Shown: piece after piece, positions 1 through 43,488 of the stretch
Position numbering within the stretch: position 1 is the first letter of the stretch
Layout: every line of letters starts with the position of its first letter
Assembly (NCBI GenBank): GCA_002269645.1
Contig: NIVC01004518.1
Location: 1 to 43,488, forward strand
Direction: 5' to 3'
From: Macrostomum lignano
Taxonomy: Eukaryota
Length of the DNA: 43,488 nt
Notes under the pieces: generated by a model
What the model was told of the DNA's origin: nothing
Databases searched by the model: none
Seen by the model: only the letters and a program-made list of their open reading frames with translations
Program-made: the position numbers and the translations under genes

Positions 1-1205
1 TTCCTCTTCCCCTACACTGTCTTCCCCTCTTCCCCTACCTGTCTTCCCCTCTTCCCCTACACTGTCTTCCCCTCTTCCCCTACCTGTCTTCCCCTCTTCC
101 CCTACCTGTCTTTCCCTCTTCCCCTACCTGTATTCCCCTCTTCCCCTACACTGTCTTCCCCTCTGCCCCTACCTGTCTTCCCCTCTTCCTCTACACGTCT
201 TCCCCTCTTCCCCTACCTGTCTTCCCCTCTTCCTCTACACGTCTTCCCCTCTTCCCCTACACTGTCTTCCCCTCTTCCCCTACCTGTCTTCCCCTCTTCC
301 CCTACCTGTCTTTTCCCTCTTCCCCTACCTGTCTTTTCCTCTTCCCCTACACTGTCTTCCCCTCTTCCCCTACCTGTCTTCCCCTCTTCCCCTACCTGTC
401 TTTCCCTCTTCCCCTACCTGTATTCCCTCTTCCCCTACACTGTCTTCCCCTCTGCCCCTACCTGTCTTCCCCTCTTCCTCTACACGTCTTCCCCTCTTCC
501 CTACCTGTCTTCCCCTCTTCCTCTACACGTCTTCCCCTCTTCCCCTACACTGTCTTCCCCTCTTCCCCTACCTGTCTTCCCCTCTTCCCCTACCTGTCTT
601 TTCCCTCTTCCCCTACCTGTCTTCCCCCTCTTCCCCTACCTGTCTTTCCCTCTTCCCCTATCTGTATTCCCCTCTTTAATTCCCCTACCTGTTTTCCACT
701 CTTCCCCTACCTGTCTTCCCCTCTTCCCCATCTGTCTTCCCCTCTTTCCCTACCCGTATTCCCCTCTTCCCCTACCTGTCTTCCCCTCCTCCCCTACCTG
801 TCTTCCCTTCTTCCCCTACCTGTCTTTCCCTCTTCCCCTACCTGTCTTCCCCCTCTTCCCCTACCTGTCTTCCCCTCTTCCCCTACCTGTCTTCCCCTCT
901 TCCCCTACCTGTCTTCCCCTCCCCCTACCTGTCTTCCCTTCTTCCCCTACCTGTCTTCCCCTCTTCCCCTACCTGTCTTCCCTTCTTCCCCTACCTGTCT
1001 TCCCCTCTTCCCCTACCTGTCTTCTCCTCTTCCCCTACCTGTCTTCCCTCTTCCCCTACCTGTCTTCCCCTCTTCCCCTACCTGTCTTCCCCTCTTCCCC
1101 TACCTGTCTTCCCCTCTTCCCCTACCTGTCTTTCTCTTCTTCCCCTGCTTGTCTTTCCCCTCTTCCCCATCTATCTATCTTCCCTTTTTCCTCTTCCCCT
1201 ACCTG
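1..1205. repeat. ~22-bp C/T-rich minisatellite (TTCCCCTCTTCCCCTACCTGTC)n in an ECHDC3 intron, truncated by the window start
   Basis: Direct tandem periodicity of about 22 nt with small variants; it ends about 60 nt before the acceptor at 1262-1264. Confidence 0.95.
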
Positions 1206-1264
1206 TCTGTCAAGTTACCGTAGATAATTAAATGGCTATCCTGCCCGTCTCCCATCCCATGCAG

Positions 1265-1415
1265 GTGTCCGGCCTGGCCACAGCGGCCGGCTGCCAACTG
1301 GTGGCCTCCTGCGACCTGGCCGTGGCCGCCTCCAGCGCTCGGTTCGCCACACCCGGAGTGAAAATTGGCCTGTTCTGCTCCACTCCCGCCGTGGCCTTGG
1401 CCCGATCTGTAAACG
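1265..1415 (+). CDS. ECHDC3: Enoyl-CoA hydratase domain-containing protein 3, penultimate coding exon
   Basis: CAG|GTG acceptor at 1264 and G|GTTAGT donor at 1416. Translation [50 protein letters not shown] is the crotonase core typical of ECHDC3 ([28 protein letters not shown]). The phase-1 end joins the exon at 7113. Confidence 0.9.
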
Positions 1416-1546
1416 GTTAGTTGGGCTAAATTCTGCTATTATATGCAAAAGCACCTATAGAACAACTACTACGAGTATTTTCGTTATACAAGCGTAAGTA
1501 GAAAATATTAAATTTGTGCACAAAGCGATTATAATTTTCATATTAT

Positions 1547-1573
1547 CCCGACCGAAAATAATCGCCCTTTGAA
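1547..1573 (+). repeat. Left terminal inverted repeat
   Basis: CCCGACCGAAAATAATCGCCCTTTGAA; the first 14 nt are the exact reverse complement of 6880-6893. Confidence 0.85.
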
Positions 1574-2707
1574 TGCGTCAAATGGCACATAAAAATGAAT
1601 TGGAGCGAAGCGCAAAATAACTGTCGAAACGAGAGGAAAATTGAGCGAATCGACAATCGGTGGCACAGCTTGGCACAAATATAACTGTGCCAAGCTGTGC
1701 CAATTGGCTCATTTGACACAATTAAGAATCAATTTTTTTATTGTGCACTACTACGCCACAGCTGTGCCACCAACTGTGTCAGTCGTCTAAGCTTTTTTTG
1801 AATGCTTATAATTGTGCACAACTGTGCCATAAATGTACCATTTGGGACCATACGAGTAAATGTGCAGTTTGAAACAGTTAAACTAGGCGCGTAATGTGCC
1901 ATATGATGCTGTAAATGCTGCAAGTCAGCTAATGCGAGTATAGCTGACTCGTTAGTCAACTACGAGTTATGAAGTAGCTAAAATTTTGCGAGAAGTAGAT
2001 GTTTGAATGAGGGAAGACAATTTGTAAAGAGTTGTCAATGTAAATTAAACTTTTGAACAGATATTAGCTATATATTTGAAGGAAAGTAGCAAAAAGGACA
2101 AAAACATGTGTAAAACAGGAAAAGGGAAGGCTGTGGAATGTAAAAATGCATAAGTGGAAGCTAACAGAAAGAAACATACATAGAGGAGACAAAAGCAACC
2201 TAATACGATTACGCTCGCTCGCTCGTAATAAAGCGCGGTGCGTGCATGAAAATTGTGGTACCAACAAAATAGAGCTTAATACATTTGAAACGAAAACTTA
2301 ATGTAAAAAATTAACTATTGAATAGACTACACGCAGCAAAGAAGTTTTAATTTAACAATATTTAAATAGATGAAAACATTGGTACAAAAATTTAAAGAAC
2401 AACAACAAACAACAAAACAAGCAAGCAACCAGACAAACAGAAAAAAACAACTAGGGAACCAACTCTTATACCACTATACCCTATAGGTTTTTAGTCAGAC
2501 ACCAAGCCTGATTCCAGGTGTTATTCTAATTTACGAGCCTGGAGCTAACTATAGTAATGTAGTTGGTTAGTCTACGTGGGAAGGAGCATATTTCCGGGGG
2601 AAAACAAAACCAGAAACGTGGGGGAAGACAGGCCAAGCTAGACGGCTCCCGCATCTGCCAAACAAGTTTAGTATTAATATATAGAAGTTACAGCTGATAT
2701 CCCGCGT

Positions 2708-3130
2708 TCAGTCCTCGCGAGGTGCATTAGTCGCCTCCGACTGCACAGTGTCAGTGACATCGGCAGCCGCTCCTTGACGACGTTTCTTTACAGGCAAACG
2801 TCCGTACCGCTTTTCACGTCGACTGACTGTGATGGAGCACCGAACGTATGCCTGTTCAACCGCTTTCATATTGGTTTGGATGTCGATTCCAGCCAGGTAA
2901 TCGATAATTGCTTGTAAACGCCGCGCGTCCAGTGGCAGGCGTGGCCGACCAGGCTCAGTAGCGCGACCGCGCAACGACGTTATCAGCAGCTCGTCGTCGC
3001 TGAAGCAACCCCGCACCATATCGCGGAGAAGTGCATTTAGGTCGGCCGGAGTTCTCGAATTTTTATATAGCTGTATTCGGGCCGTGACCCTGGTCCGGAC
3101 GACATTGGACGTAAAGGCGAAACCGATAGG
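2708..3130 (-). CDS. BEN-domain-like exon of a transposon-borne gene
   Basis: ATGCAG|CCT acceptor at 3131. PIGFAFTSNV...LNALLRDMVRGCFSDDELLITSLRGR...PLDARRLQAIIDYL follows the BEN pattern (LL..vF..eEL...S..G.....LD...l.AI..y). Recognised from memory; needs an HMM check. Confidence 0.6.
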   Translation of the reverse strand, partial: PIGFAFTSNVVRTRVTARIQLYKNSRTPADLNALLRDMVRGCFSDDELLITSLRGRATEPGRPRLPLDARRLQAIIDYLAGIDIQTNMKAVEQAYVRCSITVSRREKRYGRLPVKKRRQGAAADVTDTVQSEATNAPRED

Positions 3131-3215
3131 CTGCATAGGTGTGTTATTTAACAATTCGAGTAAATGGGATATGTGTGCGATCATAAATGAAGGACTACGA
3201 GTATTAATAGCTTAC

Positions 3216-3590
3216 CGTAGCATCAAGTGCCTCGTCGTCGTGGGCCAGCATATCGTCAAGTGTAACGGCTGGGTCCGCAAGCTGATCGAGATGTTGCGTG
3301 ATATGTTGCTTTGTTTCTTTAGTAATTACGTCAAGCAAACGCGGTTGTGCCAGTTTAGAGCGTCTAAACAGATCGTGCCGCATTTAGTCAATGACAACCT
3401 GCCGATCATCCGCCGAAATCGAAGCTACTGACGTCGCAGCCTCGGTGCAAGTTGCGAAGCCTGCGGTCCAGTTGCTTGCGTTACGGCGTTAATGAGTTTC
3501 TCGTTTTGCTGCGTCAATTGATCCCGGACGCAAGCTCATCTCGCTCGAGCTCACACTTTCGAAACTCGGACGAATTTCGTTTAATATTTG
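3216..3590 (-). pseudogene. Degraded upstream (coiled-coil-like) exon of the BEN gene
   Basis: ACG|GTAAGC donor at 3215 giving an 85-nt phase-0 intron. The frame reads ...DDRQVVID*MRHDLFRRSKLAQPRLLDVITKETKQHITQHLDQLADPAVTLDDMLAHDDEALDAT, with an in-frame TAA at 3386-3384 and apparent frameshifts further upstream. The 5' limit is approximate. Confidence 0.4.
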
Positions 3591-3854
3591 CTCATAAATT
3601 TGACACAATTGGTCCCTAGATGTGAATCAGATATCAAAACGAGATGTAATTTTACAATGAAGTAACGGAAACGGAAATTCGATACCACGTTTATTATGGA
3701 GAAATGCAAAGAAATATAAAACGACCCTTTTCGGAAAATGTAATCAACCACAATAAGGAGCAACTGCGTTATGCATCAAACAATTCAGAGTGAATCTTGA
3801 AAACTTACATTCACATCAAATCACGAAGGTACTCTCGTGTAATACATTTACCTA

Positions 3855-4610
3855 TTATCTACAACATGACACCTTACATGCACTTCTAGAGGGTCCAGCG
3901 GCAGTGGCACCTTCGATTTGCGCAACTTTGTTACCGCCCCTAGGCTGACTTGACACGCTCTGTCGCTTGAGCCGTTTTCGCAATACAGCTTCCGCCTTCG
4001 ATGCAGCTGCCAGCATTTCTTGCGCCTTCCTTCGCATCTCATCTATAGTCTGCTGCTGCATCACAAAATCATTCTCCTGCTGCTGCGCCTTTTTTGCTGC
4101 AGTTTCAATCGCACACTGTTCCTCCATCTTCTTCTGCAGTCTGCGGCATGCACTGCGCCTTAGCTTTGGTAGCAGTGGGTAAGTCGCAGTGGGCAGACTT
4201 TTCTGGAAAAAGTCTGAAAAAGTCAAACTTTTCAGGATTTGACTTTTTGACCTCCGAGTTTGAGGCACGCAACCTGGTGACTTCAAGATGCTCATCCACT
4301 GCAATGACAGTGCTCATAGATTTGGCGACCCTTAACATGGTTCTGTCGAAGTTGAAGTGCTCTCCGAGTAGGCAATCAGGGTTGACAAAGCGAAGAGCTC
4401 GGAGGATATTATTCTACAGCAACAGAAATGGAAATCGCAAACGCTCTTGTAGAATCCGATGCGATCAATTGGCGACAGTCTGTCAACAGTCTCACGGGTC
4501 TTGCCACCAATCACCAGACTTCATTGTCCAACTGATTGGAGCATTCCTTGGCACAATCGGCGAGGTCTGATAGAGAGTTGGTCTCATTGACAATGTCTTG
4601 GACAAAGCAC
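3855..4610 (-). pseudogene. Possible frameshifted C-terminal fragment of an hAT-like transposase
   Basis: Segments in three frames (IGGKTRETVDRLSPIDRIGFYKSVCDFHF; NNILRALRFVNP; YPLLPKLRRSACRRLQKKMEEQ plus coiled coil) resemble the C-terminal half of invertebrate hAT/ZNF862-like proteins. The SxAxxERxFS dimerisation motif is absent. Pattern recall only. Confidence 0.35.
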
Positions 4611-4791
4611 GTCAGGATGCAGCCGCAGAGTTCATCCAGTGACAATAAAACAATGTTGGCTTAGTGTATGTAATTATAAAACTCATTTAGCGCAGAATTG
4701 ACAGCATTTCAAAGATAATAGCGCAGTAGCGCAGCTGAAACAAAATAACGCAGTAGCGCTAAAATAGCGCAGGTATGGCAACTACAACTAT

Positions 4792-5762
4792 ATCACAACC
4801 GAATGTGCTATTGTACATTACCAGCTCTAGCGCCGCCTGCCTCTGTGGTGCGTCCATGGTGACACAATGAACATGAAACCGCATGACAGAGTGCCGGCGA
4901 TCAATGACTTCAATGACTTCATCAATGACAAAGTCGAATTTTTTTCAACGCTGCATAAGGTACTCTGCAGTTAGCATCTTCGTTTTGCAACCCCATAGGC
5001 CACACACGACGAGGAAGCGGGACTTGTGCGTATCGGACAATTCATTGACGCTAATATAGACGGGACACATTTCATAGCGAGACGTCTTGTACATTGCAAA
5101 CCCGTCCATGTTCAGCGTGTAAGTTAAGTCCGCCCTGTAGTTCAGCCTGGTACCGCATGCGCGCTTAAATTCGGCGTACTTCTCGCTGTTAGCATAGTGA
5201 ATGGTGTCTGGTTCGGTAGTCATGTCGGCCGGGAAGGTGACATGCTGAAGGTACGAGCGACATTCGAGTGCGGACTACAGTTGTCGACCGATATCAAACT
5301 GCCAGTAACGGTTCAAGCTTAAGAACGCTCCGCGACATTGTCGACAACCGTCTCGGGTCGCCTCGGCGCTATCTGTGGCGGCCTTGCAGCTGCGACACAC
5401 AGCGTAACATTCTGTGTTGCATCCAGTAGTGTCATTGACACTATCCAGATAATACACATAGCGTTGGAAATGGCTCCCGACAGGCAGCAGTTCGTCCAGT
5501 AGGCGCAATAAACGGTCTGTCCCTTCGCGAGTCAATGATTCGGTCTCGGCGAACTCCGTTAGTAATAGCGCCGTCTCGATGTATGTTCGACGCGCACCTT
5601 GATAGATTGGCTTGTCATTGACATGCTGTGGCGTCGGTCACGGTGTAGCTGGTTTTGAAGCTTTCGACGATGTCTAAGACTAATATTGCGAACCGCATTT
5701 GGCACAGCTTTTCTGTGGTTGACCTTTAGCATTGCATCTCTAAGCCTGTTCTTAAATGCCAT
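4792..5762 (-). pseudogene. Truncated CACTA/EnSpm (Tnp2-family) transposase
   Basis: One frame from 5637 to 4792: DKPIYQGARRTYIETALLLTEF..LTREGTDRLLRLLDELLP; CxxC/CxxC (CRSC, CRQC); FDIGRQL*; LTYTLNMDGFAMYKTSRYEMCPVYISVNEL; VVCGLWG; R*KK; CVTMDAPQRQAAL...YNSTFGCD. These match the animal EnSpm motifs (lt.NtDG..fkSS, wPi...inEL, D.PAr, fNg.ygC). In-frame stops at 5277-5275 and 4947-4945. The ATG at 5762 is in another frame. Homology ends abruptly after GCD. Confidence 0.75.
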
Positions 5763-6866
5763 GTGTACACTGAAATGGGAAATACATTACGAATTACGAA
5801 ATACATATGATAGCTTTATCCCTATTAAATTTATAGCTTCTTCCTAAACATGGATGGCCGTAAAACCAGGTATTGGTCGTATATGGTGCCAAGTTACAAC
5901 ATTTGAAATCTGGTGCGGTAAAGCCACTAATCTCAGTGAACAACGCATAACTGCACTTGTGTATATTATGATTCCTATTCTATAAGTAACTTAAAAAATG
6001 AAGACTACACAGATTCTATGTGGCCGTTAATATTGCGAAAAGAATATTTATTGATCAAGGAGTAAAAGACTAAAGATCAATTTATAAACTACACGCCGTA
6101 CTAAAATTTTATAATGCCGTATTTAATGCCGTATAATGCCGTATTTAACAGCAGCGAGCACACTTCATCATGCTGCGTACTTAATGCGGGAATATTTATG
6201 TATAATAAGGCATTTAATTAGGAACAAATCAAAGTTAACTATGTCATCGTTGAAAGGATAAACAACGCTAAAAATAAAAAATAATGAAATGAAAATTAAT
6301 CAGTAATATTACCTTCATTAAGTAAGTTATTAGTGTTACTATTGATAGTATACATAACTTGGTAATGCAATATAGTATCTCACATCATATATTCATTATA
6401 CTTTCTGCGCCACACCACATGGTAATAAAAGTAAAGAATTAAAATGTAACTAATACAAAAACAATTCAACTTCAAACTTTCCTATTCATTTTGGTATCAT
6501 ATGTCTGATTGTGCCAGCAGTGTGATATAATATCATGATTAGCTATTCAACATAATCCACATTACTTAATGACACAATAAGACTTGAGTCATGTTTCAAA
6601 ATAAACTTTCAAGAGTTACGATGTTCTACTGGATTCATTTTGTCAATGTGCATGCAGGCGTCTCACTCCTACGTGAGAATCCCGTGAGAACTTTGAAAAT
6701 AAAGACATACACAGACTGACAGACATTTATTTATAAGTGTGTCAAACGGCATAGCTATGGCACAACTGGTACAATTGTAGCGAGTGTGCCAAAAAGGACA
6801 TACAAAGACAGTTATAACTATGTCAAAGGGCATATTTGTGGCACAACTGGCACACTTGCACTGTTT

Positions 6867-6893
6867 TTGAAAGGACAAATATTTTCGGTCGGG
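6867..6893 (-). repeat. Right terminal inverted repeat
   Basis: TTGAAAGGACAAATATTTTCGGTCGGG, an imperfect reverse complement of 1547-1573. Confidence 0.85.
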
Positions 6894-7112
6894 CTTACCT
6901 ACTCTACTTATATTAGAAATATAAGGATAAAAATGTGAAATAATTTAAGCAACGAATTTTATTTGCTTTTTTAAATCGTCAAACAAATCCTTTCACTAAA
7001 CCTGACAGATCCCCAAATCCCTAAATTGTACACAAAGCTGGTGCTTCTTCCCACTATGCCTCTTACCACTTATTAATTAGTAACTTTTATCCTTTAATTT
7101 TACACCTGTCAG

Positions 7113-7459
7113 GCAAAATGGCAATGCGCATGCTGCTCACCGGCGAGCCAATCACAGCTCAGGAGGCGCTGGCCTCTGGCCTAGTCAGTCACGTGGCTGA
7201 GGACGCCGATTTAGAAGCTACTACGGAAACATTGGTTGCTATGGTTACCCGGCACAGTAGGCCAGTGGTTTCTATGGGCAAGCAAACATTCTATCAACAG
7301 GTGAAGCTGCCCAGAGATGAAGCTTACCGCCTGTGCGAGTCCACGATGCTGGCCAATCTCCGTCTGCCCGACGCTCAGGAAGGAATTGCGGCTTTCTTAG
7401 AAAAGCGACAACCGAATTGGAGCCATTCGGACAAGGAAGTTGTCGAGAAGCAGAAGTGA
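7113..7459 (+). CDS. ECHDC3: ECHDC3 terminal coding exon
   Basis: Pyrimidine tract and TGTCAG|GC acceptor at 7112, completing the Gly codon. Translation KMAMRMLLTGEPITAQEALASGLVSHV...SRPVVSMGKQTFYQQ...DAQEGIAAFLEKRQPNWSH, TGA at 7457-7459, AATAAA at about 7557. Confidence 0.9.
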
Positions 7460-7808
7460 CCGGTGCTTCAAGTTTTACATCATGTTTTTAAAAAAACTGA
7501 AATCGAGACATATTTTATGAATTTGTCTTGATGTAAAATGATTTCTCTCTGATTATAATAAATCTATTTTTATCGTCATTTTTGTGCGCGATTCGCACTA
7601 CTGATTTAGTCGATTATGACCGTAGTAGTATGCAAGGCTTTTGTTCGGTAATTTTTCTATGAAAAGCTATAAAAATGAAAATCTAATTTAATAGATTAAA
7701 TTAACAGAAACAAATTTCGTTTTCTTGCATGCCAAGAACTGCATCTGGTGCGGTTGCACTTCAAATTTTAGTGGGTTAAATAACGACAAATTATTAAACT
7801 AAATCTAG

Positions 7809-8068
7809 TCTACAATAAAGCTACAATCCTGGCCGCGGCCGCTACTCAAGATCAGATAGTTGGCGGAGTTGTCGGGGGCCTGCTCGCCCTAGTCCTGCTC
7901 AGCCTCTGTGTTGCCCTTTATTGTTACTTCCGTCGTAATCCCAGTCACTCCGGCGACTACGAGACTAACGAGGCGAAGGGCGCCGAACTGACCGACAATC
8001 CCGACGCCGCTGTGCGTTACGGCGCGGCGGCTGGGCAGCCGGATTTGCGAGAGGAATTCTACATGTGA
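7809..8068 (+). CDS. Terminal exon encoding the TM helix, band-4.1-binding motif and PDZ-ligand tail of a Neurexin-IV/Caspr/glycophorin-C-like protein (missed by the ORF track)
   Basis: Frame 7811-8068 reads YNKATILAAAATQDQIVGGVVGGLLALVLLSLCVALYCYFRRNPSHSGDYETNEAKGAELTDNPDAAVRYGAAAGQPDLREEFYM*. HSGDYETNEAKGAE..D..DAA matches the Caspr2/Nrx-IV juxtamembrane motif (HKGxYxTxEAKGA), and EEFYM is a class II PDZ-type end. There is no in-frame ATG upstream; candidate acceptors are at 7808, 7820, 7850 and 7855. Confidence 0.7.
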
Positions 8069-8092
8069 TTTTTTAAAACATGTATAGCTACT

Positions 8093-8536
8093 TTCGATAC
8101 ATATCGGCAGGCTCTGTAAAACACGTTTTTAAGTGTTTTAACTGGTTTCTTGTAGAATAAAATCTCATTTCCTTTGATTTTACCTTCTTCAAAAAATGTA
8201 TTAAACCAATACGTGTACCAAAACGTCTGTAGTTATTTATAATTGTTTTCGATACATATCGGTCGTGTAGAAATTTGAGGTATAAAGACAATTAAAATAA
8301 AGAAACTAATCGATATTTTTTTAATTTGTTACCAGTCAGAATTTTTCCTTAAAACATCCCTCTGACTATTTGGGATTCGAACCTCAGGCGTTTATTGTTT
8401 TGAAACTGCCTTAAAATTAGATTTCGATACATATCGGGAGATGTTTTGATACGCATATCTGTAATTGAAGTTAGTTTAGTCAGAAGTTTCTTAAAATTCT
8501 TAAATGATTCAATTTGTATTATTCGATACATATCGG
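8093..8536. repeat. Four exact copies of a 15-nt near-palindrome TTCGATACATATCGG separated by unrelated AT-rich spacers
   Basis: Copies start at 8093, 8248, 8423 and 8522; a degenerate copy lies at about 8445. Confidence 0.8.
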
Positions 8537-9003
8537 TGTAGCATAGAATCTGATCTTGGCTTATTAAAAGTTACAAAAGTATCAGGGGCTGGTGAAGACT
8601 CGAATCCCTGTCATGTGTTGTAATAAGCTTCCTTTAGTCATAAGATTTGCACCCGATGAACTTAGACTACGATTCGCAGTATGATCTATTTGCATATTTG
8701 TTTCATGTATCAGTGATCATCATAGTACCATGTGCTCAATATTGCCTATTCTAGCGCCTAGTTGTGTAACTTTGTTTTTTTATAATAATGTACACTGCGG
8801 ACAATGAATCTAATTTTTCTATGACTTTAAATTTGCTGTTTTGCTTCGCTTTTTGAAATTATTACTTTCCTGGTAATTTGTTCTTTATTCCAGTCGTTTA
8901 AAGTTGATATGTTTGTCAATATTCTCTGAGCTTGTTCCTCTTTTTGGCTTGCTCTTTACAATATTATTTAGTGCAGCTTTTTTGTTTTTTTCTATTTTAA
9001 TCG

Positions 9004-9575
9004 TTGATCTTTAGATAAGGCCGCCAAACATTCCTTTGATCTTTAGATGAGGCCGGTAGGTAAACATTCCTTTGATCTTTTGATAGCCTAAACTTCCTTT
9101 GATCTTTAGATAAGGCCGCTAGGCTTTCCTTTGATCTTTAGATAAGGCCGCCAAACATTCCTTTGATCTTTAGATGAGGCCGGTAAACATTCCTTTGATC
9201 TTTAGATGAGGCCGGTAAACATTCCTTTGATCTTTTGATAGCCTAAACTTCCTTTGATCTTTAGATAAGGCCGCTAGGCTTTCCTTTGATCTTTAGATGA
9301 AGCCGATAAACATTCATTTGATCTTTTGATAAGGCCTCTAAACTTCCTTTGATCTTTAGATAAGGCCGCTAGACTTTCCTTTGATCTTTAGGTGAAGCCG
9401 CTAAACATTCATTTGATCTTTTAATAAGGCCTCTAAACTTCCTTTGATCTTTAGATAAGGCCGCTAGACTTTCCTTTGATCTTTAGGTGAAGCCGCTAAA
9501 CAGTCTTTTTGTTTTTAGATAAGGCCGCTAAACTTTCCTTTGATGTTTAGATGAGGCCGCTAAACTATCTTTTGA
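9004..9575. repeat. ~32-bp minisatellite (TTCCTTTGATCTTTAGATAAGGCCGCTAAAC-like)
   Basis: GATCTTT recurs about every 32 nt; roughly 17 variant copies. Confidence 0.9.
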
Positions 9576-10111
9576 TGTTTTTTATCTAATTACCAATTAG
9601 TCCACTGACTCACTTGCCACTATAGTAGCAATTAGTTTTCGCACTTTGGGTGCCTTTATTGCCTTCTGCTCTCTGATATTTTTGGCGACAGCACACAGTC
9701 AAACTTTTGTGCCACACCTTCCCAGCGTCTGTCAGAGGTTTTAATACGTGCGTAATGTCATTAAAATGAAATAACCATTTTCCTGTACTTTTGTCTATAC
9801 TACGAGTATTTAAAATTTTATGTGTGTATATTTGTACACACTTCGATTGGAATTACAGGCATATATTTCAAATTACTAATATGAATCTGCTGAAGTTAAT
9901 ATTGTTAAATTGCAAAAATTAAATTATTTTGGTTGAAGCAGGCCTCTTACTACAATAATAGTAATTAAGGCTATGGTTTTACTATCTTCACTTGAAGTGA
10001 CATATGAAACACTCCGTTTAACATCATTTTGTTTATTTGTTTTTTATGATCAGTCTATAAACACTAAATTACACTTATATCAAATCACAAGCAGTTGCTT
10101 TTTAAGCAGCT

Positions 10112-10436
10112 TATGACCAGATTATAAAGATTGTGTGACCAGATTACAAAGATTGTATGACCATATTTCAAGGATTGTGTGACCAGATTACAAGGATTGT
10201 ATGACCAGATTACAAGGATTGTATGACCATATTTCAAGGATTGTATGACCAGATTACAAGTATTGTATGACCAGATTACAAGTATTGTATGACCATATTT
10301 CAAGGATTGTGTGACCAGATTACAAGGATTGTGTGACCAGATTACAAGTATTGTATGACCAGATTACAAGTATTGTATTACCATATTTCAAGGATTGTGT
10401 GACCAGATTACAAGGATTGTGTGACCAGATTACAAG
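10112..10436. repeat. 22-bp minisatellite (GATTGTGTGACCAGATTACAAG)
   Basis: Direct periodicity; about 15 copies with a 3-unit higher-order pattern. Confidence 0.9.
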
Positions 10437-11198
10437 TGGCTGCAAGTAGTGTATGATCAGATGGCTAGCAAGCAGTTCACATGCATGACCATGCAGATTA
10501 GAATAAGTTGTATGACTCGATTTCAAGAAAATCATGAGCCGCAGATCCTCGCGGACGAATCGCGATGGTCAGCGAACTTTATACCTTTCTTAGAAGAAGA
10601 CAAGAGATGGGATGAGAGAAAAAAGCTGAGAAGAGAATGAGAGACCTTGAGAAAATCGCGGATGGCTTATTGTGAAGTTTCCAAGGACCCGATGCTCGTG
10701 TAGTTTGCTGGGCCTGTAGCACAAGCTCTTGGAACAGGAGTTTCTTTGCATGTAAATTAATTCTCTGTTGTTTCCTTGTCTTCCGGCTAAAGGAAGCAAT
10801 CTACACTGCAGCTTCCTTTATGTGGCTATATCAAGTGAGTGATTAAGTTACATGTGCGCCACGCGTTAATGCTCGATTTGATATTTAATCAGAGTCGAAA
10901 ATTCTAAAGCACAGTATAGACACATTGTGCGTTTATAAATTACGTGACTTGCAGATCTACATTTACTTTAGGCTCATGCGAGTTCGTGTCCTGAGAATAT
11001 TTGAGAACAAAACTTTGGCTCGTGTATTTTCAGAGAAGCGCTATCGATTTACAATTGATTAAGCTTTATTATTTATTCAATCCCCCTAGAGAGAGAGACT
11101 TACGCACTGTAGCTACTTGGCTATGCGAGTTTCTATTACACACCGTCTTCGGCCATCTGGAAGAATTATCAACTTTTGAGTTGTTTTAAAAGGATCAT

Positions 11199-11583
11199 GG
11201 GATTAGCGAGGCGCCAGATCAGGAGGGATTAGCGAGGCGCCAGATCAGGAAGGATTAGCGAGGCGCCAGATTTGGGGGGATTAGCAAGGCGCTAGATTAG
11301 GGATTAGCAAGGCGCTAGATTAGGGATTAGCGAGGCGCTAGATTAGGGATTAGCAAGGCGCTAGATTAGGGATTAGCAAGGCGCTAAATTAGGGATTAGC
11401 AAGGCGCTAGATTAGGGATTAGCAAGGCGCCAGATCAGAAGGGATTAGCGAGGCGCCGATTAAGGATTTGCGAGGCGCCAGATCAGGAGGGATTAGCGAG
11501 GCGCTAGATCAAGAGGGATTAGCGAGGCGCCAGATCAGAATGGATTAGCGAGGCGTCAGATCAGAACGGATTAGCGAGGCGCC
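11199..11583. repeat. 23-26-bp minisatellite (GGGATTAGCGAGGCGCCAGATCAGGA)
   Basis: About 15 variant copies; the central copies contain TTAGGG. Confidence 0.9.
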
Positions 11584-12394
11584 AGTACTTAATTCGCTAG
11601 CATTAGAACCACGGCCTCGATTCGGTAGAATTCCTCATCAACAAGAATACGACTCAGCAGTGTACGTAGCCCTGTTCTATAGTAGCAGATATTGCCTGCT
11701 AAACTAATCGAGTATTTTGTTGCACAGCGAACTGCACATGCAGAGTCCGGGTTAGCTAGAGGCTAAGTTAATCATTTTTCTGATCAAGGAGATGTCAGTC
11801 TGCATGGTGCAGGGTGCGAGAGAGGTTGGGCGCGCGAGTGAAGAGTGCAGGATGCTGCCTCGAGCCGAGGGGCTTGAAGACGGATGAAGGTGACAGTGGA
11901 GCCATGGGATTTGCAATTTTATCCCTCTTGATTGTGCTTGGCTGTCTCTTGGCTCCAGAAGCGATATCTCATCTTGTTATTGAGCTGACCGATGGCATCG
12001 ATTTGATTGAGGGTGGAACAGTAGTAGCCAGTGCTCACAAAAAGACGGCTAACGACCTCGTAATGAATGATTGATTACATTAGAGGGTCTTGCAGACAAT
12101 TGTTTCTTCAGCATACGAGCTTAGTAAATTGACCATGCAGGAGATCAATGTCGGGATATTTTTCCGAATAATTCGTTGAATAATCAATCAGGCAACGGAA
12201 GCCATCGAATATCGCGTGCAGTCTTCCTCTCTTCTTTCGAGTTTCGAGTTTGGCTTCGCTTTGCACAGCTGTTTCTTAGAATAGCTTGCGGTGTTTCTTT
12301 CTTTTAAGTGGATTTAGCCTTAGTTTAGGGGAGTGGCATTGTAGGATTCAGGAGAGCTGGGTGGACATTCGGGTTGAAATAAATTAAAAAACGA

Positions 12395-12930
12395 AGCAGA
12401 GAAGAAGAGGGAATGGAAGAGGGGGATGGCGGAAGGGAGAGGGAGAGAAGAGATGACGGTAGGAGAGAGTAGAGAAGGAGAGGTTGATGGTGATGGAGAA
12501 TGAGAGGGAGAGGGAGGGTATGGGGGAGAGGAGAGGAGAGAAAAAGAGAGGGAGATGGTGAGGGAGTAGAGGGAGAGAGGAAGGAGAGGAGAGGTAGAGA
12601 GGAGAGGGAGAGAGAAGAGGGCGAGGAGGGAGAAGAGGGAGAGAGGGAGAGCGGAGATGGAGAGAAGAGAGAGAGAGGAGAGAGAAGAGAGGGAGAGAAG
12701 GGAGAGAAGAGAGGAAGAGAAGAGAGAAGGAGGGTAGGGGGAGAGATGAGAGGGAGAGAAGAGAGGGAGAGAAGAGAGGGAGAGAAGAGAGGGAGAGAAG
12801 AGAGGGAGAGAAGAGAGGGAGAGAAGAGAGGGAGAGAAGAGAGGGAGAGAAGAGAGGGAGAGAAGAGAGGGAGAGAAGAGAGAAGGAGGGTAGGGGGGAG
12901 AGAGGAGAGAAGTGAGAGAGGAGAAGATGA
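12395..12930. repeat. GA-rich low-complexity tract with a 13-bp core (GGGAGAGAAGAGA)
   Basis: Almost purine-only + strand; regular 13-mers at about 12750-12880. Confidence 0.9.
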
Positions 12931-13241
12931 TCAGTAGAAGCGGTTGAGATCAGGTATCCGGACAGGGAAGCAGTGCCGGAAATAGGCAAGCAGAGGGACA
13001 GGGAGAGGGCAGAGAGGAGAGTGACCTGGGACACTTGGAGACCGTGCAAAAGCGAGAGCAGTGTGGAAGAGAAGAGTTCCCAATATTCCAGCCAGCTCCC
13101 AGCAACCTTCAGCCAATTGGCTGCTCAAGCTTCAAGGCTGCAAAATCATTAAAAATGAGTGGACTCGATCAGCTCGCTAGCAGTGCTGCAACTACAAACT
13201 ACAGCTCAGACGAATATCTGTGATTCTACCCAGCAACAGGA

Positions 13242-14063
13242 ATGCTCAGACAGCATTATCTTTGTCTTCTAGCAGCAGTGTCTGCTGTCTGCCTCTGCGC
13301 CGCATCTGACGCTGTTCTCAAAGCGGGAACGCTGACTCTTGGCGCCCTGTTGCCAAGTGGCAATGCTCAACTTCGTTCCGCATTCTATTTGGCGCTAAAA
13401 CGACGCCAAATAGATCCAAGTGGCGCCGTACAATGGCGCCTAGCTGTGGCAGACGCTGCCGACCCGATGGAGATCCAGCGAGCAATACGTCGCGAACTTC
13501 AAGACGTCGCCTGTCTCATAGCTGTAAGCAGCGAGTTGGACTCGATGAGTCACGTTGCTCATCTAGCTAAAAATCTCAGCCTGCCAGTTGTCATGGCAAC
13601 AGCAGTAGCCAGCGGAGACGCCGGGGGATTCTACATGCGACCGAGTCTGGCGCCAAAGGCGGCGCTGAAGATTGCGCTGGGCTTCGGATGGCGCCAGGCC
13701 GTCTATCTGGTTAACAGCGCTCACGGTCTGGCCCGGGCTGCTCAGGCGGCTGCCACAGCTGCCCGATCGGGACTCGAACTCCGGACTGTCTACTTGCCGG
13801 CGACAGAGGTGCCGCTACCCCGACGCTACTTGGATGTGCCTGAGCTGGACGGCAAGCACCGGAGGCGGGTGGTGGTGGATCTGGAGCCGGCGGAGCAGCA
13901 GGTGCAGCACCTGATGGCATCGCTGAGCGGAGCCGGGCTGAATAGGCGCGAGTTTCACTACCTGCTGCTCGACGGGGCGGCGGCGCAGCTGCCCACGGTG
14001 GGGCTGCTGTACAGCGGGGTGTCCGTGACTGGCCTGCAGCTGCTGGGGCTCGGGAGGCGGGAG
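13242..14063 (+). CDS. Ionotropic glutamate receptor (AMPA/kainate-like), exon 1: signal peptide and amino-terminal domain
   Basis: ATG at 13242 and hydrophobic signal MLRQHYLCLLAAVSAVCLCAAS. ATD-like motifs (LTLGALLP, GFGWRQAVYLV, RRRVVVDL, REFHYLLLD). GAG|GTGAGA donor at 14064; 274 codons, phase 0. Confidence 0.75.
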
Positions 14064-14223
14064 GTGAGACATGGACAGGTGTTGTGGGGCAGAGATCGAT
14101 GAGGGCCAAGCCCCAAGGCACAGGGAGTGTACATGTCTGACGATTAGAATGTCCGGGGCGCGGTACACTCTGAGTGAGCGCGTGTGTGAGTGTCTGTTTG
14201 CGTACAGCATTGGTGCGCTTGTC

Positions 14224-14704
14224 CCCACAATCCCCAATCACATCCCGGACACAATCCCCAATCACATCCCGGACACAATCCCCAATCACATCCCGGACAC
14301 AATCCCCAATCACATCCCGGACACAATCCCCAATCACATCCGGACACAATCCCCAATCACATCCCGGACACAATCCCAATCACATCCCGGACACAATCCC
14401 CAATCACATCCCGGACACAATCCCCAATCACATCCCGGACACAATCCCCAATCACATCCCGGACACAATCCCCAATCACATCCCGGACACAATCCCCAAT
14501 CACATCCCGGACACAATCCCCAATCACATCCGGACACAATCCCCAATCACATCCCGGACACAATCCCCAATCACATCCCGGACACAATCCCCAATCACAT
14601 CCCGGACACAATCCCCAATCACATCCCGGACACAATCCCCAATCACATCCCGGACACAATCCCCAATCACATCCCGGACACAATCCCCAATCACATCCCG
14701 GACA
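14224..14704. repeat. 24-bp minisatellite (CACAATCCCCAATCACATCCCGGA) filling iGluR intron 1
   Basis: About 20 near-identical copies running up to the CTGCAG acceptor. Confidence 0.95.
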
Positions 14705-14710
14705 CTGCAG

Positions 14711-15694
14711 GTTCGCGACCTCAAGCGCCGCTGGCAGCTGATCAGTCAGCATGTTGAAACCCAACAGCGGCAGCGCGAAGGCCACGGCGGCTCCTCTCCG
14801 CCTCCTCCTCCGTCGCTGCAGACGGTGGCTCTGGTCATGGACTCGGTGACCGCGGCGCTGACAGCAGCGACAGCAGCTCAGCTCGACCTTAATGCAGCAT
14901 CGTCGAGAACGACGACAGAAGCCAGAAAACGGATGCGGTGGCACCTGGCCAACACCGTTGATTTCGTTGGCTACACCGGCCGAGTCACCTTTCGCGGCGG
15001 CGGCGGTGGCAGTCAGCGGCGGACGAGTTTGTCGGTGCCGGTGCTGCAGTTGAACAGCCCGGACGGCTTCCGGCATCTGGACGATTGGCGGTCGAACTCG
15101 ACTTCGCGACCGATGCAGCTGTCGCCGGACGTTGCTCATGGCGGCGGATTCTTCGATAGCGGCGACGGCGACATCGGTGTCGGCTTCAGGGGACGCCGGA
15201 ACCGAACAGCAAAGTCGTCGCTGCGCTGGCCGAGACTCATCCGGGTGGTGACCATCGAGTCCAGGCCGTTCGTGCAGCCGAAAACTGCATCGTTAGCGAC
15301 AGCAGCCGATGACGTCGTTAGCAACGACACCGCACCGTCTGCGTCGCCACGTCGCCTGCCGTTTGAAGGCTTCTGCATGGAGCTGCTGGAGCGAATTGCC
15401 GAGCGAGTTGGCGGGCTGAAGTACTCGGTGCACCTTGTCCACGATGGTCAGTACGGCGGTAGGAACTCCAGCGCTCCGGCAGCGACAGCGGAGGCGGACA
15501 AGTGGAACGGCATGATCGGCGAGCTGCTTCAAGACACCGCCGATGTCGCATTCGCGGCGCTGACCATCAACACGGAGCGATCGAAGGTGGTGGACTTCAC
15601 CGAGCCGTTTCTCACCTTTGGCATCTCAATCATGATCAAGAAGCCGCGCAAGGAGAAGCCGGGAATTTTCGGATTCTTGCAGCCGCTGTCTCAG
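14711..15694 (+). CDS. iGluR exon 2: end of ATD and S1 ligand-binding segment
   Basis: CTGCAG|GTT acceptor and CAG|GTGAGG donor. Motifs FEGFCMELLERIA, VHDGQYG, KWNGMIGELL, ADVAFAALTINTERSKVVDFTEPFLTFGISIMIKKP, KPGIFGFLQPLS; 328 codons. Confidence 0.92.
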
Positions 15695-15885
15695 GTGAGG
15701 CGACGTCGTCTGCTGTGCTGGGCTTTGCATGTCCATGCTCACTGAGCCCTAGGTTTAACTGCCTAGTCGCTTTTTCCTGCTATCCTGCCAGTCCTCAGTG
15801 CTGCCCCCATGAGTGCCGCCTCTCCTACCAGTCCCCAGTGTCTAACTGCAAGTAAGCTCAACGGGTGCGTGCAAAAAATTTTTAT

Positions 15886-16625
15886 TAGATCTGGGATCTA
15901 GGATCTGGGATCTAGGATCTGGGATCTAGGATCTGGGATCTAGGATCTGGGATCTAGGATCTGGGATCTAGGATCTGGGATCTAGGATCTGGGATCTAGG
16001 ATCTGGGATCTAGGATCTGGGATCTAGGATCTGGGATCTAGGATCTGGGATCTAGGATCTGGGATCTAGGATCTGGGATCTAGGATCTGGGATCTAGGAT
16101 CTGGGATCTAGGATCTGGGATCTAGGATCTGGGATCTAGGATCTGGGATCTAGGATCTGGGATCTAGGATCTGGGATCTAGGATCTGGGATCTAGGATCT
16201 GGGATCTAGGATCTGGGATCTAGGATCTGGGATCTAGGATCTGGGATCTAGGATCTGGGATCTAGGATCTGGGATCTAGGATCTGGGATCTAGGATCTGG
16301 GATCTAGGATCTGGGATCTAGGATCTGGGATCTAGGATCTGGGATCTAGGATCTGGGATCTAGGATCTGGGATCTAGGATCTGGGATCTAGGATCTGGGA
16401 TCTAGGATCTGGGATCTAGGATCTGGGATCTAGGATCTGGGATCTAGGATCTGGGATCTAGGATCTGGGATCTAGGATCTGGGATCTAGGATCTGGGATC
16501 TAGGATCTAGGATCTAGGATCTGGGATCTAGGATCTGGGATCTAGGATCTGGGATCTAGGATCTGGGATCTAGGATCTGGGATCTAGGATCTGGGATCTA
16601 GGATCTGGCATCTAGGATCTGGGAT
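15886..16625. repeat. 14-bp near-perfect tandem array (TAGGATCTGGGATC)n in iGluR intron 2
   Basis: About 53 copies with only isolated variants (near 16505 and 16608). Confidence 0.95.
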
Positions 16626-16757
16626 GGCCCTACATGCTCACTTATGCCGTCCCATCCCTGACCCCAACTGAGCACAGGTGTGACCCTTCATGCTCACATG
16701 AGCTGCCCCATCCCTGACCCCAACTGAGCACAGGTGTGGCCCTACATGCTCACATGC
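16626..16757 (+). repeat. 56-bp tandem duplication spanning the exon-3 splice acceptor
   Basis: CCCATCCCTGACCCCAACTGAGCACAGGTGT occurs at 16651 and 16707; GGCCCTACATGCTCAC-like segments occur at about 16626, 16682 and 16738. Confidence 0.85.
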
Positions 16758-17219
16758 GGCGCGGGGGTGATTGCCGGTCTGCACCTGTGCGCCAGACTCA
16801 GCCCTGTTGAGTGGCGCATCTCAGACTCCGAGCAGCTGCAGGCCTGCAGTCTTCTGCTTCTGCGAAAGAGGCGCAGAGACTTCTCGCTGTTCAACTCGCT
16901 GTGGTTCGCGCTTGCCTCCATCGTCAACCAGAGTGTGGACATCTCGCCCCGCAGTTCAGGTGCCCGCCTGGTAACCAGCGTGTGGTGGTTCTTCACCCTG
17001 ATCATGATCGCTGACTACACCGCCATCCTGGCCGCCTCCCTGACCGTTGAGCTGCTGCGGACACCCATCGAGAGCTGGCCGGACCTGCTGGGAGCCCACG
17101 AGACCAGCGGCATGCTGTTTGGCACCATCGCCTCGGGCTCGACTCAGGCCTTCTTTCTGAGCACCAAGATTTGGCCCTACAGCGGCATCGGGGCCGTGAT
17201 GAGGAGCAACTCTGATAAG
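16734..17219 (+). CDS. iGluR exon 3: M1, M2 pore loop, M3 and start of S2
   Basis: CACAG|GTG acceptor and AAG|GTGCGG donor. Translation VWPYM...ARLSPVEW...[57 protein letters not shown]...[13 protein letters not shown]; 162 codons. Confidence 0.92.
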
Positions 17220-17362
17220 GTGCGGCTTGGTATTGGGGATTTGGGGTTGGGGATTGAGGATTCGGGATTGGGATTTGGGGTTGGGGGGGCCGGATTTGGT
17301 TTGATTTGGCGCTTTAGGGTTTTATAAGATTTGAAATTTGTGTATTCACCTTTTTACTACAT

Positions 17363-17806
17363 TCCCGTGAACACAACTGAGATCCCCGTGAACACCAACG
17401 ACATCCCCGTAAATACCAACGAGATCCCCGTGAACACCTCGAGATACCCGTGAACACCACCGAGATCCCCGTGAACACCTCGAGATACCCGTGAACACCA
17501 ACGAGATCCCCGTGAACTACTCGGAGATCCCCGTGAACACCACCGAGATCCCCGTGAACACCTCGAGATACCCGTGAACACCAACGAGATCCCCGTGAAC
17601 ACCTCGGAGATCCCCGTGAACACCACTGAGATCCCCGTGAACACCAACGAGATACCCGTAAACACCACCGAGATCCCCGTGAACACCACTGAGATTCTCG
17701 TGAACACCACCGAGATCCCCGTGAACACCACAGAAATCCCCGTGAACACCACAGAGATCCCCGTGAACACCACTGAGATCCCTGTGAAAACCGCTGAGAT
17801 CCCGTG
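17363..17806. repeat. 21-bp minisatellite (GAGATCCCCGTGAACACCACC) in iGluR intron 3
   Basis: About 21 variant copies, preceded by a G-rich tract (17225-17320). Confidence 0.93.
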
Positions 17807-17833
17807 CACGCGGAGCCCCGCAAACCCGCCCAG

Positions 17834-18103
17834 GTGTACGCGAGCACCACAGCGGCCGGAGTGCAGCGAGTTCGCGAATCCAACGGCCGCTACGCCTTTC
17901 TGCTGGAGTCGAAGATGAACGAGTTCCACAACAACCGCGACCCCTGCGACACCATGATGGTCGGGCAGCCGTTCGGCGACAACGGCTACGGGGTGGCCAC
18001 CCAGCGCGGCTCGCCGCTCAGAGAGCTCTTCAACGATGCCATCCTGCAGCTGAGGGAGCAGCAGGTGCTGGCCGAGCTGTACAAGAAGTGGTGGATTGAG
18101 AAG
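17834..18103 (+). CDS. iGluR exon 4: S2 ligand-binding segment
   Basis: CCCAG|GTG acceptor and AAG|GTAAAG donor. Translation GVQRVRESNGRYAFLLESKMNEFHNNRDPCDTMMVG...GYGVAT.RGSPLR...AILQLRE..VL..LYKKWW; 90 codons. Confidence 0.92.
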
Positions 18104-18271
18104 GTAAAGGTCGGGAGTTCGAGTCCGAGACCTTGAGCACACCTGGCTGTACACAAATTAAAGAAATCAAACTTATCGCATGAAACTGGGGTCCTGGGTT
18201 CTACTCCTACCTGTAATTACATGTAATTAGGGCACTGCAATTTGCACCCATGAGAGGCCTGTGATGGGAGC

Positions 18272-18350
18272 ACCGGTTTCCGTTGGCTCAGCTACGGCAT
18301 TCTTTGGGTCCAGTATCGCACAGGGCCGGAGTTCGAACCCCGCTACTGCC
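18272..18350 (+). mobile_element. tRNA-derived SINE-like head in iGluR intron 4
   Basis: A-box-like TGGCTCAGCTACGG and B-box GTTCGAACCC at tRNA-like spacing; the acceptor stem does not pair, so this is not an intact tRNA. Confidence 0.35.
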
Positions 18351-18391
18351 AGCAAGTCTCGATCGAGCTCGAACCCCGCTACCACCCACAG

Positions 18392-18634
18392 GGCCAGTGC
18401 GCCACCGACGACTCTGACTCGAGCGACGCTGGCCAGTCGCCGCTGGCAGTCGTTAATGTGGCCGGCGTGTTTTACATCCTGGTGGCCGGGCTGGGCGCTG
18501 CGATGGCCGCGGCGCTGGTCGAGTCCGCGTGCTCCGCGGCGATGCGGCGGCGGAGAAATCGGCGACTGAGGCGGCGGTCGGAGATGGCGGCCGGCTGCGT
18601 CGGGGCGACATCGGCGGCTGGCGTAATCATGTAG
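18392..18634 (+). CDS. iGluR exon 5: M4 and C-terminal tail
   Basis: CCACAG|GGC acceptor. Translation GQC...PLAVVNVAGVFYILVAGLGAAMAAALVE...RRRRNRRLRRR...GVIM*, TAG at 18632-18634. It supplies the second Cys of the LBD disulfide. Total protein is about 934 aa. Confidence 0.88.
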   Translation, partial: GQCATDDSDSSDAGQSPLAVVNVAGVFYILVAGLGAAMAAALVESACSAAMRRRRNRRLRRRSEMAAGCVGATSAAGVIM

Positions 18635-19225
18635 CTCTTTGGATCAGTTTAAGCAGCAGTTTGAGTAGCAGTTTGAGCAGCCTTTTGAGTATCAGTTTGA
18701 GCAGCAGTTTGAGCAGCAGTTTGAGGACAAGCAAACCACAAACCACAGCTGCATTACATGTAACTTCATCAAGATGCAGCATTGGTGTGCAAATCGAATT
18801 TCCCGACTTGAACTCTGCATGCTGTTTGCCGCATGTCAGACTCACCTGAGCTCACCACCTGACTGAAATTGGTCACCGCAGACTTGCAGTGCGACAAAGG
18901 GAGACTAAAGCGCACATGGAAGGGAAATTACGTGTGTTTCCCAGAAAAAAATTGAAGGCTGGCTATGATTGAAAATGAACTCCAAAGATGAGAATTCATG
19001 ATTTTGTGGTAATCAAAATGACAAAATCTTTTGACAGAAGCAGATTTAGTTATTTTCTTTTTATATGTCATATAAGCAACTGCATCATAAATTGTTTGCA
19101 TTACAAAAGTTCAAATGCATTCAAATTCATTAGAAATAAAGTAAAAATCTTGTTCAACAACGTGTAGTAGCATGCATTGTAATTCTAGAAATTTTTGCGA
19201 TAAATATACATGTATTCCAAATATA

Positions 19226-19615
19226 CGAGGGGTGTCCCAGAAATAGTGTCACTTTTGCCTGCTTCCACAAGTATTAATGTGTGTTAAAAAATCATATGCC
19301 CTAAAAGTTAGCGGCTTATTTTTGCTTTCAGACTGGAACAGATCTTGCAGCTGCTCTCTTGCAACTCTGTGCTTGATCAGCTCTGCTTGTGGCTTCCTTC
19401 TGAGTGAGCATAGAAGCACTATGCAGTGTGTATTTCTATGGCCAAGGGTATGCGAACAAATGCATGCTGCTTACAGCTTACAGCTGCTTATAAAAATCGG
19501 ACTTTCGTGGCATGAAAGCTAAAATAAGCCGCTAACTTTTAGAGCATGATTTTTTAACACACATTAATACTTGTGGAAGCAAGAAAAAGTGACACTACTT
19601 CTGAGACACCCCTCG
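19226..19615. mobile_element. Tc1/mariner-type MITE, 390 bp
   Basis: TA|CGAGGGGTGTC...GACACCCCTCG|TA, with about 105-bp imperfect terminal inverted repeats, a TA duplication at 19224-19225 and 19616-19617, and no transposase ORF. Confidence 0.85.
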
Positions 19616-20504
19616 TAATAAGGTAAATTCCACGCGACTCTGTTTAAAATATTCTGGCCTCCGGAATGTTCCTTTAAAAACTATAAATATAATAATGCAC
19701 ACGCGCAATCAAATAGTTGCAACCGTGGGCTCTACATTGCTCCAATTTTTTATTAATCGCCTTCAAATCATTTGAGTTCTCTACAGAAGCATCCGATCTG
19801 AACTCTACAGGAAGCTACACGAGTAGTAGAGGGAATGTACACACCGCCGCGGGAAAGCGCGAATAGAATGGGACCTAGTAAGAGTAGGTAGCCGCTATTA
19901 TTTAAAGACATAGAATGGACTCTGCCCGAGAGACCATAAAGGTTTTGTAAATTGTAGGTTTTCATAAATTTTGAGTGAGAGATTCAGTGAGAATCTTTTC
20001 AGTAATAGAATGCGTGTGGTCATACATGTTAGCGCCACCGAAATTGAGTAAATTGGATTCCACACGGCTTTCCCTGCGGCAGTGTGCACATCTCTGAGTC
20101 TAATAGCTGTATGTGGTAATCCATAGCTAAATTGTACAAGTACTTTTTGTAAGAAATCAAGATTTTCAAGTGGAATTCAGGAATCAATTGTCGGTCACAG
20201 CGGCCACTCGGCACTGAGGCTGCAGCCGCACCCAAAATTGACTCAATTTAGTGAACTGGATTTAGGCGGAAAGTGTGCTCCCGGAAAGTTTAATATAATT
20301 GCTTAATACATGCATAATGTTTAATGTGCTTCTATTCAATAAATATCAATTCTGACATGCACAAGACATGATAAACATTTATCAGACAAAGAAAGTCATC
20401 GCATTAAAAAAATTCATTAAAAAACTCGAACGAAAACCCGGCCTCCAACAAATCAATCACTCCAGAAACCTTCAGTTCGATTATTATTCGGCAAGTGAAT
20501 AAAA

Positions 20505-21205
20505 TCAGGATGCACTGAACACCTGCAGTCTCCTGTTGGAATCGTCAGCCACCACCAGCTGCTCGCGCGGACCTCCCGTCACCACCGCCAGACCCAGCGG
20601 CCTGCTGAATCTGCCGTCTCCGCTGACGCTCTCGCCCGGAGTCCCCAGAGTCCACAGCAGCGACCCGTCGTCTGCAGCCACCGCTCGCACTGAGTGACCC
20701 CGCCATTCACTCACGAACAGGCGGCCTCTGCTGTCGACGGCCACATCATATGGAAATTTAAACTGTTGGAGGTCGGAACGCTGAGTCGGGAAGGAGGCGA
20801 CCAGCTGCTGGGTGTCGATGCGCACTCTGTGCACCTGATTGTGCTTCCAGTCTGTCACCAGAATGCAGTTGTCGTGAGTCGCCAGGTTGCGCAGATCAGC
20901 ATGAGGAAGCTGAGACAGCGTGATGACCGTCTCCATCTGCCAAGTCGCTTTGCTGAATGCAGCAATTTTGTTTCCACTGGACACAAACACGAAGGCTACG
21001 TTGCTGCCGATTCCACCGATGTCACCGAAGGGCGGAATCGACGCACCGCACGACCGCTCAGGTCCGTCACTGTCACTGCGTCAGGCTGAGCAATGAACAA
21101 CAGCTGACGGTCGCAGTGAAGGCCTTCAATGTCCTTCTTCCAGTCGATGTCGCAGTGGCACCGCAGCTTCCGTGAGCCGTCCACAGACAGCACCAGTAGG
21201 TGGAT
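20505..21205 (-). CDS. NHL-repeat beta-propeller portion of a TRIM/brat-like protein (contains an apparent 1-nt frameshift at about 21030-21032)
   Basis: Classic NHL repeats (FKFPYDVAVDSRGRLFVSEWRGHSV; FSRPLGLAV...LVVADDSNRRLQVF). One extra C in the minus-strand CCC run joins AVRRFRP to FGDIGGIGSNVAFVFVS. Confidence 0.7.
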
Positions 21206-21238
21206 CTAGTTACTTTTTAAATTGAATGATGCAAGGAC

Positions 21239-22168
21239 GCAGGGCTGAGGCAGAGCCTCGCTGCCGTCTCGCGCTGAGTCGGAGAAAACCACACGGCCTG
21301 AGCGGTCACCAACGAATCCGTTGGTGTCGCTGCACACAGCCAGCCATTGAACTGGGCCATCCAGCTTCACCTCGTGACTGAAGACCATCGGATCGAACAG
21401 CAGTCTCTCTCTCTCAGCAGCGTCAATCTCCTCGGATGTCGCGGTCACCGCAGCCTCTCTCGACCAGTCGCCCTCTTCGCTGCGTCTTGCACAAATGCCG
21501 ACCAGCCGCTCGAGCTGGCCCAGAAGCCGCAGCTGCACCTCCTCATTGTCGCTCTGTTCTTTGAGCAGCCGCTCTGACCTCTCAAGGTCGGCCTCCAAGT
21601 CTCCAAGCGATTCGTGCATGGACTGGACCAGGCGAAGCAGCTCCGCCATGTCGCCTGCAGCCTTCGCCGTGGCCACCTCCTGCTTGTAGCTGGAGACGTC
21701 CTCGAGGTCCCGCTCGCACACACGCACTGCCTCAAGCACACCTGAGAGCTGGCCCGTCACCCTGCTACGAAACGAGTCGATGTGTTGCTGTACCAAATCG
21801 AATTTGTGATTGACCTCTTGCTGCTGCTGTTGGATGTCGAGAGCGAGACGACGCAGCGACTCAGCGTCTTGTCGGTGTCGCATCAGCACTGCACGGCTAG
21901 CTGCACCTGCTGCGCCCTGTGACTCTTGTGACTCTTGTGACTCTTGTGAGTCTTGTGAGTCTTGTGAGTAGGCACGCAGCAGCTCGTCGACCTCCTCCTT
22001 GAGCTTGAATAGATTGGCCACATCGACACTGAGGTGTTGACTGCACATGTGGCAGCGGGAGAACGGAGCCACACCGACTGCAGCTTGGTCGCAGATGATG
22101 CAGAGAGGAGTTGGGGTAGCGGGAGGCGCGTCCGAACTCGAGCTGTCGCTGGAGTCTTCAAGGCTCAT
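21239..22168 (-). CDS. N-terminal zinc-finger (B-box-like) and coiled-coil portion of the same NHL protein
   Basis: ATG at 22168 (MSLEDSS...). CIIC...RCHMCSQH is followed by a long heptad-rich helical region. The frame continues through a single TAG (21208-21206) that a 33-nt GT-AG intron (21238-21206) would remove. Confidence 0.65.
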
Positions 22169-22359
22169 TGTTAGATAGACTAGCAGCTGAAACACGGGTT
22201 AAGCAAAAAAGTTATTGATGACACATTAGACGAAGAGAAACTATGAGAAGTTGAGGATAAGAAGATAAGTAGGATAAGTAGTTAGCTTTGGGCACTGAAT
22301 GTCAAGTGTATTTTTAAATGCTTGTAGTCACACTACTTAGACGGTTCAGTAGTATAAAA

Positions 22360-23889
22360 CTAATCATTATCATCAGTGTCAGTATCGCGGGCTTGGGCAA
22401 ACGCCACAACCATGGGTTTATTGTGCAGCACACAGCCATGTAGAGCTTTCAATGCCGCAGTCGCTTCAATCGCGCTATCAAAGCTAACAAACGCTTGACA
22501 GCGCATCCGACCGGAAGTGAGCAGGCGAACTTTTAGAGCCGAATAGGGTTCGAATACTGACTCGAGATCCGATTGGACGACTGAACGGGCGAGATTCTTC
22601 AAGTAGAGCCTGTTGGCCGGCTTGCCTGGGCTGTAGTTGCGGAATGCAGCCAGCTGGGAGCGCTCCTGTTCACCTATGCGGCTCAGACAGGGAAGGGGGG
22701 CGGAACTCGGCGCGGATGACGGAACAGGAGCGGAAATTGGGGCGGATGACGGAGCAGGAGAGGAAATGGGGGCGGATGACGGAACAGGAGCGGAAATGGG
22801 GGCGGATGACGGAGCAGGAGCGGAAATGGGGGCGGATGACGGAACAGGAGCGGAAATGGGGGCGGATGACGGAGCAGGAGCGGAAATGGGGGCGGATGAC
22901 GGAGCGGATGGCACGAGCCGACCGAACCCAAAGCCAGTCTGTGGCACTTCCGGCGCTGGCAAAGCCACAGCCGCTTGGGCAGGTGCAACCGGAAGTGAAA
23001 TTCTGGCTGGCAGACGAAGTGCCGGCGGCCGCAGCTGAGGCGGCACCGACTGGGTGGCAGTCGTCGCACCTGCAGCGGTCACTGGAAGCAGAGCCAGAGC
23101 GGGCCGCGGCTTCGGCAACAGGTGCTTCCGGTTAAACTGAGCAACAGCAGAAACAGCAGCAACTCCTCGAGGCTTCTTGGCAGCTGAAGCAGCAAATGAC
23201 AATGATGAAGGGCACTCCTCTTCTTCTTCTTCAACTTGTTCAACAGGCTCAACATTTGCAGTTTCATCTGCGCCATCAGTGCATGCACTCTGCAGATGGC
23301 TGGCAACCAGCTGATCCTCTGCAGCCAAGTTGCCGCGCCGCAGCAAGCCGAGAACTTTCTTACGAAACCGGGCATCGTTGCGCAACAGCCACACAGCCTC
23401 GGAGGTGGCCGCTCGTTCGGCCTCTTCAGACGCCGTCCAGCCGCCGCCCCAGTCGAGACAAGCGGCTGCCGCTTGGCAACGGCGGGCAAATTCGACGCAA
23501 ACCCGACGGCCTGCCAGCAGCTCCTCCTCGTGGAGGCACTTCAACACCGCCTTGGCCTTCGCTGAATCGTTGAACGTGGCGTAGAAGCAGCCCGATAGGC
23601 GAGGATTCGGCGAGACGGCTACGGCGCCGAAACCGTCGACAAAGAGACGGCGAGCCTGGGACCAGGGCAGCTGGGCTGGCCAGCGCCGGATGTGCAGAAC
23701 TCGAGTGTCCGTTGCCGAGTCTGCTGATGCCTCATCATTGCGGATGCTGGAAGCTGCTTGCTGTTGCTGCTGATGATGTACAGGCGGGGGCTGATGAAGA
23801 GGAGGCTGCGGCGGCGGCGGCGGCGGCGGTGGCTGCGGAGGAGGCTGCCAAACCCAGCTGGGAGGAAGTTGACTGCTGTTAAAGCTTTG
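22360..23889 (-). CDS. RNPC3: U11/U12 snRNP 65-kDa protein (two RRMs); start codon on an unidentified upstream exon
   Basis: Open frame from a CTTCAG| acceptor at 23890, longer than the ORF-track call. RRM1 reads VLHIRRWPAQL...FYATFNDSAKAKAVLKCLHEEELLAGRRVCVEFAR. RRM2 reads FRNYSPGKPANRLYLKNLA...GRMRCQAFVSF...LHGCVLHNKPMVVAFA. The two-RRM layout favours RNPC3 over RBM41. Confidence 0.82.
   Translation of the reverse strand, partial: QSFNSSQLPPSWVWQPPPQPPPPPPPPQPPLHQPPPVHHQQQQQAASSIRNDEASADSATDTRVLHIRRWPAQLPWSQARRLFVDGFGAVAVSPNPRLSGCFYATFNDSAKAKAVLKCLHEEELLAGRRVCVEFARRCQAAAACLDWGGGWTASEEAERAATSEAVWLLRNDARFRKKVLGLLRRGNLAAEDQLVASHLQSACTDGADETANVEPVEQVEEEEEECPSSLSFAASAAKKPRGVAAVSAVAQFNRKHLLPKPRPALALLPVTAAGATTATQSVPPQLRPPALRLPARISLPVAPAQAAVALPAPEVPQTGFGFGRLVPSAPSSAPISAPAPSSAPISAPVPSSAPISAPAPSSAPISAPVPSSAPISSPAPSSAPISAPVPSSAPSSAPLPCLSRIGEQERSQLAAFRNYSPGKPANRLYLKNLARSVVQSDLESVFEPYSALKVRLLTSGRMRCQAFVSFDSAIEATAALKALHGCVLHNKPMVVAFAQARDTDTDDND
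22700..22904 (-). repeat. In-frame 30-bp coding VNTR in RNPC3 (PSSAPISAPA/V x ~7)
   Basis: GCGGAAATGGGGGCGGATGACGGA(A/G)CAGGA units keep the reading frame. Confidence 0.9.
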
Positions 23890-23957
23890 CTGAAGAGTTT
23901 GTAAATTAAGCTTTTAATTAACTATAATTATTTTTCAGGTGCTTCTTCTGATGTGCG

Positions 23958-24178
23958 GTGAAGGGATCAATGAAGGGATATAGGATTGAAATGAAGGGAT
24001 CAATGAAGGGATTTAGGATTGAAATGGAGGGATCAATGAAGGGATTTAGGATTGAAATGAAGGGATCAATGAAGGGATTTAGGATTGAAATGAAGGGATC
24101 AATGAATGGATTTAGGATTGAAATGAAGGGATCAATGAATGGATTTAGGATTGAAATGAAGTGATCAATGAAGGGATT
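23958..24178. repeat. 33-bp minisatellite (ATGAAGGGATCAATGAAGGGATTTAGGATTGAA)
   Basis: About 6.5 copies upstream of the RNPC3 acceptor. Confidence 0.9.
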
Positions 24179-24880
24179 TTTTTACTGCAATAAAAACAAA
24201 CACAAACAAAAGACAAAGATAATAAAATCAGTTCAATTGATTTTGTGACAATTTGAAACAAAATGAGCCCAAGAAAACACGAAGTCACTACACTGTGCGT
24301 GCATTCCGTAACGCGTTTATTTATACATCGCTATAACTAAGAGTCATTATTATGTGTATAGGAGTATACTAAGTTAATTTCTACTATCAATACTACAACA
24401 TCGTAAAGATATAAACTCTTTGAGATGTTCAAGCAAGTCTGGCTAACACAGAACTTTAGCCAATAAAAGTAAATTATTAATAGACACTTAGATAAGACAA
24501 TAATTGATGAATTGGTAACGGTCACGGGGTCAATAAGTCGGTAAAGGAGAAGCAAAATAGTCGATCGAAAAACAACGAGTAACGAAAATATGGTCCTAGT
24601 ACAACATGCCGAAAGAGAGCAAACATGCAAAGTGTAATTTTTTAAACGAGATCGACTGTTTATTTTCTATTTAAAAGTTTAATTTCATATTATAAATAAT
24701 AATTAGCAAAGCTTACGTATAGTTAGTTTATAGACCAAGCTGCTCAACACCCTCAGCTAAGTCAAGCATCTAGGCTCGCAGATCCGTATTGCCAGCCAGC
24801 ATAACCGTGTCAGTAATAATAAAGCAGCACAATAAATCAACTATAGAGTCAACAAGTTCAACCAATAATGCAATAAAAGT

Positions 24881-24970
24881 TCAGTGCAGGCGAGACAGCT
24901 CCTCAAGGATTCTGATTAAGTCTTCAACTGTGCATGGCACGCTGTCAGACACTGCACTGCTGAAGTCCGT
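24881..24970 (-). CDS. DDB1: DNA damage-binding protein 1, terminal exon (missed by the ORF track)
   Basis: TTTCAG|ACG acceptor. Translation TDFSSAVSDSVPCTVEDLIRILEELSRLH* matches the DDB1 end (DDLIKVVEELTRIH). Confidence 0.88.
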   Translation of the reverse strand, partial: TDFSSAVSDSVPCTVEDLIRILEELSRLH

Positions 24971-25159
24971 CTGAAATTAACCAATAAAATATATAATCAG
25001 TTGGAGGATCATGTTTAAATAATAGTGAGGGCTATGGGGCTTCTGTACGCAGGCACAGCACTCATACACACACTGGCACAGGGTGCACAGGGGCTCTTGC
25101 TTTCTAAAAAAGTACTGCTCCATCTATGTAGATAACTAAAGAAGATACACCGGGAGAGT

Positions 25160-25890
25160 GAGAATGAAATACACAGGGGGAGGGTGAGATACATGGGGGG
25201 AGAGTGAGATACAAATGGGAGAGTGAGATACACAGAGGGATAGAGTGAGATACACAGGGGGACAGAGTGAGATACACAGGAGGGAGAGTGAGATACACAG
25301 AAGGACAGAGTGAGATACACAGAGAGACAGAGTGAGATACACAGAGGGAGAGTGAGATACACAGGGGAGATACACAGAGGGACAGAGTGAGATACACAGG
25401 AGGAAGAGTGAGATACACAGGAGGAAGAGTGAGATACACAGGAGGGAGAGTGAGATACACAGGAGGGGTGTGAGATACACAGGAGGAAGAGAGAGATACA
25501 CAGAGGGGGAGTGAGATACACAAATGGGAGAGTGAGATACACCATGCTTGGGCGCAACCTAGGGATTCACCCGGCCGTTTCTATTGGCAACACACACACG
25601 TAAGTCGCTATTGGACAGAATAGTAGTCACGTGACTGCTCTCAGCCAATGGGGACTTACATGTGTGTGTTGCCAATAGAAACGGCCGAGTGATTCCCAAG
25701 GTTGCGCATGTATGAGATACACAGGGGAGAGTGAGATACATGGGGAGAGTGAGATACACAGGGGAGAGTGAGATACACGGGGAGAGTGAGATACACAGGG
25801 GAGAGTGAGATACACAGGGGAGAGTGAGATACACAGGGGAGAGTGAGATACACAGGGGAGAGTGAGATACACAGGGGAGAGTGAGATACA
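25160..25890. repeat. 19-21-bp minisatellite (GAGTGAGATACACAGGGGA) in the last DDB1 intron, interrupted by a foldback element
   Basis: Direct periodicity on both sides of 25543-25710. Confidence 0.92.
25552..25707. mobile_element. 156-bp near-palindromic foldback/MITE-like element
   Basis: GCGCAACCTAGGGATTCACCCGGCCGTTTCTATTGGCAACACACACACGTAAGTC is mirrored by GACTTACATGTGTGTGTTGCCAATAGAAACGGCCGAGTGATTCCCAAGGTTGCGC, with central AGTCACGTGACT. No clean TSD. Confidence 0.75.
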
Positions 25891-25919
25891 CAAGGGTAGA
25901 TAAAGCAGACACACCGCAC

Positions 25920-26285
25920 CTTTCTCGTGAGTCCCTGAGCGACAGTCTCGAGTTTGTCGCGTCCCAAATCGAGCGCAGCTTCCAACAGATCGCCATCAAT
26001 GAAATCCTTAGCCGGTTCGGTCCTGTGCTCAGTCTCAAACGATCGATATTTGGCGTGCTCAACTCCGCCAACTCCGACTATAAGACTGGCTAGCCGGCGT
26101 TGCAATTCGTTGAGAAACTCAAACAGAGGCGGCGGTAGCTGACAGATGAGACCAACTGCGCCGCTTTGAGTAGCAAATAGAATTGGAGTGCTCACAGTGA
26201 CCAGGCGTTCGCCTAATTGGCTCATTACTAATGAGCCGTGTTGGAAAGTGTTAACTGTGTCGCCTAGGTGGTACCAGGCGTTCTC
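25920..26285 (-). CDS. DDB1: DDB1 exon (end of BPC propeller and C-terminal helical domain)
   Basis: GCAG|GAG acceptor and AAG|GTGCGG donor. Translation ENAWYHLGDTVNTFQHGSLVM...ILFATQSGAVG...FIDGDLLE; 122 codons. Confidence 0.92.
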
Positions 26286-26549
26286 CTGCGCGTGTGACGG
26301 GGTGCATTGCTTCTAAGAGATGATAATTGATCGGTAGTGATCAGTTGTAAGAACTTTAGTGTTGCTTCAAAACAGCTACATAGCAGAGTAACACAAAGGA
26401 TAGGTGAGAGTGACACACAAATTGATAAGGGTAGTGTAAGCAGAAAAGCCAGCGAAACACGCAGATCTAAGAGAGTGACCCACGAAAATCTAAGAGACAT
26501 GCAGATCTAAGAAAGTGACCCATACATAAGAGACTGGTACACGTAAGTG

Positions 26550-27680
26550 AGTGACGCACACGGATCTAAGAGTGACACGCATAAGAGAGTGACACGCATA
26601 AGAGAGTGACACTCGCAGGTCTAAGGTAGTGACACACATAAGAGAGTGACACACAGAGTGACACACACGGATCTAAGAGTGACACGCATAAGAGAGTGAC
26701 GCACACGGATCTAAGAGTGACACGCATAAGAGAGTGATGCACACGGATCTGAGAGTGACACGCATAAGAGAGTGACACACACGGATCTGAGAGTGACACG
26801 CATAAGAGAGTGACGCACACGGATCTAAGAGTGACACGCATAAGAGAGTGACGCACACGGATCTAAGAGTGACACGCATAAGAGAGTGATGCACACGGAT
26901 CTGAGAGTGACACGCATAAGAGAGTGACGCACACGGATCTAAGAGTGACACGCATAAGAGAGTGACGCACACGGATCTGAGAGTGACATGCATAAGAGAG
27001 TGACACAGAGTGACGCACACGGATCTAAGAGTGACACGCATAAGAGAGTGATGCTCACGGATCTGAGAGTGACACGCATAAGAGAGTGACGCACACGGAT
27101 CTAAGAGTGACACGCATAAGAGAGTGACGCACACGGATCTGAGAGTGACATGCATAAGAGAGTGACACAGAGTGACGCACACGGATCTAAGAGTGACACG
27201 CATAAGAGAGTGATGCACACGGAACTAAGAGTGACACGCATAAGAGAGTGACGCACACGGATCTAAGAGTGACACGCATAAGAGAGTGACGCACACGGAT
27301 CTAAGAGTGACACGCATAAGAGAGTGACGCACACGGATCTGAGATTGACATGCATAAGAGAGTGACGCACACGGATCTAAGAGTGACACGCATAAGAGAG
27401 TGATGCTCACGGATCTGAGAGTGACACGCATAAGAGAGTGACACAGAGTGACGCACACGGATCTAAGAGTGACACGCATAAGAGAGTGATGCACACGGAT
27501 CTAAGAGTGACACGCATAAGAGAGTGATGCACACGGATCTGAGAGTGACACGCATAAGAGAGTGACGCACACGGATCTAAGAGTGACACGCATAAGAGAG
27601 TGATGCACACGGATCTGAGAGTGACACGCATAAGAGAGTGACGCACACGGATCTAAGAGTGACACACACAAGAGAGTGAC
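26550..27680. repeat. 38-bp minisatellite (GCACACGGATCTAAGAGTGACACGCATAAGAGAGTGAC) in a DDB1 intron
   Basis: About 30 variant copies. Confidence 0.93.
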
Positions 27681-27686
27681 ACAAAC

Positions 27687-28088
27687 CTGCAGCCTTGGCC
27701 TCTCCTCCCCGCCAGAATTCTCCGACTCTCTTGAGCACACAAACAGATTGCCGCAATTCTCTGCACCCAGAAACGCATCATCGTCGATAATTTCAATGGC
27801 GAACATCCAGTTAGGCGCGTGATCTCTGGCGATCTCTTCCAGACTGGTTTCAACCGGCTTGTACAGCAGCAAGGACATGCTGCGTAGCAGGTCGCCAACC
27901 AGAGCGAAGTCGCCTTTAGTTTTGAGGTACAAAGCGATGATGTTGTTAAAGTGGGAACATTCCAATCGGAGTTCCCGTTCGTTTTCGCTCCATTCGAATA
28001 GGCGGACGGAGCTGTTAACGCAGACCAGAAGGCGCTGGTTGAAGCAGCACATTGAGTAGGGCGCGCCTCGGATCTCCTTCTCAGCTAC
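27687..28088 (-). CDS. DDB1: DDB1 exon (BPC propeller)
   Basis: GCCAG|GTA acceptor and CAG|GTTTGT donor. Translation [13 protein letters not shown]...NSSVRLFEW...[26 protein letters not shown]...EEIARD..PNWM.A.EI.DDD.FLGAEN..NLFVC; 134 codons. Confidence 0.93.
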
Positions 28089-28159
28089 CTGGCAGGCGGG
28101 AAATTGGGGAGCTGCTAGTGAGCTACAGCTGGCAATGATGGGGAATCTTTGCTTCAGAA

Positions 28160-28580
28160 AGAAGATTCTCTCAAATGGGGAATCCCAGCTTGAGGGAGAT
28201 TCTATCAGATTAGGGAAATCCCAGCTTGGGGGAGATTCTATCAGATGAAGAAAATCCCAGCTTAGGGGAGATTCTATCAGATGGGAAAATCCCAGCTTGA
28301 GGGGGAGATTCTATCAGATGAGGGAAATCCCAGCTTGAGGGGGATTCTATCAGATGAGGGAAATCCCAGCTTGCGGGAGATTCTATCAGATGAGGGAAAT
28401 CCCAGCTTGTGGGAGATTCTATCAGATGAGGGAAATCCCAGCTTGTGGGAGATTCTATCAGATGAGGGAAATCCCAGCTTGTGGAAGATTCTATCAGATG
28501 AGGGAAGTCCCAGCTTGAGGGGGAGATTCTATCAGATGAGGGAAATCCCAGCTTGAAGGGGAGATTCTCTCAAATAGGGA
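28160..28580. repeat. 36-bp minisatellite (GGAGATTCTATCAGATGAGGGAAATCCCAGCTTGTG) in a DDB1 intron
   Basis: About 11 copies. Confidence 0.9.
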
Positions 28581-28639
28581 AATCTGGAAAAATACGCTCG
28601 TAGTACACAAAAAGTTTAGGTAAATAGCAGAATCATTAC

Positions 28640-29335
28640 CTTAGTAAGATAAGGACTATCCGCGGTATACTGCAGCATTAGCAACCTCCCAGCAGACGGT
28701 TCAGACTCATTAGGCCGTATATAGCAGGTGCCAACTACGAAATAGGTGGCGCAATCGGTGCCAAACTGGCCAGAGGTGATACTAGTGGCAGTCTCAACGC
28801 AGCTCGGATTCGATGGAAACTGCATCGAGCAGAGCGGTTGCAAAGAATTCTGTTCTAGCACTACTACAGAGGTCACTTCGAGTTCTTCATCAACTTCGGC
28901 TGATGAGGCTGCGGCGACGGCGGCAGCAGCGGCGGCGGAAGCTACGGTGGCAGCGGCGCCGACCATCCCGGATGCGTGCGCATGATGCCGCTTGCCGGCA
29001 GCTGTGGCGGCTCCATCCGGGGTGAGCTGGATCGGGGCAGTGACAGAGACAGAGGCTCTGGCCGGAGCGTAGCCGCCTTCGTGGCGCAGATCAACCCGGG
29101 AGGTCACCACGGCAAGGGTGCCGGACTCGGGTTGGTGAGCCACTTTTCTAGCGGATTCGCCTAGCGGTACAGTGCGAATGTGCAGCTTCTGCATGTCGTC
29201 TATGGTGCCGAATAGTAACTGGCTGTTGGTTACTAGGCAGATGCACTGTTGCGGCTGCTGGGCATCGATAGATGCTGCTGATAGTAGTATAGGGCACACG
29301 TAATTCACTTGGCGGGTGTTCACGTGGGAGATTAC
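28640..29335 (-). CDS. DDB1: DDB1 exon (BPB/BPC) with an Ala-rich loop insertion
   Basis: ACCAG|GTA acceptor and AAG|GTAATG donor. Translation VISHVNTRQVNYVCP...LLFGTIDDMQKLHIRTVPLGESARKVAHQ...TYFVVGT...ESEPSAGRLL; 232 codons. Confidence 0.92.
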
Positions 29336-29374
29336 CTGGTTGAAGGATTTGATCATTTCTGTTTTTTATGATAG

Positions 29375-30180
29375 GGATATACTCAGGTGAGTAATAGGGA
29401 TAGACTCAGGTGAGTGATTAGGATATACTCAGGTGAGTGATTAGGATATACTCAGGTGGGTGATAGGGATAGACTCGGGTGAGTGATAGGGATAGACTCA
29501 GGTGAGTGATAGGGATAGACTCGGGTGAGTGATAGGGATAGACTCAGGTGGGTGATAGGGATAGACTCAGGTGAGTGATAGGGATATACTCAGGTGGGTG
29601 ATAGGGATAGACTCAGGTGAGTGATAGGGATAGACTCAGGTGGGTGATAGGGATAGACTCAGGTGAGTGATAGGGATATACTCAGGTGGGTGATAGGGAT
29701 ATACTCAGGTGAGTGATAGGGATATACTCAGGTGGGTGATAGGGATATACTCAGGTGGGTGATAGGGATAGACTCAGGTGGGTGATAGGGATAGACTCAG
29801 GTGGGTGATAGGGATATACTCAGGTGGGTGATAGGGATAGACTCAGGTGGGTGATAGGGATATACTCAGGTGGGTGATAGGGATAGACTCAGGTGGGTGA
29901 TAGGGATATACTCAGGTGGGTGATAGGGATAGACTCAGGTGGGTGATAGGGATAGACTCAGGTGGGTGATAGGGATAGACTCAGGTGGGTGATAGGGATA
30001 GACTCGGGTGAGTGATAGGGATAGACTCAGGTGGGTGATAGGGATATACTCAGGTGAGTAATAGGGATATACTAGGTGATGAGTGGGGATACCCTCAAGT
30101 GATGGGTGAGAATATTTTCAGCTGAGAAGTGGAAACATTCACAGATGATGGGTGGGGATAGGGGATATACTCAGGTGATG
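29375..30180. repeat. 23-bp minisatellite (TGATAGGGATAGACTCAGGTGGG / ...GGTGAG) in a DDB1 intron
   Basis: About 30 copies, degenerate at both edges. Confidence 0.92.
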
Positions 30181-30206
30181 GGTGGGGATAAATAGTAAAA
30201 ACTCAC

Positions 30207-30437
30207 CAGCTTCCCCGAAACGCAATGAGCAATGGCTGGTCTGTCAGTGCAGACAAACAAACTCTGAGAAGGCAGCCAGCACAATCCCATAGGTTGAGTA
30301 CCAATAATCACGTGCTTCCTATTAACCAGAGCGGGCCCGGGTACAACGGTAAAGTACACCATTGTGCCGTCCCCGATGCCAACGAATAGATAAACACCGC
30401 AGGGCATTGTGGCCAGGACTATGGAGCGCGGAATGAT
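30207..30437 (-). CDS. DDB1: DDB1 exon (BPB)
   Basis: TTGCAG|ATC acceptor and CTG|GTGAGT donor. Translation IIPRSIVL...YLFVGIGDG...IGTQP...FVCTDRPAIAH..SGKL; 77 codons. Confidence 0.9.
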
Positions 30438-30504
30438 CTGCAACAGAGATTGGAGTGGAATGAATAGAGATAAATCTAATAGGTCAACATGACACACCTG
30501 CATA

Positions 30505-30955
30505 TAGATCTAATGGGTCAACATACTGCATAGATCTAATGGGTCATCATACTGCAGATAGATCTAATGGATCAACATACTGCAGATGGATCTAATGGGT
30601 CATCATACTGCAGATGGATCTAATGGGTCAACATACTGCAGATAGATCTAATGGGTCAACATACTGCAGATAGATCTAATGGGTCATCATACTGCAGATG
30701 GATCTAATGGGTCATCATACTGCAGATAGATCTAATGGGTCATCATACTGCAGATAGATCTAATGGGTCAACATACTACAGATAGATCTAATGGGTCATC
30801 ATACTGCAGATAGATCTAATGGGTCAACATACTGCAGATAGATCTAATGGGTCATCATACTGCATAGATCTAATGGGTCATCATACTACAGATAGATCTA
30901 ATGGGTCATCATACTGCAGATAGATCTAATGGGTCAACATACTGCAGATAAATCT
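30505..30955. repeat. 28-bp minisatellite (GATCTAATGGGTCATCATACTGCAGATA) in a DDB1 intron
   Basis: About 16 copies. Confidence 0.92.
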
Positions 30956-30976
30956 AAGCAGGTCAAAAACACAAAC

Positions 30977-31324
30977 CTGAACGCCAAGCGGTTCCACGCA
31001 GACCTCCTCAAGATTTCTCAGCCGCAGCAGTCGCACAGAGATCTCAACCCACAGGCCAACAGCCACAATACCGCCACCATCATCAAATCCGTCTGGCAAT
31101 GGCGTGGCATCGATGCAGGCCACTTCGTTTGGCAGCTCGCGCTCGGCTAGCACAGTCAAAGTGCCTTCGCCAATCGCTAGGCAGGTGAGCTGTCGGCCAA
31201 TAGCTATTAGCAGGTGACGCTGTCCGGCTCCGCAAACGGACACTGTCCGACCAGATGGTGGCAGCCATTCAGCTAATCGACGCTTGCCAGTGGAATCCAA
31301 TAGGCGAGCGGACTGCGGCGTGAC
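30977..31324 (-). CDS. DDB1: DDB1 exon (BPB); the most 5' DDB1 exon visible in the window
   Basis: TCTCAG|GTC acceptor and CAG|GTTTGT donor. Translation VTPQSARLLD...AEWLPPSG..VSV...ELPNEVACIDATPL...AVGLWVEISVRLLRL; 116 codons. About the first half of DDB1 is not in the window. Confidence 0.9.
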
Positions 31325-31713
31325 CTGAGATTTTAAAGAAATTTAATTTTGGTTAATTTATTCATTATGCGCTACTAATAAAAGATTTAATAAGTAGTGT
31401 AGTGTGGAAATAAACTGCAAAAATATTTGAAAATTCTATACTTGCTACTTAAACAAAGGTAAGTAGTACAGTAAAGGACAGAGATAAAATTTGCGAAGTT
31501 CTATTTTGTGTATGAGGACTAGTACAAGAGCCCCCTTAAGGGGAATGTACTTGATCTCGTACTATATAGTTTTGTAAGTGGCTATTAACTGCAAGCAAAA
31601 TTTTATGAAAATTAAAAAAATCAAGTAGACAAAAGCAATCTGTTTGATTCTGTACACTCTTTGTACGAATTCGTGTGTGAGTTGAAAGCTCAGTGAAATG
31701 GCCATAACGGCTC

Positions 31714-32070
31714 CCCGTTGGAAAAGTTATGCACCTGCAGAGGCATAAAAGGTGAACGAGGTGCACAAAAGAGGCACTTTGGTGGTCTATTTCGTGTGTG
31801 TTTTGGAAATGCACCTGAGTGCACCTTTTATGCCTAAATGTCACCAATATTTTTGAAAAGAGGCATGAAAGGTGTAAAATAGGTGAAGTGGTCAGGCAGT
31901 AGGTGAATTCTCAATTTTGATTGGTTGCGGCGGTAGGGGCAGTAAAGGTGTATAAGGGGCACTGGAGGTGCGCAAAAGGTGAAGAGTAGGCTCACAAGTG
32001 AGGCACATCAGGTGCACCAGAGGTGCTGAAGGGGCGTTTGGATGACGCAGAATGTAGAAATGACACAATC
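31714..32070. mobile_element. Probable left end of a second CACTA/EnSpm-like element
   Basis: Starts CCCGTTGGAAAAG, the same CCCG-nnn-GAAAA shape as the TIR at 1547. It is followed by about a dozen AGGTG/CACCT motifs in both orientations. No matching right terminus was found in the window. Confidence 0.45.
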
Positions 32071-32345
32071 GAATATATCCTCTAAGTAACTAAAAATGAC
32101 GCGCAAAAAATTACCGTTTCAAAAAAGGATATATTCTAAATATACCCCATATAAAAAATGACGAAACTTAAACCAATAAAACAACACAAGATTTTCCCTA
32201 TCCCAACAAAAATAAAGCTAAAATCAGATACACTACTTCAAGGAGAAAAACAAAGACACATATTAGACTTCAAGAGACAAAACTACAATCCTTCGAAAAA
32301 CTATTTGAAGTTATAGTTATTCAAATAACTATGTAAATAACAATA

Positions 32346-35300
32346 TTTGCACCTGCGTATATCAGCCCCATTGAGTGTCATTTCTAAGCTCTCCATTTAA
32401 TTCTATATATTGACAGCGACAGGGCTAGTTAGAGATGCTGAGAGTAGCGGGCTCTGCGTCATCTTTGCACCTGTGTATATCAGCCCCATTGAGTGTCATT
32501 TCTAAGCTCTCCATTTAATTCTATATATTGACAGCGACAGGGCTAGTTAGAGATGCTGAGAGTAGCGGGCTCTGCGTCATCTTTGCACCTGTGTATATCA
32601 GCCCCATTGAGTGTCATTTCTAAGCTCTCCATTTAATTCTATATATTGACAGCGACAGGGCTAGTTAGAGATGCTGAGAGTAGCGGGCTCTGCGTCATCT
32701 TTGCACCTGTGTATATCAGCCCCATTGAGTGTCATTTCTAAGCTCTCCATTTAATTCTATATATTGACAGCGACAGGGCTAGTTAGAGATGCTGAGAGTA
32801 GCGGGCTCTGCGTCATCTTTGCACCTGTGTATATCAGCCCCATTGAGTGTCATTTCTAAGCTCTCCATTTAATTCTATATATTGACAGCGACAGGGCTAG
32901 TTAGAGATGCTGAGAGTAGCGGGCTCTGCGTCATCTTTGCACCTGTGTATATCAGCCCCATTGAGTGTCATTTCTAAGCTCTCCATTTAATTCTATATAT
33001 TGACAGCGACAGGGCTAGTTAGAGATGCTGAGAGTAGCGGGCTCTGCGTCATCTTTGCACCTGTGTATATCAGCCCCATTGAGTGTCATTTCTAAGCTCT
33101 CCATTTAATTCTATATATTGACAGCGACAGGGCTAGTTAGAGATGCTGAGAGTAGCGGGCTCTGCGTCATCTTTGCACCTGTGTATATCAGCCCCATTGA
33201 GTGTCATTTCTAAGCTCTCCATTTAATTCTATATATTGACAGCGACAGGGCTAGTTAGAGATGCTGAGAGTAGCGGGCTCTGCGTCATCTTTGCACCTGT
33301 GTATATCAGCCCCATTGAGTGTCATTTCTAAGCTCTCCATTTAATTCTATATATTGACAGCGACAGGGCTAGTTAGAGATGCTGAGAGTAGCGGGCTCTG
33401 CGTCATCTTTGCACCTGTGTATATCAGCCCCATTGAGTGTCATTTCTAAGCTCTCCATTTAATTCTATATATTGACAGCGACAGGGCTAGTTAGAGATGC
33501 TGAGAGTAGCGGGCTCTGCGTCATCTTTGCACCTGTGTATATCAGCCCCATTGAGTGTCATTTCTAAGCTCTCCATTTAATTCTATATATTGACAGCGAC
33601 AGGGCTAGTTAGAGATGCTGAGAGTAGCGGGCTCTGCGTCATCTTTGCACCTGTGTATATCAGCCCCATTGAGTGTCATTTCTAAGCTCTCCATTTAATT
33701 CTATATATTGACAGCGACAGGGCTAGTTAGAGATGCTGAGAGTAGCGGGCTCTGCGTCATCTTTGCACCTGTGTATATCAGCCCCATTGAGTGTCATTTC
33801 TAAGCTCTCCATTTAATTCTATATATTGACAGCGACAGGGCTAGTTAGAGATGCTGAGAGTAGCGGGCTCTGCGTCATCTTTGCACCTGTGTATATCAGC
33901 CCCATTGAGTGTCATTTCTAAGCTCTCCATTTAATTCTATATATTGACAGCGACAGGGCTAGTTAGAGATGCTGAGAGTAGCGGGCTCTGCGTCATCTTT
34001 GCACCTGTGTATATCAGCCCCATTGAGTGTCATTTCTAAGCTCTCCATTTAATTCTATATATTGACAGCGACAGGGCTAGTTAGAGATGCTGAGAGTAGC
34101 GGGCTCTGCGTCATCTTTGCACCTGTGTATATCAGCCCCATTGAGTGTCATTTCTAAGCTCTCCATTTAATTCTATATATTGACAGCGACAGGGCTAGTT
34201 AGAGATGCTGAGAGTAGCGGGCTCTGCGTCATCTTTGCACCTGTGTATATCAGCCCCATTGAGTGTCATTTCTAAGCTCTCCATTTAATTCTATATATTG
34301 ACAGCGACAGGGCTAGTTAGAGATGCTGAGAGTAGCGGGCTCTGCGTCATCTTTGCACCTGTGTATATCAGCCCCATTGAGTGTCATTTCTAAGCTCTCC
34401 ATTTAATTCTATATATTGACAGCGACAGGGCTAGTTAGAGATGCTGAGAGTAGCGGGCTCTGCGTCATCTTTGCACCTGTGTATATCAGCCCCATTGAGT
34501 GTCATTTCTAAGCTCTCCATTTAATTCTATATATTGACAGCGACAGGGCTAGTTAGAGATGCTGAGAGTAGCGGGCTCTGCGTCATCTTTGCACCTGTGT
34601 ATATCAGCCCCATTGAGTGTCATTTCTAAGCTCTCCATTTAATTCTATATATTGACAGCGACAGGGCTAGTTAGAGATGCTGAGAGTAGCGGGCTCTGCG
34701 TCATCTTTGCACCTGTGTATATCAGCCCCATTGAGTGTCATTTCTAAGCTCTCCATTTAATTCTATATATTGACAGCGACAGGGCTAGTTAGAGATGCTG
34801 AGAGTAGCGGGCTCTGCGTCATCTTTGCACCTGTGTATATCAGCCCCATTGAGTGTCATTTCTAAGCTCTCCATTTAATTCTATATATTGACAGCGACAG
34901 GGCTAGTTAGAGATGCTGAGAGTAGCGGGCTCTGCGTCATCTTTGCACCTGTGTATATCAGCCCCATTGAGTGTCATTTCTAAGCTCTCCATTTAATTCT
35001 ATATATTGACAGCGACAGGGCTAGTTAGAGATGCTGAGAGTAGCGGGCTCTGCGTCATCTTTGCACCTGTGTATATCAGCCCCATTGAGTGTCATTTCTA
35101 AGCTCTCCATTTAATTCTATATATTGACAGCGACAGGGCTAGTTAGAGATGCTGAGAGTAGCGGGCTCTGCGTCATCTTTGCACCTGTGTATATCAGCCC
35201 CATTGAGTGTCATTTCTAAGCTCTCCATTTAATTCTATATATTGACAGCGACAGGGCTAGTTAGAGATGCTGAGAGTAGCGGGCTCTGCGTCATCTTTGC

Positions 35301-38300
35301 ACCTGTGTATATCAGCCCCATTGAGTGTCATTTCTAAGCTCTCCATTTAATTCTATATATTGACAGCGACAGGGCTAGTTAGAGATGCTGAGAGTAGCGG
35401 GCTCTGCGTCATCTTTGCACCTGTGTATATCAGCCCCATTGAGTGTCATTTCTAAGCTCTCCATTTAATTCTATATATTGACAGCGACAGGGCTAGTTAG
35501 AGATGCTGAGAGTAGCGGGCTCTGCGTCATCTTTGCACCTGTGTATATCAGCCCCATTGAGTGTCATTTCTAAGCTCTCCATTTAATTCTATATATTGAC
35601 AGCGACAGGGCTAGTTAGAGATGCTGAGAGTAGCGGGCTCTGCGTCATCTTTGCACCTGTGTATATCAGCCCCATTGAGTGTCATTTCTAAGCTCTCCAT
35701 TTAATTCTATATATTGACAGCGACAGGGCTAGTTAGAGATGCTGAGAGTAGCGGGCTCTGCGTCATCTTTGCACCTGTGTATATCAGCCCCATTGAGTGT
35801 CATTTCTAAGCTCTCCATTTAATTCTATATATTGACAGCGACAGGGCTAGTTAGAGATGCTGAGAGTAGCGGGCTCTGCGTCATCTTTGCACCTGTGTAT
35901 ATCAGCCCCATTGAGTGTCATTTCTAAGCTCTCCATTTAATTCTATATATTGACAGCGACAGGGCTAGTTAGAGATGCTGAGAGTAGCGGGCTCTGCGTC
36001 ATCTTTGCACCTGTGTATATCAGCCCCATTGAGTGTCATTTCTAAGCTCTCCATTTAATTCTATATATTGACAGCGACAGGGCTAGTTAGAGATGCTGAG
36101 AGTAGCGGGCTCTGCGTCATCTTTGCACCTGTGTATATCAGCCCCATTGAGTGTCATTTCTAAGCTCTCCATTTAATTCTATATATTGACAGCGACAGGG
36201 CTAGTTAGAGATGCTGAGAGTAGCGGGCTCTGCGTCATCTTTGCACCTGTGTATATCAGCCCCATTGAGTGTCATTTCTAAGCTCTCCATTTAATTCTAT
36301 ATATTGACAGCGACAGGGCTAGTTAGAGATGCTGAGAGTAGCGGGCTCTGCGTCATCTTTGCACCTGTGTATATCAGCCCCATTGAGTGTCATTTCTAAG
36401 CTCTCCATTTAATTCTATATATTGACAGCGACAGGGCTAGTTAGAGATGCTGAGAGTAGCGGGCTCTGCGTCATCTTTGCACCTGTGTATATCAGCCCCA
36501 TTGAGTGTCATTTCTAAGCTCTCCATTTAATTCTATATATTGACAGCGACAGGGCTAGTTAGAGATGCTGAGAGTAGCGGGCTCTGCGTCATCTTTGCAC
36601 CTGTGTATATCAGCCCCATTGAGTGTCATTTCTAAGCTCTCCATTTAATTCTATATATTGACAGCGACAGGGCTAGTTAGAGATGCTGAGAGTAGCGGGC
36701 TCTGCGTCATCTTTGCACCTGTGTATATCAGCCCCATTGAGTGTCATTTCTAAGCTCTCCATTTAATTCTATATATTGACAGCGACAGGGCTAGTTAGAG
36801 ATGCTGAGAGTAGCGGGCTCTGCGTCATCTTTGCACCTGTGTATATCAGCCCCATTGAGTGTCATTTCTAAGCTCTCCATTTAATTCTATATATTGACAG
36901 CGACAGGGCTAGTTAGAGATGCTGAGAGTAGCGGGCTCTGCGTCATCTTTGCACCTGTGTATATCAGCCCCATTGAGTGTCATTTCTAAGCTCTCCATTT
37001 AATTCTATATATTGACAGCGACAGGGCTAGTTAGAGATGCTGAGAGTAGCGGGCTCTGCGTCATCTTTGCACCTGTGTATATCAGCCCCATTGAGTGTCA
37101 TTTCTAAGCTCTCCATTTAATTCTATATATTGACAGCGACAGGGCTAGTTAGAGATGCTGAGAGTAGCGGGCTCTGCGTCATCTTTGCACCTGTGTATAT
37201 CAGCCCCATTGAGTGTCATTTCTAAGCTCTCCATTTAATTCTATATATTGACAGCGACAGGGCTAGTTAGAGATGCTGAGAGTAGCGGGCTCTGCGTCAT
37301 CTTTGCACCTGTGTATATCAGCCCCATTGAGTGTCATTTCTAAGCTCTCCATTTAATTCTATATATTGACAGCGACAGGGCTAGTTAGAGATGCTGAGAG
37401 TAGCGGGCTCTGCGTCATCTTTGCACCTGTGTATATCAGCCCCATTGAGTGTCATTTCTAAGCTCTCCATTTAATTCTATATATTGACAGCGACAGGGCT
37501 AGTTAGAGATGCTGAGAGTAGCGGGCTCTGCGTCATCTTTGCACCTGTGTATATCAGCCCCATTGAGTGTCATTTCTAAGCTCTCCATTTAATTCTATAT
37601 ATTGACAGCGACAGGGCTAGTTAGAGATGCTGAGAGTAGCGGGCTCTGCGTCATCTTTGCACCTGTGTATATCAGCCCCATTGAGTGTCATTTCTAAGCT
37701 CTCCATTTAATTCTATATATTGACAGCGACAGGGCTAGTTAGAGATGCTGAGAGTAGCGGGCTCTGCGTCATCTTTGCACCTGTGTATATCAGCCCCATT
37801 GAGTGTCATTTCTAAGCTCTCCATTTAATTCTATATATTGACAGCGACAGGGCTAGTTAGAGATGCTGAGAGTAGCGGGCTCTGCGTCATCTTTGCACCT
37901 GTGTATATCAGCCCCATTGAGTGTCATTTCTAAGCTCTCCATTTAATTCTATATATTGACAGCGACAGGGCTAGTTAGAGATGCTGAGAGTAGCGGGCTC
38001 TGCGTCATCTTTGCACCTGTGTATATCAGCCCCATTGAGTGTCATTTCTAAGCTCTCCATTTAATTCTATATATTGACAGCGACAGGGCTAGTTAGAGAT
38101 GCTGAGAGTAGCGGGCTCTGCGTCATCTTTGCACCTGTGTATATCAGCCCCATTGAGTGTCATTTCTAAGCTCTCCATTTAATTCTATATATTGACAGCG
38201 ACAGGGCTAGTTAGAGATGCTGAGAGTAGCGGGCTCTGCGTCATCTTTGCACCTGTGTATATCAGCCCCATTGAGTGTCATTTCTAAGCTCTCCATTTAA

Positions 38301-41170
38301 TTCTATATATTGACAGCGACAGGGCTAGTTAGAGATGCTGAGAGTAGCGGGCTCTGCGTCATCTTTGCACCTGTGTATATCAGCCCCATTGAGTGTCATT
38401 TCTAAGCTCTCCATTTAATTCTATATATTGACAGCGACAGGGCTAGTTAGAGATGCTGAGAGTAGCGGGCTCTGCGTCATCTTTGCACCTGTGTATATCA
38501 GCCCCATTGAGTGTCATTTCTAAGCTCTCCATTTAATTCTATATATTGACAGCGACAGGGCTAGTTAGAGATGCTGAGAGTAGCGGGCTCTGCGTCATCT
38601 TTGCACCTGTGTATATCAGCCCCATTGAGTGTCATTTCTAAGCTCTCCATTTAATTCTATATATTGACAGCGACAGGGCTAGTTAGAGATGCTGAGAGTA
38701 GCGGGCTCTGCGTCATCTTTGCACCTGTGTATATCAGCCCCATTGAGTGTCATTTCTAAGCTCTCCATTTAATTCTATATATTGACAGCGACAGGGCTAG
38801 TTAGAGATGCTGAGAGTAGCGGGCTCTGCGTCATCTTTGCACCTGTGTATATCAGCCCCATTGAGTGTCATTTCTAAGCTCTCCATTTAATTCTATATAT
38901 TGACAGCGACAGGGCTAGTTAGAGATGCTGAGAGTAGCGGGCTCTGCGTCATCTTTGCACCTGTGTATATCAGCCCCATTGAGTGTCATTTCTAAGCTCT
39001 CCATTTAATTCTATATATTGACAGCGACAGGGCTAGTTAGAGATGCTGAGAGTAGCGGGCTCTGCGTCATCTTTGCACCTGTGTATATCAGCCCCATTGA
39101 GTGTCATTTCTAAGCTCTCCATTTAATTCTATATATTGACAGCGACAGGGCTAGTTAGAGATGCTGAGAGTAGCGGGCTCTGCGTCATCTTTGCACCTGT
39201 GTATATCAGCCCCATTGAGTGTCATTTCTAAGCTCTCCATTTAATTCTATATATTGACAGCGACAGGGCTAGTTAGAGATGCTGAGAGTAGCGGGCTCTG
39301 CGTCATCTTTGCACCTGTGTATATCAGCCCCATTGAGTGTCATTTCTAAGCTCTCCATTTAATTCTATATATTGACAGCGACAGGGCTAGTTAGAGATGC
39401 TGAGAGTAGCGGGCTCTGCGTCATCTTTGCACCTGTGTATATCAGCCCCATTGAGTGTCATTTCTAAGCTCTCCATTTAATTCTATATATTGACAGCGAC
39501 AGGGCTAGTTAGAGATGCTGAGAGTAGCGGGCTCTGCGTCATCTTTGCACCTGTGTATATCAGCCCCATTGAGTGTCATTTCTAAGCTCTCCATTTAATT
39601 CTATATATTGACAGCGACAGGGCTAGTTAGAGATGCTGAGAGTAGCGGGCTCTGCGTCATCTTTGCACCTGTGTATATCAGCCCCATTGAGTGTCATTTC
39701 TAAGCTCTCCATTTAATTCTATATATTGACAGCGACAGGGCTAGTTAGAGATGCTGAGAGTAGCGGGCTCTGCGTCATCTTTGCACCTGTGTATATCAGC
39801 CCCATTGAGTGTCATTTCTAAGCTCTCCATTTAATTCTATATATTGACAGCGACAGGGCTAGTTAGAGATGCTGAGAGTAGCGGGCTCTGCGTCATCTTT
39901 GCACCTGTGTATATCAGCCCCATTGAGTGTCATTTCTAAGCTCTCCATTTAATTCTATATATTGACAGCGACAGGGCTAGTTAGAGATGCTGAGAGTAGC
40001 GGGCTCTGCGTCATCTTTGCACCTGTGTATATCAGCCCCATTGAGTGTCATTTCTAAGCTCTCCATTTAATTCTATATATTGACAGCGACAGGGCTAGTT
40101 AGAGATGCTGAGAGTAGCGGGCTCTGCGTCATCTTTGCACCTGTGTATATCAGCCCCATTGAGTGTCATTTCTAAGCTCTCCATTTAATTCTATATATTG
40201 ACAGCGACAGGGCTAGTTAGAGATGCTGAGAGTAGCGGGCTCTGCGTCATCTTTGCACCTGTGTATATCAGCCCCATTGAGTGTCATTTCTAAGCTCTCC
40301 ATTTAATTCTATATATTGACAGCGACAGGGCTAGTTAGAGATGCTGAGAGTAGCGGGCTCTGCGTCATCTTTGCACCTGTGTATATCAGCCCCATTGAGT
40401 GTCATTTCTAAGCTCTCCATTTAATTCTATATATTGACAGCGACAGGGCTAGTTAGAGATGCTGAGAGTAGCGGGCTCTGCGTCATCTTTGCACCTGTGT
40501 ATATCAGCCCCATTGAGTGTCATTTCTAAGCTCTCCATTTAATTCTATATATTGACAGCGACAGGGCTAGTTAGAGATGCTGAGAGTAGCGGGCTCTGCG
40601 TCATCTTTGCACCTGTGTATATCAGCCCCATTGAGTGTCATTTCTAAGCTCTCCATTTAATTCTATATATTGACAGCGACAGGGCTAGTTAGAGATGCTG
40701 AGAGTAGCGGGCTCTGCGTCATCTTTGCACCTGTGTATATCAGCCCCATTGAGTGTCATTTCTAAGCTCTCCATTTAATTCTATATATTGACAGCGACAG
40801 GGCTAGTTAGAGATGCTGAGAGTAGCGGGCTCTGCGTCATCTTTGCACCTGTGTATATCAGCCCCATTGAGTGTCATTTCTAAGCTCTCCATTTAATTCT
40901 ATATATTGACAGCGACAGGGCTAGTTAGAGATGCTGAGAGTAGCGGGCTCTGCGTCATCTTTGCACCTGTGTATATCAGCCCCATTGAGTGTCATTTCTA
41001 AGCTCTCCATTTAATTCTATATATTGACAGCGACAGGGCTAGTTAGAGATGCTGAGAGTAGCGGGCTCTGCGTCATCTTTGCACCTGTGTATATCAGCCC
41101 CATTGAGTGTCATTTCTAAGCTCTCCATTTAATTCTATATATTGACAGCGACAGGGCTATAGTTAGAGAT
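32346..41170. repeat. 118-bp tandem satellite, about 75 apparently identical copies (8.8 kb)
   Basis: TTTGCACCTG recurs at 32346, 32464, 32582 and so on (period 118). By eye the only variants are C/T in the first unit and a TA insertion in the last. Confidence 0.97.
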
Positions 41171-42298
41171 CCATGTTTGAATTTACTGCGCTCGTAATTT
41201 TAACTTATACTTGATATTGACAGGTTAGCTCAGAAATATTTCGCCAGCTTCTTTAGTAATGGCTTTTTATCAAAATACAATTGGGCTTTGCTTTTACTTT
41301 TGGTTTGGTCACCTGCTGTGAGCGTTCCACTTTTTATCTATATATTGTTTTGTATTATGCACAGCGGTTTGTTTGGAGGTGTGTTTCGCGCTTTTCTCGA
41401 TCTTTCCACTGTAGCTGGATTTTGAGTAAAGATAAGAATCGCAGTTCTCACGATTGCTTAAAAGCAAATACGTGCTCTGGGTATGCTCAAGATTGCGCAA
41501 TGCTCGTGACAGTGATGGGTGGTTCATGGTGGAAGACACCTATCTAAGCAAATTTGTTGCACCAAACTTATGATTGCGCCATTATCGTAAAGAATAGTGT
41601 CAAGCAGTTCCAAATATGTAAAATTGTAAACTTTATTAGTCACCAAAGAGAAATTTTATCTACTCTTTGATTTGTTGATGACTGACTTCATCCTAATTTT
41701 TGAGCATATACGTCTTTTTCTTGCATATTTAATCTATTTCTCGAATTTCTATTTTGCATCATTCATTTAATTCCTATCCAATTCATTGTGTGTCATTTAT
41801 TTGTTATCCACTGCCCACTGTATATTGACAGCAGCGGATCTCACAGAGCTACTCAATGAATTGAAAATGCAGAAATAACTGAGTATTCGAAACCCAAACT
41901 GGATTAGGGTCGATCAGTGAGTCTGGCTGTGAGGCTGTGAATGAGGCAGTGAATGAGGCTGTGAATGAGGCTGTGAATGTGAGTGGGGCATATTGTACCT
42001 AATGTATGTTTCATGCTGGTTAATGCGCATGTTTCATTTTGAATCAAAGTAATTTGGTGTCAAAATGAGTCACTACTGAAATGAAGCAGTCCACCCCTTT
42101 GAGTCTAAAAGCATAGTGGATTTGACACGTACTATGAACGTGAAATATTTTGACCACCCCATTCCGAACCAATGAAAATTAGAGTGAACTTGTTGATGTC
42201 AAACTGCCGCTTCATATAAAATGGGACTTCAGTTGGCCTTTCAAAAAGCCAGATTTCTATTTGTCAATTAATTTCATTTTTTCAATAAATTAACCCAA

Positions 42299-42421
42299 AT
42301 GTCCAAACAATTGGAGTTCATAAAACAGCTGATAAGCCGCAAAGGCAAATGCTATGACGTCGCTAAGCGGCAAAAGTCGTTTGAGAAAGAGCTCGCCGCG
42401 TCTGATCGATTCCAGTTAATG
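42299..42421 (+). CDS. Putative first coding exon of an unidentified gene (missed by the ORF track)
   Basis: ATG at 42299; MSKQLEFIKQLISRKGKCYDVAKRQKSFEKELAASDRFQLM ends at a perfect ATG|GTAAGT donor (phase 0). A minisatellite follows immediately, as in the other introns here. No family recognised. Confidence 0.5.
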
Positions 42422-42457
42422 GTAAGTGAAGGTGAAGAGCAATATTTTTACCAATAA

Positions 42458-43488
42458 CTGCCCTGTCTCTACCATTCTACCCTGTCTCTACCATTCTACC
42501 CTGTCTCTACCATTCTGCCCTGTCTCTACCATTCTACCTCTGTCCTACCATTCTGCCCTGTCTCTACCATTCTGCCCTTTCTCTACCATTCTGCCCTGTC
42601 TCTACCATTCTACCTTTCTCTACCATTCTGCCCTGTCTCTACCATTCTGCCCTGTCTCTACCATTCTACCCTTTCTCTACCATTCTGCCCTGTCTCTACC
42701 ATTCTACCCTGTCTCTACCATTCTGCCCTGTCTCTACCATTCTACCCTGTCTCTACCATTCTGCCCTGTCTCTACCATTCTACCCTGTCTCTACCATTCT
42801 GCCCTGTCTCTACCATTCTGCCCTTTCTCTACCATTCTGCCCTGTCTCTACCATTCTGCCCTGTCTCTACCATTCTGCCCTGTCTCTACCATTCTGCCCT
42901 GTCTCTACCATTCTGCCCTGTCTCTACCATACTGCCCTGTCTCTACCATTCTGCCTTTCTCTACCATTCTGCCCTGTCTCTACCATTCTGCCCTGTCTCT
43001 ACCATTCTGCCCTGTCTCTACCATTCTGCCCTGTCTCTACCATTCTGCCTGTCTCTACCATTCTGCCCTGTCTCTACCATTCTGCCCTGTCTCTACCATA
43101 CTGCCCTGTCTCTACCATTCTGCCCTGTCTCTACCATTCTGCCCTGTCTCTACCATTCTGCCCTGTCTCTACCACCCTTCTGCTGTCTCTACCATTCTGC
43201 CTGTCTCTACCATTCTGCCTGTCTCTACATTCTGCCCTGTCTCTACCATACTGCCCTGTCTCTACCATTCTGCCCTGTCTCTACCATTCTGCCTGTCTCT
43301 AACCATTCTGCCCTTCTCTACCATTCTGCCTGTCCTCTACATTCTGCCCTGTCTCTACCATTCTGCCCTGTCTCTATCTCTACCCATTACTGCCTTGTCT
43401 CTACCATTCTGCCCTGTTCTCTACCAATATGCCCTGTCTCTACCATTCTGCCCTGTCTCTACCATTCTGCCCTGTCTCTACCATTCTG
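42458..43488. repeat. 19-bp minisatellite (CCCTGTCTCTACCATTCTG)n running off the window end
   Basis: More than 50 copies. Confidence 0.95.

Follow-up and report, generated by a model that had tools for sequence, protein, structure and literature searches.

A putative AMPA-class glutamate receptor gene of Macrostomum lignano with substitutions in the filter tip and on the outward face of M3

The window, i.e., the whole stretch of 43,488 nt of Macrostomum lignano DNA analyzed here, represents eukaryotic DNA with short exons and with introns rich in minisatellites (TRF). By modelling of open reading frames and splice sites, an iGluR gene was delineated on its plus strand at 13242–18634 (Table 1), which comprises five exons and encodes a product of 934 amino acids without internal stop. 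The four introns are all of the GT-AG type and all in phase 0. Pfam domains ANF_receptor (aa 88–369), Lig_chan-Glu_bd (aa 451–586) and Lig_chan were each recognized above their curated cut-offs, and the reading frame therefore does not represent a chance ORF. The frame had been described as unbroken in a preceding inspection of the bare sequence (termed first-pass annotation in the following), which agrees with the 934 codons without stop and the GT-AG phase-0 introns of the present gene model. A search of the window with the gene model (tblastn) yielded no further iGluR copy.

Several alternatives were rejected during modelling. At the end of exon 1, another donor following ...VRHGQ (GTGTTG) was passed over for GTGAGA at 14064, since the latter has the stronger consensus and since the resulting junction length agrees with that of the paralogue A0A1I8IHC4 (P0051, see below). 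The duplicated upstream acceptor near 16677 would give GTG TGA (stop) and a frameshift by +56 nt. A processed or decayed pseudogene was dismissed in view of the 934 uninterrupted codons and the presence of four GT-AG phase-0 introns.

Table 1 Features of the iGluR gene, with positions counted from the first nucleotide of the window
Feature	Position	Strand	Remarks
Exon 1	13242–14063	+	Start codon, signal-peptide-like N-terminus, most of amino-terminal domain (aa 1–274); donor GTGAGA at 14064
Exon 2	14711–15694	+	ATD end, linker, LBD lobe S1, pre-M1; acceptor CAG, donor GTGAGG, phase 0
DGQYG	15443–15457	+	Exon 2, S1
AALTINTER	15554–15580	+	Exon 2, S1
Pre-M1, KPGIFGFLQPLSQ	15656–15694	+	Exon 2
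56-bp tandem duplication, 2.3 copies	16628–16756	+	3' end of intron 2, acceptor and first 23 nt of exon 3; 89 % matches (TRF)
Exon 3	16734–17219	+	M1, M1-M2 loop, M2 pore loop, M3, S2 start; acceptor CACAG, donor GTGCGG
M1 helix	16734–16799	+	Divergent (Pro, His, small residues); AF2 helix 156–176
M2 pore loop	16893–16955	+	NSLWF...PRS; HMMER alignment to GluA2/3
Filter tip N-Q-S-V-D	16926–16940	+	Asn AAC (16926–16928) at Q/R/N site; Ser AGT at +2; +4 Asp
M3 motif DYTAILAAS	17013–17039	+	GAC TAC ACC GCC ATC CTG GCC GCC TCC
M3-S2 linker	17040–17075	+	GluA counterpart LTVERMVSPIES; window linker common to paralogue P0051
Exon 4	17834–18103	+	LBD lobe S2; LLESK 17900–17914; DPCDTM 17939–17956; acceptor CCCAG, donor GTAAAG
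Exon 5	18392–18634	+	S2 end (GQC Cys), M4, Arg-rich C-tail; acceptor CACAG; stop 18632–18634
M4, VAGVFYILVAGLGAAMAAALVE	18458–18523	+	Exon 5; AF2 helix 427–468

The deduced protein displays the architecture of the iGluR superfamily, i.e., ATD, S1/S2 LBD, M1-M2 loop-M3 and M4. Binding residues of the glutamate type, as listed by the first-pass annotation, are present (DGQYG, LTI-N-TER, SGST, LLES), together with a Cys pair (DPCDTM/KGQC). Likewise, the window gene has kept glutamate-type residues at the ligand positions R485, E705, G653, T655, Y450 and T480 of the AMPA class (residue criteria from PMC6307864). The exception is the residue preceding LTI (P478), which is Ala in the window copy (AALTI) and Pro in two other copies.

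Sequence, fold and tree agree with respect to family placement. The best 60 matches to PDB chains (HMMER) are all to GluA1-4 (E ~1e-115) and none to a GluN chain. An AF2 model of the LBD-TMD part (mean pLDDT 81; TMD 65–83) forms helices at the positions of M1, M2, M3 and M4; its best 50 Foldseek matches are all AMPA receptors without any GluN, with resting GluA1/2/3/4 on top (target-normalised TM 0.85–0.89). When 1.84 billion representatives were scanned exhaustively with HMMER (7737 hits), the sole close relative besides copies of the gene was P0051 of M. lignano (63 % identity). No orthologue in another species was found in homology searches with the LBD-TMD query, in the 1.84-billion scan or with a profile of the window protein and P0051; the silence of the profile search is weak, because the word index missed even P0051 and P0050, the most diverged copy of the window gene.

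In an NJ tree of 383 trimmed LBD-TMD columns, the window protein and P0051 form a pair (bootstrap 100 %) inside a flatworm-only clade of eight members (bootstrap 100 %), the named ones belonging to M. lignano, Cichlidogyrus, Dibothriocephalus and Anoplocephala. This clade together with the AMPA receptors is split from the kainate receptors, bona fide GluK2 and GluK5 included (bootstrap 88 %), so that in the phylogeny called for by the first-pass annotation the gene groups with AMPA and not with kainate receptors. Assignment of the gene to the AMPA class by descent is well supported but not final, because the tree is distance-based and confined to proteins of the AMPA/kainate class. Two features of the AMPA class are absent, namely Gln at the Q/R site within a Q-Q-G filter (here N-Q-S) and the canonical SYTANLAAF; the AYYTANLAA- form of the motif typical of the flatworm clade is also absent. 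Membership in the NMDA family, which the Q/R/N-site Asn had brought into consideration, was rejected in view of sequence, fold and tree. The NMDA-type residue pointed out at first is indeed present, but descent is AMPA-class and not NMDA-like, i.e., the Asn is convergent with NMDA receptors and not inherited.

From FNSLWF to LTVE, the window protein aligns without gaps to solved GluA3/GluA2 chains (HMMER, E ~5e-115). In this alignment N falls opposite the Q of the Q/R site, S opposite the +2 Gly and D opposite the +4 Asp, and DYTAILAAS matches up to SYTANLAAF, which together with the coordinates confirms the residues initially read from the sequence, i.e., Asn (AAC) at the Q/R/N site, Ser at +2, a retained +4 Asp, and DYTAILAAS in place of SYTANLAAF. 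The two motifs are equal at six of nine positions, with canonical Y, T, A, L, A and A at positions 2, 3, 4, 6, 7 and 8. The changes at positions 1, 5 and 9 are each one nucleotide away from the respective codons of the flatworm consensus AYYTANLAAF.

Frequencies of these residues were surveyed by pairwise alignment among the nearest AMPA/kainate-class relatives (n = 186 for the filter, n = 189 for M3). A pore-only query of 70 aa scored only 4 candidates, all of them canonical insect-like fragments. The Q/R site is occupied by Q in 144 and by R in 17 relatives (together 161/186); the N found in the window recurs in 3/186, namely in P0051 and in one protein each of Spirometra and Paragonimus, the latter two being kainate-like and from parasitic flatworms. 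At the +2 position, G prevails (175/186), and the S of the window is common to 3/186, including the AMPA-like protein of the monogenean Cichlidogyrus (QQSVD). The +4 position, at which the window has D, is conserved (D in 135, E in 38 of 186). Across metazoan iGluRs, Gln at the Q/R site is far less conserved than the acidic +4 residue (Ramos-Vicente et al., PMC6307864). Precedents thus exist for the filter changes, among others in the sister gene and in other flatworms.

Position 1 of the M3 motif is S in 166, Y in 11, T in 7, F in 4 and C in 1 of the 189 sequences, Y marking the flatworm clade (consensus AYYTANLAAF), and position 5 is N in 182, Q in 3, T in 2 (one of them P0051), G in 1 and S in 1; neither D at position 1 nor I at position 5 was encountered (0/189 each). 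At position 9, F is found in 178/189 and the S of the window in 2/189. Positions 2, 4 and 5 of the motif are the best conserved ones across metazoan iGluRs (Ramos-Vicente et al., PMC6307864). The first-pass annotation had considered that the motif might already be typical of a described clade. The D/I/S combination is without precedent among the 189 relatives surveyed, whereas a Q/R-site N and the absence of the motif Asn are also encountered outside the window gene. The gene is best explained by duplication within the flatworm-specific AMPA-like clade. Since P0051 shares the Q/R-site N, a non-Asn residue at position 5 and the linker, the trend in the motif would be older than this duplication.

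The closest database proteins are three unreviewed M. lignano models (A0A1I8J562, A0A1I8FHB0 and A0A1I8GU24), all of which contain both NQSVD and DYTAILAAS. Where exons are correctly called, A0A1I8J562 and A0A1I8FHB0 differ from the window protein at ~1–2 % and A0A1I8GU24 at ~3 % of the amino acids, the differences of the latter residing mainly in the N-terminal half. As two models differ from the window at other residues, at least two clearly distinct copies exist. Throughout the known copies, the unusual residues are fixed. The public M. lignano models are poor ab initio predictions, displaying intron read-through, partial skipping of exons and fusion to the antisense translation of a neighbouring gene.

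The location of the gene amid long minisatellites and the indel-type errors of the public gene models might suggest that the unusual residues stem from errors in sequencing, assembly or frame calling. Yet they represent five separate codon substitutions rather than indels, they recur identically in three models, two of which represent clearly diverged copies, and exon 3 aligns without gaps to GluA2/3. An artefact is accordingly regarded as very unlikely, to the point of being barely credible, and this includes the assembly errors considered in the first-pass annotation.

In GluA2 numbering, the M3 changes correspond to S615D, N619I and F623S, which are spaced i, i+4, i+8 and therefore lie on one helical face. 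Unchanged in the window gene are the equivalents of the pore-lining T617, A621 and T625, which form the bundle-crossing constriction of the gate, as well as the Lurcher Ala622. The side chain of S615 points away from the pore (Yelshanskaya et al., PMC5430913). Upon activation by glutamate, S615 also serves as hinge in the B/D subunits (PMC12074995). According to the cryo-EM structure with GYKI-52466, the collar pocket formed by pre-M1, M3 and M4 is lined by S516, P520, S615, Y616, N619, F623 and N791, with S615 coming from the adjacent subunit (PMC10705377). Four of these seven pocket residues differ in the window protein (S516G, S615D, N619I, F623S), while P520, Y616 and N791 are kept. In addition, the pre-M1/M1 elbow carries a one-residue deletion (PLS-QVW as compared to PLSPEVW in P0051 and PLAYEIW in GluA). 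The original notion of a rewired filter and gate holds for the filter tip (N-Q-S-V-D) but not for the lining of the gate (T617, A621, A622 and T625 retained). Judged from the aligned residues, the gate lining is conserved, and the allosteric collar around the gate is the rebuilt part. The location of the motif Asp at a tightly packed helix interface and the Pro and His in M1 count against a functional subunit, as does the Ala in place of the conserved Pro before LTI.

Constraint on the gene was assessed at the amino-acid level and mainly from one sequence pair, i.e., the window protein and P0050, which differ at 27 of 588 residues in ATD/S1 but at only 2–3 of 298 in M1-M4/S2 (Fisher p = 0.001–0.005). 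Of the latter changes, two affect the cytoplasmic M1-M2 loop, and one concerns an exon end that was mis-modelled; the 90 amino acids of exon 4 are free of changes. The neighbour gene, present as antisense translation in the P0050 model, differs at ~9/330 residues, from which a nucleotide divergence of roughly 1–2 % between the two loci can be estimated. The changes in ATD/S1 match this divergence of the loci, indicating an approximately neutral rate for the N-terminal half but not for the channel core, and the enrichment of changes in ATD/S1 together with their depletion in M1-M4/S2 argues against neutral decay. Hence, ATD/S1 could be under relaxed constraint, and a relaxation of very recent date is conceivable, while the indirect evidence speaks for a constrained channel core. 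The functional but atypical subunit proposed by the first-pass annotation would fit the better conservation of the channel core relative to the N-terminal half between copies.

Alternatively, in a genome that was duplicated recently, the gene may represent a redundant copy that drifts because selection has relaxed, its unusual residues then reflecting early decay and not adaptation. Such drift would be in line with the existence of several near-identical gene copies, with 27/588 differences in ATD/S1 as compared to only ~9/330 in the neighbour gene, with the P-to-A exchange at the conserved APLTI of the window copy, and with the loss of residues whose conservation across metazoan iGluRs ranks with the highest (motif position 5; PMC6307864). 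It is nevertheless judged quite unlikely: none of the copies has lost the frame, which extends over 934 codons, or the canonical splice sites, M1-M4 and S2 are nearly invariant between copies (p = 0.001–0.005), and the gene has stayed intact since its 37 % divergence from the sister paralogue, which itself shares part of the motif drift.

Functional precedents are available for single changes at the respective positions. GluA2 with S615A, S615C or S615Y desensitises much more weakly and deactivates more slowly, steady-state current being ~27-fold higher in case of S615A (PMC5430913). The human variant GluN1-N650I, representing the same Asn-to-Ile change as in the window, increases the potency of glutamate and glycine more than 10-fold and has a deactivation time constant of 1753 ms (marked as significantly different), a surface level of 0.76 of wild type and a slightly stronger Mg2+ block (PMC10973091). 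Glutamate potency is also increased more than 10-fold in GluN2B-N649T, which corresponds to the state of P0051, and in GluN1-F654C at motif position 9 (PMC10973091). These single-site precedents point the same way, suggesting channels that would continue to gate, albeit with slower kinetics, an increased apparent affinity and weaker desensitisation. With respect to the filter, an Asn engineered into the NQR site of a placozoan epsilon receptor raised Ca2+ permeation ~3-fold relative to the native Ser and conferred the strongest polyamine rectification, for which the +4 Asp was needed (bioRxiv 10.1101/2024.06.25.600656).

It appears fairly probable that the gene encodes a working subunit of the AMPA class, which is specific to the lineage and altered in gating and permeation. 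The protein would have remained a subunit of a glutamate-gated cation channel in which two modules were retuned, namely the tip of the filter and the M3 face directed outward. Replacement of Q-Q-G-C-D by N-Q-S-V-D at the filter tip may alter the handling of divalent cations; as the +4 Asp is kept, Ca2+ permeability and polyamine sensitivity should persist. S615D, N619I and F623S, together with S516G and the deletion in the pre-M1 elbow, would remodel the collar on the extracellular side, through which M3 is coupled to pre-M1 and M4, and the perampanel/GYKI pocket is predicted to be lost. Based on the mammalian single mutants at collar positions, a slow, high-potency and weakly desensitising channel may be predicted; this phenotype is extrapolated from single mutants, some of them of NMDA receptors, from which the combined effect of three collar changes would not be predictable.

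GluK4/5, GluN3 and GluD are examples of heteromeric or modulatory subunits. The window protein could correspondingly be an obligate heteromeric or modulatory subunit, which does not form a conducting homomer but tunes canonical AMPA-like channels of M. lignano. Potential partners with more canonical pores are encoded by the paralogues A0A1I8HA92 (FVQQGID), A0A1I8H4U7 (FVRQGVD) and A0A1I8IHC4, and the altered surface coincides with the subunit-interface face of M3 and pre-M1. Since S615 of GluA2 touches M3 of the neighbouring subunit, an Asp at this position may need a specific partner. Considering, however, that the ligand-binding and pore-lining residues are intact, that the sequence bears no sign of assembly incompetence and that single mutants at the changed positions still gate, this alternative is thought to be unlikely.

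One may also speculate that an AMPA-class subunit has naturally converged on NMDA-like biophysics by combining a Q/R/N-site Asn with remodelling of the collar face of M3. Changes in the collar, including the N-to-I exchange known as gain-of-function disease variant of GluN1, would then be tolerated by virtue of co-evolved changes in pre-M1/M1, and the outcome would be a slow, high-affinity, weakly desensitising and Ca2+-permeable glutamate channel in a flatworm. Such convergence is considered doubtful.

Divergent iGluR paralogues are common in invertebrates. SYTANLAAF is regarded as near-immutable, and substitutions in the human motif lead to severe neurodevelopmental disease. The interest of the window gene resides chiefly in a natural experiment on this motif, being otherwise an instance of the expected diversification of invertebrate iGluRs. 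DYTAILAAS, naturally fixed in an AMPA-class subunit that is otherwise well preserved, and the intermediate AYYTATLAAF of the sister gene constitute a ready-made evolutionary series, by which it could be probed how gating kinetics are determined by the outward face of the M3 collar, and through which second-site changes of pre-M1/M1 motif substitutions become tolerable. Moreover, the AMPA class gains a further case in which Q was independently replaced by N at the Q/R/N site.

Among known systems, the paralogue P0051 (A0A1I8IHC4, an unreviewed 'Glutamate receptor') resembles the window gene most closely, with 62–63 % identity over LBD-TMD, an N in the Q/R position (VVNQGID), a gating motif that lacks the Asn (AYYTATLAAF), an identical M3-S2 linker, and shared KKWWIEKGQC and M4. 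It differs by retaining the +2 Gly, Tyr at motif position 1, Phe at position 9 and Ser at the S516 position, and by lacking the elbow deletion. With the other members of the flatworm AMPA-like clade (proteins from Cichlidogyrus, Dibothriocephalus and Anoplocephala as well as Logan/MetaClust proteins), the window gene has the M3 prefix IMIA in common, and with Cichlidogyrus also S-V-D after QQ. In contrast, the motif of these members is AYYTANLAA(F/A/C), their Q/R site is occupied by Q, R or H, and none of them carries D, I or S at positions 1, 5 and 9.

Vertebrate GluA1-4 share with the window protein the domain order, the glutamate-binding residues, the LBD disulfide, the +4 Asp, the pore-lining T617/A621/T625, the Lurcher Ala and N791 of M4. 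Overall identity amounts to 43–49 %, and the window protein differs by Q586N, G588S, C589V, S615D, N619I, F623S, R628L/M629L and S516G, by the 1-aa deletion before M1, and by a divergent M1 and M1-M2 loop. The mammalian mutants GluN1-N650I, GluN2B-N649T, GluN1-F654C and GluA2-S615A/C/Y represent the same or analogous changes at motif positions 5, 9 and 1. They are single changes, however, and mostly in NMDA receptors, whereas three natural changes co-occur in an AMPA-class background in the window; at position 1, moreover, the GluA2 mutants have Ala, Cys or Tyr in place of the Asp found here. Finally, GluE1alphaA of Trichoplax is likewise a natural variant at the NQR site (Ser) with the +4 Asp kept, and provides a precedent for retuned Ca2+ permeation and polyamine block, differing from the window protein in its affiliation with the Epsilon subfamily, in the residue at this site and in being gated by glycine.

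In the AMPA-class iGluR gene, near-perfect minisatellites fill a large share of the first three introns, and spurious long ORFs arise from them on both strands, e.g., the first ~180 codons of 14174-15745. Public gene models of the receptor are misled by these intronic repeats. The receptor's UniProt model A0A1I8GU24 is fused with the antisense translation of the neighbouring NHL-repeat gene, in which an upstream exon is acidic and coiled-coil-like.

Coordinates of features in and around the iGluR gene
Feature	Position	Strand	Details
Minisatellite	12436-12924		further stretch
Minisatellite, iGluR intron 1	14226-14705		24 bp x 20, 98%
One-residue deletion, pre-M1/M1 elbow	15680-15694 / 16734-16742		exon 2/3 junction
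Minisatellite, iGluR intron 2	15888-16625		14 bp x 53, 99%
Tandem duplication	16628-16756		56 bp, 2.3 copies, 89% matches
Minisatellite, iGluR intron 3	17364-17803		21/63 bp x 21
iGluR cytoplasmic tail	18524-18634		short, Arg-rich: MRRRRNRRLRRRS; C-terminal end -GVIM
Minisatellite	18645-18725		further stretch
NHL-repeat gene	20505-22195	-	adjoins iGluR gene, opposite strand; Pfam E = 6e-8
RRM-domain protein ORF	22360-23547	-	Pfam RRM_1, E = 1.5e-9
CPSF_A-domain gene	25656-29356	-	several exons matching, E down to 3e-26

The 56-bp unit duplicated at the boundary of intron 2 and exon 3 runs from the 3' end of the intron across its AG acceptor into the exon, of which it includes the initial 23 nt. 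Use of the pseudo-acceptor in the upstream copy would yield GTG TGA with the frame shifted by 56 nt; the duplication is a possible source of non-productive splicing.

Among near-identical M. lignano copies of the gene, AALTINTER is present in the iGluR described here (15554-15580, aa 556-564) and in A0A1I8FHB0, versus APLTINTER in A0A1I8J562 and A0A1I8GU24. Since two copies carry each form, this position, at which Pro is a conserved residue of iGluR ligand-binding sites, is polymorphic among gene copies. The AMPA-like paralogues A0A1I8HA92 and A0A1I8H4U7 both read AYYTANLTAC in M3, and in the latter the genome itself encodes Arg at the Q/R site (FVRQGVD), so that M. lignano possesses a graded series of pore variants.

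The RRM-domain ORF holds an internal Ser/Ala/Pro-rich repeat (APSSAPISAPV). The CPSF_A matches in several exons assign the gene at 25656-29356 to the DDB1/CPSF160/SF3B3 family; its introns also contain tandem repeats.

The one-residue deletion in the elbow coincides exactly with the exon 2/3 splice junction, the receptor reading PLS-QVW, whereas its sister paralogue A0A1I8IHC4 has PLSPEVW and GluA PLAYEIW. The receptor's cytoplasmic tail bears no resemblance to those of vertebrate GluA subunits.
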